Assembly: GCA_965203355.1 (NCBI GenBank)
Contig: OZ241889.1
Location: 2,208,001 to 2,272,000 of the forward strand
Direction: 5' to 3'
From: Candidatus Latescibacterota bacterium
Lineage (GTDB): Bacteria > Latescibacterota > UBA2968 > UBA8231
Length of the DNA stretch: 64,000 nt
Part shown: positions 1 through 64,000 of the stretch, piece by piece
Layout: every line of letters starts with the position of its first letter
Position numbering within the stretch: position 1 is the first letter of the stretch
Notes under the pieces: generated by a model
Seen by the model: only the letters and a program-made list of their open reading frames with translations
The model's database searches: none
What the model was told of the DNA's origin: nothing
Made by a program: the position numbers and the translations under genes

Positions 1-378
1 CGTGTCTTCCGGGTCTTTTTGCATTAAGTCAAAAAAGACCCGGAAAGCGATGCCAAATATCGTTGAAAAGATAGCGATACCAAAGTTCGTGATGATCGGG
101 GCAATCGTTTCGACAGCTTCGTCACTTGAGGAGAACTCAAAAAGCGACATCGCCAAGCTGACGAGAGTATATAAAAATCCAAGGTAATATAAGTTATCTC
201 CAACTTTACTGAGCTGAGATTGATGCTTTATATAATGATAGCACGCATAGACCAACATGATCGAGATCGGACAGGCAGTCACGAAAAACTGGCTCATGTC
301 CAGTAGCTTGAGAATTATGATCCCTGCTGCTCCTATCAGGGCAGCAATCATGAAAATGTTTGGATTCAATTTCGTCAT
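1..378 (-). CDS. Membrane protein with MotA/TolQ/ExbB-like TM signature (partial, runs off left edge)
   Basis: Not in the ORF track; translated by hand: MTKLNPNIFMIAALIGAAGIIILKLL...GDNLYYLGFLYTLVSLAMSLF...NFGIAIFSTIFGIAFRVFFDLMQKDPEDT. Open to base 1; its ATG overlaps the upstream TGA (ATGA, 375-378). Confidence 0.7.
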   Translation of the reverse strand, partial: MTKLNPNIFMIAALIGAAGIIILKLLDMSQFFVTACPISIMLVYACYHYIKHQSQLSKVGDNLYYLGFLYTLVSLAMSLFEFSSSDEAVETIAPIITNFGIAIFSTIFGIAFRVFFDLMQKDPEDT

Positions 379-1175
379 TCATTCATCCCGGAAGTTCTAA
401 GTACGCGCACTACTTGGCCTCCATGCTGAGAGAACCAAGACTGGAAGAATTTCAACAGAGGGCCACCGTCTCCCTGCTGCCGTTGCCGCCTTTGAATGAG
501 CCATAGTTCTATATCGACGCCCCGAAGATCGGGGTTTAAGCCGCGAGATTCATGGGTTTGCCGGAAGCGGCTGAAGTCTGGCGACCCTCGATAGAACGAA
601 CATACGTCACTATTTTGCATAAGATCTGAAATAACGATGAGACGCCGCGGAACGCTGCGCCGTTCGGTATCTTGGAAGTGCGTTAGAGAAACCGACTGAA
701 TAGACTCCATAATTGGCGACGATGGTGCTTCTTTTTCATCAAGCAGACTTTGCAGAACTTCTTCCATGGGCTGCCGGAATTTACGCTGCCAGTTTCGACT
801 AACTATTGCTTGGGATTGGATTAGCGGATCGACATCTTCTGGATCGCCGGGATTGCAAACCTTAATGATCGGCTCAAGGCTCTTTTCATGGGTGGATTCC
901 ACCGTAAAAAGGCTGATTTCGTGATTTTCTTTGACCGTATCTAACAGGTTCTTGATCTGAACCTTCAGATCGTCCTTAGTCTGAGTACTAAAGGAATCGG
1001 TGCGATCAAGTAAAAGGGCTGTAATTGAATACGGCCCCTCGGATCTGCAAAGAGTTGCGGGGTCCCGGACGATGGGCTCGGGTTTCAACAATACGAGAGC
1101 AACCACACCTCCGAGAACTAGGGCGATCATCGCCCCGCCTGCGATGTAGTTTACGTTTATGTATTTTGATGACAT
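375..1175 (-). CDS. Membrane-anchored VWA-like domain protein
   Basis: N-terminal TM helix; MIDAS-like LLDRTDS, SPIMESI and LIVISDLMQNS motifs. Likely start MSSKY at 1175 rather than 1268. Confidence 0.65.
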   Translation of the reverse strand: MSSKYINVNYIAGGAMIALVLGGVVALVLLKPEPIVRDPATLCRSEGPYSITALLLDRTDSFSTQTKDDLKVQIKNLLDTVKENHEISLFTVESTHEKSLEPIIKVCNPGDPEDVDPLIQSQAIVSRNWQRKFRQPMEEVLQSLLDEKEAPSSPIMESIQSVSLTHFQDTERRSVPRRLIVISDLMQNSDVCSFYRGSPDFSRFRQTHESRGLNPDLRGVDIELWLIQRRQRQQGDGGPLLKFFQSWFSQHGGQVVRVLRTSGMNE

Positions 1176-1206
1176 GACGGCTCTTTCCAATAGTTTGCAA
1201 CTGGGC

Positions 1207-2613
1207 TTATTCGGTTGATGCTGATAGGCGATGCCCTGCCAATTTTCGCAAATCCCTACAGACAGCATCGTATTCTTTTAACAGTTCCTTCTCGCCGTTA
1301 TCAACTCTTGCTCTCGTACCAGAAATGACCTCTTTAATTTCTTCGAGTTTCGGCAAATCCTCTGGCAAGGCCCTGTCTATTGGCGATAATTCTTTGATTT
1401 TCCATGGGTCATTGAAGCGGTCAGGTGCTTCTCCACCTCGTGTCTCACGGTTGATCGATCGGTAGCGTTTGAGCAAGCGATTTCCTATCTGCTCCAAGTC
1501 GTTTAGGTAATCCTCATATAATTTGATAACGTGCCTATGGCCGTCTAAGATCGAAGCGCGTTCCACTTCTAATCCCATGAGTCTTTGTATGATGCTGTTC
1601 AGTTTTGCGACAACTTCATTAAATATCCTTTCTAGTTCTTTTAAATGATTGTCATAAGCATCTTTGTAGTTTTTATACTCACCCTCATAGCGAAAAAACA
1701 CCTTTCCATAACCGGGATAGGAGTCGCCGTCCCATTTTATGCCATCAATAAAGCTAATAATTGCAAAAAGGAACCCCATACAGAACAGCATCCATGACTG
1801 GAACTCCCTTAGCCCCAATGGATTCTCGAGAAAAGCGGACATGGCGAGTTGTCCGCCTTCGTCGAGTATGGTTCCCGTTATTTCTCGATAGTGTGCAACC
1901 ATTAGGTTAAAGAAGAATGCAAAGACTACAAATGCAATTGCGGCGAGGATGCCCGCTGATTTTCTACTCCACTTAATATGATGACAGTTGGCAATAAGCC
2001 GCCCGAGTAAGAAAGCGACGCCGAGGTTGGCAAACGAAATAACAATGGCCTCAGTATAGGCACCGAATAGCCCCAGTTCGTTGCCCTTTGCCAGAAAGGA
2101 GGCGTTACCCAAGGTTTCAATGAGAAAGAGCACGGCGATAATACCTGAAGCAAATAACCCGTATCCCTCACGGTGCTTACTCGCCTCACGATCTATGTTA
2201 TTCTTCTTCTGAAAATCCTTCAAGCGATATTCTGCTTTTTTTAGCAGAGGTCGTCTTGCTCGCAAATCCGTAATAGCCTTTTCAGCCGCCTTCTTGAGTT
2301 TTTCTCTACCAATGCGAATTTCGCTATCAATAGAGTCATCGCGGAATGATGGGATGATCTTGATAAGACGCTTTCGGTCTGAAGTTAGTTGTATGTCACT
2401 TGTGTCCTTTGCTTTTGATTGATATTCTTCGATTTTCTCGACAATCTTCACTTCGGTTTTATCGAAGTCTGTACTGTCTAGCAAAGGCAGTCCCTGTTTC
2501 CCCGCTTCTATAGCTTCTTCCTCTATATGTAAATCGGCTGCTATCTTATTTGCGGAGATTTTCTCAAACAGATCAGTTGGCATCTCGTAGTTCTCCTTTA
2601 TGGGTTCGCTCAC
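1207..2613 (-). CDS. Coiled-coil protein with about 4 central TM helices, function unknown
   Basis: 468-aa ORF with charged helical N- and C-terminal regions flanking a hydrophobic core; low GC. Confidence 0.75.
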   Translation of the reverse strand: MSEPIKENYEMPTDLFEKISANKIAADLHIEEEAIEAGKQGLPLLDSTDFDKTEVKIVEKIEEYQSKAKDTSDIQLTSDRKRLIKIIPSFRDDSIDSEIRIGREKLKKAAEKAITDLRARRPLLKKAEYRLKDFQKKNNIDREASKHREGYGLFASGIIAVLFLIETLGNASFLAKGNELGLFGAYTEAIVISFANLGVAFLLGRLIANCHHIKWSRKSAGILAAIAFVVFAFFFNLMVAHYREITGTILDEGGQLAMSAFLENPLGLREFQSWMLFCMGFLFAIISFIDGIKWDGDSYPGYGKVFFRYEGEYKNYKDAYDNHLKELERIFNEVVAKLNSIIQRLMGLEVERASILDGHRHVIKLYEDYLNDLEQIGNRLLKRYRSINRETRGGEAPDRFNDPWKIKELSPIDRALPEDLPKLEEIKEVISGTRARVDNGEKELLKEYDAVCRDLRKLAGHRLSASTE

Positions 2614-2678
2614 TACCCAATGGCTTTTGATTTACCAGCGGGCATAAGGATGCAAAGACCCAGCCGCGGGCCGGGCCA

Positions 2679-2810
2679 TGTGTGCATCTCACAGGTTTTT
2701 TGGAGAAGTTCTGCCTATTCGCCGGGCTTCAGGGAGCTACCCTGTGCCGAATCAGGCTGTTTTATTTAACAGATAACCCGACGGTCGCGGGTACCTGCTT
2801 GATGCACACA
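2679..2810 (-). ncRNA. Putative structured RNA (multi-stem leader or small RNA)
   Basis: Closing stem TGTGTGCATC-aag-CAGGT / ACCTG-tga-GATGCACACA encloses three hairpins; the 5' end coincides with the predicted +1. Confidence 0.5.
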
Positions 2811-2816
2811 GAGAAC

Positions 2817-2846
2817 AATATATAAACCAAAAACCTTCTTTGTCAA
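2817..2846 (-). promoter_or_regulatory. Sigma70-type promoter for the island operon
   Basis: TTGACA (2846-2841), 18-nt spacer, TATATT (2822-2817). Confidence 0.6.
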
Positions 2847-2872
2847 AAAATTATTTGTTCTCGGATGCGGTC

Positions 2873-3067
2873 GGTGAGGTGATGGCGTTGGATGCGGCCC
2901 GTTCAACGTATATGGGTCGGCCGACAAGATCGTGCTGCTGGGGGTGGAGGACTTGGTCGTGGTGGATACTGAAGACGCGCTGCTGGTGTGCGCGAAAGGG
3001 GGCGGCGCAAAAGGTGAAAGACGCGGTGGACTATCTCCGAGAGCAGCGGCGCGAGAAGTACCTCTAG
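2873..3067 (+). pseudogene. manC: 3' fragment of mannose-1-phosphate guanylyltransferase, frameshifted
   Basis: Joining frames gives GEVMALDA...DKIVLLGVEDLVVVDTEDALLVCAKGAAQKVKDAVDYLREQRREKYL*, typical of the ManC C-terminus; no 5' part present. Confidence 0.7.
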
Positions 3068-3069
3068 GT

Positions 3070-3828
3070 TCACTCCACGTCGAGTATATAACGCGCTAGC
3101 GGCGAGAGCCGTTGGGCCGTTTGTGGCCGCAGGTATTCGCGCTGGTTGGTCTGCTGGGGGTGCTCGCGGGCGATAAAGGCGCAGTGCAAGGTGCGGCGGG
3201 GCCTGCTGCTGTCGTTGCGATAGGCGCTGTGCCACAGGCTGCCGTTGAATACGGCGACCGAGCCAGCGCGGCCCGTTAGCTGCACTTGCTCGGGGTGATC
3301 GGCCAAGCGATCGGCTATGTAGTCGGTGATTCTGCCGGGTTTGCGGTGGCTGCCGGGGACGCAGCGGGTCGCGCCATTGGCCGCGGTGAAATCGTCGAGC
3401 ATCCACACCGAGTTGACGACGTGATACAGCCCGCCGGGCCCGGTGGGTTGCCCCCAATCGGCGTGCAGGATCTGCAAGCCGCTGCCGGGCAGTGGATCGT
3501 GTCCGTTGAGCGAGTGTAGCTTAAACGGACGCTGCAAGACGTGAAAGACCGCTGTCAGCAGGGCGGGCTGTAGATACACCGCGTCGAAAACCGTTCCCTT
3601 GTTGACCAAATCGGCGAGGCGGCGGACGCCCTCCATCTGGGCCACCTCAGTGCCGGCTTGGTTGCCCTCGCGGGCAAAGATCGCGTCAAAAGCATGGCGC
3701 AACTCGGCCAGCCACTCGGGGGCTATGACCTCTTCCAAGATGGTGAAACCGCTGGTGTCTAGCGCGCTGTATTGCGCGGGCGTCAGGGGTTGGGGGACGA
3801 ACCCCCGTTGCAACAGTTCGCGGTCCAA
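3070..3828 (-). CDS. Phytanoyl-CoA dioxygenase (PhyH) family Fe/2OG oxygenase
   Basis: HADW (HxD), NGAT..VPGSH and distal WH motifs. Confidence 0.88.
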   Translation of the reverse strand: MDRELLQRGFVPQPLTPAQYSALDTSGFTILEEVIAPEWLAELRHAFDAIFAREGNQAGTEVAQMEGVRRLADLVNKGTVFDAVYLQPALLTAVFHVLQRPFKLHSLNGHDPLPGSGLQILHADWGQPTGPGGLYHVVNSVWMLDDFTAANGATRCVPGSHRKPGRITDYIADRLADHPEQVQLTGRAGSVAVFNGSLWHSAYRNDSSRPRRTLHCAFIAREHPQQTNQREYLRPQTAQRLSPLARYILDVE

Positions 3829-3845
3829 AGAGAATGCTCCCTCGT

Positions 3846-5012
3846 TTAGCTGTCAGCTTGTTGTTGCGCGAATTCGCAGATGGCGGTCACGCCGCGGCAG
3901 ATGTGCTCTTCGGAAGCGGCGATGGAGATGCGCACGTGGTCGCGGCACATCTGGCCGAAGGTGCTGCCTGGAGCCACGGCCACGCGCTTTTCTTTGAGCA
4001 GCCGGACGGCGAATTCGCTGGAGTTCATGCCGGCCGCGGCAATGTCGATCATCAGGTAGATTGCCCCGCCTGGCGTGTAGCGGTACAAGCCGTATTCCCG
4101 CAGGACATCGAGGGCTGTGTCGCGGCGGCGGGCATAAGCGCGGCACATGGTGTCCACGTCGTCTTGCGGGCCGTCGAGCGCGTCGGCTGACGCGAGCTGG
4201 GAAAAGCCCGTGCCGCACGAGACAAAAGGCTCTTGTAGCTTGGCGGCCAATTCGATGTACTTGGGATTGGCGCGGGTAAAGCCCACTCGGTAGCCGGTCA
4301 TGGCGTAGCTTTTGGACATGCCAGAGACGACGATGGCGCGTCCGTCGGCGTCGTGCGGCAGCGCGCTCTGGTGCGGTTGGTCGAAGACGATCTGACCGTA
4401 GATCTCGTCGGAAAGCACCCACAAGTCGTGGCGCTGGGCCAAGTCCATGAGCCGGCGCATCAGGGCCTCGTCGTACACTTGGCCGGTAGGGTTGGAGGGC
4501 GTGCAGAGGAGGAGGAGTTTGGTGCGCGGACTGACTCGACGCTCGATCTCGTCAAGGTCGGGCAAGAAGTGGTTTTCCGCCCGCAAATTGTAAAAGACGG
4601 GCTGGCCGTGGACGATGGAGACGGCCATCTCGTAGTTGGGCCAACCGGGGTCGGGCAACAGAACCTCGTCGCCCGGTTCGAGCAGGGCGAGGAATGCGGT
4701 CGCTACGCTCATGACCGCCCCGGGCGTGACGAGGATGTTTTCGCTGGTGGTCGGCACGCCGGTGCGGCGCTCGAAGTAGCGCGCGGCGGCGGCGCGCAAC
4801 GCATCGACGCCAGCGTTGGGGACGTACTTGGTGTGGCCGGTGTGCGCGTAGCGACAGGTGGCTTCGACAATGGACGCTGGCGTGGCAAAATCGGGTTGAC
4901 CGACTTCGAGATGGATGACCTCGCCGGTCTTTTCGACGGCCCAGGCCAAGTCCATGATCGCGCGGATGCCCGAGCGGGGAAGGGCGGCGGGGATGCGGGC
5001 AAAAGGCTTCAT
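3846..5012 (-). CDS. PLP-dependent aminotransferase class I/II (aspartate aminotransferase-like)
   Basis: GQPDF, PSNPTG, SDEIY and SKSYAMTGYRVG motifs; start MKPF at 5012 has an ATGA overlap with the upstream gene. Confidence 0.92.
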   Translation of the reverse strand: MKPFARIPAALPRSGIRAIMDLAWAVEKTGEVIHLEVGQPDFATPASIVEATCRYAHTGHTKYVPNAGVDALRAAAARYFERRTGVPTTSENILVTPGAVMSVATAFLALLEPGDEVLLPDPGWPNYEMAVSIVHGQPVFYNLRAENHFLPDLDEIERRVSPRTKLLLLCTPSNPTGQVYDEALMRRLMDLAQRHDLWVLSDEIYGQIVFDQPHQSALPHDADGRAIVVSGMSKSYAMTGYRVGFTRANPKYIELAAKLQEPFVSCGTGFSQLASADALDGPQDDVDTMCRAYARRRDTALDVLREYGLYRYTPGGAIYLMIDIAAAGMNSSEFAVRLLKEKRVAVAPGSTFGQMCRDHVRISIAASEEHICRGVTAICEFAQQQADS

Positions 5013-5806
5013 CGGAGGTGGATGCCCGGGCCGGTCGCGCCGATCATCTGCACGGTGTTGTATATGGAGGCGGGCGTCGAGGCGCCAGTGACGCCGGTGA
5101 TGCCTTCGGTGCGCGCGACCTTGAGGTCGAGGCCCGGGCCTTGGGCATGGATTTCGACGATGGCTTCGCTCCACTGCGGGCTTACCAACAACAGCGAATG
5201 GGTGCGGTCGAAGCCGAGGCCAGCATACGCGATGGCTGCGTGGGTGTTGACGTTGCGCGGGAAGAGCGGGCAGATGCCGCGCGTCGGGCCATCGTAGAGG
5301 ACCGTTTCTTCTTTAATGTCGTCAGGGTCGAGGCCGGCGGCCGCGCAATCGACGTTGTGTGGCGGCTTTTTCATCACCACCTCCACCGACTCCCACACGT
5401 CGCGGTTTTCCAACAGCGCGTCCATGCCGACCACGCCTCCGTGCGGGACAAAGGCGCGGGTGCCAGCGCGGCGGGTCGTCTCCTCAATGGTGGCTTCGAC
5501 GGCGCGGTCGGCGAGGGCGGTCACCGAGATGAACATGTAGTTGGTTTTTTCGAGAATCGTCTGGCCCCACTGGCGGGTGACGTCCGGGTGGGCCATCTCG
5601 ACGACGAGGTCGGGTTGCCGCGATTCAAAGTCGCTCAAATCCGCTAGGCCGAGGTCGGCGGGGAAGTTTTGCAAGGCCGCGGCCATTTGATCGTGGACGA
5701 AGACGACCTCCATGCCGTTGTCTGCGTCGGCGTCTATCATCTTGTGGACCGCTTGGCCGATCTGGCCGTAGCCGATTAGGCCGATGCGAGTCAATTGTTG
5801 GCGCAT
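5009..5806 (-). CDS. L-aspartate dehydrogenase (NadX/DUF108)-like oxidoreductase
   Basis: Rossmann IGYGQIG, GGVVGMD and FPRNVN motifs; start MRQQL at 5806 with GAGGAG RBS. Confidence 0.75.
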   Translation of the reverse strand: MRQQLTRIGLIGYGQIGQAVHKMIDADADNGMEVVFVHDQMAAALQNFPADLGLADLSDFESRQPDLVVEMAHPDVTRQWGQTILEKTNYMFISVTALADRAVEATIEETTRRAGTRAFVPHGGVVGMDALLENRDVWESVEVVMKKPPHNVDCAAAGLDPDDIKEETVLYDGPTRGICPLFPRNVNTHAAIAYAGLGFDRTHSLLLVSPQWSEAIVEIHAQGPGLDLKVARTEGITGVTGASTPASIYNTVQMIGATGPGIHLR

Positions 5807-5910
5807 AGTTTTGCTCCTCAAAACAAGGTGAAGGCGGAAGTAGCGAATATAGGCACTCGCCAAGGATATGGCGAACAAAGGGCGCGTCGAATCAAAGCTA
5901 TGGTGTTTGC

Positions 5911-8313
5911 CTATTTGCGCTCGGCGATTTTGCAGACCCAGATGCTGATTTCGTAGAGCAGGAGCAGGGGCAGAGCCATGAGAAGTTGGGAGACCGGATC
6001 GGGCGGCGTGAAAATCGCGCCGAGGACGAAGATGCCGATGATGGCATAGCGGCGGATATGGCGCATCCGCGCGGCGGTCAGTACGCCGACCTTGGCCAAG
6101 AAGAGCGACAGCACCGGCATTTCAAAGACGATGCCAAAGCCGGCTATGAGCCGCAGCACAAAGCCTATGTACTCGTCGGCCGCCCATTGCGAGGTCATGT
6201 CGGGCGGCTCTAGTGCGAGGAAAAAGCGCAGCCCGAGCGGGAGGACGATGTAATAGGCGATCAGGGTGCCGACCGAAAAGCAGAGGACGCTCAGCGAGAT
6301 AATGGGCAGCACGAGCCGTTTCTCGCGCTGCAAAAGCCCTGGGGCGACAAAGTGCCAAGCTTGGTAGAAGATGATCGGCAGGGCCAGCAGCAGCCCGCCG
6401 ACAAAGGCGATTTGCAAGCTGATGAAGAAGTAGGTCATGGGCCGGAGGGCTTGCAGCCGACGCGCTGGGGGCAGGTCGGTGCTGGGCGCGTCCGGTTCGG
6501 GCGCACTATCGGGTGGTCCCAACCACTGACTCACCAGCTTCTTGATCGCCCGCACCGCGCCCGAGGATTGCTGGCTTTCCAAACTGAGGACGGCCTCTTC
6601 GTATGGCCGGGTCAAAAGTTGCACGATCGAGTCGGAGAAGGCAAAGCAGATCACCGCGCCCACGGCGAGCGCGGCTAGGGCCTTGAGAATGCGCCAGCGG
6701 AGTTCTTCGAGGTGGTCGAGAAAGGGCATGTTGGCCGCTCGGGGCGCGTCTGGTGCGGGTTCGTCTTGATCGGCCGTTGGCTCGCGGGTGGGGCGGGGCT
6801 CGCGGAAACGGGCGACAAAAGCGACTAGCGCGATCAGCAGGCAGCCCACGGCGAACAGGTCGCCGTGCCGCGTGTAGAAGGTCGCGGGTTGGCCGACCGG
6901 CACGGTGGCCACGGCGACCGCCGGGGTGAAAAGGTCGGTCGCCTCGTAGGTGCGGCCAAATGGGTCGATGAACAAGGAGATGCCGGTGGTGGCGGAGCGG
7001 GCGATGGCTGTGCGGTTTTCAATGGCGCGCATGGCGTTGATGAGCGCGTGTTGGTAGGGGCCGGCGCTGCGGCCAAACCATGAGTCATTCGTGATATTGA
7101 CCAGTACGCGCGCCCCAGCCGCCACGTGCTGGCGCACCAGATCGGGAAAGATGGACTCAAAGCAGATGAGCACGGCAAAAGGGTGCCGAGGATGGGCAAA
7201 AACCGCATGCTCGGTGCCGCGTGCAAACTCGGCCGGGCCGAGATCGCCAGTCAGGCGGGTCCAGTCGATGTCGCGCAGCAGCGGGATCGCGTCGCGGTAA
7301 GGCGTCCGCTCGCCAAAGGGCACTAAGTGCATCTTAGCGTACGAAGGCAGCGATCCGGCTCCGGGTTGGACGAAGAAGGCTGCGTTGTAGTTGGCGTGCG
7401 GCGCGCCGGTCAGCAAGGGGATGTCCAACTCCTCGACGAGTGCTTGGACGCGGCTTCGGCAACCAGCCTGGCGCACGGGGTCGCACGGCACGGCCGTCTC
7501 GGGCCAGACTAGTAGCTCTGGATCGCGCTTGGCCGCTTGGCGCGAGAGCGTAGCGAGGGCTGAGAAAGTGCGCTCCAGCCCGTTAGGACCCCACTTGTCG
7601 GCGTATGTAGTGTTGGGTTGAATCAGGCCGATGCGCAAGCCCCCGTCCGAGACGGCTGTCGCTAGGGTGCTCTGGGCGTGGAGCCAAGGCAAGAGATAGC
7701 CCAAGGCAACGCCCACGAAAAAGACGCGCCGCTCGACGAGTGCTAGGTAGAGTAGCGCGTTGAGGCCGACGACCCAGCAGGAGACGCCAAAGACACCGGT
7801 CCAAGCGGCGTACTGGATGAAGTGCGGCAAGGCGGCTTGGCTGTGCCCCAATAGGAGCCAAGGAAAACCCAACTCCCCGAGCGAGAGCAGATATTCCTGC
7901 CCGGTCCATAATAAAGGTAGCAGCCCGAGTGCCTTCGCTCCCCACCGTGCGGCGAGCCCGTTGAACAGCCCAGTGCAAAGGCCGGTAAAAAGGCCCAAAT
8001 AAGCGGCCATCAGTCCGGTGCCCCCGACGACGGCCAGCCCGCCGCCTTGGGTATAGGCCACCCAGTACAGGGACAGCAGGTTCCACGCGAACCCGCTGAC
8101 CCAACCCGCGGCAAAGCCCGCTTTGAAGCCGCGATCCTTCAGCACCAGTAGCAAAGGCACCAACGCACAATGGGCCCAGAGTGGATGATAGAGAAAGGCG
8201 AGTGGGTGATCAGGATGGCTGGGAAAAGCCAGTGACAGCAAGGCCCCGCTCAAGGCGGCGAGCAGCAGGCGGGAAAGCGGGGTTAGAGGCAGGACAAGGC
8301 GCGGATTAAACAT
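5911..8313 (-). CDS. lnt-tatC: Fusion of apolipoprotein N-acyltransferase (Lnt) and twin-arginine translocase TatC
   Basis: Lnt motifs GFPW, WPETA, KMHLVPFGE, ICFES and NDSWF; then TatC motifs MPFLDHLEELR, FVAPGL, FEMP, TPPDPVSQ and LLYE, all in one 800-aa frame. Confidence 0.9.
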   Translation of the reverse strand: MFNPRLVLPLTPLSRLLLAALSGALLSLAFPSHPDHPLAFLYHPLWAHCALVPLLLVLKDRGFKAGFAAGWVSGFAWNLLSLYWVAYTQGGGLAVVGGTGLMAAYLGLFTGLCTGLFNGLAARWGAKALGLLPLLWTGQEYLLSLGELGFPWLLLGHSQAALPHFIQYAAWTGVFGVSCWVVGLNALLYLALVERRVFFVGVALGYLLPWLHAQSTLATAVSDGGLRIGLIQPNTTYADKWGPNGLERTFSALATLSRQAAKRDPELLVWPETAVPCDPVRQAGCRSRVQALVEELDIPLLTGAPHANYNAAFFVQPGAGSLPSYAKMHLVPFGERTPYRDAIPLLRDIDWTRLTGDLGPAEFARGTEHAVFAHPRHPFAVLICFESIFPDLVRQHVAAGARVLVNITNDSWFGRSAGPYQHALINAMRAIENRTAIARSATTGISLFIDPFGRTYEATDLFTPAVAVATVPVGQPATFYTRHGDLFAVGCLLIALVAFVARFREPRPTREPTADQDEPAPDAPRAANMPFLDHLEELRWRILKALAALAVGAVICFAFSDSIVQLLTRPYEEAVLSLESQQSSGAVRAIKKLVSQWLGPPDSAPEPDAPSTDLPPARRLQALRPMTYFFISLQIAFVGGLLLALPIIFYQAWHFVAPGLLQREKRLVLPIISLSVLCFSVGTLIAYYIVLPLGLRFFLALEPPDMTSQWAADEYIGFVLRLIAGFGIVFEMPVLSLFLAKVGVLTAARMRHIRRYAIIGIFVLGAIFTPPDPVSQLLMALPLLLLYEISIWVCKIAERK

Positions 8314-8486
8314 TGGCAGTGGGAAGTAAGGTGCAAAAATATAGGAGGCCCCCCAAGGCGGAGCAAGATGCTGGCATAGATTCTGCTTTTATACGTCGGT
8401 TGAGCCTAGTGCCTAGGGGATAGTGGGGGCTAGACGATACATTCGCGTGGTTTTTTGTTACAACTTTGCCCAAGGAGGAACGCGCT

Positions 8487-9206
8487 GTGCCAACGCAAAT
8501 TCAGCCCATTGACCACGACTTTGTCGCCCGCACGGTGGGCGAGGGGCCGCCCATACACCGCCACGACCTGCCGCGGGAGCGGCTCTCGCGCTTGGGCCCC
8601 CAGGCACTCAAGGATCAAGAGTTGTTGGCCGTAGCTTTGGGAACGGGGTATCGCGGTCGGCACGTGGTAGATTTGGCTGAGGACATCCTCGCCGATTATC
8701 CCAAGGAATCGCTGGTCGATATGGACTTGGGGCAATTGAGCCGGATCAAGGGGTTGGGCAAGGCCAAGGCCGGGGTTTTGGTCGCGGCGTTTGAGCTGGC
8801 GCGCCGCGGGTTGCACAAGGGCTTGGGGGTGCGGCCGGTGATTAGCGCACCCGGCGACGCGCTGGCCATGCTGTCCGACATCAAGGATCAGCAGCGCGAG
8901 CACTTTCTCTGCTTGTATCTCAACGCCCGCAATCAGGTGATCCACAAGGAAGTCGTGTCGATCGGCAGTCTATCTTCGGCCATCGTGCATCCGCGCGAGG
9001 TCTTTCGCACGGCGGTAGCGCAGGCTGCGGCCAGTGTGATCTTGGCGCACAACCATCCCTCCGGCGATGTATCGCCCAGCCAAGACGACATCAACCTGAC
9101 GCGGCGCTTGGTGCAGGCCGGAGAAATCATGGGCATTGACGTGTTGGACCATCTCATCATCGGCAGCGACGATTTTCTCAGTTTGAAGGAGCGCGGCTTG
9201 ATCTAA
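8487..9206 (+). CDS. radC: RadC (JAB/MPN domain) family protein
   Basis: PRERL, VHPREVF and HNHPSGD..PS..D motifs; GTG start after AAGGAGG. Confidence 0.93.
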   Translation: MPTQIQPIDHDFVARTVGEGPPIHRHDLPRERLSRLGPQALKDQELLAVALGTGYRGRHVVDLAEDILADYPKESLVDMDLGQLSRIKGLGKAKAGVLVAAFELARRGLHKGLGVRPVISAPGDALAMLSDIKDQQREHFLCLYLNARNQVIHKEVVSIGSLSSAIVHPREVFRTAVAQAAASVILAHNHPSGDVSPSQDDINLTRRLVQAGEIMGIDVLDHLIIGSDDFLSLKERGLI

Positions 9207-9282
9207 TAGTAAAATTGTATTTGCTCGGCAAAAGCCTATATTACTGACGAGGACAGCAATTTATACTAAGGGTACGCGAGCG

Positions 9283-9960
9283 ATGAAAGACGAAGGAAGC
9301 CATTTAATTCCGGTGTACATTTTCGATATGTATCCCTATCCAGACGCGGAGCAGGGCTTGGGTATGCCACAGAAGTTCTTGGTTTTGCTCAAAAATAAAG
9401 AAAACAGCGTGGTGCCCATTACGATCGGCCATTTTGAGGGCGAAGCTCTCGTCATGGCGCTCCGCAAAATCGCCTTGCCGCGGCCCCTGCCGCACGACCT
9501 GTTGTGCAACCTGCTCAAGCGAATCGACGCCGTAGTCCACAAGCTGGTGGTCCACACGCTCAAAGAGGATGTTTTCCACGCGTACCTGCTGGTCCAAGCT
9601 CAGGGCCAGCCTTTCTATCTCGACTGTCGTCCCAGCGATGGCATGATCGTCGCCACGCTCTTGGGCATATCGCTCTTTGTGACCCCAGAAGTCATGGAAG
9701 CCGCCGGTCAGTTGCTGGAACACTCGGACGAGCCCACAGCAGCCGAGGACGAACAAGCCGCTGAATCCGCAGCGGACAAAGCGGCTGAGCGCGAGGAAGC
9801 CGCGAAGAAGTCGGAGGCGTTCGTGGATCCGGCGACGGGCGATCCGATAAGCCGATTGGAACAACTCAAGGCGCACTTGGACTGGCTCATCGCTCAAGAG
9901 GCTTACGAGCAGGCAGCCAAGGTCCGCGACCGCATCAGCGAGCTAGAGTCCGAAGACTAG
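9283..9960 (+). CDS. Bifunctional nuclease (DUF151) with C-terminal UVR domain
   Basis: PITIG..E, RPLPHDL and DCRPSD motifs; C-terminal EAYEQAAKVRDRI. Confidence 0.88.
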   Translation: MKDEGSHLIPVYIFDMYPYPDAEQGLGMPQKFLVLLKNKENSVVPITIGHFEGEALVMALRKIALPRPLPHDLLCNLLKRIDAVVHKLVVHTLKEDVFHAYLLVQAQGQPFYLDCRPSDGMIVATLLGISLFVTPEVMEAAGQLLEHSDEPTAAEDEQAAESAADKAAEREEAAKKSEAFVDPATGDPISRLEQLKAHLDWLIAQEAYEQAAKVRDRISELESED

Positions 9961-10033
9961 AGAACACGCTGGCTGCGCTTCGCCCTAACGCTCTTGTACG
10001 GCTGTTGCCGTGCCGGGGCGTTTTTTATGCTAG

Positions 10034-11917
10034 CTAGCGGGTGGCTTGGGTGCGGGCGTGCAGGAAGACCATGAGCGAAGCAATATCCGCGGGCGAAACT
10101 CCAGAGATGCGCGAAGCCTGTCCCAAGGTCTGCGGGCGGACCGCCGCGAGCTTTTGGCGCGCCTCGGTTGAAATGTTCAGCCCGGGCGCGGCGAAGTCAA
10201 AATCGGTCGGTACGCGCAGGGATTCGAGGCGCTTGAGCTTTTGCGCTTGGGTCTCTTGGCGCTTGATGTACCCCGCGTATTTGATCTCGGCCTCGACGTG
10301 TTCGGCCGCGTCCGGCGAGAGGGGCTGTGGCGGTGGGGCGAATTCGCAGAGGTGGTCGTAGTTGAGTTGAGGACGGCGCAACAACTCGGCGAGCGAGGTC
10401 GATTCAGCGATGGGAGCGGTGCCCTGCCGAGCCAAGACCTCTCGCACCTTTTCGGTCGGTTTGACGCGCTCGTGCTGTAGGCGTTCGCGTTCGGTGGCGA
10501 CTTGTCGCTGCTTGGTTTGAAACTGACGCCACAGGTCATCGCCGATCAGCCCTAGTGCCCGGCCCTTGGCCATCAGGCGGTCGTCGGCGTTGTCCTCGCG
10601 CAAGAGCAGTCGGTGCTCAGCGCGCGAGGTGAAGATGCGATACGGCTCTAGCGTCCCTTTGGTCACGAGGTCGTCGATGAGGACGCCGATGTACGCATCG
10701 GCCCGCGTAAGTACCAGCGGATCGTTTCCGCGTGCCTTGAGCACCGCGTTGATGCCTGCCATGATCCCTTGCGCTGCGGCTTCTTCATAGCCCGTGGTGC
10801 CGTTGATCTGACCCGCGAAGAAGAGATTGGCCACGCGCTTGGTCTCTAGATGTGGATAAAGCTGGGTCGGCGGGGCGTAATCGTATTCGACGGCGTACGC
10901 CGGGCGTAGGATCTCGGCCCGTTCGAGGCCGGGCAGAGAGCGCACGACCTGGGGTTGTAGGGTCTCCGGCAGGCTCATCGACAGACCGTTGAGATAAAAC
11001 TCGAGCGTGCGCCGCCCTTCTGGCTCGACGAAAACTTGGTGTCGTTCCTTGTCGGCAAAGCGCGCGATTTTGTCCTCTATGGAGGGGCAGTAGCGCGGGC
11101 CGATGCCCTCAATGCGCCCGCTGTACATGGCTGAACGCGACAGGTTGTCTTGGACGATCGCGTGGGTGTGGGCGTTGGTGTAGGTGATCCAGCAGGGCAT
11201 TTGCGGCTGGGTAATTTTTGGCACCGCATAGGAAAAGGGGCGCGGCGGGTCGTCGCCGGGCTGTTGCTCAAACGCAGCAAAGTCGAGGGTGCGGCCATTG
11301 ACGCGCGGCGGAGTGCCGGTTTTGAGGCGCCCGGTTTCAAAGCCGAGTGCGACCAAGCCCTCGGCGGCCTTTTCGGCGGCCGTTTCGCCGGCCCGTCCTG
11401 CGCTATAGGAGAAATCGCCGACGTGAATCTTGCCGCGCAGAAAGGTGCCGGTCGTGAGGATGACGGTGCGGCTGCGGTAGGCGATACCGCCCTTGACGCC
11501 GATGCCTTGAACGGTTCCGTCCTCGATTAGCAAGGACTCCATCAGGCCCTGGCGGATGTCGAGATGCTCCTGCTGTTCGCAGGTGTACTTTAGCTCAAAT
11601 TGGTAGTCCTTTTTGTCGGCTTGGGCGCGCGAGGCGCGGACGGCTGGCCCGCGCGAGGTGTTGAGGCGGCGGAACTGGATGCCGGTGCGGTCGATGTTGA
11701 CGGCCATCTGGCCGCCGAGCGCGTCGATTTCTTTGACGATGTGTCCCTTGCCAATCCCGCCGATCGCCGGGTTGCACGATAGCTGGCCAATGGTGTCCAA
11801 GTTCATGGTCAGGAGCAGGGTCTCGGCTCCCATGCGCGCCGCAGCGAGCGCGGCCTCGGTGCCGGCGTGGCCACCGCCGACGACGATGACTTGGTACGCT
11901 TTGTCGTAGAAAATCAC
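10034..11917 (-). CDS. mnmG: tRNA uridine-5-carboxymethylaminomethyl modification enzyme MnmG
   Basis: [32 protein letters not shown] and [12 protein letters not shown] motifs. Confidence 0.97.
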
Positions 11918-12195
11918 GGTCGTTTATGCGCGGTGAGGATGCGGTCGCCTTGCTCTGCGGCCTCGCGCAAGAGCGTTTGCAACACATCTTCCGGGGAGCC
12001 AGCGCGCTCTTGCTTTGCGGACCAGTGCCACTGGTCTAGATAGGCGTCGGTGCCCACTAGTCCCTCCTGCATGGCGATGCGGTCGATTGCAAGCTGGAAG
12101 CGGGCGGGCAGGGGGTGCGAACTCGGCCGACGGCCAGCAAAGAGTTTGATTTGCGCGGGAATGTCGCGCCAATAGAGGACTTGGTATTGAATCAT
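11914..12195 (-). CDS. Small 'virulence factor' (Virulence_fact-like) family protein of methyl-transfer operons
   Basis: YWRDIPAQ...RF..AIDR.AM...DAYL..W pattern; overlaps both neighbouring genes by 4 nt. Confidence 0.75.
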
Positions 12196-13181
12196 GCGTC
12201 GAGTGCTCGGCGAAAGGCGCGGATGTGATCGGGTGTAGTGCCGCAGCAGCCGCCGATGATCTGGACGCCGGATGCCGCTAAGTCTGGGACGTACGCGGCC
12301 ATTTCCTCGGGGTTCTGCGAGTAGATGGTGCGGAGGGCACTGTTGAGCCGGGGCATACCGGCGTTGGGATAGGTCATCAGTTTCTTGTTGAGGCCGCGTT
12401 CCTGCATGGCGGCCTTAAACTGCTCAACGCCGCCGAGGGCGTACGGCATGCCCGTGTGCTCGCTACGCCGGGTTTCAGCCCCGCAGTTGACCCCGACGAG
12501 GTGGACGTAGTCGAGGAGGTTATCGCCGCCGGCGTATTGGCCCGAAGCGAGTACGTCCAACAGGTCGGCGGCCGAGTGCCCCCAATCGGTGCGATAGACG
12601 ACCTGCTTGCTTTTGCGGTCTTGCGTGTATTTGAGCGCGAGGTTGACGGCAATGGGCAGGCCGGTCTGACGGGCGATGTTGCAGACCATGGCCGCTTCGA
12701 CGGCTGAGAACTGGGTTTCAACCGAAAAAAAATCGACTCCCCCTTCATACAGCGCGTCGATGATGCGCTGATGCGCGGCGCGGACCTCGTCGTTGGCAAT
12801 GCCGAAATCCGTACTGCCGGCGTCGGCCTCAATAGCGCCAGGGGAGGGGCCGATGGAGCCAGCGATGAAAACATCCCGCGCGCCGAGTTCCCGGGCGCGT
12901 TGTGCCAGCTCGGCTCCGCGCCGGGCCAGCCCCCCGGCTTGGGCCGGGTCTTTCCCGGCCATCGCGAGATGCAGTTCCGAGGCGACAAAGGTGTTGGTGC
13001 CAATGCAGTCGGCACCAGCGGCGATGTAGTCGGTGTGGATATCGACGACCGCCTCTGGGTGGCTTTCGTTGGCGAGGGTGGAGTTGGTCAGTTCGACTTG
13101 GCGGGCGAAAAGCTGGGAGCCAAAACCACCGTCGTATAAGAGGGGGCGCGGGTCGGCGAGGCGCTGGAGGAAAGAGGACAC
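12192..13181 (-). CDS. Stand-alone homocysteine S-methyltransferase domain protein
   Basis: DGGFGSQL, TNTF, GSIGP, Zn ligands GVNC and GGCCGT, and YPNAG; GTG start at 13181. Confidence 0.88.
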   Translation of the reverse strand: MSSFLQRLADPRPLLYDGGFGSQLFARQVELTNSTLANESHPEAVVDIHTDYIAAGADCIGTNTFVASELHLAMAGKDPAQAGGLARRGAELAQRARELGARDVFIAGSIGPSPGAIEADAGSTDFGIANDEVRAAHQRIIDALYEGGVDFFSVETQFSAVEAAMVCNIARQTGLPIAVNLALKYTQDRKSKQVVYRTDWGHSAADLLDVLASGQYAGGDNLLDYVHLVGVNCGAETRRSEHTGMPYALGGVEQFKAAMQERGLNKKLMTYPNAGMPRLNSALRTIYSQNPEEMAAYVPDLAASGVQIIGGCCGTTPDHIRAFRRALDA

Positions 13182-13195
13182 AGATGGGTCTCCGT

Positions 13196-14113
13196 CTAGG
13201 ATAGGGTGTCGGGGCGGGAGTCGCGGAACAGCCATTTGAGCAAGTGTTGGCCAAAGTCTGGCGCAAGTCGCGGTACGTGCGCGCCTTGCTCTATGGTCCA
13301 CAACTCGATGGTGACGTCGTTGCGGCAGCCCGTGCGGTAGCGGGTGCGGACCGTCTCAGGGCCATCAATGCCTTGGTCGAGGTCGAGCGGGCGGAGCGTT
13401 TCTGGATCGGTGAGGTCGCAGCGGGCAAGTGCCGCCCAGCGCAAGGCGACTTCTTCTGCGCCGGCGTACTCGTGCTCGCCCGCGCTACCGTCGTAGGCCA
13501 CGGTCTCGTCGGCTGTGCCGTGGATTTGCAGCACTGAGACCGGCGATGCGAAAGCGCAATGGGAGGGGTCACTGAAGGAGGTGCCAGCGAGACTGGCAAT
13601 CGCCACCAAGCCCGGGAGGCCTTCGCAGGCGAGCCGGTAGGACATAAAGCCGCCGTTGGAGTGCCCGAGGGCGAAGATGCGCTCTACAGCGATATGCGTA
13701 GCGGCTTCTTCAAGTAGCCCGGAAAGGTACTGCACGTCGTCAACTTGGGTGTTGTGGAGGTCGCAGCAGAAGTCCGTGGCGTTCCAGAAGCGATGGCCAT
13801 CGGGGTCGTGCGTACCGTTGGCCATGATGAGGGCGAAGCGGTCGGCGTTCACCCGCTTTGAGAGGCCGAAATAGCGGTCGTGCTGAGCCGAGTGGCTGGT
13901 GAAGCCGTGCAAGCTGAGCACGACCGGGATCGGCGTTGCGGGGTCGTGATGGGCTGGGAGGATCAAGGGGGCCGGGCGTTGGCCGCCCAAGGTGTGGACG
14001 ATGTGATCTTCGCTCAAATGGGCAACCCATTCGGTATGGGATATTTCTTGGCTACAGGCGATGAGGGTCAACGACAGCAGAGCCGCAAGGATACAGATTT
14101 TGTCGTTCCGCAT
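13196..14113 (-). CDS. Lipoprotein alpha/beta-hydrolase (LpqC/PHB-depolymerase-like esterase)
   Basis: Lipobox LIAC; LHG, DDV, GHSNGG and HGTAD motifs; AAGGAGG RBS. Confidence 0.85.
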   Translation of the reverse strand: MRNDKICILAALLSLTLIACSQEISHTEWVAHLSEDHIVHTLGGQRPAPLILPAHHDPATPIPVVLSLHGFTSHSAQHDRYFGLSKRVNADRFALIMANGTHDPDGHRFWNATDFCCDLHNTQVDDVQYLSGLLEEAATHIAVERIFALGHSNGGFMSYRLACEGLPGLVAIASLAGTSFSDPSHCAFASPVSVLQIHGTADETVAYDGSAGEHEYAGAEEVALRWAALARCDLTDPETLRPLDLDQGIDGPETVRTRYRTGCRNDVTIELWTIEQGAHVPRLAPDFGQHLLKWLFRDSRPDTLS

Positions 14114-14314
14114 ATGGCCCCTCCTTTCCGGTTGCAAGCTACAGAGCGACGGCAACAAAACCCGCTCGAGATTTTTTCGCGGCAATTGATTGCCGATAAG
14201 ATGCCCTTATCGTTGACGCGGCAGCTCGCCACACACGGGGCAAGGCCCATGCCATTCACCAGCCCCGGCGGGGCGAAAGGCCCAGCGCGGTTAGCCGCTG
14301 AAACAGCCCGGTCT

Positions 14315-14596
14315 TTAGCCCGGCAAGCGCGCCAAAATCAGGGTGCCGAGGGCTAGCAGGGTGGCTATTTGCATGCCGACCAGCCAGCGCGTGAGCGAGT
14401 CAAAGCGGGCGTTGGTCTGGCGGCCTTGCTCGGCGATGGCTTGCCGCAGTTCGCGGCCTTGCTCTTCGATGGCTTTTTCAAGACGGTCAAAGCGGGCGTT
14501 GGTCTGGCGGCCCTGTTCGATTAGTTGCTCGGCGATGCCTTCCAGCCTTCCAATGCGTCGGTCGTGGTCTTGGGCTTGTGTAATCGGTTCGTTCAT
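14315..14596 (-). CDS. Small coiled-coil protein with C-terminal membrane anchor (DUF1640/CCDC90-like), copy A
   Basis: 93 aa; heptad repeats with EQGRQTNARFD twice; tail TRWLVGMQIATLLALGTLIL; AAGGAG RBS. Confidence 0.75.
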   Translation of the reverse strand: MNEPITQAQDHDRRIGRLEGIAEQLIEQGRQTNARFDRLEKAIEEQGRELRQAIAEQGRQTNARFDSLTRWLVGMQIATLLALGTLILARLPG

Positions 14597-14737
14597 AGGG
14601 TGTTCTCCTTTACTTTGCGCTCGGCGGCCTTGACACGCGGCCAGCCCGAATCGACACCACGGCGGAGCACTTCGGCCAACGAAAGCCCGTATTGGTCGGC
14701 CAGCCCTTCCACGCGGGTTTTGGTCTCGGCGTCCAGC
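14593..14737 (-). pseudogene. 5'-truncated copy of the RHH/CopG-like gene
   Basis: LDAETKTRVEGLADQYGLSLAEVLR matches the 14990-15211 protein but lacks its start. Confidence 0.7.
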
Positions 14738-14756
14738 CGCTGAAACAGCCCGGTCT

Positions 14757-14993
14757 TTAGCCCGGCAAGCGCGACAAAATCAGGGTGCCGAGGGCTAACA
14801 GGGTGGCTATTTGCATGCCGACCAGCCAGCGCGTCAGCGAGTCAATGCGGCGACCTTGTTCTTGGATGGCTTGCCGCAGTTCGGCAATGCCTCGCTCAAT
14901 GTTGTCCAAGCGGTGCGTGAGCTGCTCGGTGATACCTTCCAGCCGTCCAATACGGCGGTCGTGGTCTTGGGCTTGTGTAATCGGTTCGTTCAT
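14757..14993 (-). CDS. Small coiled-coil protein with C-terminal membrane anchor, copy B
   Basis: 78 aa; N- and C-termini nearly identical to copy A, with a shorter and different stalk. Confidence 0.75.
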   Translation of the reverse strand: MNEPITQAQDHDRRIGRLEGITEQLTHRLDNIERGIAELRQAIQEQGRRIDSLTRWLVGMQIATLLALGTLILSRLPG

Positions 14994-15211
14994 AGGGTGT
15001 TCTCCTTTGCCTTGTGTCGCACGGCCTTGACACGCGGCCAGCCCGAATCGATACCACAGCGGAGCACTTCGGCCAACGAAAGCCCGTATTGGTCGGCCAG
15101 CCCTTCCACGCGGGTTTTGGTCTCGGCGTCTAGCTTAACGCCCATCTGCCGGGCATAATGGACTTGTCGGTGCGCCTTGCGCTGGCCTAAAGCATCTCGT
15201 TCAAAGCTCAT
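14990..15211 (-). CDS. Ribbon-helix-helix (CopG-like) DNA-binding protein
   Basis: MGVKLDAETKTRVEGLADQYGLSLAEVLRCGI has a strand-helix-G.S-helix pattern; GGGAG RBS; ATGA overlap with the downstream gene. Confidence 0.65.
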   Translation of the reverse strand: MSFERDALGQRKAHRQVHYARQMGVKLDAETKTRVEGLADQYGLSLAEVLRCGIDSGWPRVKAVRHKAKENTL

Positions 15212-15247
15212 TAAAAAAACTCCCGGCGGCCTTGCATTCACAAAGAG

Positions 15248-15276
15248 AGTGTCGCGGCGGGCGACTACATTGTCAA
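15248..15276 (-). promoter_or_regulatory. Sigma70-type promoter for the RHH/coiled-coil cassette
   Basis: TTGACA, 17-nt spacer, GACACT. Confidence 0.5.
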
Positions 15277-15322
15277 GACGCGCTTCACGCCTCGCGTGAT
15301 ACTAACTGTATATTGGTAGTTG

Positions 15323-15459
15323 CTAGTTATCCTCTTCCGTCCAGCTTCGGAGTTGGTCAAGGGCTTTTTCGAAGTCTTCGATGGCTTTTTGTCGACCTCT
15401 GTTTGGGCTAGGCTCTGGTTTGCTGTTAGCAGGATAGCGAGTAGTGCTGTTACAGCCAT
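15323..15459 (-). pseudogene. Frameshifted remnant of a secreted-protein gene
   Basis: AGGAG RBS, signal-like MAVTALLAILLTANQSLAQ, then a shift at an A-run into AIEDFEKALDQLRSW. Confidence 0.3.
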
Positions 15460-15600
15460 TGTCTTGTCTCCTGAGCGTGTGAGAAGTGGTCTCCGGGTGG
15501 CTGGCCTCAAGCTCCGGCTGTGAATTGTTCCTGTGAACATTTCGCGCTCCCCGCACTCTCGCCGCTGGCTGCGCTAAGCAGGCCAATAATGACCAACGGA

Positions 15601-16629
15601 CTAGGCCGCGAGTTCGCCCTTGCGATAGGCGCGCAGGAAGGCGGCGCAGTACTCGTCGCGGCCCAGCAGCATGTCCTCGGCGAGTTGGTAGGGACGGGCT
15701 TGGCGGTCCGCGGCAAAGAGGTCGGCCAGTGAGGTAGTCGTCGGGTCCATGATCGCGCTGTCGGCACCGGCTTCGACGGCTAGCAGCAGGAAAACATCGT
15801 TGATCAAGTGGCGACAGGGCAGGCCGAAGGAGACGTTGGAGAAGCCGCCGGTAATGTGGACCTCGGCGCCCAATTCGCCGCGCAGTTGGCGGATGGCGTC
15901 AAAAGCGTGGTGGCCGAATTGTGCGTCAACCGAGATGGGGAAGATCAGGGGATCAATGTATAAGTCGGTGAGCGACAGCCCCAAGGCGAGGGCCTTGTCA
16001 ACCATTTGCCGGGCGTGATCGACCCGCTCTTGTGCATTTTGCGGCATGCCGGACTCGCCGGCCGCGGTGATGACGACTTGGGCGTTGTATCGTTTGGCCA
16101 GTGCCAGGGCTTCAGGCCGCTCTAAGGATGCGGAGTTGAGCAGTAGGCGTTGGGGGTGGTCGGCACCGGCTTCGAGGCCGACAGCGAGGGTGTCTAGCTG
16201 GGAGGAGTCAATGGCTAGGGGCGTGGTTGACAAGGCCGATACCGTCTGGACCAACCAACGCATGGCCTCTTGTTGCTCTATGGGCTTGATCGAGATCTCA
16301 TCGACATTGAGGTCGAGAAAATCGGTGCCGGCCGCTTCTTGACGCTGCACTTGGCGGCCGAGGTAGCCGAGGGCAGTCGCGTTGCCAAGCATGGCTTGTT
16401 GCACGGCGATCTTGAGGTGTTTGATGCGGCCTTCCTCGTAGTCTTGGGTTGTTTTGACTGCGGCGGGAATTTGGAGGAAGCAGCGCTTGTTGTCGGCGTC
16501 GCGGAAGCGCACGGATTCGGCGCCTTGGGGGTCTGGGCCGATGAGCTTGCCCTTGCGCAAGACGACGCGGGTGGTGTGGATGTTTTCGCCGATGACGACA
16601 AAGGGACGGCCCGTACCGGGGATGTTCAT
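15601..16629 (-). CDS. Methyltetrahydrofolate:corrinoid methyltransferase (pterin-binding, AcsE/MeTr-like)
   Basis: IGENI, LDLNV, IDSS, LNS, IDPL and SNVSFGLP motifs. Confidence 0.88.
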   Translation of the reverse strand: MNIPGTGRPFVVIGENIHTTRVVLRKGKLIGPDPQGAESVRFRDADNKRCFLQIPAAVKTTQDYEEGRIKHLKIAVQQAMLGNATALGYLGRQVQRQEAAGTDFLDLNVDEISIKPIEQQEAMRWLVQTVSALSTTPLAIDSSQLDTLAVGLEAGADHPQRLLLNSASLERPEALALAKRYNAQVVITAAGESGMPQNAQERVDHARQMVDKALALGLSLTDLYIDPLIFPISVDAQFGHHAFDAIRQLRGELGAEVHITGGFSNVSFGLPCRHLINDVFLLLAVEAGADSAIMDPTTTSLADLFAADRQARPYQLAEDMLLGRDEYCAAFLRAYRKGELAA

Positions 16630-16841
16630 AAGAGTTCCGTGTTTGTTTGTACGTGAAATGGGTGATTAAGACGGGCGTTGTTGCACGAAGCGGTGATCGC
16701 TTACAGTCTAAAAAAATAGGCGTTTGTACCCGTGCTTACAACCCCAACTAGCGCGTCGTAAGTCGGCTATTCCTGATACTGTCAGGGGCCAAGCAGAACG
16801 TCGCGTAGTATCTCTCGTCGTACTGCTTCGCTAGTCGCGTT

Positions 16842-18452
16842 TTACTGGGAATCTTTCTTGTTTCCCCGGTGATCTTTTTGCAAAAAGGCGTTGGTCCAAG
16901 CGCTGGTTCCTTGTAGGGCGGCGTCCTTGATAACGGCGCCGCCGCCGAGCATTTGCTCCTCTTCGCCATAGGCTTTGAGGCGGTCGTATGCCCGGGCCCA
17001 AATGCAGTCCTTGTCGCCGACTTCGCACTTGCCTTGGCGCGTACCACCGCAGGGGCCGTTGCGCTGGTTTTTGACGCACTGCGATTCCGGGCACAAATAG
17101 GCGATATCCGGCAGCGAGCAATCGCCGCAGTCGCGGCAGTCAAAAGCGGCGATTTTGAGCGCGTGCTCGGCCGCGTGGAAGAGCTGGGCGACTTTGGGCC
17201 GCTTGGTTAGAGCGCGGGCGAGTTGAGCACCGGCGCGAAAACCCGCGCTGTCGGGTGCAAAGACGCGGTCGTGGATGCGGCGATTTAGCTTGTAGCTCAG
17301 GGGTAGGCGAGTGCGTGCCTGGCGGCAGGCGGCTTGCTCCTTGGAGGCGCGGTAGGCGCGGTTGATGGTAGTAGAACTGAGCCCGGTGTCGCCTTGGGGT
17401 TCAAAAAAGTAGAATTCGTCGGCAAAGGAGAAGCAGAGTTCCTTGGCAAAATCGCGCCAATCGTCTTCCGAGTAGGTCGCTGCGAGCGCGAGGATTTTTT
17501 CGTAGTCGCCGTATTGTAGATGCCCGCCGAGATAAGCCCCCCGGTATCCGAGGCCCTTGGCGATGGCGTACTGCTTGGCGGCCAGTTCCAAGAAAAACGC
17601 CCGGCCCTTGTCGTTGGCTCGGGTCTGCCTTTCGACGACGGCCATCAGTTCGTCGGTGACTTCAACCCCGGGAATGTGGCCCTTGTGGAAGAAGCGCGCC
17701 GCCGACCGCGAAAGCACGTACACGTTGGCGATGACCGGGACCTCGAGACCGCACCAGGCCATGTATTTGAGCAACTCGTCCTGCTTGCGTGCGTCGTAGC
17801 CGATCTGGCTAATGACAAAAGCCGCGCCGACGTGGATTTTTTTGGCCAGCTTGAAGTATTGGGGCATGACTTCGCGCTCGTAGCGTTTGTGGTTGTTGAC
17901 TACGGCCCCCAGATAAAAATCCGTAGCCTCCATGCGCTGGCTCTGCTTGCCTTTTTTTATTTTTAGGCCCGCGTTCATGGCGGCGAACATTTCGAGCAGG
18001 CCGACCGAGTCGAGGTCGAAGACCCCACCGGCCGTGCCTTGATAGCCGCTGATGGGGTAGTCGCCGGATAGGGCGAGGATGTTGTTGAAGCCTTCGCTGG
18101 CCAGTTGCCAAGCGCGGCCTTGCAACGCGTTGCGGTTCCAGTCCTTGCAGGAGAGGTGGATGATGACGTCTTGGCCGCGCGAGATCAGGTCTGTGCCGAG
18201 GGTGTCTGGGTTGATCATGGCGTTGCCCCCGGGGTTGTCGGTGATGCTCAGGGCGTGGAATTGCGGGTGCTCGGCGAGGCGGCGGGCGAGGGCGAGGACC
18301 TGGCGGCCGTCGCGCTCGGTGATCAAGCCGCGCGAGGTCACTAACTCGACGATGTGGACGAAGGTGTCGGTGGCTTCGAGCAAATAGCGCAGAGGTTTCT
18401 TCTGCCAGGCACCCGAGTAGCGGGGGGGTGGATGGGGCGCGGTCCGGGACAT
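16842..18452 (-). CDS. metF: Methylenetetrahydrofolate reductase with fused C-terminal Cys-rich (MetV-like) domain
   Basis: TDNPGG, HLSCKDWNR, LSGD and FDLDS motifs; C-terminal CRDCGDC...CP...C.K..RNGPCGG...CE....C.W. Confidence 0.87.
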   Translation of the reverse strand: MSRTAPHPPPRYSGAWQKKPLRYLLEATDTFVHIVELVTSRGLITERDGRQVLALARRLAEHPQFHALSITDNPGGNAMINPDTLGTDLISRGQDVIIHLSCKDWNRNALQGRAWQLASEGFNNILALSGDYPISGYQGTAGGVFDLDSVGLLEMFAAMNAGLKIKKGKQSQRMEATDFYLGAVVNNHKRYEREVMPQYFKLAKKIHVGAAFVISQIGYDARKQDELLKYMAWCGLEVPVIANVYVLSRSAARFFHKGHIPGVEVTDELMAVVERQTRANDKGRAFFLELAAKQYAIAKGLGYRGAYLGGHLQYGDYEKILALAATYSEDDWRDFAKELCFSFADEFYFFEPQGDTGLSSTTINRAYRASKEQAACRQARTRLPLSYKLNRRIHDRVFAPDSAGFRAGAQLARALTKRPKVAQLFHAAEHALKIAAFDCRDCGDCSLPDIAYLCPESQCVKNQRNGPCGGTRQGKCEVGDKDCIWARAYDRLKAYGEEEQMLGGGAVIKDAALQGTSAWTNAFLQKDHRGNKKDSQ

Positions 18453-18454
18453 GG

Positions 18455-20347
18455 CTAAAGTGCGGCGGGCATGGGTTTGAATTGGCAGCCCTCGACGAAA
18501 AGTTCAAAAAAGTCCGGGGTCGTCTCCAGCTCGACGTGCTCGACGCGCTTGGCCAACGCTTCGATGTGGGCGCGTTTGCTGGCCGAAAGGAGTACTTCGC
18601 GGGCTCCTTGAACGGCGGCATTGCCTACCTTGGCGATGCGCGTTGTAGGCACCGGGGCCAAAAAGCCAATGTCGATGGCCGCTTGGACATCGACGTAGTT
18701 GGCAAAGCCACCGGCGAGGTAGAGCTGTTGCACGTCGCTTGGGTTTAGGCCCAAGGTCCGCAAGACGATGTACTGGCCGCAGAAATTGGCGGCTTTGGCT
18801 TGGGCGAGGTTGGACGCGTCGAGACGCGAGAAAGTGATGCCGCGCTCGGGGACTAGCTCAAACTGGCGTTTTTTGGCGGCGAATACGCCCTTGGGCGTCA
18901 TCAAGTCGTGGCGGCGCAACTCGGCGAGGAGGTCGATCAGCCCGGAGCCACACAGTCCCACCGGCGCGGTGTCGCCGATGGTGGCCCACTGCCAGCGTGC
19001 GCCGTCCCAGCGGATGGATTCAATGGCTCCGTCGCAGCCGGGCATCCCGTAGGTGATACCGCCGCCCTCAAAGGCCGGGCCGGCCGGGCAAGAGGCCGCG
19101 ACGAGGCGGCCTTGGTGCGCGACGACGACTTCGGTGTTGGTGCCTACATCGACTAGCATCGCGCACTCGCTGGCCAGGTCCATATCGACGGCGACTAAGT
19201 CGGCGGCTACGTCCGCGCCGACGTGGCTGGCGATCAGCGGCAGCGAGTACGCGCGCGCTTTGGGATTGGCCTTCAGGCCGAGGCGGCGGGTTTTTTCGAC
19301 TAGGCTGGTCGCGGTGCGTTCGCCGTTTAGGTATGCGTGCTCAATGCGCGATTTGTAGGGCTTTTGGCCGATGCTCTGCACGTCGAGGCGGAAGAGGATA
19401 TCGCGCATCGTCGAGTTGCCAGCGACCGCGATCTCGTAAATCGCCTGCCGCACAAAGCCGCCGCGCTGGCATAGGCCGGCGATCTCGTGGTTGAGTGCTT
19501 TGACTAGGGCTTGGCGCAGCTCGCCGGGGTGTTGCCCGTCGTAGGAAATGCGGTGCATGATGTCGCTGCCACCAAAGCGCTGTGGGTTTTCAAATGCGCT
19601 CAAATGCACGCTCTCGCCCGTCTCCAGATCGACTAAGTCGAGGACAATGGTGGTGGTGCCCAAGTCGATGGCTAAGCCGTAGAGGTGGCCGCGGTATTGG
19701 TCGATTTCCTCGTCGCCGTAGTAGATGGATTGCCCGCGCCGCTGGACTACGGGGTCGATAGCGGTGGGTCGATCCAAGGTCTGGGTCAGTATGCGAGGCG
19801 TGCGAAAAAGCGGTGCGAACTCGATATCGACATCCGCGTCCTCGACTTTAGCTTGGCAGGCGAGCCGGAACTCACCGCCGAGGAAGTCTTCGGCTGGCGT
19901 GGGTGCGCTGAGGGCTTGTGCGCCCCTTGTGACCTCGACGATGCACTCGTGGCAATGGCCCGTGCGTCCGCAGGAGGTGGGGACGCGGGCACCGAGTTGA
20001 TCCGCGTAGTCAAAGAGGGTGCCGCCGACCGACAGCGGATAGGAGGTGCCGTCGCTGCGGATTTGCCCGCGGCCGGGGGTGGCCGGACGTGGGTCCGTCT
20101 CCCAGGCCGAGCGGTAGTCGAGCTGGTCGTCACTGCCACACTGGAACAGCCCGCCCGACTCTTTTGGCTTGCGCTGGTTGCGGCAACCGAAATGAGCGGT
20201 GCATTGGTCGAAGCGGTTCTTGTACGGGCAGCGAAAGGTCGCCTGCACGTCGGCATGGGTGGCGATGCCCGCGAGGATGCCCGACAGGCGGTCGAGACGC
20301 TTTTGGTACTCTTGGGGGTCGATTTGGGTCATTGGGCGGAGCGTCAT
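18455..20347 (-). CDS. ASKHA-type ATP-dependent reductive activator of corrinoid proteins (RACo/DUF4445) with 2Fe-2S domain
   Basis: CGRTGHCHEC...RLACQ, DLGTTT, DVGTNTE, AGPAFEG, GLCGSG, LAGGF and GNAA motifs. Start may be 20332. Confidence 0.9.
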   Translation of the reverse strand: MTLRPMTQIDPQEYQKRLDRLSGILAGIATHADVQATFRCPYKNRFDQCTAHFGCRNQRKPKESGGLFQCGSDDQLDYRSAWETDPRPATPGRGQIRSDGTSYPLSVGGTLFDYADQLGARVPTSCGRTGHCHECIVEVTRGAQALSAPTPAEDFLGGEFRLACQAKVEDADVDIEFAPLFRTPRILTQTLDRPTAIDPVVQRRGQSIYYGDEEIDQYRGHLYGLAIDLGTTTIVLDLVDLETGESVHLSAFENPQRFGGSDIMHRISYDGQHPGELRQALVKALNHEIAGLCQRGGFVRQAIYEIAVAGNSTMRDILFRLDVQSIGQKPYKSRIEHAYLNGERTATSLVEKTRRLGLKANPKARAYSLPLIASHVGADVAADLVAVDMDLASECAMLVDVGTNTEVVVAHQGRLVAASCPAGPAFEGGGITYGMPGCDGAIESIRWDGARWQWATIGDTAPVGLCGSGLIDLLAELRRHDLMTPKGVFAAKKRQFELVPERGITFSRLDASNLAQAKAANFCGQYIVLRTLGLNPSDVQQLYLAGGFANYVDVQAAIDIGFLAPVPTTRIAKVGNAAVQGAREVLLSASKRAHIEALAKRVEHVELETTPDFFELFVEGCQFKPMPAAL

Positions 20348-20666
20348 TATCGTTCAATCGCCCCAGGATGCGTGGGCCGGATGGTGCGTTTTTGCTCATT
20401 CGCGATAGCCATTACAGCCTCTCTTTAATGATAATCTGTGATCGCCAAGTCGTAGGCGGCCCGTTGACAAAGCGAAAGCAGATACGCCACTGGTCGTTGA
20501 TGGATATGGAGGGTTGGCCTTGGCGATTCCCCTTCAAGGAATGTAGACGATTGCCGAGCGGGACGAGCAAGTCGTTCAAGGTCTGAGCAAGATCAATGTA
20601 CTCTAATCGCCGCATAGCTCTTTGAATTAGATCGGATTGTCCTTCTGTATAGACCCTGTGTTTATC
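20347..20666 (-). pseudogene. higBA: Degenerate higB-higA toxin-antitoxin remnant
   Basis: HigB core NRLHSLKGNRQGQ.SISINDQWRICF with a frameshifted tail AYDLAITDYH*; then a HigA start MAIANEQKRTIRPTHPGAI truncated after 21 aa (20412-20347). Confidence 0.82.
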
Positions 20667-20683
20667 CTAGTCGCTGGAGCGTT

Positions 20684-21430
20684 TCACGGCTCGCTCAGCA
20701 GGTCCTTGGCCAAGGCCACGCAGGCGAGAGCGTCCTTGCCGTAGCCATCGGCACCCATGTCGTCGGCAAATTCTTGGGTTACAGGTGCGCCGCCGACCAT
20801 GATTCTGACGTCGTCGCGCAAGTCGGCGTCGATGAAGGCCTCGATGGTCTTGCCCATGTTGGGCATCGTGGTGGTCAACAGGGCCGACATGCCCAAAAGC
20901 GGAGCTTGGTGTTCTTCGACAGCGTCGATGAACTCGTCTGCGGAGGTATCGACGCCTAGGTCGTGGACGACGAAGCCAGCCCCGCGCAGCATCATGATGC
21001 ACAAGTTTTTGCCGATGTCGTGTAGATCGCCCTTGACCGTGCCCATGATTACAACGCCGATGGGCTCGACGCCCGAGGCCGAGAGAATAGGCTCGATGTG
21101 GGCCATACCGGCCTTCATGGCGCGGGCACAGGCCAATACTTCGGGGACGAAGATGAAGTTTTCGCGGAATTTGATACCGACGATGGCCATGCCGGCGATC
21201 AGCCCGTCGTCCATGACTTCGAGGGCCTCCACGCCCGCGGCAATAGCTTGGCTGGTCTGCTCATCGACTGTTTGGTGGTCGCCGTCAATGAGGGCCGCGG
21301 CGATGTCCTGCATCGGTTCGCTGGCTTGGGCAAAGAGATTGGTGATGCGCTCGCGCTCTTCGTCGCGCTCGATAAACTCTTCGATCTCGTCGCGGATAAA
21401 TTCATTGGCGATGTCGTTAATGTCTGCCAT
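20684..21430 (-). CDS. Corrinoid (B12-binding) protein
   Basis: Cap domain FVPEV..ARAM; DLHDIGKN (DxHxxG), SALLTTT and VGGAP motifs. Confidence 0.93.
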   Translation of the reverse strand: MADINDIANEFIRDEIEEFIERDEERERITNLFAQASEPMQDIAAALIDGDHQTVDEQTSQAIAAGVEALEVMDDGLIAGMAIVGIKFRENFIFVPEVLACARAMKAGMAHIEPILSASGVEPIGVVIMGTVKGDLHDIGKNLCIMMLRGAGFVVHDLGVDTSADEFIDAVEEHQAPLLGMSALLTTTMPNMGKTIEAFIDADLRDDVRIMVGGAPVTQEFADDMGADGYGKDALACVALAKDLLSEP

Positions 21431-21451
21431 AGGGTCTCTTCTTTTCTTCTT

Positions 21452-22486
21452 TTAGTTGTGCGCTTGGTCGCGGTGCCACTCGGACACCGTGCGGGGAATG
21501 GCCTTGAGGTTTTCGATGGCAGTCTGCAAGGGGATGGCGCACTCTGGGCCGATGAGCTGGACGCCGGCTTCGAGATTGCGCACGACTTCTGCGCCGACGG
21601 CTTCCGGGCCTTTGGCAAAGAGGGTCTCCGGGTTGTTGATGTTGCCGACCAACGAGATGCGGTCGCGCACGATTTGGGTGGATTCTTCGGGCGTGTTCTT
21701 GGAATCGAAGTGGAACGCCGCCATGCCAGTTTGGGCGATGTACTCCATGCGGTCAACTGTGCGTCCGCAGATGTGGAGGATGATGGGCACGGATAGCCGC
21801 TCGGCAAACTCGATGTGCAAGTCGCGCAGGTAGCGCTTGTAGTACTCGCCGCTGACGAGGTCGCCCGTGGCGTGGTCGGGTAGGGTCAACGCGTCGGCAC
21901 CGGCTTCGATCTGTGCCTGCCCAAACTCAATGGTGATCTCCTTCATGCGGTCGAGACAGAGCTTGGTCTTGCCGGGATCGTCGAGTGATAGCAGCAGAAA
22001 AGGCTCGACTCCAAAGCAATGGTAGCCCAGCGACCAAGGCCCCATGGTCTTGCCGACGATGGCGACTTCGTCGCCGTATTCCCGGCGCAGAATTTTGATC
22101 GCCTCGGTGACGCAGGCCGTGTCGGGGTGAGTGCAGAGGTCGGCGGGGACTTGGATGTCGTCTGGCTCGTGCCAGATCGGTTCGCTCATGCGGACCGTGG
22201 GCCAGTTGTCCTTTTGCTCCCACTGGATTTTGCACCCGAGGGCCGAGGACTCTTGAATGATGGTGAAGACCGGCATGATGGTGTCAAAGCCCAGTTCGGT
22301 GTAGCCGGTGGCGGCCAGCCGTGCCATGAGTTCAGGCTCGCGGTTGGCCGCGGGGAAGGGCGCATCGACGAGGTCCATTAATTCGACGGTGGCCACCGAG
22401 GTCGGGTTGCAGAGTGGGGTGCGGTCCACAGGCTCGCGGGCGAGAGCGGCGAGGACGCGCTCGCGACTGGTCATCGAAAAAGGCAT
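21452..22486 (-). CDS. MtaA/CmuA family methyltransferase (UroD superfamily)
   Basis: MTSRERVLAAL..EPVDR start; Zn motif LHICG...PEC; LVGNIN. Confidence 0.88.
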   Translation of the reverse strand: MPFSMTSRERVLAALAREPVDRTPLCNPTSVATVELMDLVDAPFPAANREPELMARLAATGYTELGFDTIMPVFTIIQESSALGCKIQWEQKDNWPTVRMSEPIWHEPDDIQVPADLCTHPDTACVTEAIKILRREYGDEVAIVGKTMGPWSLGYHCFGVEPFLLLSLDDPGKTKLCLDRMKEITIEFGQAQIEAGADALTLPDHATGDLVSGEYYKRYLRDLHIEFAERLSVPIILHICGRTVDRMEYIAQTGMAAFHFDSKNTPEESTQIVRDRISLVGNINNPETLFAKGPEAVGAEVVRNLEAGVQLIGPECAIPLQTAIENLKAIPRTVSEWHRDQAHN

Positions 22487-22497
22487 GATAGACTCCT

Positions 22498-23139
22498 TTA
22501 TTCTCGGGCGCTAGGGGCGGCGAGGACGCCGCGGCTGGCCATGGCTTCGGCTTCGCGCACGGCGATGCGCACGTTGGGGGCGCGGACGAGCAACAGGCCG
22601 ATTAAGGCGTCGTGGGCATGGCCGCAGCCAAAGCGGACTTGGTTGGGTTGGTCGGCGACTTCCTCCATTTCGCCGAGGCGGATTAGGCCGCGGGCGATAG
22701 TGGTGACGCGGCGTTGTGCGCCGGGCACTTGTTCGGTGGCGCGGGCCTCGTACAAACCCTGCCCGAGACTGGCGACGGCGATGGAGGTGTTGGCCTTGTT
22801 GTCGAAAATGTGCAGCGGACGCGGCTGAGGGTCGAGCGCTGGATCGAGCTTGCAGACCTCGAGAAAAAGCCGCTTGACGGCGAACAGATGCGCGTGGCCG
22901 CAGGGGAAGCGGAGCAGGCCGTCGCTGGTTTGTTCCATGCCGCCGAGCACCTGCATGGCGGCCGCGACCCCGGCGACGCGCTCGGCGGCCCCGGGGAGAT
23001 GGCTATAGGTGTGGACTTGGTAGGCGGGGGCGTGGTCCGGGCTAGGGCCATAGAGGGCGATGGAGATGTCGTAAAAGTGGGGATCCATGGAGACCAACTC
23101 TATGCGCGGGCCGAGGTCCAAAGTCTGTGTCATCTGCAT
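22498..23139 (-). CDS. Hypothetical protein with duplicated RFxCGHAH motif; first gene of the methyl-transfer operon
   Basis: GAGGA RBS before ATG at 23139; two half-domains ending LRFPCGHAH and VRFGCGHAH. Confidence 0.75.
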   Translation of the reverse strand: MQMTQTLDLGPRIELVSMDPHFYDISIALYGPSPDHAPAYQVHTYSHLPGAAERVAGVAAAMQVLGGMEQTSDGLLRFPCGHAHLFAVKRLFLEVCKLDPALDPQPRPLHIFDNKANTSIAVASLGQGLYEARATEQVPGAQRRVTTIARGLIRLGEMEEVADQPNQVRFGCGHAHDALIGLLLVRAPNVRIAVREAEAMASRGVLAAPSARE

Positions 23140-23192
23140 TTCCTCTTGACAGCAAAACGTTAAGTTGAGTACTGTTTTGGACAAAATAGCTA

Positions 23193-23205
23193 ATGGTCAG
23201 ACCAT
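23193..23205. promoter_or_regulatory. FadR-subfamily operator palindrome ATGGTCAGACCAT
   Basis: Perfect 6-1-6 inverted repeat matching the TGGT-N3-ACCA GntR/FadR consensus, lying between divergent genes. Confidence 0.72.
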
Positions 23206-23276
23206 CGGCAAATATTTTCCGCCATCCGCGATCGAGTACCTTGGCCCACTTTAACAAAAAAGCCGCCGCCACGGCC

Positions 23277-23990
23277 ATGCGCCCGGTGCAGCGCACATCC
23301 GTCAGTGACGCGATTATCGCGCAGATAACGGACTTAATCGAGCGCAACATTCTCAAGCCCGGCGACAGGCTGCCGCCAGAGCGGGAGTTGTGCAAGCGCT
23401 TTCAGGTTGGGCGCTCCTCGCTGCGCGAAGCCCTGCGCTCGCTATCCATGATGGGCCTGCTCGACGGCCGCGTGGGCGAGGGCACATTTGTCTGTGACAA
23501 GGGCCAATACGTGGAGCGGGCGTTGCAGTGGGGTTTTTTACTCGATGGCAAGAAACTCCAAGACCTGAGCGAGACGCGGATGATGCTCGAGTCGCAAAAC
23601 GCCTATTTGGCGGCTGAGCGGGCCACCCCCGAGGATTTGACGGCCATGGCCGACGCGCTGGCCGGCATGGCCGGAGGGCTGGCCGACGAGGGACGCTTTC
23701 TCGCTAGCGATTTGCAGTTCCACCTCCTGATTGCCCGGGCCACGCATAATTCCATCCTCTACAGCTTGCTCGAGACCACGCGCAACTATCTCCAAGCATG
23801 GATCGAGAAAAGCTTGGCCGAGCCGTCTCTGGCTGGCCCCCGGGCCGAACTGTCGCTGGCCGAGCACCAGCAGATCCTAACGGCATTAAAGCGGCGGGAC
23901 GCGGAGGCTGCACGGCAGGCGATGGCAGCGCACATCCGCTCTAGTAGCGGAGATTTGCAGCGGACTAGCCGTCAATCAGGGTCCGATTGA
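23277..23990 (+). CDS. GntR/FadR family transcriptional regulator
   Basis: PGDRLPPERELC..FQVGRSSLREAL wHTH; FCD domain with D..FH...A....N and EH..I. Confidence 0.93.
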   Translation: MRPVQRTSVSDAIIAQITDLIERNILKPGDRLPPERELCKRFQVGRSSLREALRSLSMMGLLDGRVGEGTFVCDKGQYVERALQWGFLLDGKKLQDLSETRMMLESQNAYLAAERATPEDLTAMADALAGMAGGLADEGRFLASDLQFHLLIARATHNSILYSLLETTRNYLQAWIEKSLAEPSLAGPRAELSLAEHQQILTALKRRDAEAARQAMAAHIRSSSGDLQRTSRQSGSD

Positions 23991-24969
23991 CGAATTCGGT
24001 GACCTCCTCGATTTGCTCCAACCCGGTTAAAATCAAGCTCTGGGCGATGCGCCGCGAGAGGCCGACGAGGCGCTCGTCTTCGAGCGCGACTGGCTGGCGG
24101 CCATCGGTCGCGCTCAATAGCAGGCAGCCGAGATCGCGCACGGCTTGGTGTTTGACTTCCTCGACTTTCTTGTAGTTCGCGCTCTGAAAATAGCTGTTCC
24201 AGAATACATTGACGGCCTCTAAATAGGCGGCTTTTTGGGCGGTATTCTGCATGGCCTTGATGCACATATCGGCCGTGTAGAAGGCGAGGTCAAAGGCGGG
24301 GTAGCCGTAGTGGGCGGTGGCAAAATCAACCCAATAGGGATGGCCGTTGGCGACCCATATATTGCGGGGCCGCAAGTCGCCTAAGACGAGGCAAAATCCC
24401 TCTTTGAGCAAGCGGTTGGTGTGGACGGCAATGGCCTTTTTGAGGTCGGGATAGGTGTTGGTGATGTAGTTGTAGTGCGGGTCGATGCGCAGTTGCTCAA
24501 ATACCTTAGTGGATTCAAACTCGTCGGCGACCTCGGACGAGTCGGCGGTCTCGTTGTGGACCGTGGCTAGCAGTTCGCCGCACTGGACGGCGATTTGCAG
24601 GTCGATGCGGCCATTGACCAAGTCGCTCTCCCACGACAGGGCGTTGTGCGGCGGTGGGGTTGTCACGAGGATGAAGTTCGTGCGGTCTTCGAGCAGGACT
24701 TCCGGCAAGATCTCGGGATCGAGGAATTGCGCTAAGCGCTCAATGCAGCTTTTCTCGGCGAAGATGCGCCGCCGATCGATCCACCAGCGTCCCTTGATTT
24801 GGGCGCGCGAGTGCGCCTGCTTGACGATCCAAGATCGATTGGCAGCTTCTACGTAGTACACCCGGTTTTTTAGCCCGTCACTCAAGCTCTGGACGCGGAC
24901 CGGCCCCTCGTCATCGAGCAGTTTTTTGCGTTTCAGATAATTGGATATAGCCTTTTTCTCTAGGTTCAT
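23965..24969 (-). CDS. Aminoglycoside phosphotransferase / methylthioribose kinase-like protein
   Basis: IVKQA, F.QLRIDP, GDLRPRN, DF and PAFDL motifs. Confidence 0.75.
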   Translation of the reverse strand: MNLEKKAISNYLKRKKLLDDEGPVRVQSLSDGLKNRVYYVEAANRSWIVKQAHSRAQIKGRWWIDRRRIFAEKSCIERLAQFLDPEILPEVLLEDRTNFILVTTPPPHNALSWESDLVNGRIDLQIAVQCGELLATVHNETADSSEVADEFESTKVFEQLRIDPHYNYITNTYPDLKKAIAVHTNRLLKEGFCLVLGDLRPRNIWVANGHPYWVDFATAHYGYPAFDLAFYTADMCIKAMQNTAQKAAYLEAVNVFWNSYFQSANYKKVEEVKHQAVRDLGCLLLSATDGRQPVALEDERLVGLSRRIAQSLILTGLEQIEEVTEFVNRTLIDG

Positions 24970-24978
24970 GGGCTTCTC

Positions 24979-25866
24979 TCAGGAGGTAATGGGGGTGGTG
25001 CCCCGCACCTGTTCGACTTGGCTGGCGGCATGGTACGAGCTGCGCACCAACGGGCCAGACTCGACGTGGCGAAAGCCCAAGCCGAGGGCAAAACGCCGCC
25101 ACTGGGCGAATTCGTCGGGGTGGACGAAGTGCTCTACGGGCACGTGGTGGGCGGACGGGCTTAGGTATTGGCCCAAGGTCAGAATGGCGCACCCGACATC
25201 CGCTAGATCTTGGATGCTCTGGGCTATTTCTTTTTTGGTCTCGCCGGCTCCTAGCATCATGCCGGACTTGGTAGGGGCTGGACTCATGTTGCGGGCTCGG
25301 TCGAGGAGCTCGAGGGAGCGGCCGTACTGGGCTTGCGGGCGCATGGTGGGGTAGAGGCGCGGCGGCGTCTCGATGTTGTGATTGAGGATGTCCGGGCCGG
25401 CTTCAAGGACGGTCGCTAGGGCCTGCCAGTCGCCCTTGAAGTCTGGGATCAGGACTTCGACGCTCGTCTCGGGGCAAAGGTGATGTACTGCCGCAATCGT
25501 CCGGGCGAAGATGCGTGCTCCGCCATCTGGCAGTTCGTCGCGATTGACCGAGGTAATCACCGCGTGATTTAGCCCGAGGCGGGCAATGGCTGTGGCAACG
25601 CGCTCCGGCTCTTCTTCGTCGAGGCGTTGGGGCCGCCCGGTCTTGATCGCGCAAAATCCGCAACGGCGGGTGCATACATCGCCCAAAATCATAAAGGTCG
25701 CCGTGCGTTGGCTCCAGCACTCGCCGATGTTGGGGCAGTGCGCACTCTCGCACACCGTGTTAAGCTGTAGGTCGGCGAGCAGGTTTTTTAGGGCGATGTA
25801 ATTGGGGTGGCCTGGGGCTTTGGCCTTGAGCCAAGGTGGGAGTCGGCGCTTGGAGTTAGATGTCAT
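24979..25866 (-). CDS. lipA: Lipoyl synthase
   Basis: CESAHCPNIGEC, CTRRCGFC and VRSSY motifs. Confidence 0.97.
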   Translation of the reverse strand: MTSNSKRRLPPWLKAKAPGHPNYIALKNLLADLQLNTVCESAHCPNIGECWSQRTATFMILGDVCTRRCGFCAIKTGRPQRLDEEEPERVATAIARLGLNHAVITSVNRDELPDGGARIFARTIAAVHHLCPETSVEVLIPDFKGDWQALATVLEAGPDILNHNIETPPRLYPTMRPQAQYGRSLELLDRARNMSPAPTKSGMMLGAGETKKEIAQSIQDLADVGCAILTLGQYLSPSAHHVPVEHFVHPDEFAQWRRFALGLGFRHVESGPLVRSSYHAASQVEQVRGTTPITS

Positions 25867-26248
25867 AGGATAGAAAAAGAAAAACTAAAATAGATAGGAT
25901 ATAATACGACTCCAGTACGTTAATATCAAGACTTAGTGGGCACTGGTAATGGTACATTTTGCAATCTCCAATTGTTGCGGTACGGTTGAGGTCGGGCTTG
26001 GGGTGCCGGGGTTCAGGCGGAGCGGGAGTGAGGGCGTAAAGCTAAATACCACTACCGACGAATGGCCTTCGGCATCTGCCGCTTCTTGCGACGAGCCGCG
26101 GCCAAACCCAGAACATTGAGGTCCCATTTTCGTGATTCGCGGTGTCGTGTGTGCTACTTGAGCAGCAGCATCTTCTGGACGGCGAGGAACGTTTCATCCG
26201 CTTGCAAGCGGTCCGTAGGCTGTCGATCGGACGTTCATAAAGGAAAAG

Positions 26249-26281
26249 AAAATGGGACCCCAGAACATCGGGGTCCCATTT
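26249..26281 (-). terminator. Intrinsic terminator (repeat copy)
   Basis: AAATGGGACCCC-loop-GGGGTCCCATTT hairpin with T-run on the minus strand. Confidence 0.75.
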
Positions 26282-26399
26282 CCGTAACTTGCGGTGTCGT
26301 GTGTGCTACTTGAGCGACAGCATCTTCTGGACAGCGAGGAACGTTTCATCCGCTTGCAAGCGGTCCGTAGGCTGTCGATCGGACGTTCATAAGGAAAAG

Positions 26400-26433
26400 A
26401 AAATGGGACCCCAGAACATCGGGGTCCCATTTT
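26400..26433 (-). terminator. Intrinsic terminator of the large surface-protein gene
   Basis: AAAATGGGACCCC-loop-GGGGTCCCATTTT hairpin 23 nt after the stop. Confidence 0.82.
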
Positions 26434-26456
26434 CGTGCTTCGCGGTGCCGCGTGTG

Positions 26457-29400
26457 CTACTTGAGCAGCAACATCTTCTTGATGTCGAGGAAGTCGCCGC
26501 CCGCTTGCAAGCGGTAGAAGTACATCCCGGACGACACGCTCTGGCCGCTATCGTTGGTCGCGTCCCACTCCACCGCGTAGCGACCCGCCGCCTGATGCTC
26601 GGCGACCAGCGTCCGAATCGGCTGACCCAACACGTTATACACGGTCAGCCCCACGTCCGCCGCCTGCGGCAACGCATACTGAATCGTCGTCTGCGGATTG
26701 AACGGGTTGGGATAGTTGGCTGCCAGCGAGAACACGGCCGGGCGCGTCTGCACCGAAATCGGCGCGGGCAATGCCAGCCGGTTGAAGCCCAACGCCCGGT
26801 CCCACGTCCGGTTGTCGGTGATTTCGAGGGTCGTGTGCGCGATCTCAGTCATCGGCCGGAAGACCAAGCGCAGCATCAGCTCGCCGTCGGCAACGACGTT
26901 GCCGTGCGTGGCTACCGTCAACACGCCCGCTTCGGCCAGCACCTGCGGCGGCGCCCACGCACGGAGATCGGTCCGCGCCTCGACGAAAGTTAGCTGGTCG
27001 GCGTCATAAGCCACCTGCAAGCCGTAGCCCTTGACCGCTACGAAGTCGGCCAACCGCACATCGACGATGAACTCTTCTCCCACGCTCGGCAGTTCTGTCG
27101 GCGCATCCAGATACAGCCGCGCCGCCGCATTCAGCCCGGCCCGCAACGGCACCGGCTTGCCCGCTCCGCTGTTGAACCGATCGAACAACGCGCCCAAGTC
27201 GCCAAAGTCCAGCATCGCGTTGACCGTAATCGTGAACATCAGCGAGACGCTTTCTTCGCCAGCCGTCGCCGTGTAGGTGACTTCAACGGCCCCATCGGTC
27301 GCCGCTTCCGGGGTGCCGGAAATCGTCCGGGTCGCCGCGTCAAACGCCAGCCCGGCCGGCAGACCCGACACGCTATACGTGATGGCTCCCTCGCCGCCCA
27401 ACGCCATCGGCAGTTCTAACGAGTGAATCGCCGTGCCCGCCGTATAGTTCTGGTTGGGAATTGAAGCACCATCAATAAACGCCAAGGCGATCATCATATC
27501 CTCATCGCCGTCCATATTGTCGTCCATCATGCCGCGGTCCATGTCGGTCAGCACCAGCGTCGCCGAACCCGCCATCAAGCCGGGCAGCATCGCGTTGAGG
27601 ATGATCGTCTCGTCGCCTTCGGCCAGGCCGTCGGAGACTGGATCGATCAACAGGCGCGTCGAACCCATAATCGAACCGGCGGCAATGGTAATGGTCGGAT
27701 TGAACAGCGCCGAGTAGTCCGTGTCGCGGGTGGCACTGCTCGCAGCCGCATCAATCGAAACGGAGACCGTCGCGTTCTCGGCCAACGGCTTGCCGTCTAG
27801 CGCGGCCATGACCATTACTTCCGTCAATTCGGCTGACTCGCTGATCGCGCTCGGCGTCACCGACAGCACCAAAGACGTGCTGGGCGTTTCGTCGTCGGAA
27901 ATGCGGATGTCCACCTGCGCCCAGCCGCCCGAAGCCGCCGCTCGCACCCCCAAGTGCTTATGACCGGCCGCTGAAGCATTGTCAATCGGCGACAGGAAAA
28001 GCGTCGTCGAACCCATCGTCTCGCCAGCCGCAATCGTGATCGTCCCCGCTAATGTCGCGGTGTAATCCACGTCGCGGGTGGCCATCGCGCCGCTGGCCGG
28101 CGGCACAATCGTGAAACGGACCGTCTCAGCCGCCGGAGCCGCGCCCGACAAGGTCGCCGTAACTCGGATTTCAGCCGTCTCGCCGTTCTCGCGCACGGCC
28201 GATTGCGAAGCCATCACACTGGCGACGCCAATCGTAACCGGCGCGGCGTCAGCAACCGTGATGGTGAAAGTCCGTACTCCGCCATCGCCGTCGGCATCGA
28301 TCGCCGTATAGACGACCGAGGCCATGCCCGCCAGCGTCGGCGTCCCGGAAAGCGTCCGCGTGGCCGCGTCAAACGACAGACCCAGCGGCAGGTTCGACGA
28401 AACGCTGTACGAGAGCGTTCCTTGGCCGCCCGTGGCCGCGGGCAACACCGCGCTAAACGTTTGGCCAACCGTCGCTTCAAAGGCTAACGCGGCCGTGCCG
28501 AAACTCGGCCATCCCGTGTCCGCGGGCGTCTCGGAAGAATCATCCATCATCGCCGCGTCTTTCAGCTTGATCGCCACGGGGTCGACCGCGATCTTGTCGT
28601 CGTCTTGGTTCTTGAGATTGTCCGTGAGCGGCTCGATCGTGATCGTCTCGTCGTTGTCGGCGGCTCCGTCGTTGACCGGCGTGATCGTGATCGTCGTTGA
28701 GCCGGTGATCTCGCCCGCCGGAATCGTCAGCGAGCGAAGCACCGCCGTGTAATCCACATCCCGCGTCGCGGCACCGGACGCATCCTCATCCAAGACCAAC
28801 GAGATCGTCGCATCCGCGTCGAGCCCCTTGCCGTCTAACGTGCCGGTCACCGTAACCGTCGTCTCACCCGCGTCCTCTTTGATTTCACCCGGGCTGACCG
28901 ACAGCGTGATGTTTTCGCTCAGCGTCTCATCGTCCGTGATCGTGAACGTCTGCTCGTTCATCTGAGACGTTTCGGAGCCGACTTTCGCTGTCACCGTGAA
29001 CGTCCGCGCATTATGCGAAGTGCTGTTGTCCACCGGCGTGACGCGCAGCGTCGCCGTGCCTTTCGTATCGCCGGCCGGGATCGTCAGCCCCTCAATCACT
29101 TCCACCTCGTAATGCACATCGCGCGTCCCCTCACCCGCCGTAATCTGAAAGTCCACCGCCTTCGCGCCGGTTAAAGCCGTCTCCAACTCAACGGTCATCG
29201 TAACGTCCGTCACCCCGGCGGCCTCGCGGATCGTTTTCGGACTCAGCGTAAACGCCTTGATCCGTGCCACCGCAACGTCCTCAACCGTGATGGTGCCGGG
29301 GTTGACCACAATAGGAATGACAAAAGAGTCCACACGCTTTATCGTTGCCCCATTGGCGAAGGCACTGTTAGTGAATTGCCCATCGCCGTTAAAGTCAATA

Positions 29401-30698
29401 CGGAGTTTGAGAACAGCGTTACCGTCGGCGGCAGTCGTGGCCCCTACATCAAGTAAGACGGCACTTGCTTCCGTTAGCACTTTTCCGGCGGGCACCACAT
29501 AGGTATCCAACAAATCGTCATCCTCGAAAAAGTCGATCCCCAAGTCTGCTTCTACCAAGACGGTCCCCGCCGGGATTTTGTCGGAGGTGCTAAAGTCTTC
29601 ATTCGCCCATACACTGGTGAATTTTCTCCCAAATATCTTAGTCCCCCCAAGAGTAGTAGCCTCTGTTCCAATATCCCCATCGCCGTTGAAGTCAATGCCG
29701 ATGACACCATAGGTGTTATCAACGTATTCGTTAAGCTTGACTCCGTCGTTTGTCGAATGCACATAATTATCTCCATTTAAGGTCCCTTCATGCCTTAAGT
29801 CGAACCGGACCTGCTTACCCGCGCTATTGATCCGCTTCTTGAACTCCACCAGCAGCGTATCCTTGGCCCCCAGCACGATATTGCCGTCCTTATTATTCGG
29901 ATCGACGGTGATCGTCGTCGTCGCGTCGATCTTCCGCTTTGGAATGGTCAACTTCCCCAGCCCTCGAATCGAGTAATCCACATCGCGCGTCAACGTACTG
30001 GTAGAAGCAACAACCAACTGGGTTTCAAGGTCGCGCTCCGTCCACGAGCCGCCATCCAACATCGCCGTTACTTCAATCGGAGTCGCATCCGCCTGCTTGC
30101 TGAGCTTGGACGGCGAAAAAGAGAGGTTGATCCTGGGGACGAACACATCGTCGTCAATAATATCAATATAGAAGACGCCAGTAACACCAGTCCCACTCTC
30201 CGTATAGGCCGGGGTGGTTTGGCCTTTTAAGGAGATGTCTCCAGTGGAACCCTCTACGTCAATCACGATAGGAATATTAACCCGCTTTAGAACCTTCATT
30301 GTATCAACAGTACCCGTTATGGTCAGGGTATCAACATTCGCTGAAGCATTGGTCGGGTTCGTTCCAATCCGATCATTGTTTATCGGGGTTATGGTGATCG
30401 TCCCGGTCGCCTTGCGCGCGCCCTTCTTAATCACCAAAGAGGGCAAGGATATTCTGAAGTACTCGTTGAGATAGCGGGCCGTGACACCGACAAGACTCAT
30501 CGGAAGATGAAGATCGACCTTCGCCTTCGCGTCAGCCGTTCTTAGTTCGGCTGTCACCATAATATCCTGCGCCCCTCCATCCTCGCGGACGGAACGCCGG
30601 TCAACGGATATGTCGATGTCCTCGGTCTGCGCCACAGCCTCGCCGGCCCAGCCCAACACCAAACTGGCAACCAGCAAACAACAAACGCCGTAAGTCAT
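26457..30698 (-). CDS. Large secreted/surface protein: Calx-beta-like repeats, two He_PIG Ig domains, cohesin-like domain, FlgD/T9SS-like C-terminal domain
   Basis: Signal peptide ending AVA-Q; five TRD.(D/H)Y repeats; LP.GL.FDAATRT.SGTP twice; NYPNPFNPQTTIQY...WDATND.G..VSSGMYFYRL tail. True start probably 30775, across the G-tract. Confidence 0.88.
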   Translation of the reverse strand: MTYGVCCLLVASLVLGWAGEAVAQTEDIDISVDRRSVREDGGAQDIMVTAELRTADAKAKVDLHLPMSLVGVTARYLNEYFRISLPSLVIKKGARKATGTITITPINNDRIGTNPTNASANVDTLTITGTVDTMKVLKRVNIPIVIDVEGSTGDISLKGQTTPAYTESGTGVTGVFYIDIIDDDVFVPRINLSFSPSKLSKQADATPIEVTAMLDGGSWTERDLETQLVVASTSTLTRDVDYSIRGLGKLTIPKRKIDATTTITVDPNNKDGNIVLGAKDTLLVEFKKRINSAGKQVRFDLRHEGTLNGDNYVHSTNDGVKLNEYVDNTYGVIGIDFNGDGDIGTEATTLGGTKIFGRKFTSVWANEDFSTSDKIPAGTVLVEADLGIDFFEDDDLLDTYVVPAGKVLTEASAVLLDVGATTAADGNAVLKLRIDFNGDGQFTNSAFANGATIKRVDSFVIPIVVNPGTITVEDVAVARIKAFTLSPKTIREAAGVTDVTMTVELETALTGAKAVDFQITAGEGTRDVHYEVEVIEGLTIPAGDTKGTATLRVTPVDNSTSHNARTFTVTAKVGSETSQMNEQTFTITDDETLSENITLSVSPGEIKEDAGETTVTVTGTLDGKGLDADATISLVLDEDASGAATRDVDYTAVLRSLTIPAGEITGSTTITITPVNDGAADNDETITIEPLTDNLKNQDDDKIAVDPVAIKLKDAAMMDDSSETPADTGWPSFGTAALAFEATVGQTFSAVLPAATGGQGTLSYSVSSNLPLGLSFDAATRTLSGTPTLAGMASVVYTAIDADGDGGVRTFTITVADAAPVTIGVASVMASQSAVRENGETAEIRVTATLSGAAPAAETVRFTIVPPASGAMATRDVDYTATLAGTITIAAGETMGSTTLFLSPIDNASAAGHKHLGVRAAASGGWAQVDIRISDDETPSTSLVLSVTPSAISESAELTEVMVMAALDGKPLAENATVSVSIDAAASSATRDTDYSALFNPTITIAAGSIMGSTRLLIDPVSDGLAEGDETIILNAMLPGLMAGSATLVLTDMDRGMMDDNMDGDEDMMIALAFIDGASIPNQNYTAGTAIHSLELPMALGGEGAITYSVSGLPAGLAFDAATRTISGTPEAATDGAVEVTYTATAGEESVSLMFTITVNAMLDFGDLGALFDRFNSGAGKPVPLRAGLNAAARLYLDAPTELPSVGEEFIVDVRLADFVAVKGYGLQVAYDADQLTFVEARTDLRAWAPPQVLAEAGVLTVATHGNVVADGELMLRLVFRPMTEIAHTTLEITDNRTWDRALGFNRLALPAPISVQTRPAVFSLAANYPNPFNPQTTIQYALPQAADVGLTVYNVLGQPIRTLVAEHQAAGRYAVEWDATNDSGQSVSSGMYFYRLQAGGDFLDIKKMLLLK

Positions 30699-30715
30699 TA
30701 AAAAACAACGACTTA

Positions 30716-30732
30716 CCCCCCCCCCCCCCCCC
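30716..30732 (-). repeat. G17 homopolymer in the 5' coding region (candidate slipped-strand switch)
   Basis: 17 consecutive C on + strand, between the RBS-supported ATG at 30775 and the main ORF. Confidence 0.9.
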
Positions 30733-30908
30733 GACTTTCCGAGGACTGCACGAGCAAGTTGAAATGGTTCATCATTTAGCCTCCTCTGGGCTTAGGTAAG
30801 TGAATAAATAATGAATAAAATGAATTGTGCTTGACGCAAAAGATAAAGAAAAGCCACGCTTTCGAGCAACAAAAACATGTTGAAGGGATAAAATCTTCAA
30901 ATTGCCCA

Positions 30909-32120
30909 CTACCTGGGCACCGCGGCTACGCACATGCGGTACAGCCCGCACCACAGATAGCCGACGGGAATGAGTTTAGTGCTGCGATAGGCGATGGAAG
31001 TGCCCGGCCCCCACGTGCGTTCAGGGTCAATCGGCCCATAGACCCCCGGCTCAAGGTCGAAGCAGACAAAGGGCGTCGGCAGAGCGATAAAAGCAAATAT
31101 CCACAAGAACTTAGGATTGCCTGAGTGCGCGTACAAAGCCACGAGTACGGGCTGGAGAAAGACATAGTGATGTTCCCAAACGTCTTTGTACACTAAAAAA
31201 AACGTACATATCCACAGCGCGAGTAGCGGCAGGGCATCGCGGCCCCGATAGGTGGCCACCAGTGCCGCGACGAGGATGGCCGCCTGCGAGCAATAGATGA
31301 CCGCGCGGCCCGCCAAAGGAAGATCGGCGAGGGTTGTCAGCTCGGCGAGCGGCTGCGCGGCTAGTTGGGCCACGACGCTGACTAGCCCGCCTTGCAGCCC
31401 GAGGTTGCCCGCATGGGTGAGGGCCCCTTGGACCGGGGCGCCGTAGATGTTGGCGGCGAAAAAGGCCGCCGAACTCTCGGGATGCGTCAGGAAGTAAGGC
31501 AGCGAAGTGAACAAGCCCGCTAGCAGGCCCAAAGCGAGGACGCGCCCGGCGCGAAGCCGCAAAAGCGCGGGCGCGAGGATCAAGGCGTTGGGCTTGATCA
31601 AGAGGGCCCCCGCCCAACAGAAACTGGGGCTCCATTTCCGGTCGCGGTGGACACCGACGAGGAGCCAAAAGAGCAGCGATGCCGCCCAAAAGCTGACCTG
31701 CCCCATGTAGAGTTCGAGAAAGTAAGGCGAGAACGCCAGCCACATAAACAAGGCCAAGCCCCGGCGCGGCTCTTCGACCCACCGCCAAGTCAGGTAGAGG
31801 TTGGCCGCGAGGAAAAGCTCAGTGCAGCAGAGATGCAGAAAGTATGCGGTGAGGGGCTGAAAGTGGGTGAAAAGGCGGGCGACCCAGGCAAAGGCCGGCA
31901 GATAGCGGAAGCCGAAGGCGCCCGACACGGAGTAGATGTCGCGGCCTTCGGCTAGGGCTTGGCCCGCCAAGTAGAAAACCCCGAAGTCAAAGCCGCGGCG
32001 GGTGTGGGAGGCGTCGTAGAAGAGGGGCCGGAGGAGGTCGGTGCCGAGAGCGGCGAGGAAAACGGCGTGGATTAAAAGGCCCGCTATAAGGTAGGGAACA
32101 GGCCCGCTAAAGCGCTTCAT
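30909..32120 (-). CDS. GT87/DUF2029 family polytopic glycosyltransferase
   Basis: DFGVFY, FRYLP, GQ, IKP and WEHH motifs; multiple TM helices. Confidence 0.8.
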   Translation of the reverse strand: MKRFSGPVPYLIAGLLIHAVFLAALGTDLLRPLFYDASHTRRGFDFGVFYLAGQALAEGRDIYSVSGAFGFRYLPAFAWVARLFTHFQPLTAYFLHLCCTELFLAANLYLTWRWVEEPRRGLALFMWLAFSPYFLELYMGQVSFWAASLLFWLLVGVHRDRKWSPSFCWAGALLIKPNALILAPALLRLRAGRVLALGLLAGLFTSLPYFLTHPESSAAFFAANIYGAPVQGALTHAGNLGLQGGLVSVVAQLAAQPLAELTTLADLPLAGRAVIYCSQAAILVAALVATYRGRDALPLLALWICTFFLVYKDVWEHHYVFLQPVLVALYAHSGNPKFLWIFAFIALPTPFVCFDLEPGVYGPIDPERTWGPGTSIAYRSTKLIPVGYLWCGLYRMCVAAVPR

Positions 32121-32142
32121 GCCGCCGCCAAAATACAGGCTC

Positions 32143-34017
32143 CTACTGGAGATCGCCGCGGCCGTCTTCTTGGGCGATGGAATCCTCGGCGGGCGGGCCT
32201 ATTTCCCCCTTGTCGAACCACATCTGGTACTCGCTCGGATCGGCGATAATGCGGCGCGCCTCCAACACTTGGGGATCCACGGTTACGTTGTACGCTTCGG
32301 CCGCTGGCTCCCCGAATGCTTTTTCGAGGATGTCGAAGGTCAGCCGCCAAGCGATGAGCGCTGCGCTTTCCTGCCAGTGTTGTTCCTCGATTTTGTCGAT
32401 TTCGTCGGTCAAGTGGCCAAGCGGCTTGGCGAGTTGGTTGTATTCTTCGCCTTCGGCGACCTCGTCCAATTCCTCGACTTGGGCTTCGAGTTCGCTGATG
32501 TAGTTGAACCCGCGGTTTTCTGCAAAGGTACGGAAGGCCGCTAGATCCGCTGGGCCGACGACGAAGTCTGGCGTCAAGTCTGGGTACTTGAGCCGGTGCT
32601 CGCGGGCGTAGTAGAAAAATTGGTTGTTGAGGCTGTAAAGGCCGATAAGTTGCCCGTAGAGGCGACTGCCACTGCGTCCAGATACTTCGATGTCGGGCGT
32701 GATGCCGCCGCCGCCGCGGACGATGCGCTCGAGCCGGAGGGTCTTGAACTCCTTGTCGTACCCGCGGACGAGGGTGGAATCCTTGCGCATGCGCTTGTCG
32801 ATGGAGCGACCCGAAGGCGTATGCCAGGCGGCCATGGTCAGCTTGAGCTCGGCGCGGTCGTCAATGTGGACGATCTGCTGAACCGAACCCTTGCCCACAG
32901 TCGTAGTCCCCAGCACCAGCCCGCGGTCCCAATCTTGAATGGCACCGGCGACGATCTCGGACGCCGAAGCGGACAGGTGGTTGACCATGACGATGAGGGG
33001 GGTATCGCGGAGCAGGGCGTCCTCGCTGGTCTCGTAGCGGGCTGTGTCTTTGAAGGCGCGGCCCGCGGTAAAGACCACGAGGCGGTCGCGGGGCAGGAAG
33101 AGGTCGGCGATTTGCACCGCTTCTTCGAGGTACCCGCCGCCGTTGCCGCGCAGGTCGAAAATCAGCCGCTCCATGCCTTGTTCTTCTAACTCGATGATCG
33201 CGTTGAACACCTCCCGGCTCGATCCCTTTTGGAAGCTGTCGAGCTTGATATAGCCGGTGTAGCCGGGAAAAAGGGTGGCGAGGGAGACGCTGTGCATCTG
33301 CACTTCTCGGCGCTCAATCGTCAGCTCAAAGGGAGTGGGGCGGTCGGCGCGCTCCAAGGTCAACGTTACGGAGGTGCCCGGCGCGCCGCGCATGCTGTCG
33401 GCGGCCACGCCAGCCGACATGCCCTTGGTGGAAGTGTTGTTGATCGCGGTGATGAGGTCGCCCGACTGGACGCCGGCTAAGGCCGCTGGCGTCTGATCGT
33501 GTACGAGGCTCCACACGGCAATCGCGCTGTCGGGATAGACGACTTGGATGCGAAAGCCCAGCCCCCCGTATTTGCCTTGAGTTTGGATGTTGAAATTGTC
33601 GAGGTTGCGCTTTTCCAAAAACACCGAATAGGGGTCGAGAATTTCCATCATCCCGGCGATGCCAAAGCGGATTAGCGTATCCGCAGTAACCGGATAAAAG
33701 GCCTGCTCGTCGATGGCTTGAGCCATCTGCATGAGGGTGTAGAGGCGGTGGTTTAGCTGCTTTGTCGAGTCCTCGCTATCGAGCTGGGCGCGGGCGTTGA
33801 ACGTGTATTCCGAGGATGGATCCAAGGAGTTGAATAGCCCGCGTGCGGCCGCCTGCGCTAGGGAATCGGGATGAATTTCTTCAACGTAGTACTGGTGAAT
33901 GGCTTTGGCCGTTTTCCACAACAGGGCTTTGTATTCGTCTTCAACGGAGCGCTCAGCCCGCAAGTCAGAGGCGAATGCGACGAGGGCGAGCAGCAGCGAA
34001 ATGGGCAAAGTGGACAA
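32143..34017 (-). CDS. ctpA: S41 C-terminal processing peptidase with PDZ domain
   Basis: LDPYS, YGGLG, DLRGNGGG, SASASEI.AGA.QD, GKGSVQ and TPSGR motifs. Confidence 0.92.
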   Translation of the reverse strand: MSTLPISLLLALVAFASDLRAERSVEDEYKALLWKTAKAIHQYYVEEIHPDSLAQAAARGLFNSLDPSSEYTFNARAQLDSEDSTKQLNHRLYTLMQMAQAIDEQAFYPVTADTLIRFGIAGMMEILDPYSVFLEKRNLDNFNIQTQGKYGGLGFRIQVVYPDSAIAVWSLVHDQTPAALAGVQSGDLITAINNTSTKGMSAGVAADSMRGAPGTSVTLTLERADRPTPFELTIERREVQMHSVSLATLFPGYTGYIKLDSFQKGSSREVFNAIIELEEQGMERLIFDLRGNGGGYLEEAVQIADLFLPRDRLVVFTAGRAFKDTARYETSEDALLRDTPLIVMVNHLSASASEIVAGAIQDWDRGLVLGTTTVGKGSVQQIVHIDDRAELKLTMAAWHTPSGRSIDKRMRKDSTLVRGYDKEFKTLRLERIVRGGGGITPDIEVSGRSGSRLYGQLIGLYSLNNQFFYYAREHRLKYPDLTPDFVVGPADLAAFRTFAENRGFNYISELEAQVEELDEVAEGEEYNQLAKPLGHLTDEIDKIEEQHWQESAALIAWRLTFDILEKAFGEPAAEAYNVTVDPQVLEARRIIADPSEYQMWFDKGEIGPPAEDSIAQEDGRGDLQ

Positions 34018-34104
34018 GCGACACTCCTTGGTCAGTAGGGCGCGTTGAGATGTTATTTAGCAGAAACATAACACATTACCAACGCGCCTGTACCGCGTCA
34101 AGCA

Positions 34105-34193
34105 GTGCGCCGCCTGTACGCGCGGGCTAAACGGACGTGAGCTGGGATTTCATCAAGCTGAGGACGTGCGCCGCCTGTACGCGCGGGCTAAAC
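34105..34193. repeat. 28-bp direct repeat duplicating the coaX 3' end
   Basis: GTGCGCCGCCTGTACGCGCGGGCTAAAC at 34105-34132 and 34166-34193. Confidence 0.9.
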
Positions 34194-34908
34194 CGCGCAG
34201 TACGAGGGCTGGATCGCACGTGTGGACCGCGGCGATATGAGGGTGGAGCCGGGGGCCGTCGCCGCCGGTGAGGAAGACCGCGACGGCGCTGTCTAAGGCC
34301 GCGGCCATGCGCGTGCAAAGGCCCTCGACGAGCGCGGCCGATCCGTGCAGTGCCCCCGAGCGCAGGCCATCCGCGGTGTTTTTGCCCAGCAAGGGCGTTG
34401 TGGCCGCTAGCTCGACTTGGGGTAGGAAACTGGTGCCGGCACTGAGGGCATTTAATCCGAGGCGCAGGCCCGGTGCGATTACACCGCCGCGGAAGGTGCC
34501 CTCGGCGTCAATGGCATCGACCGTTAGCGCGGTGCCGGCATCGACGACCACGACGGCTTGGCCGGCCGGAGTGGCGCGATGGGCGGCTGAGGCCGCGGCC
34601 AGGCGGTCAACGCCAATCCGCGCGGGATCGTCGTAGTCGATTTGCAGGCCCCAATCCCACATGCTGTGCGCTTGGAGGACCGGGCCGGCGGAAAAGGCGC
34701 GACAGGCGGCTGCGTATGCCGTGCCCAATTCCGCGACGACCGACCCGACGACCGCGCCCGTCGGAGGGGTTGCAAACGCTGATAGCAGGCGTTGTAGGTC
34801 GGCCTCGGCCGGGGGGGCGGTGGGGAATTTGTGGTGACAAACGGTCTCATCGCCGGCCAAAAGACCGATGTCGATGCAGGTGTTGCCGATGTCGATGGCC
34901 AAGAGCAT
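34153..34908 (-). CDS. coaX: Type III pantothenate kinase
   Basis: DIGNT, GVDR, VDAGTA.T.D, GG.I.PG, TGGD and LVLRGL motifs. Confidence 0.95.
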   Translation of the reverse strand: MLLAIDIGNTCIDIGLLAGDETVCHHKFPTAPPAEADLQRLLSAFATPPTGAVVGSVVAELGTAYAAACRAFSAGPVLQAHSMWDWGLQIDYDDPARIGVDRLAAASAAHRATPAGQAVVVVDAGTALTVDAIDAEGTFRGGVIAPGLRLGLNALSAGTSFLPQVELAATTPLLGKNTADGLRSGALHGSAALVEGLCTRMAAALDSAVAVFLTGGDGPRLHPHIAAVHTCDPALVLRGLARAYRRRTSSA

Positions 34909-35040
34909 GGGGGCATTTGACGATTGACTTTTCGTCGTGATAGCTATAATTTGGCTAGCTCAAGTCAAGCAATATCCAATACATACAATCTAACGAATAC
35001 CTCGAAATTTGCTATCAGCACCAGCAGACAGAGGAATTTT

Positions 35041-36054
35041 ATGAAAATACTAGGTAAGCGTAAAACTTTTATCGTCATTTCGCCGCGCGACGGTCAGATC
35101 CGCGAGTACGGTTTTTTGCCGCGCGCCTTGGGGCTGATTCTGCTGGGCGTGTTGGGTTTGGTCGGAGGGCTTGGTTATTATGCCTACACACAGGGGGTTC
35201 ATCAGCCGAGCGAGTACAAAGCACTGCTGGCCTTGGAACAAGAAAACAAAAGCCTCTTGCACAGCTTAGAGCAGACCCGAGCGGAAATACAGCAACTCGG
35301 GGAGGCCGTGGATCAGCTCAAGGCCACGGAAGATAGATTGCGCGCCCACCACGCGATGGAGCCACTCGCGGCCGATGGCGCGTTGGGCGGCGTCGGCGGC
35401 GTGGAAGATTTGTCCGAGGAGTTCGCGTCCTTGCCGCCGCAAAAGCACCTGATGATGCGCGAGATGGGCGTGCGCATCGACTACCTGAAGCGGATGGTCA
35501 ACCTACAGGCCGAGAGCTTTGAGGAAATCGAGCGCAAAGTCGAAGAAACAAACGTCCAATACTTGCCCACGATTTTACCGGTCCCCGAGCGGAAGACGTG
35601 GCTGTCGTCGTCCTTTGGCTGGCGCATCGATCCTTTTACCGGGCGCCGGGCCTTTCACCGGGGCGTTGATTTCGCTGGCCGCAAAGGAACGCCCATCTAC
35701 GCGACGGCGGATGGTTTTGTAAGCTATGCTGGGAAGGACAAATACCTCGGCAATACGATTATTGTGGCCCATCGAAAAAAGGAACGCGACGAACAGGGCC
35801 AGCCCTATGTGCGCGAGGGGGGCTACCAGACCGAATACGGCCACTTGGATAGAATTATGGTCAAGCAAGGGCAACAAATAAAGCGCGGGCAGCAGATCGG
35901 GACAATGGGTAGCACGGGCCGCTCGACCGGCCCGCACCTACATTACTCGGTGCGTTTGCGGGATCAAAAGTTGAGCAAACACCGAGGATACCAGAACCCA
36001 GAAAATTTTATCTTCGACAACAGTGGAGACTATATGTGGGCCGCAAGCGAATGA
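35041..36054 (+). CDS. M23 family metallopeptidase with TM and coiled coil
   Basis: HRGVD, YGHL and STGRSTGPHLHY motifs; GAGG RBS before ATG at 35041. Confidence 0.92.
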   Translation: MKILGKRKTFIVISPRDGQIREYGFLPRALGLILLGVLGLVGGLGYYAYTQGVHQPSEYKALLALEQENKSLLHSLEQTRAEIQQLGEAVDQLKATEDRLRAHHAMEPLAADGALGGVGGVEDLSEEFASLPPQKHLMMREMGVRIDYLKRMVNLQAESFEEIERKVEETNVQYLPTILPVPERKTWLSSSFGWRIDPFTGRRAFHRGVDFAGRKGTPIYATADGFVSYAGKDKYLGNTIIVAHRKKERDEQGQPYVREGGYQTEYGHLDRIMVKQGQQIKRGQQIGTMGSTGRSTGPHLHYSVRLRDQKLSKHRGYQNPENFIFDNSGDYMWAASE

Positions 36055-36078
36055 TTCAAACTTCTACCAAGCATCTAG

Positions 36079-36113
36079 AGACCGGTCCAGCAAACGCGGG
36101 CCGGTCTTTTTTT
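36079..36113 (+). terminator. Intrinsic terminator
   Basis: AGACCGGTCC...GGGCCGGTCT hairpin followed by a T-run. Confidence 0.7.
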
Positions 36114-36127
36114 GGGAGCACAACCGT

Positions 36128-36574
36128 ATGAGCACGTCTATTGAAGGCAAGGTAGCCGCCATTATCGACGACACCACGCTGGTACTCAGCGTCGGTAGCG
36201 AGCAAGGCGTTGAGGAGGGCATGGCCTTTGCCATTTTCGCCTTGCACGGGGAGATCGCAGACCCAGACAGTGGGCAGTTGCTGGGCCGCTGGGAAGCGGT
36301 CAAGGCGCGGGTGGTCGCCACCCACGTGCAACCTCGCATGTGTACGGTGCGCGCTCCGGTCATAGGTGAAACACCAGTGGTGGGCGATACCCGGCCTTTG
36401 AGCGCGATGATGGTCGAGCACTCGGTGGCGCGTGCCCACGGCCGCGATCAATGGCAGCGGCTAGAGGTGCGAGGAACGGATGTGCGGGGACGGCCCCAGA
36501 ACCAGCCCATTGCCGTGGGCGACGGAGCGCGGTCGCTGGCGGCGGCTGAGGATGCGAGCGAGTCAAGCGATTAG
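36128..36574 (+). CDS. Hypothetical protein (FlgT C-terminal-like beta domain)
   Basis: IEGKVA.I....LVL..G...GV..GM.F...I.DP.SG..LG pattern; GGGAG RBS. Confidence 0.65.
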   Translation: MSTSIEGKVAAIIDDTTLVLSVGSEQGVEEGMAFAIFALHGEIADPDSGQLLGRWEAVKARVVATHVQPRMCTVRAPVIGETPVVGDTRPLSAMMVEHSVARAHGRDQWQRLEVRGTDVRGRPQNQPIAVGDGARSLAAAEDASESSD

Positions 36575-37052
36575 AGCGGCGCTGGCCGCGCTCTGCATTG
36601 GCGGATGCGCTTATTACTCGACCTCCGGCGGCCTGTTAGGCGGCATCCGCAGCATTGGCATCCCCGTGGCCGACAACCAAACCTCGGAGTTTGCCGTGGC
36701 CGAGCGTCTGACTGAACGCGCCATTGATGCCTACGCCGAGGATGGTCAGTTGCGGGTCGTGGACGAAGAAAGTGCCGATGCCCTCTTGCAGCTCAACGTA
36801 ATTTCAATTGAAGACCGCCCCTTTACTTATACGACGGCCGAGCAGACCGAGCAGTACCGATTTGCGGTCTGGGTGACGGCCGAGTTAGTGCGGGTGGAAG
36901 ATGGGGAAGTGTTGCTGACCTTATCCGAGCTAGAGGGATGGGGAACCTACGACGCGGCGCGGGCCGAGGAAGAGGGGCGGGATCCAGCGGTGGAGCGGGC
37001 GCTGGACATGGTGCTAGAGGAACTGATCGATCGGACGACGGCGGGGTGGTAG
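36552..37052 (+). CDS. lptE: LptE-family lipoprotein
   Basis: Lipobox IGGC; SI.IP...N.T, ADALL and terminal GW pattern. Confidence 0.72.
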   Translation: MRASQAIRAALAALCIGGCAYYSTSGGLLGGIRSIGIPVADNQTSEFAVAERLTERAIDAYAEDGQLRVVDEESADALLQLNVISIEDRPFTYTTAEQTEQYRFAVWVTAELVRVEDGEVLLTLSELEGWGTYDAARAEEEGRDPAVERALDMVLEELIDRTTAGW

Positions 37053-37067
37053 CTAGTCCTTGGCAAG

Positions 37068-38762
37068 TCAATCGGCGTCCGTTTTCCTTCCCACTGTAAA
37101 GATCACTACGACAATCAGGCACAGCCCTATAGCTAGGCCCGTGGTCGGCGACCACAGCAGGGTACTGCCCAAGTAGCCGCACAGCCCAGCCACCGTCATC
37201 GTCGTCAGGGCGTAGGGTAGCTGGGTGCGCACGTGGGCTAAGTGGTCGCAGGCCGCGGCAATGCTGGAGAGGACCGTGGTATCGCTGATGGGGGAGCAAT
37301 GGTCGCCGAAGATCGCGCCGTCTAATACCGCGGCGGCCACGAGAACCGTCAGCGCCAGACCGCCCAAGTCGTAAGCTACCGGGATCAGGGTCGGCAGAAG
37401 GACGGCCATGGTCGTCCACGAGGTGCCGATGGAAAAGGCGACCACGGCGGCGAGCAGGAAGACGAGGAGGGGGAGGAAGCGCGGGTCTAGGAAGCCGGAG
37501 AGCGCCCCGACGATATAGGCCGAAGTCTCGACCGCCTCGCAGGTTTCCTTAATCGCCCAAGCCAAGATCAAGATCACCAGCGCATAGGAAAAGCCCGTAA
37601 TGCCGCGTGCATAGGTCTTGCAGACCGCCACGAGGCCGAGCGGGCGTATAGTGCTCGCCGCCTCGCGGCGGGTTAGGGCCAAGACAGCGGCCAGTACGGA
37701 GCCAGCTAAGGCGGCGAGGAACATCACTTTGGGGCCGTCGGCGTGGGAGAAAACTTGGATCCAGTAGAGCCGGGCGAAAAAACCGTGTTCGGCGCGGGTC
37801 GCCACCACGGCCGGTGCTTGGCTGGCGTCTAGGTGCATTCCGCCCAGTACGCCAGCGACGACGAGCAGGACGGGACCAGCGGCCACCCCCCAATGGGCGC
37901 GGAGGCCCGGGTGTTCGGGAAGTTGGGATGCGTCGCCGGTCATCGGGCGGTGTCCCGGCGCGAGGACTTGGCCCATTCGGCGCGCGCGTTGTTCGGCTTT
38001 GAGCATGGGGCCAAAATCGCGGCCAGCGACCGTGGAGCACAGCACAAAGGCGAGGGTCAGCAGGCAGTAGAAGCGGGCCGGTAGGGCGCGAAAGAACAGT
38101 TCGTAACCGGAAACCTCCGCGCCGACTTGCTCCATTGCGCTGTCGAATAGCCCTACCTCAAATCCGATCCAAGTGCTGACGACGGCTATGCCAGCCACCG
38201 GGGCCGCGGTGGAATCGACGAGAAAGGCCAACTTTTCGCGCGAGATGCGGAAGCGGTCGGCGATAGGGCGCATGGTGGTGCCGACGACGAGGGTGTTGGC
38301 GTAATCGTCGAAGAAGACCACCATCCCCAACAGCGCGGTGGCCAGCCGGGCCGAGCGCCCGCCAGCAGCCCGGGCGACTAACAAGTCGGCCAGGCCACGA
38401 GTGCCCCCGGCCAGCGAGATGACGCGCACCATGCCGATGAGCGAGGCGGTGAAGCCGAGAATGAAGAGTTGAAAGGAGTCGCGCAGTGGGGTCCAGACAA
38501 AGTCTAGGAGGGTGCGTTCTAAGCCGCGAAACGGGATGGCGTACAAAGGAACGTCGGCTGGCAGGGAAATGAGCGCACCGCCGACTATGGCCAACCCTAG
38601 TCCCAAGATCAGGCGGCCAGTAGCCACGGCCACGAGGATGGCCGCGGCGGGTGGAAAGAGACTTAGGCCACTCGTGGTGCCTTGATCGGGCAGGAGCAGT
38701 GCGCCAAGCAGGGCTGCGCCCAGCGCTAGCAGCAGGCGGAGAAAGGGAAAGGCCGAGCGCAC
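37068..38762 (-). CDS. Na+/H+ antiporter NhaC family transporter
   Basis: FFDDYAN, SREKLA...DSTAAP, GTSW and GDHCSPISDTT motifs. Confidence 0.9.
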   Translation of the reverse strand: MRSAFPFLRLLLALGAALLGALLLPDQGTTSGLSLFPPAAAILVAVATGRLILGLGLAIVGGALISLPADVPLYAIPFRGLERTLLDFVWTPLRDSFQLFILGFTASLIGMVRVISLAGGTRGLADLLVARAAGGRSARLATALLGMVVFFDDYANTLVVGTTMRPIADRFRISREKLAFLVDSTAAPVAGIAVVSTWIGFEVGLFDSAMEQVGAEVSGYELFFRALPARFYCLLTLAFVLCSTVAGRDFGPMLKAEQRARRMGQVLAPGHRPMTGDASQLPEHPGLRAHWGVAAGPVLLVVAGVLGGMHLDASQAPAVVATRAEHGFFARLYWIQVFSHADGPKVMFLAALAGSVLAAVLALTRREAASTIRPLGLVAVCKTYARGITGFSYALVILILAWAIKETCEAVETSAYIVGALSGFLDPRFLPLLVFLLAAVVAFSIGTSWTTMAVLLPTLIPVAYDLGGLALTVLVAAAVLDGAIFGDHCSPISDTTVLSSIAAACDHLAHVRTQLPYALTTMTVAGLCGYLGSTLLWSPTTGLAIGLCLIVVVIFTVGRKTDAD

Positions 38763-38763
38763 C

Positions 38764-40635
38764 TCAGTCGTCTTGCGGCGATTCGACTTCGCTGGCGGGG
38801 ACGGTGGACATTTCGAGCTTAAAGGCCAACAAGTACATCATAAAACAGCCGATGATCCACCAGGCAATTTGCCAGACCCACAGCGTGGGGATCCCTAGGG
38901 GCCAATGGGTGGGATCGGTCTGATTGCCTAAGACGGCAAAGGGGCCGATGGCGCAGAGGAACCAAACTACCGTCAGAATCCAGATCGGCACTTTCCACTT
39001 CCTTTTGGCCTCGGGCAGGGCCGTGTGCTCTTTGAGGAAGTGGTGATAGCGATCGCGGTGGGCCAGATGGTTGGCTTCCTTGGGCTGGGTGAACAAACTG
39101 ACGACAACGACAAGGCCCATATTAAAGAGGATACCCCAACCGGCACTGTGCAGTGTGAGCGGATAGCGGCCAATGCCGATGAGGCCGCCTAGCTCGGTTA
39201 TATAGGTAAAGGTAACGGCGATGAGTCCGGCGATGAGTCCGGCGACAATGGCCTTGGGGGTGAAGAAGCGGATGTAGCAGATGCCTAAAAGCGCCGGCCA
39301 CATCTGGAATCCGTAGGAAACGGCCAAGCCCCCCAGCAAGACGAGCAGGTCGCCGGAAGCAAGCCCAACTAACAAGGCTAGGCTGACGACGACCGCCACC
39401 GTCAAACGACCGACAAAGACTTGGGCCGAATGCGATGCCTCTTTGTTGAAGAAATGGCGGTATAGATCGCGGGTGATAATGCCGCTGGCCGTGGACATGT
39501 AGGCGGCCCCGGTCGATTGCATGGCGGCCAGCGCACACACGGCCAAAAGCCCTAAGAGGAAGGGAGAGCGGGCGGTTAAGGTGTCGATCAGGTAGGGAAC
39601 CAAGTGGTCGGATGCGGGCGGGCCAAGCGGTTTAGTCCCCGGGATCAGTCCCATGTCGAGCAGCCGGCCGCCCAGCCCTTGAAAGGCCGTAAAAAAGAAC
39701 AAGATGCCGCCGATGATCAGCGAAGAGGCGAAAACCTGTTGATAGGGAAAAGGCCGAGGATCGCGGTTGGCAAAAGCCCACATTGAAAAGGCCGGAGCCG
39801 ACTGAATGCCCATCAAGGCAAACATATAGGTCAGGATCATCAGGCCGGTCCAAGGACCGCCTTGGGCGTCGAAAAACAGGGTGCCAACGCGCTCTAGCAA
39901 AGCGTCTGACTCCGGGCGGGTCGGAATGGCGACCATGTCGGGTTTTTGCTCGGCCAGACCGACCAGCCCCCCCTTGAAGGCCGCCCAGCCGCCGACCAAG
40001 TCGAGGGCAATAAAGCCGAGGATGACGATGCCGAGCGCCAAGAGGATGCACTGGACGCAGTCGACGTAGGCGACCGAACGCAAGCCGCCCGATGCTACGT
40101 AGATAAAGACGACGACCGAAAGCACAATGGCCCCCCCCTCGACCGAGCCGATGAAGCTGCCCGCTAGCGGCGTACCGGTCGTCAGGCGATTGAACAGTAA
40201 GCCCGATGCCTTGAGCTGGATGCCGAGATAGGGCACGCTGAAGACGAGCGCGACGATGACGGTGAGGAAGCGCATCGCATCCGTGCGGTAGTAGTCGCTG
40301 AACATCTCGCCCGGGGTGATATAGCCAAAGCGATGGCCCAAAAGCCACTGCCGCTTGAGGAACAACACCCCAGTGAAGGGGATCGTGATGGCGTAGAAGG
40401 AGGCAAAAGCATAGGGCAGGCCGACGTTGTAGATAGTGCCGGGATGCCCGACAAAGGTCCAGCCGCTAAAAGAGGTGGCGGTGGCGGCCAGCACGAAGAC
40501 CCACAGGCCGATGCCGCGGCCCGCGATGAAGTAATCCGAAGCCGTCTTGGCCCGGCGCGCCCCTTTGACGCCCCAGAAGATGCAGTACGACCAGTAGCCG
40601 ACGGTAAAGAGCAGGAGCCAGACCAGTTTTTCCAT
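38764..40635 (-). CDS. Sodium:solute symporter family protein
   Basis: DYFIAGR, ATSFSGWTF.G.PG, GGLRSVA..D and AAMQST motifs. Confidence 0.9.
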   Translation of the reverse strand: MEKLVWLLLFTVGYWSYCIFWGVKGARRAKTASDYFIAGRGIGLWVFVLAATATSFSGWTFVGHPGTIYNVGLPYAFASFYAITIPFTGVLFLKRQWLLGHRFGYITPGEMFSDYYRTDAMRFLTVIVALVFSVPYLGIQLKASGLLFNRLTTGTPLAGSFIGSVEGGAIVLSVVVFIYVASGGLRSVAYVDCVQCILLALGIVILGFIALDLVGGWAAFKGGLVGLAEQKPDMVAIPTRPESDALLERVGTLFFDAQGGPWTGLMILTYMFALMGIQSAPAFSMWAFANRDPRPFPYQQVFASSLIIGGILFFFTAFQGLGGRLLDMGLIPGTKPLGPPASDHLVPYLIDTLTARSPFLLGLLAVCALAAMQSTGAAYMSTASGIITRDLYRHFFNKEASHSAQVFVGRLTVAVVVSLALLVGLASGDLLVLLGGLAVSYGFQMWPALLGICYIRFFTPKAIVAGLIAGLIAVTFTYITELGGLIGIGRYPLTLHSAGWGILFNMGLVVVVSLFTQPKEANHLAHRDRYHHFLKEHTALPEAKRKWKVPIWILTVVWFLCAIGPFAVLGNQTDPTHWPLGIPTLWVWQIAWWIIGCFMMYLLAFKLEMSTVPASEVESPQDD

Positions 40636-40638
40636 GGG

Positions 40639-41553
40639 TTAGTCGGAAAGTGTCAGCCCCAAGTTGAAGACCATGTTGGTGATCTTCCACGAGCCGGAGC
40701 GGCGGCTCAACGTCCAGAACACGTAGCGCTCCTTGTGGTGTTTGGCCGTTCCTTTGACGTGCTCGACGGCCACTGTTTCGCGCGTGACGGCCAGGGCTTC
40801 GTCACCGCTGGGGCCCAGGGCCGTGTGGAGCACTTTGCGGTCGAGGTCGTACTGCACGTAGGGCAGCCGCTTGTCGAGCCATTTTTCCAGTTCCTCGCGG
40901 CCGCTGAAGGCGATTTTGTAGGAGGCTGGCTTGAAAGTGCCTAGGGCCTCGTAGCCCGTGAAGTCGTCGTCGAAGAAGCCGAGAATGCCGCTGCCGGCTT
41001 CCCAAGCTTGGCTTTCGCGCTGCAACAACTCGGCGATCTCGCCGTTGGCGGGTGTGCCCGCCGCGGGCAAGAGCGTGTCGCCCAAGCCCTCGACCATGCC
41101 GGTGGCCAGCCAGTCGTCTTCTTCCTTGCGGAAGGTCCAGAAGCGGTGGACGACAACCGACGTGCCCTCGCTGGTCTGGCGATCGACGACGCGCCCGGAA
41201 TCCACGCTGGTGGCAATGGCGTGGGTTGCGCGCACCGCGATAAAGGGAACCGTGCGCACAACCTCGTAGCGCTGATCGCGGAGATCCGCGGCTAGCTGGC
41301 TGGCGAACGCATCGCGGTTTTCGCGCAGGATCGTCCAGGCGCGTGGGTCGCCGTTGGCGTGGCCTGCATAGGCGACGAAGTGCGGGTGATACGCCTTGAG
41401 GACCAGCTCGGCATCGGCGCGGCGATACCCAGAGATGTCGTTGGCGAGGGCTTGACGGATGAGGAGGGTTTCGGGCGTTTCGCCGGCGCGGCTCGGCGCG
41501 GCAAATGGCGGCAGGGCCAAGAGAACGAACAACAAGCAGATTGCATTTTGCAT
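40639..41553 (-). CDS. Secreted protein with two NTF2/SnoaL-like domains
   Basis: Signal peptide; two halves ending W.F.K....WL and W.L.R..G.WKI. Confidence 0.65.
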   Translation of the reverse strand: MQNAICLLFVLLALPPFAAPSRAGETPETLLIRQALANDISGYRRADAELVLKAYHPHFVAYAGHANGDPRAWTILRENRDAFASQLAADLRDQRYEVVRTVPFIAVRATHAIATSVDSGRVVDRQTSEGTSVVVHRFWTFRKEEDDWLATGMVEGLGDTLLPAAGTPANGEIAELLQRESQAWEAGSGILGFFDDDFTGYEALGTFKPASYKIAFSGREELEKWLDKRLPYVQYDLDRKVLHTALGPSGDEALAVTRETVAVEHVKGTAKHHKERYVFWTLSRRSGSWKITNMVFNLGLTLSD

Positions 41554-41557
41554 AGGG

Positions 41558-42772
41558 TCAACTCGATCCGAGCTGACCTAAGGCCCACTCGGCGTAGTAG
41601 GAAACGGTGGCGTTGCGGTCGTGGCGCAATTTTTCGAGTTGGGCGCGGCCTTGGTCGCCGCCGATCTGGCCGAGGGCAAGGGCGGCATTGGCGCGCACGT
41701 CGGCGACTTCGTCCGCGGTGGCCGCCAGCAGGGGGCTGAGGGCCGATTGTACACGTGCTTGACCGAGGACTTGCGCCGCGCCGGCGCGGGCGAGCGGGTC
41801 CGCGGCGCCGAGCGCGGCTATAAGCTGCGCTTCAACGGCCCCGGATTGTTGCTGGACGTTGGTGAGAAACTTGACGGCATTGGCGCGGAGGATGGAGTCG
41901 GTATTGCGCAGGGCCTCGAAGAGAAACTCAATGCCTTGGCTGCGCCCCATGGAGGCTAAGGCCGCGGCCGTGCTAAAGCGCACCTGATTGCTGGGGTCGT
42001 CGAGCAGGTCGGCTAGCGCGGCCGCGGCGCCTTCGTCGCCGATGTAGCCGAGGGCTTGCGCGGCGTACTGGCGGTGGGCTGGCTCCTCGGCCTCTAGCTG
42101 AATGACGAGCTGGTCCTTGACCTTGGCTATCACCGAGCGCAGCGCGTCTTGGTGCGGACCGGCGCGGCCGCTCAATTCCACGAGTAGCGGGACGCCAAAG
42201 TAGCCGGATTCTTCTAGCCCGTGCAGGGCGGCTTGGGCCAACGCTGGGTCGCTGCTGGCTAGGGCCGCTTTGATGTGACTGGTGCCGAGTTGGTCGTCCA
42301 TTTTGAGCAGGGCAATGGCCGCGTGGATGCGGATGATGGGGTCGTCGTCGTCGAGCTGGACTTTGGCTGCATCCACGCCCGCTTGGACGTAGCCCACTTC
42401 GCCTATGGCCCACAGACAGGCGATGCGCTCGCGGTCTGTGTACGCGGTGGTGATCCGGTCCTTGAGCGCGGCCGTGGCTCCGCGCGGCTTGATGTGGCCT
42501 AGCACTCGGGCACAGCCGATGCGGAGCTTTTCCTGTTCGTCGCGGAACTCGCGGTAGTTCTCGCCGAGGTACAAGTCGGGGTTGAGGCGGGCGATGAGCT
42601 GGCGGGTGGCCGGCCGGCCCATGGCGGCCAAGTCGTCGATGGCTTGCTGATAAGCCGGCGAGTCGACCGGATTGGCCGCAAGCTGTTCTAGGCGCTCGAC
42701 GACCTGCTCTTCAGTGGTGCTACAGGCGCTGAGGCTCAATAAAAGCAGATACGTTAGGCACTTGGCGATCAT
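41558..42772 (-). CDS. HEAT-repeat lipoprotein
   Basis: Lipobox LSAC; repeated D....VR..AA.ALG.IG units. Confidence 0.85.
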   Translation of the reverse strand: MIAKCLTYLLLLSLSACSTTEEQVVERLEQLAANPVDSPAYQQAIDDLAAMGRPATRQLIARLNPDLYLGENYREFRDEQEKLRIGCARVLGHIKPRGATAALKDRITTAYTDRERIACLWAIGEVGYVQAGVDAAKVQLDDDDPIIRIHAAIALLKMDDQLGTSHIKAALASSDPALAQAALHGLEESGYFGVPLLVELSGRAGPHQDALRSVIAKVKDQLVIQLEAEEPAHRQYAAQALGYIGDEGAAAALADLLDDPSNQVRFSTAAALASMGRSQGIEFLFEALRNTDSILRANAVKFLTNVQQQSGAVEAQLIAALGAADPLARAGAAQVLGQARVQSALSPLLAATADEVADVRANAALALGQIGGDQGRAQLEKLRHDRNATVSYYAEWALGQLGSS

Positions 42773-42832
42773 GGTCTATGGCGGGTTAGAGGTGGCAGAA
42801 TGCGGATAAGGTAAGCCGCGAGACGCCATAAA

Positions 42833-45064
42833 TCAATTCTTGGCGGCAGGAGGCCCCTCGGCTGTGATAAACACTTGGGGCGTCGTCCAAGTCACCGCGT
42901 GATCGGCCAAACTCTGCTCGAAGAACTTGCGCACCTGACGCAATTCACCTTCGTCGAGATGTTGAGCCAGATGGTGGGCATACGTGTGCCGCTTCTCGCC
43001 GCCGGGATTGAACCAATGGGCGAGATGGCGCGGCTCAACGTGCCGCTGCGACTGGGCCGCTTCCACCCGCACCTGCACCGCGCTAAAGCCCGCGGCCGCG
43101 AACATTTGTTTGAGATCCGCGGCGTCCCAGTTGACGCGCGGGTTGTCGGGCGCCGCGTAAATGGCCTCTTCGGCCACGACGAGACGATCGCCGAGGGTGC
43201 CGAGTTGCTGTAAATCGAGCAACTGGTACAAGCGCTGCGACTGGCGCGAGAGGGTCTCGACCAAGCTGACGCGACCCTGCGGAGCGAGGTAGCGATGCAG
43301 CGCGGCGATGACTTCTGCCTTGTGTGCGAGCGCGCCGAGGGCATTGCGCCCGATGATGGCGTCAAAGAGGATGTCGGGATTGTGGCCGGCGAGCTGGTCG
43401 GCGAGGGTGGCAAGCGGACCTTGCAGCACTTGGGGACGCTCGACCTCGGCCAAGTGGGCCGCGATTTCGTGCAGTGCTACGGCCGCGATCTTGTCGCTGG
43501 TGTGCGCCCAGACGCCGCCTTCGGGTACGCGCCGCAGGGCTTCCCAAGTGAGTAATCCGGTGTCCGCTTCCAAGTCGAGGACGAGATGGTGGCGGGCGAG
43601 CGCAAGCGGCGCGAAAAGGCGTTGGCGCGTGCGCTCTAGCTGGGAGCCAATGTCGCCGCTGGCGCGCTTGAGCCACTGGTCGCGCACTGGGTCTGGTGGA
43701 GACAGAGACAGCACCTCGGCCGAAGCGGACTCGGCTTCGCGCATGGCGGCGAGCTGTAGTTCGCGGCGTTGGCGGACGCGGTCGCCGTGCTCTTTTTCGC
43801 GGCCTTGAGCCGAGGGCTGGTAGAAGACGCGGCCTTGCAGACCGGCGGGCAGGTACTGCTGGGCAACCCAGTGCTCGCGGTAGGCGTGGGGGTAGAGATA
43901 ACCGGCGCCGTGGCCAAAGCCCTCGCTGTCGCGGCTGGCGTCTTTGAGGTGATTGGGCACCTCGCCTTCGCGCTCTTTTTCGACAACCGCTAGCGCGTCG
44001 AAGAAGGCCATAGTCGAGTTGCTCTTGGGCGCGGTGGCCAAGTACAAAGCGGCATGGGCCAGCGGAAAACGCCCTTCGGGCAGGCCGATGCGGTCGAAGG
44101 ATTCAGCCGCGGCCATGACGACTTGTACGGCGTGCTCATCGGCGAGGCCGACGTCCTCGCTGGCGAAGATGAGCATGCGGCGGAAGAGAAAGCGCGGGTC
44201 TTCACCGGCGTACACCATCCGCGCCAGCCAGTAGAGCGTGGCGTCTGGGTCGGAGCCGCGCATGGATTTGATAAAGGCGCTGATGGCGTCGAAGTGGTAG
44301 TCGCCCTCCTTGTCGTAGAGCAGGGCGCGGCGCTGGATGGATTCCTCCGCTACCGCTAAGTCGATGGCGATTCGCCCTTGGGTATCTGGATCGGTGGTTT
44401 CGACCGCTAGCTCTAGGGCGTTGAGTAAGGCGCGGGCGTCGCCGTTGGCCACGTCGATGAGGTGGGCGAGGGCTTCGGGGTGCAGGGCGACGCGGAGATG
44501 GCCATAGCCGCGCGCGTCGGCGAGGGCCTGTTGGGCGATGTGGGCGAGGGCTTCGGGGCTGAGGCCCAGTAGTTGAAAAACCCGACTGCGCGAGAGCAGG
44601 GGGCGGTTGACCGAAAAGTAGGGATTCTCGGTGGTCGCGCCGATGAGGATGACGGTGCCGTTTTCAACCCAAGGCAGGAGCGCGTCTTGCTGGGCCTTGT
44701 TGAAGCGGTGGACTTCGTCGATGAAGAGGATGGTTTTGCGGTTGTGCAGCTTGCGCAACTGGCTGGCTTCATCGACCGCTTGGCGAATGTCGGCGACGCC
44801 GGCTAAGACCGCGTTGATGGAGATAAAATGGGCGCGGGTGGTTTGGGCGATGACGGCGGCGAGCGTGGTTTTGCCCGTGCCGGGCGGGCCGTAGAAAATC
44901 AGCGAGGAGAGTTGATCGGCCTCAATGGCGCGCCGCAGCAGGCGACCCGGCCCGAGAATGTGGTCTTGACCGACGTATTCGTCTAAATGGCGCGGCCGCA
45001 GGCGAGCGGCTAGGGGTTGGTCGGCTGCTTGGCGATCCCGCAGTCCAGCGTCGAAAAGATCCAT
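42833..45064 (-). CDS. rarA: Replication-associated recombination protein RarA/MgsA with C-terminal methyltransferase-fold extension
   Basis: [31 protein letters not shown] and SEDVG motifs; extra about 280 aa containing LVLDL...TGLL. Confidence 0.9.
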
Positions 45065-45202
45065 GCTTTACCTCCGGGAAAGGAAGGCGTGAACCAAGAA
45101 CATAACGACTTAGTTGAACCGCGTGAACCCTTCCGCGCATAGCGGCTAGGCCGTCTCTTCTTTATGTTTTCTGAGAAAGCAATTTTACGCTGGAGAGACT
45201 GG

Positions 45203-46324
45203 GTGAAAATTACTCATTTGGAACTACACTCGGTGGCGGCATCGCCCCGCGGCAACTGGCTCTTCGTCCAACTCCACACCGACGTCGGGCTGAGTGGGCT
45301 GGGCGAAGCGAGCCAGAGCGGCAACGACGGCTTGGTCGCGGCCGCGCTGGAGCAATTGGGGCCTCGGTTGGTGGGGGCGGACCCGACGCAAGTAGAAGTG
45401 TTGTGGGAGCGCTTGGCGCGGGGCTCGGCGATTTTTTCGGGTGACGCGGGGCGCGTTGGATCTACGGCGCACAGCGCGATTGACCAAGCCCTGTGGGATT
45501 TGGCTGGCAAAGCACTTGGAGTGCCGGCTTGGCGCTTGCTGGGCGGCAAGCGGCGCGATGCGGTGCGCTTGTACGCCAATCTCAATCGCGGCACCCGCGA
45601 CCGCCGTCCATCGGGATTTGCCGATGCGGCGCGCCGAGCGGTTGACGCTGGCTTTGGCGCGGTCAAGAGCACGCCTTTTGACGAGGTGCATTGGCAGCGG
45701 ATGGATCGCGGAGGGGTCGAGCGCGCCGCGGACCAAGGGATTGCGCGGCTTGTGGCGACGCGGGAGGCCATTGGCGACGAAATCGAACTGCTGGTGGATT
45801 GTCATCAGCGCTTTGACTTGGCCTTGGCTTTTAAGGTGGCCGAAAAGGTGCGGCCGCTCAATCTTTACTGGTTTGAGGAGCCCGTGCCGCGCGACCAAGT
45901 CGATGCGTTGCGCCAGTTGCGGCTGCACTCGGGCCAGACTATTGCCGGGGGCGAGGCCCTCGTCGGCCGCGCGGGTTTTTGGCCCTACATTGCCCAAGGA
46001 GCCGTGGATGTGCTAATGCCGGATGTCAAACACGCCGGTGGCATTACCGAATGTCGGCGCATTGCTGCGCTGGCCGAAATAGCGCAGATGCCGATTGCGC
46101 CCCACAGCCCGGCTGGTCCGGTATCGACGATGGCCGGGGTACACCTAGCGGCGACGGTTGCCAACTTCACGGTGCTCGAATACGCGTTTGGCGAGGTGGA
46201 TTGGCGCGGCGGGTTGGTGCGTCCGGCAGAAACCATAATCGACGGTCACATCGCGGTGCCGGACGCGCCCGGTTTGGGCATTGAACTCGACGAAGCGGTG
46301 CTTAGAGCGCACCAGGTGCCATAA
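45203..46324 (+). CDS. Mandelate racemase / galactonate dehydratase-like enolase-superfamily enzyme
   Basis: AIDQALWDL.GK, VDCH, WFEEP, GE, APH and PGLG motifs. Confidence 0.88.
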   Translation: MKITHLELHSVAASPRGNWLFVQLHTDVGLSGLGEASQSGNDGLVAAALEQLGPRLVGADPTQVEVLWERLARGSAIFSGDAGRVGSTAHSAIDQALWDLAGKALGVPAWRLLGGKRRDAVRLYANLNRGTRDRRPSGFADAARRAVDAGFGAVKSTPFDEVHWQRMDRGGVERAADQGIARLVATREAIGDEIELLVDCHQRFDLALAFKVAEKVRPLNLYWFEEPVPRDQVDALRQLRLHSGQTIAGGEALVGRAGFWPYIAQGAVDVLMPDVKHAGGITECRRIAALAEIAQMPIAPHSPAGPVSTMAGVHLAATVANFTVLEYAFGEVDWRGGLVRPAETIIDGHIAVPDAPGLGIELDEAVLRAHQVP

Positions 46325-46933
46325 ATGTTTTGTTCGCTAGCGGAAGCGATCGCGGATTTTCGCGCCGGGCAGTTTTTGGTCTTAGTCGATGCGCAAGAGC
46401 GCGAAGACGAAGGCGACCTGATCTTGGCCGCTGAGCGCGTTTCTGCGGCTAAGATCAATCGGATGCTGCAAGAAGCGCGCGGTCTGCTGCACTTGGCCAC
46501 GACCGAGGCGCATCTAGCGCGGCTCGGCGTGGGGTTGATCGAGCCGCACAACGCCGATTGGACGACGCCGCGCTTCGGCCTCCCCTTTGACGCGCGCGCT
46601 GGGATTGAAACCGGCGTCTCGGCGGCCGATCGCACCACGTCCATTCAGCGCGCCTTGGATCCGGCTACCGGCCCGGAGGACATCGTCATTCCCGGACATG
46701 TATTTCCCTTGGCCGCGCGCCCGGAGGGCTTGCTCAGCCGCCAAGGACACACCGAAGGCGCAGTGGAGTTAGCTCGTCAAGCCGGGCTTTTTCCAGCGGC
46801 TGTCATGTCCGAAGTGATGACCGCGGATGGCGCGATGGCCAAAGGCCAGCAACTCGTGGATTTTGCCGCGCGCTTGGGTTGCCGCTTAATCGCCGTGGAG
46901 CAACTCCACCAAGCCGTGCTGGGTGAAATATAG
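46325..46933 (+). CDS. ribB: 3,4-dihydroxy-2-butanone-4-phosphate synthase
   Basis: REDEGD, TGVSAADR, PGHVFPL and R.GHTE motifs. Confidence 0.92.
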   Translation: MFCSLAEAIADFRAGQFLVLVDAQEREDEGDLILAAERVSAAKINRMLQEARGLLHLATTEAHLARLGVGLIEPHNADWTTPRFGLPFDARAGIETGVSAADRTTSIQRALDPATGPEDIVIPGHVFPLAARPEGLLSRQGHTEGAVELARQAGLFPAAVMSEVMTADGAMAKGQQLVDFAARLGCRLIAVEQLHQAVLGEI

Positions 46934-46991
46934 GAATTGAGCAAAAGTTGGGTCCCTTCGCCCTGCTCCTCATCGCTCCTTTGAGAATCCC

Positions 46992-49118
46992 ATGTACCAT
47001 CTCGTCCTGCTCCTCACTTTAGTTCTCTGGGGTCGGCTCAATGCCGCCGATCATCCGGTACAGGCCAGACTTTTGGCCGATGTAGATGCCGTGGTGCCCG
47101 GCCAGTCCTTTCGGCTGGGGGTCGAGCTGAGGATGGAGGAGCAATGGCACACCTACTGGATGTTTAGCGGCGACGCTGGCTTGCCCATCGAAGTCGAGTG
47201 GCAGGTACCGGCCGGGGTCGCGACCGGGCCGTTGCAATGGCCCTTGCCCAACAAATTCGTCGAACCGGGGGAGTTGGTGGTCTATGGGTACACCGACGAA
47301 GTGCTGCTCATGGCCGAGGCTAGCGCGCCAACGGCGCTATCAGCGGGGGATACACTGCACCTGGCAGCCGAGGTTTCTTGGCTGGTGTGCCGCGAGTTGT
47401 GCATCCCCGGGGAGGCGTCATTGGCGTTGGCATTGCCGGTCGGGGCTGTCGGCAAGCCGAATGCCCAGCAGGCGCGATTTGACCGCTATGCAGCGCGGGT
47501 CCCGGGCGCGTTGGACAAGCGCGTTGCGGTAGAACTGGCCGTGCGGGGCGAGCGGGCTGTGGAGGTCGACGTGCGCCTGGCCCACGAGGATAAGGTTTTC
47601 GAGCCGGGCGAACAGGTGCCCGACTTTTATCCGCTGGCCGCCGACGATTTTGCGCTTTCCACTCGGCGGCTAGCCGCCGATCACCTCGTGCTGTCTGTCA
47701 GTCCCGAAGGCGCCGCCGCCGTTGATACGTTGCACGGCGTGCTTGTCTATGGGCTAGATGGCGCAGTGCAAGCCGGGACGCTGGCCTTGGATTTGCGCGC
47801 TGCGCCGCGCCAAGAGGCGGGCATCTTGGCGCGGGATTATCGCGCGGCCAGCGGGAAGGTCGCCCGGTCGCTGTGGGTTTATATCGCCTTTGCGGCATTG
47901 GGTGGGTTAATCCTCAACTTGATGCCCTGCGTGTTGCCGGTCATCTCGCTCAAGGTGCTCGGCTTTGTCAAGCAAGCGGGCGAGGAGACCAAGCGGGTGC
48001 GGCAGCTTGGGTGGGCGTTTTGTGCCGGGATTGTGACTACTTTTTTGCTGCTGGCACTCGCGGTGCTTTTAGTCAAAAGCAGCGGTGAGCAGATCGGCTG
48101 GGGCTTTCAGTTTCAGTACCCGGGTTTTGTGGTGGCGATGAGTGCCTTGGTTTTTGCATTGGCCTTGAGTCTGTTCGGCATCTATGAAATCCTGCTGCCG
48201 GGCACCAGTGGCTTGGGGGGGCTAGCGGGACGCGAGGGGTTGACGGGGTCTTTTCTCAACGGCGTGCTGGCGACGATTTTGGCCACGCCCTGCACGGCGC
48301 CCTTTTTGGGGACCGCGCTGGGGTTTGCCTTTGCCCAGTCGGCTGGCGTTGTCATCGCGGTCTTTTTGGCGATTGGCGCGGGTATGGCGTGTCCCTATGT
48401 GGTGCTGGTGCTCAAACCGGCGTGGATCGGGGGCTTGCCCAAGCCCGGGCCTTGGATGGTGCGTTTCAAGCAGTTAATGGGCTTTTTGCTGATGGCCACG
48501 GTGCTGTGGTTACTCTGGGTCTTAGGCAAGCAGGTCGGAGTCGAAGGTGTGGTGTGGACCGGGGCCTTTTTGCTGGGGCTGGGGCTGGCCTGTTGGGTCT
48601 GGGGTCAATGGGGTAGTTTTCTGCATCCCAACCCCGCAAAACTACGGGCCCGAGCGGCGGCACTGGGGCTGGTTGCGGGCAGCTATGCGATCTTTGTCCA
48701 TCCGCTGCTGGCCGTCGAGCAGACTCTATCCGCGCAGGCCGATGCGTCAGCCTTGGACTGGCAGCCGTTTAGCGCCGAGCGCGTCGAGGCGTTGGTCGCT
48801 GGCGGGCAGATGGTCTTTATCGACTTTACGGCTGAATGGTGCTGGACGTGCAAGGTCAACGAGCGGGTAGTGCTGTCGCAGCAAGTGGTACGCGAGCGAT
48901 TCGCCGCGCACAATGTGGCGTTAGTCAAAGCCGATTGGACCAATCGCAATCCCGAGATCACGCAGCTCTTGCGCGCCTTTGGGCGCTCAGGCGTACCCCT
49001 GTACGCGATTTTTCCCGCCGGTCTCATCGACCAGCCGCTGGTGTTGCCCGAGGTTATTACGGCAGAAATGGTCGTTGAAAAACTAGACGCGGCCGCCGCC
49101 CTTGCCAGCGGCAACTGA
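46992..49118 (+). CDS. dsbD: Protein-disulfide reductase DsbD family
   Basis: WHTYW, LVC...CIP, NLMPCVLP, TPCTAP and thioredoxin WCWTC motifs. Confidence 0.9.
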   Translation: MYHLVLLLTLVLWGRLNAADHPVQARLLADVDAVVPGQSFRLGVELRMEEQWHTYWMFSGDAGLPIEVEWQVPAGVATGPLQWPLPNKFVEPGELVVYGYTDEVLLMAEASAPTALSAGDTLHLAAEVSWLVCRELCIPGEASLALALPVGAVGKPNAQQARFDRYAARVPGALDKRVAVELAVRGERAVEVDVRLAHEDKVFEPGEQVPDFYPLAADDFALSTRRLAADHLVLSVSPEGAAAVDTLHGVLVYGLDGAVQAGTLALDLRAAPRQEAGILARDYRAASGKVARSLWVYIAFAALGGLILNLMPCVLPVISLKVLGFVKQAGEETKRVRQLGWAFCAGIVTTFLLLALAVLLVKSSGEQIGWGFQFQYPGFVVAMSALVFALALSLFGIYEILLPGTSGLGGLAGREGLTGSFLNGVLATILATPCTAPFLGTALGFAFAQSAGVVIAVFLAIGAGMACPYVVLVLKPAWIGGLPKPGPWMVRFKQLMGFLLMATVLWLLWVLGKQVGVEGVVWTGAFLLGLGLACWVWGQWGSFLHPNPAKLRARAAALGLVAGSYAIFVHPLLAVEQTLSAQADASALDWQPFSAERVEALVAGGQMVFIDFTAEWCWTCKVNERVVLSQQVVRERFAAHNVALVKADWTNRNPEITQLLRAFGRSGVPLYAIFPAGLIDQPLVLPEVITAEMVVEKLDAAAALASGN

Positions 49119-49124
49119 GGCGCG

Positions 49125-49946
49125 GTGTTCTCAGTCGTCATTCCCGTGTACAATCGCCGCGCGTTAGTCGGCCGGGCGATCCGTTCGGTACTGGCGCAGC
49201 GGGGAGCGAACTTCGAGGTGATCGTGGTGGACGACGCCTCCGACGACGGCACACCCGAGCAGGTGCGCGAGGAATTTGGCGACGCCGTCAAAATAGTGAG
49301 TATGGCAACAAACAGCGGGGTTTCCGCCGCGCGCAATCGCGGGATCGCGGTGGCCGCCGGTGAATGGATTGCCTTGCTCGACTCGGACGACGAGTGGTTG
49401 CCCAACAAACTCGCACGCCAAGCAGCGGCCCTGCGCGAAAGCGGATTGTCGATCTGCCACACCGACGAGATCTGGATCCGCCATGGCGTGCGAGTCAATC
49501 CCCACAAACACCACCAGAAATGCGGCGGCGACATTTTTTTTCGGGCGTTACCCTTGTGTGTTATGTCGCCTTCGTCGATTGCAATTCACCGCGAGGTCTT
49601 TGCGGACGTTGGTTTGTTTGACGAATGCCTGCCGGCCTGCGAAGACTACGAACTTTGGTTGCGGATTACTTGTCGCTATGAGGTAGTATATTTGGCGGAA
49701 AAACTCATCCGCAAATACGGTGGCCACGCCGATCAGCTATCGCAGGCGCACTACGCGATGGATCGCTTCCGCGTGTACGCGCTCGACAAGCTGCTGGGTG
49801 CGGAGCCGCAACTCGCCGCCGATCGCGCGGCCGCCGCCCGCGCCATGCTGTTGCGCAAGGCGCGGATTGTCGAGCGCGGAGCCGCGAAACGCGACAATGC
49901 GGAATTGCAGCAACAGATGGGCGACTACATAGCGCGTTGGCAGTGA
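49125..49946 (+). CDS. Glycosyltransferase family 2
   Basis: SVVIP.YNR, VDDAS.D, ARN.G, LDSDD and EDYELW motifs. Confidence 0.92.
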   Translation: MFSVVIPVYNRRALVGRAIRSVLAQRGANFEVIVVDDASDDGTPEQVREEFGDAVKIVSMATNSGVSAARNRGIAVAAGEWIALLDSDDEWLPNKLARQAAALRESGLSICHTDEIWIRHGVRVNPHKHHQKCGGDIFFRALPLCVMSPSSIAIHREVFADVGLFDECLPACEDYELWLRITCRYEVVYLAEKLIRKYGGHADQLSQAHYAMDRFRVYALDKLLGAEPQLAADRAAAARAMLLRKARIVERGAAKRDNAELQQQMGDYIARWQ

Positions 49947-49958
49947 TAGGTCGCAACA

Positions 49959-49996
49959 AAAAGCCCCTAGTCCAAGTGGACGGACTAGGGGCTTTT
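49959..49996. terminator. Bidirectional intrinsic terminator
   Basis: AAAAGCCCCTAGTCC-loop-GGACTAGGGGCTTTT between convergent genes. Confidence 0.88.
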
Positions 49997-50015
49997 GTAG
50001 ATCGTGTGAAGCCTG

Positions 50016-50501
50016 TTATTCGCCGAGTTGTTTCTTGAGTTCCTTTAGGCTTATGGAACGGAGTTGTGCAAGGCCCGGCAGGTGCTTGCCACGCGGTTTG
50101 GATTTGCCCGCTTCCCAGCGCAGGACGGTGTTGGTGCTAACATTGAGAAACTTGCCGAGATCGGCTTGGGAGAGCTTGAGGCGCTTGCGATGCTTCTTGA
50201 TAGTGGTCGGCGAGATGCGGCTCTGTTTTCTCTTGTCGACTGTGGATGCTTTGCTGGTTTTGGCGGCTGGTTTGGCGGCTGGTTTGGCAGCTAATTTCGC
50301 CGATTTAGCGGCTGGTTTGGCGGCTGGCTTAGCCGGTTTGGCCGCGGCGGTTGCCTTTGCTGAGCCGAGTTGCTTTTCTAAGCGGGCGAGTGCATTGCGC
50401 TGGGCGCGCACTGTTTTGTTGAGATCGCGCATTTGATCTTGCACTTCTTTGCGGACGATTTTGCCGATCTCTTCTTTCAAAAGGGCTGCGAGGGTAGGCA
50501 T
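50016..50501 (-). CDS. XRE-type HTH protein with N-terminal coiled coil and histone-H1-like AKPA linker
   Basis: RKRLKLSQADLGKFLNVS..TV.RWE.G...P; AAKP repeats; start MPTL at 50501. Confidence 0.85.
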   Translation of the reverse strand: MPTLAALLKEEIGKIVRKEVQDQMRDLNKTVRAQRNALARLEKQLGSAKATAAAKPAKPAAKPAAKSAKLAAKPAAKPAAKTSKASTVDKRKQSRISPTTIKKHRKRLKLSQADLGKFLNVSTNTVLRWEAGKSKPRGKHLPGLAQLRSISLKELKKQLGE

Positions 50502-50537
50502 GAAAAATCCTTTCATCTTTAAGTAAGTGTATGTATA

Positions 50538-50585
50538 ACATTTCCAAATGTAAAACAATTATAGTATTTAGCAAGTGTGTTGCAA
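50538..50585 (-). promoter_or_regulatory. Sigma70 promoter with adjacent palindromic site
   Basis: TTGCAA (50585-50580), 16-nt spacer, TATAAT (50563-50558); ACATTT-cc-AAATGT at 50538-50551. Confidence 0.55.
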
Positions 50586-50885
50586 AACGCATGGTGCGGC
50601 TAGCAGACAGAAAGTTGAATGGACGATAGTATCGCCGCAAAAAAGTTTGTGAGACAACGCACAACACCGCGACGACATGGGTGCTGACGCGCTCAGAAAA
50701 ATCTTGCGAAATAGCACCTTGTGTAGCATGTCGTATAGCGCAAAACTCACCAAGGAAAAGGAGTGTAGTGCGGCGAGAATAGACCCTTTCTCGCCGCTGT
50801 TTTTTTGTGCGTCTGCGGGGCTGAGAAGAAAAAGACGCCTATTACATGCGACACATTGCGCGGGCACCCGATGGTTTTTTGCGGA

Positions 50886-52340
50886 CTAGACGTTGTAAGC
50901 CGTTGATGCTGTCGCGCCCCCGCGCCCGGTCCAGTTGGTGTGAAAGAACATGCCGCGCGGCTTGTCGGTGCGCTCATAGGTGTGGGCACCGAAGTAGTCG
51001 CGCTGGGCTTGGAGCAGGTTGGCGGGCAGGCAGGCCGAGCGGTAGCCGTCGTAGTACGCGAGGGCGCTGGCAAAGGTCGGAACCGGGATGCCGAGGATCG
51101 CCGCCGTGGCCACGACTCGGCGCCAAGACGCTTGGGTTTGCGCGAGTGCTGCGCTGAAGTACGGCGCGAGCAGCAGATTGGCCAGCGTTGGATCCGCGTC
51201 AAAGGCTTCCTTGATGCGGCCCAAAAACTGAGCGCGAATAATGCAGCCGCCGCGCCAGAGCAGGGCGATGCCACCGTAGTTGAGGTCCCAGCCATACTCG
51301 CGGGCGGCGAGGGCGAGCAACTGATAGCCTTGGGCGTAGGAACAAATTTTGGCCGCGTACAGGGCTTGGCGGATGTCGGCGACAAAAGCGTCTTTGTCGC
51401 CATTAAACGAAGCGTCTGGGCCTTGGAGAATGCTGGCGGCCGCGACGCGCTCGTCTTTGAGGAAAGAGAGGGCGCGGCTGAAAACAGCCTCGGTAATGGC
51501 GGTTACTGGAGCGCCGAGCTGCAAGGCGTCAATGCCGGTCCATTTGCCGGTGCCCTTTTGGCCCGCTGCGTCGAGGATGACATCGACCATCGGCTGGCCA
51601 GTTTCGTCGTCGATCTTGGCGAGAATATCGCCGGTGATTTCGATGAGATAGCTGTCGAGTTCGCCCGCATTCCACTGCTTGAAAATTTCGCTCTGTGCCT
51701 GCGGCTCAATGCCGAGCCCCTCGCGCATCAGGGCGTAGGCCTCGGCAATCATCTGCATGTCGCCGTACTCAATGCCGTTGTGGACCATTTTGACGTAATG
51801 GCCTGCGCCGTCGCGTCCCACCCAATCGCAGCACGGGCTGCCGTCGGCGACTTTGGCGGCAATGGCTTGGAAGAGGTCCTTGATGTGGGGCCAAGCGGCT
51901 GGGTTGCCCCCGGGCATGATGCTCGGGCCTTTGAGCGCGCCCTCCTCGCCACCGGAGACGCCCGTGCCCACGTAGAGTAAGCCTTTGGCCGCTAACGCTT
52001 GGGTGCGGCGAGTCGTGTCTTGGTAGTTGGAGTTGCCGCCGTCAATGAGGATGTCGCCGCGGTCTAGCAAGGGCACGAGTTCGGCTATGACGCGGTCCAC
52101 AGCTTGGCCGGCTTGCACCATTAGCATCACGCGGCGCGGCTTTTTAAGCTGGGCGAGCAGTTCGGCTGGCGAGTGCGTACCGATGATGGCTTGGCCGCGG
52201 GCGCGACCGGCCATAAAGGCCTTGACTTTGGTGGTTGTGCGGTTGTAAACGGCCACGGTAAAACCGCGGCTAGCCATGTTGAGGACGAGGTTTTCGCCCA
52301 TTACGGCTAGGCCGATTAGGCCGATGTCTGCTCGGCTCAT
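50886..52340 (-). CDS. gnd: 6-phosphogluconate dehydrogenase, NADP-dependent, decarboxylating
   Basis: GLAVMG, GVSGGEEGA, VKMVHNGIEY, QKGTG and QAQRDYFGAH motifs. Confidence 0.97.
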   Translation of the reverse strand: MSRADIGLIGLAVMGENLVLNMASRGFTVAVYNRTTTKVKAFMAGRARGQAIIGTHSPAELLAQLKKPRRVMLMVQAGQAVDRVIAELVPLLDRGDILIDGGNSNYQDTTRRTQALAAKGLLYVGTGVSGGEEGALKGPSIMPGGNPAAWPHIKDLFQAIAAKVADGSPCCDWVGRDGAGHYVKMVHNGIEYGDMQMIAEAYALMREGLGIEPQAQSEIFKQWNAGELDSYLIEITGDILAKIDDETGQPMVDVILDAAGQKGTGKWTGIDALQLGAPVTAITEAVFSRALSFLKDERVAAASILQGPDASFNGDKDAFVADIRQALYAAKICSYAQGYQLLALAAREYGWDLNYGGIALLWRGGCIIRAQFLGRIKEAFDADPTLANLLLAPYFSAALAQTQASWRRVVATAAILGIPVPTFASALAYYDGYRSACLPANLLQAQRDYFGAHTYERTDKPRGMFFHTNWTGRGGATASTAYNV

Positions 52341-54031
52341 TGGACTCCTCCTGTGGGGTTGTTGTTCGGGTCTAGCGCGCGGCGCAACAGGGCAAGGCCC
52401 GCGGCGATGTCCGCGCCTAAATGGATGCGGAGCACGGCCCGCCCTCGATCGATGAGAGCTTGGCGGTCGCCGAGGGCTTGGGCCTGGGCGAGGACGCCGA
52501 AGGTGATGCTAGAATCCGCCGCCCCAGCTTGGTCGGGGATCGGCGCGTCTGCGGCTGGATCGGCTGTTAGCTGAATGAAAAGTCCGCGTCCGGCGTCGCC
52601 CTTGTGGAGTTGGCCGGTCGAGTGCAGGAAGCGCGGGCCAAAGCCAAGAGTCGTGGCTAAGCCGGTGTGCGCTAGTAGCTGGCCGCGCAGGTCTTGCAGG
52701 GCTGCACAGGTCGCCGGGGTGGGTGGGAGGTGCGCTTGCAAGGCCAGGTACGCGCGGCCCGGCGTGCCGCTTGCTAGAAAGTACGCTAGGGCTTGTGGCA
52801 GGGTGTTGCCTTGCACGGGGCCGTATAGCGCGAGGCCATCGACGAGGTCCGGGGCCGGGGCGGGCAGGGCGCCGCGTTGCCGATAGGTTACCACCATCTG
52901 GCGGGCCAGTTCCTTGGCCGCCTCGACATCGGGCTGGTCGAAGGGATGGATGCCGAGGAAGAATCCGGCGATGGCTGTGGCCATTTCCCAGTGGAAGAAG
53001 GCCGCGCCGAGATCATAGGCGTCCGCTAGCTGAAGGCACAAGACCGGATGCCCGGCCGCCGCAAGAGCTTGGACGCGGGCATCGGCGGCATCGTCCAAAC
53101 GAAGATGGACGAAGATCCGGTCGGGTCCGTACGCGTGGGCGGCGCATTCAGGCTCTAAATCAACCGGCAACAGCCCCTTGCCGTCTTTGCCGGTGCTCTC
53201 GGCGATGAGTTGTTCGACCCAAGCCCCCATTGCGCGGATAGCTGGCCCAGCGATGAGGGTCATTTTGTCGCGGCCAGCGCGGGCACCTGCGCCGAGAAAG
53301 GCCCCGAGTTGGATGCCCGGTTGCGGGTCGGCGAGGGCTTGCTCGGCCCGGTTGAGGAGGTGGCCCAGATCCACGCCGATGGCACCGGCCGCAACCAAGC
53401 CATAGTACGACAGGGCCGAGTAGCGCCCGCCGATGTTGGGGTCGTTGCGGAAGATGTGGCGAAAGCCGAGGCGTTGCCCCAGGGCTTCGAGGCCGCTGCC
53501 CGGATCGGTGATGGCGGCAAAATGCCGTCCGGCTTCGGCTGGCCCGAGCGCGTCTGCGGTGCGGTTGTAGAAATACTTGAGCAAGGACAGCGTCTCTACG
53601 GTGCCGCCGGACTTGGTGGCCGGGAGCAATAGGGTGCGGGCTGGGTCGAGGGTGCGCGCCTTGGCCAAAACCGCGTCGGGCTGGGTGCTGTCGAGCACCG
53701 AGAGGTCGAGAAACCCAGCGGCCACGCCAAAAACCGCGCGAAATACTTCGGGCGCGAGGCTAGATCCGCCCATGCCCAGCAGCAGGGCGTGCGTGTAGCC
53801 ATCGGCGCGGACCGCGTCGATACATTGGCGGATGGGGCCGATGGCGTCCCGCATGACGTGCGGGCTGTCGAGCCAGCCGAGCCGATTGGCAATTTCGGTT
53901 GGGGCGGGTCGCCAGACCGTGTGATCGCGCGCGAGAATGCGGGCATAGACGCGCTCGGCCGCTAGGTGGTCGGCGGCCTGTTGCACTTGGGCGCCGAAAT
54001 CGGCCGAGGCTCGAAGGGCGGAAATCTGCAT
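52337..54031 (-). CDS. pgi: Glucose-6-phosphate isomerase (type seen in Tal/Pgi fusions)
   Basis: GMGGSSL, KSGGT.E, GGRYSALS, QLIAESTGK and PFDQP.VE..K motifs. Confidence 0.88.
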   Translation of the reverse strand: MQISALRASADFGAQVQQAADHLAAERVYARILARDHTVWRPAPTEIANRLGWLDSPHVMRDAIGPIRQCIDAVRADGYTHALLLGMGGSSLAPEVFRAVFGVAAGFLDLSVLDSTQPDAVLAKARTLDPARTLLLPATKSGGTVETLSLLKYFYNRTADALGPAEAGRHFAAITDPGSGLEALGQRLGFRHIFRNDPNIGGRYSALSYYGLVAAGAIGVDLGHLLNRAEQALADPQPGIQLGAFLGAGARAGRDKMTLIAGPAIRAMGAWVEQLIAESTGKDGKGLLPVDLEPECAAHAYGPDRIFVHLRLDDAADARVQALAAAGHPVLCLQLADAYDLGAAFFHWEMATAIAGFFLGIHPFDQPDVEAAKELARQMVVTYRQRGALPAPAPDLVDGLALYGPVQGNTLPQALAYFLASGTPGRAYLALQAHLPPTPATCAALQDLRGQLLAHTGLATTLGFGPRFLHSTGQLHKGDAGRGLFIQLTADPAADAPIPDQAGAADSSITFGVLAQAQALGDRQALIDRGRAVLRIHLGADIAAGLALLRRALDPNNNPTGGVQ

Positions 54032-54394
54032 TACATGTCCTAGTGATTTGTCGGCTGCGTTGGGAGTGATTGTGCTAGTAAATCGACCGTGGTCTGGGTA
54101 GTTGTACCACTCTTTGCGGCGCAGAATCGCCTCGACTCACGTGCGAATTTACAATAGCCCTGTTCTATCGAATCGACAATCCTACCAGATTATTTCGACA
54201 TAATCCACGAAATTAAGGTTGACCTTCAGCTATACCTATACTATATGCTATACTAAAATATAGTCCTACTTTACCAACACTGAAAACCTCGTAGAATCAT
54301 CTAATTTTCCCGATTGTTCGCGTGCGTTTAACCCGGCAGCTTTTAGTCAGCAATGTGGACTAAAAAGTATTCTTAAACTCGCGTTGGGTGTTAG

Positions 54395-54454
54395 ATAGCG
54401 GTGGTCAGTGGTCAGTGGTTAGTGTCTACGGGCCACAGGCCACAGGCCACTATC
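54395..54454. repeat. Heptamer-repeat hairpin (GTGGTCA)3...(GGCCACA)3
   Basis: Two short tandem arrays that are imperfect reverse complements of each other. Confidence 0.75.
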
Positions 54455-54552
54455 AGGGCCGGGGGATGTATCGCGAACCACGAAGCTAGCACCGGAACTT
54501 TGAGAATGCTGCTAAGGCTGCCCCACGCACCCAAGAATGGAAAGAATTAACC

Positions 54553-55433
54553 ATGCGCTCCCTGTGTTTCGCTTTGAGCGTCGCTTGCTTCGCCATCTCC
54601 AGCGTAGCCGCGGCCCAGTACGGCGATTTTTCGCCCGATGCGGCCGGCCGGCAAGCCTATCGCGACTATCTCCACGGTTTGGCGATGATCAAGGTTGAGG
54701 CGGGTCCGAGTTGCAGCAAGCCGTTGAGGCCATCCCCGTCGAGTCAAGTGTGCCCATCCCGGTCGAACAAGAAGCCGATTTGCGCGACTGGCTATACGAC
54801 TTCTTAGTCGCTTTTTCCGTCTCTGGCAGCGATAGCCTCGCCGCTGAATTTTATCTACGCGAAGGCGTCAGTTCGCCTGAAGCGATACAGCGAATGAAAA
54901 AGGATTTGGAAAAGGGGCCTAGCTTCAAAGATAAAGTCATGCTAAAAGCACTAAAGGCGACAGGGGTAAGTATCCCCTCCATCCCTAAGCCGGTCCCGGA
55001 CGCGGGTGATACGCCCTTGGCGATCTTACAAACCCAGCACCGGCAAAACCTCGATATAAAAGGGTGCGATTATTTTTTTAGCAACCTCTCCTTTTTCGAC
55101 AGTTCGTTTAGTGTGTTCCAACTACAAGATGAGTATGAGAGCTATGCGGCCTATGTCGAAACCCGCGGTTTGCTTCCCACAGGCTTTGTGGATTGGTCTC
55201 CTAAGTTAAAAAAAGAGATAAAGCAAAAACTAAAGGCGGGCGGGCAGGGTGTTTTCGCCCAGTTCCTATTCATCGTCGCAGAGCCTGAAGAGTCCGCCGA
55301 CTTTGAAAAAGGGGCGATACGCTACCCATTTTTCGTGCGACTCGCGTGGAGCTCCGAGCAGAATATGTGGCGGCTCGTAGAAATTTTTTCAGCTAATGAC
55401 GCGCCAGTTATATTTGTGTTCGCGGGCTTGTAA
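54553..55433 (+). pseudogene. Secreted hypothetical protein, frameshifted near 54707
   Basis: Signal peptide MRSLCFALSVACFAISSVAAAQ in one frame; a 240-aa body continues in another frame after GGTCCGAG. Confidence 0.65.
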
Positions 55434-55582
55434 TCCAGCCTCATAGCCAATGTGCGTTCTCTTGGCGATCTTCCGAAGAGAATGTAACTTACCTAAAAAG
55501 ACGTACCCTCAAAATGAAGAAATCGCCTCGTCAATATTCATGCCGCAAAGCCGTTAGGTAACGTAAGATCGGGAGTCTGGCG

Positions 55583-57154
55583 ATGCTAGGCATTGTGTTC
55601 AAAAAAGAAATGCTCAGCCACCTGATGAGTCAGCGCTTCGCCGCTTGCACCGTGCTCGCTGTCGTGCTGATCATCGCCAACGGCGTACTCGCGATCCAGA
55701 CCTATGTCCACAAAAAGGCCAGCTATCTCACTCAGCGGACCATGGAGGAGACCAAACTACGCGAAATCCCCTATTACTCCGCTCTCGGGTGGGACACGTT
55801 GGTGTCGCCTAGCGGTTCCAAGCCCAAGGCGGCTCCTCGCGCATTGCGCGCGCCGCGTCCTTTAGCGGTGTTCGCCCAAGGCTCCGAACGCCAGTTGGGA
55901 CAGGCCGTCAAAGTCCTGCTCTTTGAAGTGCCCTACCAAGCCGAGGAAGTCTCCCCGTTCCAAGCCAGCAATCCCTATCTGGCTATCTTTGCCTTCTTCG
56001 ACATAGTGTACATCTTCCAACTCGTACTCGGCCTGCTGGCCATCCTCATCGCTAGTGAAACCATTTCCGGCGAGAAAGAAGCGGGGACGCTGCGGCTGAT
56101 GCTGACGACCCATGTCAGCCGTGCCCAAGTCTTGGTTGGCAAAGTGCTCGCGGGCCTGACCACGCTGGCCATTCCAACGGCTTTGGGCTTTATCTTGCTG
56201 CTGATCTTACTGTTGGGCACCGAGCACATTGAAGTTGGAGTCGGTGAGTGGGTGCGCGTGGGGCTGCTTTGCGCGTTGTCGCTGCTGTATTTGCTCGTGT
56301 TCTACCTGCTTGGGTTGGCGATATCGTGCGCGACTCATCGCTCGGCGACCAGCTTGATCTACGCGCTGTTTACGTGGGCGTTGCTGGCGATTATGCTGCC
56401 CAACGGCATCGCAGCCTTGCTCAACGAACAGGCCAACATGGGCGCAAAGCACAACCAAGCCCATCATCGGGCGGTACAAGTGTGGCAGGAGTTCGATCGC
56501 GAGGTCTCCGATCTTGCGCGGGCGTCCGGCCAGACCATGTACTTTCCCGCAGATATGCTCGAGCGGCTCCCGCCGACAGGGGAACGCGGGACTGTAACCT
56601 ACAATAGTGGAACTGGATCCTATTCTCTAAGAGACGGACAGACGCCCAAACTCTATCTATCTAATGTCGCCGCTTCACCGCCGCTTGCGAAATTCCAAGA
56701 CATTGTCCGCACCGGCGAGCGGCTGCGGCTGAAATACGCCCAGCGCGCCTAGAACGAAAAGGCACCTCTACTCGAAGACTTCCCCCGCCGCATCCGACGA
56801 ATCAACGACCAACTCCAACGCCTCCTGCCCGCCGGCGCATACACCCAAGCCGCCAGTATGCTCGCTGGCACCAGCCGCCGCGAATACTACGATTTTATCG
56901 GCCAAGTGCGGGCCTATCGCGGGCAGATCGTCGCCTTCCTTGAAGAGCGCGATGCGTTTGGCGCCCGCGAGTGGTTCAACGACGACGAGGGCTGGCGTGC
57001 CGACCTGCGCGACCTGCCGCGTTTTCACGAGCGCGGCTGGACCGTCGCGGAAAGCTTGCGCCACGCTTTGCCGGCTCTAACGGCCCTGTTGGTCTATGCG
57101 GCTGTGCTCTTTGGCCTCGCCAACCGGCTCTTCGCCCGCTACGATGTTGTCTGA
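55583..57154 (+). pseudogene. ABC-2 type permease with in-frame TAG at 56750-56752
   Basis: ISGEKEAGTLRL and GK motifs; the frame stays open after TAG into ORF 56858-57154, ending F.RYDV. Confidence 0.8.
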
Positions 57155-57175
57155 GCTAAAAAAGGAGCTTTTCTC

Positions 57176-58627
57176 CTGTTATTTGCCATCGTAAAACGCG
57201 AACTGATCGACCACCTCCTCAGCCTGCGCTTTGGCTTAGCTCTCGTGCTAACAGTGGGATTCATGGTGCTCAACGCGCTCAGCTTTGTCGGCGGCTCCTA
57301 CGAGTTTCGCCGCGACCACTATCTCCAGCAGGTCCAAGCCCAGCGAGAAGTGGGGCGCAGCCATGCCCAACGGGGCCTGTGGAAGTTGATTCTTCACGGG
57401 AGGCAGGACTATATCTACAAAAAACCCAGCCCCCTCATGTTCTGCGCCACCGGAGCCAACGACGTCCTGCCCGAACGGCTGTGGACCCAAGGCGAAGAAA
57501 ATACCTACAATAACACCGCATTCTACGATCCCTTTGTCCTGATCTATTGGGACATCATCGACATCTGGGCCCCCAAGGCGAGCCAACTGCTGGAGACCCA
57601 AGCCATGGACTGGGTCTTTATCGTCGGCGGTCTCTTGAGCCTCATGGCCTTGTTGTTCACCTTTGACGCCTTCATCGGCGAAAAGGAGCGCGGCACCCTC
57701 AAATTGGTCATGGCCCAGAGCCTGCCGCGTCACACCTTGCTGTTGGGCAAGTTCCTCGGCGCGATGCTGGTGCTTGCCCTCGTGCTGAGTCTCGCCGTTG
57801 TGGTCAACCTGCTTCTCATCCTCGCCCTGTCGCAGGTGAACTTGGGCCTGGTCGAGGCCGGGCGCATCGTCGGCATGGTCGGCTTAGGGCTTTTATATTT
57901 GGCTTGCTTCGTCGGGTTGGGGCTGTGGGTGTCGATACGCAGCAGCACGACCAGTTCCAGTCTAGTGGGTGTGCTGTTGCTGTGGACTTGTGGGGTGTTG
58001 CTCTGGCCGGCGACCGGCGGCGCGTTAGCGGCCCGCGTGTTCGTCCGCGAATTTGAGGAGGAATTGGTGCTAGGGTTGGGCTTTGCAAACCATAACGCGC
58101 CAGTTCAGCAAAAACTCTTTGACCTTAAGAACCGTTTGCGGAACCGCGATTTGCGCAATCCCGACCAGGTGCGCCAGTTGGCCGACGCCCAGCGCGCCGT
58201 GCGCCAATTTCACCAAGATCGCGAAGATCGCTTTTTAGCCTACAGCCTCGGCGAGGTCGAAAACGCCCGCCACATCGTGCGCCTGTCGCCGACCGGCTGC
58301 TTCCAATACGGCATGGAGGCCCTCGCCGGCACTGGCCTAGCGCGCCACAAAAGTTTTGTCGAGCAGGTGCGTACTTACGTCCAGCAGTTTGAGCAGACCA
58401 TGCTAAACCGCGACCGCGACGATCCTAAAAGCATGCACATCCCCCTCGTTGCTCAAGGGCTGTCGCGGCAAAAAATGGACTCGGACACCTTGCCCGTTTT
58501 CACCGAAGACCTGTCGGCGACGACCTTGCTGCGCCACGCGGTCGTGGATGTAGTCGGGCTAGGCTTCTTCGCCATGTTCACCTATATGCTGGCCTATCGG
58601 GCGTGGCTGCGGGCCAGTATCGTCTAG
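57176..58627 (+). CDS. ABC-2 type permease; start codon reads CTG
   Basis: AAGGAG RBS, 8 nt, then CTG-LFAIVKRELIDHLLSLRF (parallel to the N-terminus of the upstream permease); GEKERGTLKL motif. Confidence 0.75.
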   Translation: MLFAIVKRELIDHLLSLRFGLALVLTVGFMVLNALSFVGGSYEFRRDHYLQQVQAQREVGRSHAQRGLWKLILHGRQDYIYKKPSPLMFCATGANDVLPERLWTQGEENTYNNTAFYDPFVLIYWDIIDIWAPKASQLLETQAMDWVFIVGGLLSLMALLFTFDAFIGEKERGTLKLVMAQSLPRHTLLLGKFLGAMLVLALVLSLAVVVNLLLILALSQVNLGLVEAGRIVGMVGLGLLYLACFVGLGLWVSIRSSTTSSSLVGVLLLWTCGVLLWPATGGALAARVFVREFEEELVLGLGFANHNAPVQQKLFDLKNRLRNRDLRNPDQVRQLADAQRAVRQFHQDREDRFLAYSLGEVENARHIVRLSPTGCFQYGMEALAGTGLARHKSFVEQVRTYVQQFEQTMLNRDRDDPKSMHIPLVAQGLSRQKMDSDTLPVFTEDLSATTLLRHAVVDVVGLGFFAMFTYMLAYRAWLRASIV

Positions 58628-58630
58628 CTT

Positions 58631-58658
58631 GGTGGCTGGTGGCCGGTGGTCCGTAGCC
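58631..58658. repeat. Heptamer repeat (GGTGGYY)3-CGTAGCC, inverted relative to 54424-54451
   Basis: Its reverse complement matches 54424-54451 at 22 of 28 positions (hand count). Confidence 0.6.
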
Positions 58659-58679
58659 AATCGCAGCGAGAGAAACGCT

Positions 58680-58913
58680 ATGCAAGCGACACTTTACACA
58701 GACGACAGCGCGTATTTCATCCGCTTGGGCAATGGCTTGGTACTCGGCTGGTGGTGTGCGGAGGAGGGATGGAACAAGTGCCGGACCGAATTGCCGAGCG
58801 GGGCTACACAGATCGACTTCACGGCCCTGCCGAAGGCCCTGCGCGAAGAAGTGCTGGCGGTTTTGGCGCGTGCCGCCGCGCTGCCGGGGGGTATGGGCGG
58901 GGTGAACAACTGA
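58680..58913 (+). CDS. Small hypothetical protein (77 aa)
   Basis: GAGAG RBS; plausible globular composition; no family recognised. Confidence 0.6.
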   Translation: MQATLYTDDSAYFIRLGNGLVLGWWCAEEGWNKCRTELPSGATQIDFTALPKALREEVLAVLARAAALPGGMGGVNN

Positions 58914-59144
58914 ATTGCGCGTCACTTGCGAGAGACCCGGACCGCCGCTAGCCGCTTCGCCTTGCCGCACCCGATAAGCTTGGTCCAGACCGATTTCCTG
59001 TTGCAGGATCGCGGCCGGATTTTGGTTGTGGGCGATTTGTCGCAGACGTGCGGCCATGCGCTGGGTATCGGCCGCGGACGGCCGCGCTTGTTCGGGAGCA
59101 CAGGCGGCTAGGGACACGACGAAGGCGAGAGTCGAGTAAAACAT
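58914..59144 (-). pseudogene. Remnant of a lipoprotein gene, possibly an internally deleted CRTAC1/ASPIC-UnbV family gene
   Basis: Lipobox LAAC, then TQRMAARLRQIA, abutting LDQAYRVRQGE. Confidence 0.35.
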
Positions 59145-59151
59145 TATAGCA

Positions 59152-62100
59152 TTATAGCGTTCCTGTGATCGTCGAGCCGCTCGCGGCGGCTTTGGCCGCC
59201 ATGAGTTGGGCGACGAGATCGTCGAGGCGGGTGCGCGCTGTCGTTAGATCGGCTGGTGTGAAACGCACGAGACGCGCTTCGTCTAAGTCGGCGAAGTACA
59301 GCATGGCGCGGTATTCGCCTTGGCTTGGGTGGAGGGCCTGCAAGCAGAGCGCGTACATTTCCAACTGGAGGCGGTAGTGCTGTACAGCCGCTGCTAAATT
59401 TGCGCGGTGGCCGGTCTTGTAATCGACCAATTCCCACAGTCCGTCCGGCCCGCGCCCCATGTAATCAACCACGCCATGGACTAACCCGCGCTCCAGCGAG
59501 AGCGCAAAGCGCACTTCGGTGCGGGCCTCTGTATGGGTGCGCCAGTGCGCTGCTAAGGGCGATTGGCGACAGCGGCGCAACAGAGCGGCCAACTCGCGCT
59601 CAAACGAGGCGCGATAGGATGCGATGGGCCGCGTGGTGGCGGCGACGAGATCGGCGACCAGGGCCGCGAGGTCGGCGTCTGGGTCGTTGCTTAGGGCTTC
59701 TATACCGGCGTGTGCTAACTGGCCAAAGAGCATGGCGCGGCGGCGTGGGGCGTCTGGTTGGCCGAGCGGCCACGGCGGCAGGCCCAGCCCGTACTGGCGA
59801 TGGTGCGCGGCCGGATCGGCGGCAAATAGGACCAACTCGCTGGCGGCAAATTCGGGCCGGTCTTGGGGATCGTCGAGCGGCGACAACCGATCCAACGTTG
59901 GTTCGGCTGCTGGGGGTGCGGTGTCGAGGGCGCGAAAGGCAGGCTCGGCCCGGTGATCTGGGGTCGCGGGACTTGGGAAGGCACCGGGGTCGGTGTAGAT
60001 GGGCAAGGGGGATGGCACATCGGCGACTACCTTGGTGCCGCGTGCTAGGTCGGCTTCTGTCAATGCTAAGCTGCCGCAAATCCAACCGAGACAGTCCGCG
60101 GCCGCGTCGAGGTCGGCGTCGAGGTGCTTGTCGGTCAGTGCGCCGCCGAGCAGCAAGTGATCGCGGGCGCGCGTACAAGCCACGTACAACAGGCGCTTCT
60201 CTTCGGCGCGCTGGCGGCGGCTGGCGTTGCGATTGATGAGGGTGCGGATAAAAGAAGCGGTCCTTTTGTAATCCTGTTCGGGGTCGAGGACGCGCAAGCC
60301 GAGGCCCTTTTCCGCGTCGATGAGCGCCGGGGCGCTGTTTTGCACGTTAAATCGCGCGGCCAAGTCGGGCACGACGACGATGGGAAACTCCAAGCCCTTG
60401 GCGGCATGGACGGTCAGGATGTGCAAGGCGTCTGCATCGAGGATGGCTTCGCCTTCTTGCTGTTCTTCATCGGTCAGCAAGCCGAGGCGGGCGACGAAAT
60501 CGGCGAGTGGGCCGCGGAATTGACGGGCGAGGTCGAGGAGCTTACTCACGTTGGCCACCGTCTGATCGCCGCGCTCGCCATAGCAGAGAAAGCCCCAAGC
60601 CCCGGTGTCTTCGAGGATGGCGTGCAGCAGCTCGACGAGGGGTACGCGGTCGCGCAACGCGCCCCAGCGCTGGAGTCGGGCGACCGCGTCTGTGGCGGCC
60701 TCTTGGTCCGCTGGAGCGAGGCGGGGGTGCTGCCCGGCGTCCGCGAGATTTTTGGCGAGCCGACTGCCGTCGGGCGCGGTCAGCGCGTACAGGGCGTTAT
60801 CCGAGAGACCAAAATACGGCGAACGCAACGCGCCCATCAGGGCGATGTCATCGCCGGGATTGCACAGGACGCGGAGGATATTGGCTAGGTCGTAGATTTC
60901 TTGGCGCTGGTAGAAGCCTTGTCCGCCGGCCACTTGGAACGGGATGCCGCAGGATCGCAGCGCGTCTTCGTACGCGAAGAGATAGCGGCGGCGGCGCAGG
61001 AGCAGGGCGATGTCCCCGGGGACGGGTGGGCGCAAGCCATCTTGGTCGGCAACTTGCAGGTCGTTGCCCGCTAGCAGGTGGCTCAGACGGCGGGCGACCA
61101 ATTCGGCTTCGCGCAGCGCGGTCGCCGTGGCGTCGCGGCTGTCATCCGGCGGCAAGAGCAAAAGCTCGACCGAACCTGCACTGGCGCTCGTGGGGCGGCA
61201 CCCGATGAGCGGGTCATAGCCGACTTGAAAAGGCTCGTCTGGGACCGCTTGCATAAACTGGGGAAAGAGTGCGTTGACAAAGGCAACGGGCTGGGCGAGG
61301 GTGCGGAAGTTTTCGCCCATGACGAGCGCACCGAGCCGCTCGGTGGCGGAAGCGTTGAGGAGCTCGCCGTTGTCGCAAAAGGGCCGGGCCGCACGCTCGT
61401 GCGCGGCGTTGGCCGCGGCCATGGCGTCGCGGACGCGGGCAAATACGGTGACGTCCGCCGCGCGGAACGAGTAAATCGACTGCTTGGGATCGCCGACGAT
61501 GAAGAGTTTGTCGCCGGCCATGCGCCCGCCCGGCGACGCCAGTGCGCGGATGATTTCCCACTGCAAGGGGTCGGTGTCTTGGAATTCGTCGATCAGCGCG
61601 AAGCGATAGTGTTGGGCCAAGCGGTGGCCAATGTCTGCGTTAGTGGCGATGAGTTGGTGGCTTTTTTCTAAGAGGTCGTCCATGTCCAGCATGCGGCCGT
61701 TGCCTTTGCTGCTTTCACAGCGTGCATCGGCGCGGAGGAAAACACGCGACAGGGCGGGCAGGACGGCGGCGGCGCGCTCGTCGGCCGCGCTGAGTTCGAG
61801 GCTGAGGAGGTCGGTGTGCGGGGCTAAGCAGCGTCCCAAGGCGGGCACGAGCTGGCGGACGCGGGCGAGGGTGGCTTCCTCCCAGTTGGCCTGCTTGCCG
61901 AGGCGGCTGCCGCTCAGGGGTTTGCCATTAGTCAAAAGCCCCTCGGCTAGGCCGGGGAGGATGGCTAAAGCCTCGTCGGGCGGGGGCGTTTGGCTCAGCC
62001 GGCGCATGGCGTCGCGCAGCGGATTTAGTCGCTCAGCAGCCGAATCGCGCGCAGCGGTTAGGGGCGAGAGCGCGGCAAGTTCTGCGAGCATCGCGGTGAA

Positions 62101-62778
62101 GTGGGGGTCGTCGAGCAGGGCGCGGCACGCTGGAGCGCAGGCTGCTTGCTGCATCCTGCGCCAGTCGCTGAGGATTTGGTCGGGCGCTTGATCGGCATAG
62201 CGGCGACACCACGCGCGGGCGTGGTGCTTTTGGGCCAGCAGGTGTTCCAAAACCTGTTCGAGATAGCGGCGCGGCCATTCGGCCAAGGTGCGGCGCAGGG
62301 CCTCTTGGTCCGGGTCGGAGTCGCGGGCTAGGGCTTCGAGGGTTTGGCGCACGGCTTGGTAGCGGAGTTGCGCCGCATCGACTCCCTCTAAGACCGCGAA
62401 GGCCGGATCCACGTCTGCTTCAATGGGATACTCGCGCAGCAGGGCGGCACAAAAGGCGTGGATGGTGGAAATGCGCGCGGCGGGCAGATCTTGGCGGATC
62501 TGTCGCAGGCGCTGTCGCTCGGGCTCGGGCAGCTCTTGGTCGAGGGCGTCGGCCAACCGCCGGGCAATGCGCTCGCGCATTTCGGCCGCGGCCTTTTGGG
62601 TGAACGTGATGGCCAGCACTTGGCGCACGCTGATTGCGGGATGTTGGCGCAACAGTTCGATGTAGCGCTCGACTAGCGTTGCGGTCTTGCCGGCCCCGGC
62701 ACTGGCGGTGACCGCGATGTTGCGCTGGCTGTCGAGGGCCATGCGCTGGACTGGCGTCAGGGGGACGGCGCGTTTCAC
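59152..62778 (-). CDS. addA: AddA-like UvrD helicase with PD-(D/E)XK nuclease domain
   Basis: ASAGAGKT, ITFT.KAA.EM, DEFQDT, VGDPKQSIY.FR, TVHAAKGLEF, LYVA.TRA and DYKTG motifs. Confidence 0.92.
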   Translation of the reverse strand: MKRAVPLTPVQRMALDSQRNIAVTASAGAGKTATLVERYIELLRQHPAISVRQVLAITFTQKAAAEMRERIARRLADALDQELPEPERQRLRQIRQDLPAARISTIHAFCAALLREYPIEADVDPAFAVLEGVDAAQLRYQAVRQTLEALARDSDPDQEALRRTLAEWPRRYLEQVLEHLLAQKHHARAWCRRYADQAPDQILSDWRRMQQAACAPACRALLDDPHFTAMLAELAALSPLTAARDSAAERLNPLRDAMRRLSQTPPPDEALAILPGLAEGLLTNGKPLSGSRLGKQANWEEATLARVRQLVPALGRCLAPHTDLLSLELSAADERAAAVLPALSRVFLRADARCESSKGNGRMLDMDDLLEKSHQLIATNADIGHRLAQHYRFALIDEFQDTDPLQWEIIRALASPGGRMAGDKLFIVGDPKQSIYSFRAADVTVFARVRDAMAAANAAHERAARPFCDNGELLNASATERLGALVMGENFRTLAQPVAFVNALFPQFMQAVPDEPFQVGYDPLIGCRPTSASAGSVELLLLPPDDSRDATATALREAELVARRLSHLLAGNDLQVADQDGLRPPVPGDIALLLRRRRYLFAYEDALRSCGIPFQVAGGQGFYQRQEIYDLANILRVLCNPGDDIALMGALRSPYFGLSDNALYALTAPDGSRLAKNLADAGQHPRLAPADQEAATDAVARLQRWGALRDRVPLVELLHAILEDTGAWGFLCYGERGDQTVANVSKLLDLARQFRGPLADFVARLGLLTDEEQQEGEAILDADALHILTVHAAKGLEFPIVVVPDLAARFNVQNSAPALIDAEKGLGLRVLDPEQDYKRTASFIRTLINRNASRRQRAEEKRLLYVACTRARDHLLLGGALTDKHLDADLDAAADCLGWICGSLALTEADLARGTKVVADVPSPLPIYTDPGAFPSPATPDHRAEPAFRALDTAPPAAEPTLDRLSPLDDPQDRPEFAASELVLFAADPAAHHRQYGLGLPPWPLGQPDAPRRRAMLFGQLAHAGIEALSNDPDADLAALVADLVAATTRPIASYRASFERELAALLRRCRQSPLAAHWRTHTEARTEVRFALSLERGLVHGVVDYMGRGPDGLWELVDYKTGHRANLAAAVQHYRLQLEMYALCLQALHPSQGEYRAMLYFADLDEARLVRFTPADLTTARTRLDDLVAQLMAAKAAASGSTITGTL

Positions 62779-64000
62779 GACAAGGTCCTCATGCGCTGGG
62801 GATCGAGGCGACAGCTTTGTCGATACGGGCAGTGCGGGCAGATTTTGGCTGGGTCGTGGGTCGTAACGCGGAAGACCCCGCGGCGCATGGCGCGCACGTA
62901 CGATAGGACGAAGCCGCGCACGGCGTCGAGGCGCTGCCGATAGGCCTCGGGGTCGTAGATGCCAGCGCGACCGCTGGCGACATAGGCTGTATTGCGATGG
63001 GTGGCATCGGCGAACAGCCCGCTGCGGCCGCAGTCCTCTAAGTCGCGGAGCATCAGGTACGCGGCTCCAGCCCCGTGGCGCAGCTCAAGTTCCTCGAACA
63101 GGGATTCAGCCGCTAGCAAGTAGAGCGGAAGCTGGAGGTTAAGGCCGATGTCAATATCGGCTACCGCGGGCGCGCGGCCGGTCTTGTAGTCGAAGACGAC
63201 GAAGCGGCCATCGGCCGTGCGGTCGATGCGGTCGATCTTGCCGGAGAGCCGCACCTCGTCTCCGCTTTCTGAATCGCTGATGGCATAGGGCGTGGTGGTC
63301 GATTGCGGGTCGCCTTCTCCCATGCCAGGGTAGCTGCCAAAGCTCAGCTCGAAATGGGTTGGCATGGCCGGATTCGCCGCGGCCGCTTGCTGGCCGAGGA
63401 AGCGGGGCAAAACGCCCTCGCGCCCCCCGTGGTCGTCGCCGAGCAGACGCTCTAACTCCCGCTCCCAGAAAAAGCCCGTAAGCCGCATTTCATCGGCGAC
63501 TTGGCGGCCTTGGCGGCGCAGTTCCGCGATGTTTTCAGCTAAGTTTTCCGCGCGCTCGGCTGCTTGGCCGTGCGCCGCATAGAAACGATAGAGGATGCGG
63601 TGGACGAGGTTGCCGCGCTTGCGTGCTGAGCCGTCGTCGTCCGGGTCGCGGAGGGGCTGGAGGTTGAGCAGTTCTTGGGCAAAAAACCGGAAGGGACAGC
63701 GGCCGTACAACTCCAATTGGGTCGCGGAAAAAGAATGGCCCGCGCCGAGACGGGTGCGCAGCATGTCGATTAGCTGGGGATCGTCGAGTACGCCTTCGTG
63801 GCGGCCTAAACGCTCGGGCGTTGTGCGCCATGCAGCGAGGTGCAAGCCGCGCACGAGGTGCCGCAGCGCGGTGGCGCGCTCGTCGAGTTGGGCGGCTTGG
63901 CGGTAGCGTCCGAGGGCATCGCGCGCTGCGTTGGAGCCTTGCTCGGCGCACAGGCCGCGCCCCAAGGCGAGGTGCCACTCGGCCAGGGTCTCGGTAGCCG
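62775..64000 (-). CDS. addB: AddB-like PD-(D/E)XK nuclease with Fe-S cysteines (partial, 5' end outside window)
   Basis: SATQLE.Y..CPF, G.IDRID, DYKTG, QLPLY and CPHCPY...C motifs; 4-nt overlap with addA. Confidence 0.88.
   Translation of the reverse strand, partial: ATETLAEWHLALGRGLCAEQGSNAARDALGRYRQAAQLDERATALRHLVRGLHLAAWRTTPERLGRHEGVLDDPQLIDMLRTRLGAGHSFSATQLELYGRCPFRFFAQELLNLQPLRDPDDDGSARKRGNLVHRILYRFYAAHGQAAERAENLAENIAELRRQGRQVADEMRLTGFFWERELERLLGDDHGGREGVLPRFLGQQAAAANPAMPTHFELSFGSYPGMGEGDPQSTTTPYAISDSESGDEVRLSGKIDRIDRTADGRFVVFDYKTGRAPAVADIDIGLNLQLPLYLLAAESLFEELELRHGAGAAYLMLRDLEDCGRSGLFADATHRNTAYVASGRAGIYDPEAYRQRLDAVRGFVLSYVRAMRRGVFRVTTHDPAKICPHCPYRQSCRLDPQRMRTLS

Follow-up and report, generated by a model that had tools for sequence, protein, structure and literature searches.

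A conserved multi-stem RNA at the start of a Latescibacterota island operon, a distant relative of sRNA-Xcc1 and a probable two-state leader

The analyzed window comprises 64,000 nucleotides of contig OZ241889.1 (positions 2,208,001 to 2,272,000, assembly GCA_965203355.1) of a Candidatus Latescibacterota bacterium. At its left end lie the genes of an island operon, transcribed leftward and preceded by a structured RNA and a promoter. In window coordinates, these features are:

1..378, minus strand: N-terminal 126 aa of gene C, which continues beyond the window
375..1268, minus strand: gene B (297 aa), of no family, syntenic with gene A in 44 of 45 loci
1207..2583, minus strand: gene A (458 aa), membrane and coiled-coil, no Pfam family; first gene after the leader
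2584..2656, minus strand: rest of the 5' UTR, with the Shine-Dalgarno sequence AAGGAG at 2598-2593; aligns with the orthologues L001 and L002
2812-2657, minus strand: structured leader RNA, ~155 nt, the predicted 5' end of the operon mRNA
2817..2846, minus strand: sigma-70-type promoter, -35 TTGACA (2846-2841), 18-nt spacer, -10 TATATT (2822-2817)
2860..3067, plus strand: decayed 3' fragment of a mannose-1-phosphate guanylyltransferase (manC-like) gene, at the island edge

The island edge coincides with a step in the GC content at ~2860. The far end of the island, as well as the copy number, is taken from two orthologues, L001 and L002, whose complete islands consist of the RNA and four or five genes (A, B, C, D, and a small ORF in L001). 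In both, the intact gene stands at the island's far end, and the manC-like fragment repeats its 3' end in direct orientation; in L002 this repeat spans 185 nt with 96.8% identity. The gene C orthologue of L001 encodes 421 aa and shows a weak ZorA/MotA-like match. The relatives of gene A fall into 44 protein clusters, none of which has a recorded Pfam domain or carries an informative name. As the RNA is present at only 2 of the 45 gene-A loci, we reject the possibility that it is a part of the A-B-C-D gene system.

The promoter with the 18-nt spacer shows 11 of 12 consensus matches, in agreement with the original prediction of TTGACA-18-TATATT and a transcript start near 2810, at the closing stem of the RNA. 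An alternative -10 box, TATATA at 2824-2819, yields a 16-nt spacer, and this spacing, compared by eye, agrees with the L001 and L002 orthologues. Judging by the position of its boxes, the promoter would place the transcript start at ~2812-2810, i.e., the first transcribed bases would form P1; the 3' end of the RNA and read-through into the operon are likewise predictions from the sequence. Among sequencing runs, ten entries contain this DNA or a part of it, none of them listed as RNA. By eye, most of the 40 members listed have a -35/-10 pair whose distance from P1 is constant.

From the 5' to the 3' end, the RNA consists of the following parts:

2801..2810, minus strand: P1 5' strand UGUGUGCAUC, 10 bp with 2688-2679
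2793..2797, minus strand: P1b 5' strand CAGGU, pairing with ACCUG 2696-2692
2787..2791, minus strand: P2 5' arm CCCGC, the proposed anti-switch strand, rivalling 2678-2670 for the GUCGGG segment
2774..2782, minus strand: GUCGGGUUA, P2 3' arm and Px 5' strand; aligns to the closing stem of sRNA-Xcc1
2710..2773, minus strand: core domain with P3, internal loop, P3a, and P4
within 2710..2773, minus strand: P3, UCUGUU with GGCAGA; both-side changes in 5 of 6 pairs
within 2710..2773, minus strand: internal loop AAAUAAAACA opposite GAAUA; loop letters nearly invariant in the family
within 2710..2773, minus strand: P3a, GCC/GGC, in the core domain
within 2710..2773, minus strand: P4, GGC-A-CAGGG-UAGCU-CCCUG-AA-GCC; both-side changes in 3/3 pairs of P4a and 5/5 pairs of P4b
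2697..2709, minus strand: pyrimidine-rich linker AACUUCUCCAAAA; CUUCYC-like consensus in most members
2679..2696, minus strand: 3' strands of P1b (ACCUG 2696-2692) and P1 (GAUGCACACA 2688-2679) with a UGA internal loop between them
2670..2678, minus strand: Px 3' strand UGGCCCGGC, overlapping the P5 5' arm
2657..2677, minus strand: P5, GC-rich hairpin GGCCCGGCC-CGC-GGCUGGGUC, followed by UCUUUGC

The analysis confirms that a conserved multi-stem RNA lies at the predicted 5' start of the operon transcript on the minus strand. Its fold exceeds chance, because the minimum free energy of -73.5 kcal/mol, versus -52.5 +/- 4.2 kcal/mol for 200 shuffles (z = -5.04), is reached by none of the shuffles; the comparative data provide far stronger support. 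The RNA element is 87-89% identical to its L001 and L002 orthologues, the protein encoded behind it only 66-68%, and the L001 orthologue has three compensated changes in P1. The full-length model of the family (R1) yields ~194 matches, nearly all of full length, spread over 60 of the 150 Latescibacterota genomes sampled, with 1-14 copies in each genome that has the family; the genomes of L001 and L002, too, harbor additional copies preceding other genes. Weak matches that keep the core letters are seen in 3 of 151 Acidobacteriota genomes. In the JGI metagenomes, the exact 28-mer of the RNA core has no match; a degenerate 28-letter core pattern yields 15 loci, 13 of which are confirmed by R1.

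The Rfam scan suggested alongside the original prediction has been run. With Rfam 15, no family reaches the gathering score for either the whole window or 20 family members, and at E ≤ 10 the region 2550-2900 of the window (351 nt) shows no relevant match, none to RF02221 in particular. An E-value scan of another 20 family members gave the lead to sRNA-Xcc1 (RF02221), a kinship visible below the threshold. Searches of the literature for Latescibacter riboswitches, RNA motifs, and covariation brought up no description of the RNA. A well-supported structured RNA family that goes undetected by Rfam 15 at the gathering score is added here; its ~200 copies are spread over 60 of the 150 genomes sampled from a little-studied phylum, and it has rare members in Acidobacteriota and metagenomes.

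Covariation analysis, also suggested at the outset, was performed for 99 aligned members; as many of the 40-99 loci in the sets counted in this study are mutually orthologous, such counts overstate the number of independent events. Here, 96.1% of the cells pair, versus 78.6% in shuffles and 31-51% with the partners slid; 27 of 35 pairs have changed on both sides, and none of 500 shuffles matches any of these measures. All nine modelled pairs of P1 have changed on both sides, with 98.7% of cells paired, and P1b, inspected by eye, shows compensated changes among paralogous copies. The predicted closing stem of 10+5 bp is indeed present (2810-2801/2688-2679 and 2797-2793/2696-2692), as is the GC hairpin followed by UCUUU (2677-2657). 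The statement that G-U pairs favour the minus strand also holds, with GU in 36 of 99 members at pair 100-190 and UG in 62 of 99 at pair 102-188. The predicted inner hairpins are retained in part. The letters of CTGTT/AACAG are there, but the family pairs CUGUU with GGCAG (P3) instead. Similarly, the ~45-nt hairpin contains CAGGG/CCCTG as claimed, but its base, GCCT-ATTCG/CGAAT-AGGC, is not conserved, and the conserved pairs of this region are GCC/GGC, GGC/GCC, and nnGGG/CCCnn. The internal loop has the family consensus GAAUAcAAnA (also given in the form GAAUAMAAYA) opposite GAAUA, of which the window copy carries the variant AAAUAAAACA.

A long-range helix overlooked by the original prediction, Px, joins GUCGGGUNN with NNGCCCGGC (2782-2774/2678-2670). 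On an alignment not fitted to it, Px is 94.4% paired, and its two variable pairs show 34 and 43 two-sided changes; pair 94-277 is CG in 40 members, AU in 24, UG in 15, GC and GU in 4 each, and UA in 2. Px is incompatible both with P2, predicted as the ACCCG/CGGGT hairpin, and with the trailing hairpin P5, since it shares the GUCGGG segment with the former and a strand with the latter. The letters of ACCCG/CGGGT are present in the P2 region and 92.6% paired, but this helix and Px are mutually exclusive; as P2 is almost invariant, covariation speaks neither for nor against it, and it is complementarity that argues for this helix. The lower helix of P5 is 90.9% paired, with both-side changes in 4 of 5 pairs. 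Column 277 covaries with its Px partner (column 94) and also with column 336 in P5; such covariation of a single nucleotide with a partner in each fold is the signature of a switch. P1 and Px cross, hence, both together would form a pseudoknot; a nested fold of the window copy forced to hold Px has -53.0 kcal/mol versus the minimum of -71.7 kcal/mol, i.e., it is 18.7 kcal/mol less stable. Covariation alone seldom reveals the two states of a conformational switch in an RNA without an assigned function, as it does here.

By its sequence and helices, the window RNA family is an enlarged, distant relative of sRNA-Xcc1. The latter, ~88 nt long and first cloned from Xanthomonas campestris, is found in integron cassettes, prophages, and genomic islands of Proteobacteria. 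The best scores of the family versus RF02221 are 29.7, 28.3, and 22.2 bits, below the gathering score of 53; the best genome-wide matches of RF02221 in two genomes (G043 and G070) are family members, at 22-30 bits. The kinship also shows in the reciprocal search: of 12 true sRNA-Xcc1 RNAs, the core model R2, built from this family alone, recovers 11 at the exact place (E from 1.5e-5 to 0.32), with E ≤ 0.051 in 34 kb for 9 of them. The full-length model R1 recovers no true sRNA-Xcc1 locus, yielding noise only. The closing helix of sRNA-Xcc1, GNCGGGNNN/NNNCCCGNC, has its counterpart in Px, which is 94.4% paired in the 99 members, and the inner helix with the loop AUACAAUA opposite GAA(UA) is likewise found, with the columns aligned. 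Ten of the 12 true sRNA-Xcc1 RNAs are followed, after 20-53 nt, by a co-directional ORF, whose ribosome-binding region pairs with the 3' half of the RNA.

We consider it probable (roughly 0.6) that the RNA is a cis-acting two-state leader controlling the operon behind it. This reading is favoured because the promoter distance is constant, 38 of 40 loci have their longest downstream ORF in the same direction, and two exclusive helices, Px and P5, covary; the downstream genes themselves are very diverse. Of the original suggestions, that of a novel cis-regulatory leader with an attenuator is the one favoured, with two qualifications: P5 is no canonical terminator, and the RNA, a distant relative of sRNA-Xcc1, is not wholly novel. 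The conserved heart of the leader is the domain closed by Px and holding P3, the nearly invariant internal loop, and the hairpin P4, and this heart is common to the sRNA-Xcc1 RNAs. Two mutually exclusive folds are open to the RNA: in one, Px is formed and the core closed; in the other, the upstream CCCGC captures GUCGGG (P2), and the freed CCCGGC builds P5. A signal that stabilises the core, be it a small molecule or a protein, would tip the balance between the folds, which in turn would set the amount of transcription or translation reaching the downstream genes, here those of the A-B-C-D membrane-protein operon of the 5-kb low-GC island. Action in cis, the dependence of the switch on a signal, and the assignment of the ON state to one of the folds are what we infer from this arrangement.

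The output of such a leader may differ between loci. Among 64 non-redundant members, 16 have a downstream site to which the strand 3' of P3 is complementary (z < -2); this site often includes the Shine-Dalgarno sequence and the start codon. For the window copy, pairing of the linker with the downstream region is no better than in shuffles (z = +0.62); hence, masking of the Shine-Dalgarno sequence by the linker is unsupported for this operon, while it holds for other members. A role of P5 as a canonical intrinsic terminator is also unsupported, as a U-tract (at least 5 U in the next 10 nt) follows in only 17 of 99 members, the mean being 2.57 U versus a background of 2.42; in the window, P5 is followed by UCUUUGCAUC.

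sRNA-Xcc1 is annotated as a free-standing trans-acting small RNA gene, and the window RNA, from the promoter to P5 (~155 nt), could similarly target other mRNAs or associate with a protein, the gene behind it merely travelling along. An own strong promoter with a stable 3' hairpin, several copies per genome, and the lack of significant pairing of the window copy with its own downstream region agree with this, as does the detection of sRNA-Xcc1 as a discrete RNA of ~88-100 nt, with a single ~100-nt Northern band (PMC2996969). However, a leader yielding a stable fragment would give the same band, and two observations argue against a separate gene: the downstream gene is co-directional in 38 of 40 loci, and 82 of 99 members have no U-tract behind P5. 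Moreover, the 3' strand complements the ribosome-binding site of the next gene in 16 of 64 members and at canonical sRNA-Xcc1 loci, and this pairing co-varies from locus to locus. P1 is variable among copies and the core constant, so that no constant seed for pairing in trans is evident. On balance, the trans-acting gene is unlikely. Even less probable is an RNA of processive antitermination or anti-silencing, on the model of put of phage HK022 and the EAR RNAs of Bacillus, in which RNA polymerase, modified by the nascent leader, would traverse foreign low-GC cargo. The RNA does stand at the transcript start of genes of lower GC content (51.6% in the first 1 kb of the downstream genes versus 57.2% upstream; lower in 30 of 42 loci, Wilcoxon p = 9e-5), it is followed by a hairpin, the cargo is very diverse, and copies reside inside islands and in an IS1-like composite. 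This would leave unexplained both the conservation of two exclusive helices and the pairing with the ribosome-binding site in many members and canonical relatives; besides, many cargo units are single short genes, and Rfam searches show no likeness to the put or EAR families.

Two further readings have little in their favour. An element acting as DNA, e.g., a recombination or attachment site or a MITE-like repeat bounding mobile cassettes, could account for the location of the RNA exactly at the island edge beside the duplicated manC 3' end, for partial copies of its 3' part at or near the ends of other islets, and for four 100% identical copies in one genome (G070) inside a 2.77-kb repeat with an IS1-like transposase. 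It is very improbable: the P1 sequence varies by copy with only the pairing kept, the opposite of inverted repeats bound by a transposase; only this strand is rich in G-U pairs; the promoter, at a constant distance, is not part of the repeat; and the repeat unit in G070 is the whole 2.77-kb element, not the RNA. A MITE/REP-like repeat is likewise at odds with 1-14 copies per genome and a terminal stem that differs among copies. The chance that the RNA is a retron msr-msd RNA, copied by a reverse transcriptase into msDNA, as the original prediction also proposed, is close to nil, and this proposal is refuted for the close relatives. It drew on the terminal inverted repeats around short stems and one longer hairpin, and on the position at the head of an island operon. 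However, no reverse-transcriptase family is matched (Pfam, PADLOC) among the genes of the complete L001 and L002 islands; PF00078 has no match in two complete genomes with five and three RNA copies (G001 and G002), with matches in 3 of 14 control genomes; and none of ~100 downstream ORFs scanned against Pfam matches such a family. As the base that follows the 5' repeat, the window has G, L002 has A, and L001 has C, hence there is no conserved priming G, and no msr is matched in Rfam. The suggested defence ncRNA fares no better: only 4 of 61 downstream proteins match PADLOC at E ≤ 1e-5, and a defence-specific role is rejected. For annotation, a false retron lead is thereby removed from the island.

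Beyond the cis-acting leader at this locus, a broader proposal is conceivable, although we regard it as speculative. The shared core (Px, P3, and the GAAUACAAUA/GAAUA loop) might be the sensor of an undescribed riboswitch class or a dedicated protein-RNA switch, governing accessory and mobile genes in at least three phyla, e.g., toxins such as SymE, prophage antirepressor-like genes, restriction enzymes, secreted proteases, and repeat proteins. In that case, sRNA-Xcc1, for 15 years filed as trans-acting, would be a cis-acting leader, and the Latescibacterota form its elaborated two-state version. The kinship ties the family to a widespread mobile-element RNA without an assigned function and offers a testable mechanism for both, cis control of the gene behind. 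Should the core bind a metabolite or a signal of infection or stress, many horizontally acquired genes would be governed by a single input.

Among known systems, retron msr-msd RNAs resemble the family in the terminal inverted repeats (here P1, 10 bp, covarying) that close a multi-stem RNA, a feature that is not retron-specific, and differ in that the cargo genes here are unrelated to retron effectors. The likeness to sRNA-Xcc1 includes the letters of the closing helix, GNCGGG...CCCGGC followed by ACCC, and the internal loop (G)AAUACAAUA opposite GAAUA in the inner helix. Both RNAs occur in several copies per genome, up to six in Proteobacteria as counted here, with seven copies reported for Xylella (PMC12189769), and both lie directly upstream of a co-directional accessory or mobile gene; for sRNA-Xcc1, two preprints name symE (bioRxiv 10.1101/2025.06.18.660453) and, in APSE phages, the gene of an ORF6N-domain protein (bioRxiv 10.1101/2020.03.17.996009). 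The family is found in Latescibacterota, rarely in Acidobacteriota, and sRNA-Xcc1 in Proteobacteria. Unlike sRNA-Xcc1, the family is about twice as long (~155-165 nt versus ~85-90 nt), and the short CCC-loop-GGG hairpin is replaced by a ~35-nt P4 domain, with 33 nt where the model has 3. To the common plan it adds P1 at the transcript start, the P2 competitor CCCGC, and P5 overlapping the closing helix, additions that point to a two-state design.

Riboswitches and other two-state 5' leaders combine an anti-antiterminator, antiterminator, and terminator, or use anti-Shine-Dalgarno platforms. The family differs from them in that the would-be terminator hairpin mostly has no U-tract and the helix closing the core crosses P1, and no described riboswitch family is matched in the Rfam searches. 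It has in common with them a conserved multi-helix core whose loop letters are invariant and whose stems covary, a strand used by two exclusive helices, the location at the 5' end of an mRNA, and, as in riboswitches, many copies per genome before unrelated genes, with output parts that differ among members.

The original prediction of a multi-stem RNA at the predicted +1 of the island operon is borne out in the window, where the promoter, the closing stem, and the GC hairpin are all present. The element (2812–2657, minus strand) heads the A-B-C(-D) operon and has the following parts.

2846–2841 and 2822–2817, minus strand: near-consensus sigma-70 promoter (TTGACA, 18-nt spacer, TATATT), from a sequence scan
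2810–2801, minus strand: P1 5′ strand UGUGUGCAUC, starting ~7 nt past the −10 box and pairing perfectly with GAUGCACACA at 2688–2679
2797–2793 with 2696–2692, minus strand: P1b, CAGGU with ACCUG
2782–2774, minus strand: 5′ strand of the long-range helix Px, GUCGGGUNN, doubling as the 3′ arm of the ACCCG/CGGGT hairpin P2
2678–2670, minus strand: 3′ strand of Px, NNGCCCGGC, directly 3′ of P1 and doubling as the 5′ arm of P5
2677–2657, minus strand: GC hairpin P5, 3′ of the closing stem

The promoter is the sole promoter-like site on the minus strand within 2300–3300. The minimum free energy of the 176-nt stretch is −73.5 kcal/mol, compared with −52.5 ± 4.2 in shuffles (z = −5.04; 0/200 shuffles as good). 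Of the fold initially proposed, the closing stem stands; the CTGTT/AACAG pairing and the GCCT-ATTCG/CGAAT-AGGC base are possible in the window copy, yet the conserved pairings differ.

Structural counts refer to 99 members aligned to R1, a full-length covariance model of the RNA family built from eight copies, and cover helices P1, Px, P3, and P4. Standard pairs are seen in 96.1% of cells, versus 78.6% in column shuffles and 31–51% with slid partners, and two-sided changes in 27 of the 35 pairs; none of 500 shuffles attains any of these measures. Covarying pairs comprise 9/9 in P1, 5/6 in P3 (UCUGYU with GGCAGR), and 3/3 and 5/5 in the two P4 helices. Given the frequent G–U pairs on the minus strand and the promoter, the structure is read as a minus-strand RNA. 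The structured RNA is real and strongly supported.

The lead to Px came from one member's weak Rfam match to sRNA-Xcc1 (29.7 bits), in which the closing stem of that family aligned to two invariant segments. On the R1 alignment, made without any fitting to this helix, Px is 94.4% paired among the 99 members; one variable pair occurs as CG 40, AU 24, UG 15, GC 4, GU 4, and UA 2, and the other as GC 31, AU 30, UA 12, GU 3, and UG 1. P5 covaries as well (90.9% paired, two-sided changes in 4/5 pairs), and column 277 covaries with its Px partner and likewise with its P5 partner. Hence, Px excludes P2 and P5, and selection has kept both states. P2 is invariant across members, its support coming from complementarity alone. 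In the window copy, a fold with Px falls 18.7 kcal/mol short of the optimum when nested pairing is scored; P1 and Px cross and would together form a pseudoknot. The analysis thus shows a leader RNA whose conserved core is closed by Px and which has P2 + P5 as its alternative fold.

A signal stabilizing the core would pick between the folds and so determine how the downstream genes are expressed. The segment linking P3 to Px shows complementarity (z < −2) to a site farther downstream in 16 of 64 non-redundant members; often, this site follows closely on P5, has the look of a duplicated P1/P1b 5′ strand, and includes a Shine–Dalgarno sequence and a start codon; judging by this complementarity, output in these 16 members is probably translational. 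The window copy has no outstanding pairing of the P3–Px strand with the downstream region (z = +0.62). At least five U follow P5 in only 17/99 members, and mean U content equals the background, which does not fit a standard terminator. For the window's operon, the output may thus run through termination lacking a U-tract, access of Rho, or the stability of the RNA. The earlier description, a novel leader with an attenuator, holds broadly and needs two corrections: the fold, and the existence of a known, poorly understood relative, sRNA-Xcc1, so that the RNA is not wholly novel.

GC content falls from ~63% to 42–48% near 2860 of the window, making the RNA the first item inside a low-GC island. 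Just outside lies the decayed 3′ fragment of a manC-like gene (2860–3067, plus strand), frameshifted in the window copy beside the RNA. The complete island in L001, one of two loci (L001, L002) with the closest orthologous islands, spans ~5 kb and comprises the RNA, genes A–D, and a small ORF. Direct repeats of the manC-like 3′ end bound the 5-kb island (in L002, 185 nt, 96.8% identical, view 41–225 and 5629–5813); these flanks look like site-specific insertion at the gene's 3′ end, though the complete L001 island has no integrase. Relatives of gene A (458 aa; membrane and coiled-coil, without a Pfam family) occur at 45 loci in public genomes, spanning MAGs titled Latescibacterota, Acidobacteriota orders, and Alphaproteobacteria. 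Gene B has no family (operon at 1–2583 of the window, minus strand, and L001:9968–14379); gene C has a weak ZorA/MotA-like PADLOC match (E 1e-4), and gene D a weak ZorB/MotB-like one (E 6e-5). The A–B pair is kept in 44/45 gene-A loci, C in 23, and D in 12. The set may be an undescribed stator-like membrane system. L002 gene C (view 3404–4241) has three additional tandem copies (150 nt aligned, starts 279 nt apart) of a stretch matched once in L001 gene C, which suggests repeat expansion within the coiled-coil part.

The RNA is conserved more strongly than neighboring gene A: in L001 and L002 (closest relatives, titled Latescibacterota MAGs) it is 87–89% identical, while protein A is just 66–68%. 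Three changes in the closing stem of L001 are all fully compensated. Both genomes carry additional RNA copies ahead of quite different genes. R1 yields full-length matches in 60/150 sampled genomes of the phylum (~194 matches, maximum 14 per genome), confirms 13/15 metagenomic loci chosen by a degenerate core pattern, and gives weaker matches, with core letters kept, in 3/151 sampled Acidobacteriota genomes. Neither the window nor 20 members match any Rfam 15 family at gathering score.

In most of 40 members, a −35/−10 pair is seen by eye at constant distance from P1, and the longest ORF within 1.5 kb downstream is co-directional in 38/40 loci, several being mutual orthologues. The cargo is very diverse: the A-B-C-D membrane set; Mrr-like and HNH nucleases; a MunI-type restriction enzyme; a dynamin-like GTPase; WD40, LRR, fn3, and NHL repeat proteins; subtilases; leishmanolysin-like peptidases; CsgG-like proteins; CAAX-type proteases; a superinfection-immunity protein; a LuxR-type regulator; and many proteins without a family. 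Only 4/61 downstream proteins have a PADLOC match at E ≤ 1e-5. Mean GC of the first downstream kilobase is 51.6%, versus 57.2% upstream (lower in 30/42 loci, p = 9e-5). Genome G070 has four 100% identical copies of a 2.77-kb element (L089:3539–6306) that carries, besides the leader RNA, a lysine-rich ORF of 71 aa, a gene of 210 aa without a family, and an IS1-like DDE transposase. Partial copies of the RNA's 3′ part (P1 3′ strand and CCCGGC) occur in L054 (view 4460–4510), L055 (view 3659–3693), and L058 (view 111–165); they share P1 letters with a nearby full copy. Two islets have such a partial copy at their far end in inverted orientation, and a further one stands ~280 nt upstream of another copy in direct orientation; each adjoins a common 57-nt element that combines a hairpin with a T-run. 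The partial copies may record rearrangements within the RNA gene. In G090:C10, a partial reverse-transcriptase match (74245–74526, model positions 42–130) has an RNA copy (73891–74067, minus strand) immediately downstream; this match is a fragment and the sole one observed near any RNA copy.

Two other readings were weighed against a portable leader. As the head of its operon, the RNA might be a component of the A-B-C-D system; its presence in only 2/45 gene-A loci rules this out and marks it as a portable leader. The retron-like reading, also proposed originally, fails for the close relatives: the complete L001 island has no reverse transcriptase; the PF00078 search, positive in 3/14 control genomes, found none in the complete genomes of the closest relatives, G001 (5 RNA copies) and G002 (3 copies); no downstream ORF scanned against Pfam matches a reverse-transcriptase family; and no conserved G follows the 5′ repeat when this base is compared among orthologues. 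The PF00078 negatives, the RT-free island, and the non-conserved G rule out a retron msr-msd for close relatives.

The portable leader has its nearest known counterpart in sRNA-Xcc1 (RF02221). The top genome-wide matches of RF02221 in G043 and G070 are members of the present family (29.7, 28.3, and 22.2 bits), below the gathering score of 53; hence, the RNA is no sRNA-Xcc1 member in the Rfam sense. RF02221 itself is above threshold in 24/151 sampled Pseudomonadota genomes (at most 6 copies each). The core model R2, built from 41 members of the present family only and closed by Px, recovers 11/12 true sRNA-Xcc1 RNAs with the top match at the exact place (E 1.5e-5 to 0.32); full-length R1 finds none of these 12. 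Published reports describe sRNA-Xcc1 as an 88-nt RNA giving a single Northern band of ~100 nt (PMC2996969). In Xanthomonas, it precedes symE in the integron cassette that is most widespread there (bioRxiv 10.1101/2025.06.18.660453); Xylella has seven copies, five within one genomic island (PMC12189769); and in APSE phages a copy precedes the gene of an ORF6N protein (bioRxiv 10.1101/2020.03.17.996009). True sRNA-Xcc1 3′ ends lie 20–53 nt ahead of a co-directional ORF in 10/12 loci, and 4/12 of the ORFs behind are antirepressor-like (P22_AR/Bro-N). The second hairpin and UUUUCGG segment (3′ half) are complementary to the ribosome-binding region of the next ORF (CCGAAAAGGAG and spacer), and the variable letters of this pairing co-vary between loci (L178, L184, L185, and L186 among L175–L186), which points to cis translational control of the next ORF rather than the annotated trans action. 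The two families share the inner helix, the letters of the closing helix, the (G)AAUACAAUA loop facing GAAUA, and a tail of ACCC; however, sRNA-Xcc1 has a tetraloop hairpin where the present family has a P4 domain of ~35 nt, and P1, the CCCGC competitor, and P5 are extra parts of the present family. We class the RNA as a putative new variant of the sRNA-Xcc1 kind, enlarged and with two states.

Follow-up and report, generated by a model that had tools for sequence, protein, structure and literature searches.

The DNA analysed (the window) is a 64,000-nucleotide stretch from a Candidatus Latescibacterota bacterium. On its minus strand, positions 5911..8313 form a single open frame of 800 codons, in which the only stop is the terminal one at 5911-5913. 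The initial annotation, made from the sequence of the window alone, had called this gene an in-frame fusion of a complete Lnt (apolipoprotein N-acyltransferase) with a complete TatC and with no stop in the linker, and this description held. The frame runs through the linker uninterrupted, TatC is matched over its full profile, and both parts exceed the cut-offs of their NCBIfam equivalogs, with 313.8 bits against 132.9 for lnt (TIGR00546) and 211.4 bits against 132.7 for tatC (TIGR00945). The neighbours are unrelated housekeeping genes, coding for an aspartate-dehydrogenase-like protein, an aminotransferase, RadC, a bifunctional nuclease and MnmG.

The Lnt part (residues 1-503, 6805..8313) aligns with solved Lnt chains over approximately residues 15-507 and has the domain order expected of the family. 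The LNT_N membrane domain (residues 22-187, 7753..8250; PF20154, E = 5.3e-27) is followed by the periplasmic, nitrilase-like CN_hydrolase domain (residues 228-473, 6895..7632; PF00795, E = 3.6e-28) and by a last transmembrane helix (residues 485-503, 6805..6861; hydropathy peak 2.21), which lies inside the stretch aligned to solved Lnt and leads into Arg-rich cytoplasmic residues. The E-K-C triad was intact, as annotated: Glu272 of the WPE motif (7498..7500), Lys327 (7333..7335) and Cys384 (7162..7164) occupy, in the alignment with chain 6q3a, the positions of its catalytic Glu, Lys and Cys (residues 267, 335 and 387 in its native numbering). Glu272 is invariant in 22 of 22 aligned fusions, the positions of Lys327 and Cys384 are likewise borne out by the fusion and Lnt row alignments, and the triad as a whole is kept in 56 of 56 Lnt rows, including all 32 fused or split rows that are linked to tatC.

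The linker (residues 504-528, 6730..6804) is rich in Pro, Asp, Glu and Arg, with 6 Pro, 6 Asp/Glu and 4 Arg among its 25 residues, close enough to the Pro/charged stretch of about 28 residues originally described. The TatC part (residues 529-800, 5914..6729) opens with the invariant MPFLDHLEELR, its Met529 codon lying at 6727-6729. The Pfam match (PF00902, E = 1e-70, 238.3 bits) extends over residues 533-782 and takes in profile positions 1-208 of 208. Two stretches of the part, 529-572 and 619-800, can be aligned with Aquifex TatC (4b4a, E = 6.6e-43), and the gap between them marks an insertion of about 46 residues (573-618, 6460..6597) in the first periplasmic loop. By manual count on the printed alignment, Glu537, Glu664 and Glu731 fall on Glu9, Glu96 and Glu165 of 4b4a. 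They are the hallmark glutamates of TatC, located in the N-terminal region, the first cytoplasmic loop and TM4, and they are kept in 74 of 74 TatC rows. A crude hydropathy scan gave six hydrophobic peaks between residues 542 and 796, whose orientation was assigned by homology to 4b4a. Judged by these matches, both halves are ordinary members of their families; the architecture is not ordinary.

Independent support and distribution of the fusion

The frame was next compared with contigs assembled from other sequencing runs. Run X3, made on another sample of the same study, yielded a contig that matches 5911-7632 with 0 differences and bridges the linker. Run X5 belongs to another study and is labelled as a sponge metagenome; one of its contigs contains the complete gene, with 59 substitutions and 0 gaps. 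Of these substitutions 40 were listed, and among those 40 there were 12 amino-acid changes and no stop. The contigs of run X4 leave 6678-6849 uncovered and have no bearing on the frame either way. Two further runs thus cross the linker without an indel, confirming that the Lnt-TatC fusion is real and not an artefact.

An error of assembly or sequencing that wrongly joined two adjacent genes is extremely improbable. Such an error might be suspected from the existence of relatives with two separate genes, and from a few close Lnt-only proteins which, at the protein level only, stop in or near the linker (P0065, P0081, P0106 and P0107). Against it, the frame is intact, with 0 gaps, in the X3 and X5 contigs, the fused forms build coherent clades in the trees described below, and the same architecture recurs in the phylum, several times on complete chromosomes. 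When the open frames holding the 150 listed tatC matches of the phylum were measured, 82 were of at least 700 aa, 5 were of 480-699 aa, 9 of 400-479 aa and 54 of less than 400 aa. As for the four Lnt-only proteins themselves, they may be contig-end cuts or true splits.

The fusion is widespread among the relatives of the window's protein. Of the best 120 relatives listed from a large protein collection, 103 carried CN_hydrolase and TatC in one protein, at lengths of approximately 520-975 residues and down to about 38% identity. In their source records, fused relatives are named plainly 'apolipoprotein N-acyltransferase', except for one that is named TatC. The closest named genomes are metagenome-assembled genomes, several of them complete chromosomes, which NCBI record titles assign mostly to Candidatus Latescibacterota and in a few cases to Gemmatimonadota. 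In the phylum-level group of the closest genome (G001), tatC was found in 161 of 167 species genomes.

A search of 1.84 billion cluster representatives returned 2 two-domain proteins among the best 150, although a representative may be an unfused or partial member of its cluster. These were P0039, which represents the window's own cluster, and P0097, from a second fused clade. Since a fusion in another lineage would have exceeded the cut-off of about 231 bits, the Lnt-TatC architecture appears, on these search scores, to be confined to this lineage. A full-text literature search, at the level of titles and abstract openings, found no description of an Lnt-TatC fusion.

Origin from a gene pair and recurrence

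The arrangement of the two genes was examined in 20 genomes of the same phylum in which tatC lies in a short frame. In 9 of the 20, lnt is directly upstream of tatC, with 86-232 nt between the position of approximately Lnt residue 500 and the Met of the MPFL motif. In one of the remaining genomes lnt lies 1.9 kb upstream, and in 10 there is none within about 3.5 kb. Thirteen further adjacent lnt-tatC pairs could be read from the phylum-wide match coordinates. Coverage of residues 1-800 by a match was rejected as proof of fusion, five such loci being split in the DNA.

The split forms also indicate where the linker comes from. In 12 of 14 of them tatC has, 22-40 codons before the MPFL Met, an in-frame ATG that gives TatC an acidic N-terminal extension. 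In the three split forms that have such an ATG and both genes in the same frame, this ATG lies one codon past the lnt stop. From these ATG positions, the linker of the fusion corresponds to the Lnt tail plus the TatC extension. Comparison of the two forms shows that loss of one stop codon is enough to convert the pair into a fusion or, where the two genes are in different frames, a small indel. The fusion is descended from the tightly packed lnt-tatC pair that is typical of the phylum and is kept as two genes in many relatives. Stops and frame changes in the linker of close relatives, which had been named in advance as a sign against the fusion, do in a literal sense occur, at about 52-71% Lnt identity; however, these are orderly two-gene forms in which tatC has its own start, and they reveal no error in the window's frame.

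When 95 fused proteins were compared, linker length ranged over 20-100 residues (median 40), and the composition was 16% Pro, 14% Ala, 14% Glu and 12% Asp. The linker is hypervariable, and no motif was shared across the 95. The enlarged first periplasmic loop of TatC, also part of the initial annotation, is real, residues 573-618 having no Aquifex counterpart, but it follows the clade and not the fusion: it is present in the fused, split and unlinked TatCs of the window's clade and absent from the second fused clade.

Trees of both parts were built by quick searches from hand-picked rows in which fused forms were over-represented. In the TatC tree (74 rows), fused forms occur in at least 3 supported groups; the label requires 4 changes, of which the starred branches force at least 3. 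The window's fused clade of 10 rows is nested in a clade of 16 rows that includes 6 split forms. In the Lnt tree (56 rows), the fused label requires 2 changes. Here, too, the fused clade of the window lies within a set of split forms (100, starred), and two split forms make up the sister group of the second fused clade (97, starred). A single clade of all 16 fused rows was rejected by the AU test (delta lnL 189.6, p-AU 2e-84), the fused group having been named after the tree was inspected. As far as these trees can be read, the fused forms are not one clade and fusion arose repeatedly in the phylum. It is more parsimonious to assume that the split state gave rise to fusions repeatedly, and some losses may also have occurred. 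Judged by the genomes compared, the link between lnt and tatC is more than chance, since across the deep branches of the phylum the two genes occur next to each other, tightly packed, or fused.

Expression and function of the fused protein

The copy numbers of the Tat and lipoprotein maturation genes set limits on what the fused protein has to do. In 5 of 5 fusion-bearing genomes, 4 of them complete chromosomes, the fused gene is the only TatC match, and each of the same 5 related genomes has a single TatA-family match (PF02416), far off. The genes lgt and lspA are single copies, both far from the fusion. By hand count, the 167 genomes of the phylum contain one lnt match in 100 cases, two in 62, three in 1 and none in 4. 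The genomes with two lnt genes are those of the window's large clade, with fused and split forms alike, while genomes of the second fused clade have one lnt, the fused one. The extra Lnt forms a deep separate lineage (14 rows; 99, starred), and in G001 it is 36% identical to the Lnt part of the fusion. For the window itself, a sole TatC and a second Lnt are expected from relatives whose orthologue is 91-93% identical.

The C-terminus of Lnt and the N-terminus of TatC are both cytoplasmic in the established structures. The topological compatibility that had been proposed for the two parts is upheld by this family knowledge, by the alignments to solved chains and by the hydropathy profile. The gene would be made as one bifunctional inner-membrane chain, in which Lnt ends in a helix with a cytoplasmic C-terminus and a flexible, Pro-rich and acidic cytoplasmic tether leads to the cytoplasmic N-terminus of TatC. 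Because both ends at the junction are cytoplasmic, such a tether would let both halves insert normally. The Lnt half would carry out N-acylation of apolipoproteins, and the TatC half would receive signal peptides in a minimal TatA-TatC translocase. Probably, then, a single chain does both jobs, and the fusion serves mainly to set a 1:1 ratio and a common insertion and location for two proteins already co-expressed. Its main effect would lie in this stoichiometry, common membrane insertion and common location of two housekeeping envelope proteins, and not in a dedicated substrate channel.

A different reading is that the fusion is genetic only, and that TatC is also, or mainly, a separate protein, arising either from an internal start at or close to Met529 or from a cut in the linker. 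In 22 of 22 aligned fusions Met529 is kept, whereas the preceding residue varies, and the low-complexity composition of the linker suggests exposure to proteases. The initial annotation had pointed out, correctly, that no obvious ribosome-binding site precedes the internal Met, but this says little, since the gene's own start also lacks a Shine-Dalgarno (SD) sequence and a strong SD-like motif lies near a start in only 11 of 42 long ORFs of the window. With SD sequences so little used by the organism, their absence before Met529 is uninformative and leaves an internal start possible. Several observations weigh against this reading. The split relatives mostly have the upstream in-frame ATG described above, TatCs of other phyla have an ATG approximately 8-12 codons upstream of the same Met, and Met529 is therefore conserved where it is not the start. 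Furthermore, the search pattern MPFLDHLE biased the loci towards this Met, and a Met of any kind occurs in only 17 of 95 fused linkers. The argument from invariance to an internal start was largely rejected on these grounds, the Met being kept also in TatCs that start upstream, and we consider a separately produced TatC very doubtful.

The single-chain reading can also be set against a more specific proposal, close to the one first made for this gene, in which Lnt is held at the Tat translocon and N-acylates folded, Tat-exported lipoproteins where they emerge; in the clade with two Lnts, the linked Lnt might then be dedicated to Tat substrates. Such channeling is conceivable but rather unlikely. 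It would fit the maintenance of the lnt-tatC linkage, by adjacency or fusion, across deep branches in forms that are not one clade. It would also fit the retention of the triad by the tatC-linked Lnt in all 32 fused or split rows, even beside a second Lnt of 36% identity. The review PMC8689077, in which no mention of TatC was found, states that lipoprotein signal peptides can use either Sec or Tat, which is compatible with a role for Lnt at the translocon. On the other side, the second fused clade has no Lnt other than the fused one, so this Lnt must there also serve lipoproteins that do not use Tat and is not Tat-specific. In addition, lipoprotein maturation has three steps, of which Lnt performs the last, after Lgt and LspA, and neither of these two is linked to the fusion; the linker of 20-100 residues has no conserved length or motif, and close relatives work with two separate genes.

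The count of Tat lipoproteins that had been suggested as a check decided little. A crude regular expression for twin-arginine plus lipobox N-termini gave 0 candidates in the window, and still 0 when 400 kb of G001 was added (464 kb in all), a result that is uninformative because the pattern is crude and the sample small. The same 464-kb scan gave 11 candidate lipoproteins of the Sec type, of which about 5 looked plausible. A looser scan for Tat signals over the 464 kb gave 1 match, a false positive, and thus no credible Tat signal of any kind.

A stronger form of the same proposal makes the tatC-linked Lnt a true Tat partner, present on every TatC receptor, that either N-acylates Tat lipoproteins as they exit or scaffolds a minimal TatA-TatC system in which there is no separate TatB-like gene. 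Repeated fusion, and retention of the linked Lnt beside a 'general' one, would then reflect selection for physical coupling. We hold this form, too, to be rather unlikely. In more general terms, recurrent fusion and the keeping of a tatC-linked Lnt beside a second Lnt could reflect selection for a specific joint function rather than for co-expression only.

Both Lnt and TatC are textbook proteins, usually treated as unrelated to each other, and here the only TatC of a lineage is the tail of an Lnt; in one large clade, the only Lnt and the only TatC are in a single chain. The N-terminus of TatC adjoins the signal-peptide binding site, yet it tolerates an attached protein of eight helices. Following gene-fusion logic, some bacteria may couple the maturation of lipoproteins to Tat export, and the fusion hints at a link between these two processes. 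Because a single phylum contains fused, tightly packed and unlinked forms together, the question can be addressed comparatively. If the link is one of co-expression only, the locus would be a clean example of a translationally coupled pair that has repeatedly collapsed into one gene. The fusion is well documented at the level of sequence, and the functional roles given here are predictions.

Comparison with known systems

Each half has close structural counterparts. The N-terminal 503 residues align end to end with the solved Lnt chains 6q3a, 5n6h, 5xhq and 5vrg (E of about 1e-31), sharing LNT_N, CN_hydrolase, the triad and the final helix, but unlike these chains the fused protein runs past the last helix into TatC. 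Aquifex aeolicus TatC (4b4a, 4hts) is matched over its full length, with the three hallmark glutamates and six hydrophobic segments; the fused TatC differs in bearing an 8-helix enzyme on its N-terminus and the loop insertion of approximately 46 residues.

Some Actinobacteria have Tat-dependent lipoproteins alongside two Lnt genes. They are comparable in that Tat export of lipoproteins coexists with Lnt paralogues, and we know of no physical or genetic link between lnt and tatC in them.

Other partners have been joined to the C-terminus of Lnt. In P0219 (Lnt-CbiQ), P0151 and P0187, a further part follows Lnt in the same chain, and that of P0219 is, like TatC, a polytopic membrane protein, although in all three the partner differs from TatC. 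The C-terminal parts of P0151 and P0187 matched no assigned family. That the Lnt C-terminus carries other partners elsewhere, as in P0219, fits a terminus that is easily fused. The familiar case is the mycobacterial Lnt-Ppm1 fusion, in which the partner is attached to the cytoplasmic C-terminus of Lnt and which exists as two separate genes in related organisms. A Pfam search of the window's protein found no glycosyltransferase (Ppm1) domain, and TatC follows Lnt instead. The partner in mycobacteria is a cytoplasmic glycosyltransferase and not a polytopic membrane protein, but the two fusions are alike in carrying an extra protein on the cytoplasmic C-terminus of Lnt and in having relatives that keep the two genes separate.

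The first periplasmic loop of TatC

The TatC part of the fusion carries an insertion of ~46 residues in its first periplasmic loop (window 6460–6597, minus strand). This insertion is common to the TatCs of the window's clade, be they fused to Lnt, encoded by a separate gene adjacent to lnt, or unlinked from lnt, and is missing from the second fused clade and from the outgroup phyla.

Translation starts and tatC frames

Across the whole window, few starts have a strong Shine-Dalgarno-like motif nearby: one is present for 11/42 ORFs of at least 250 aa versus 2/38 control sets, and the fusion's own ATG (8311–8313) is without one. The frame upstream of the TatC domain stays open for a further ~200–230 codons in certain genomes of this phylum, as in loci L097 (2935–4215, plus strand) and L099 (2861–4243, plus strand). 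In both loci, this open stretch gave no Pfam match and no match to lnt. At the L083 locus of genome G109, lnt and tatC lie on the same strand ~1.9 kb apart, and the pair looks as if it had been interrupted by inserted material.

A second Lnt lineage and other C-terminal parts

The closest relatives of the window also encode a second, free Lnt, from a lineage deeply separate from that of the fused Lnt. In the closest genome, G001, its gene lies on the minus strand at 419–1933 of locus L100 (G001:C1, ~568.3–569.8 kb); the protein has the catalytic Glu-Lys-Cys triad motifs and shares 36% identity with the Lnt part of the fusion. Two lnt matches were found in 62 of the 167 species genomes of the phylum.

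Lnt proteins whose C-terminal parts differ from TatC were also seen: P0219 (757 aa) bears a CbiQ membrane domain, while P0151 (826 aa) and P0187 (842 aa) each end in ~350 residues without an assigned domain. A second-lineage Lnt of 737 aa from genome G105 (L101 393–2606, minus strand) extends into a C-terminal tail that includes a GHSLGG motif. Its match to alpha/beta-hydrolases is weak, at 24.2 bits against a cut-off of 26.3, and it may represent a further Lnt fusion.
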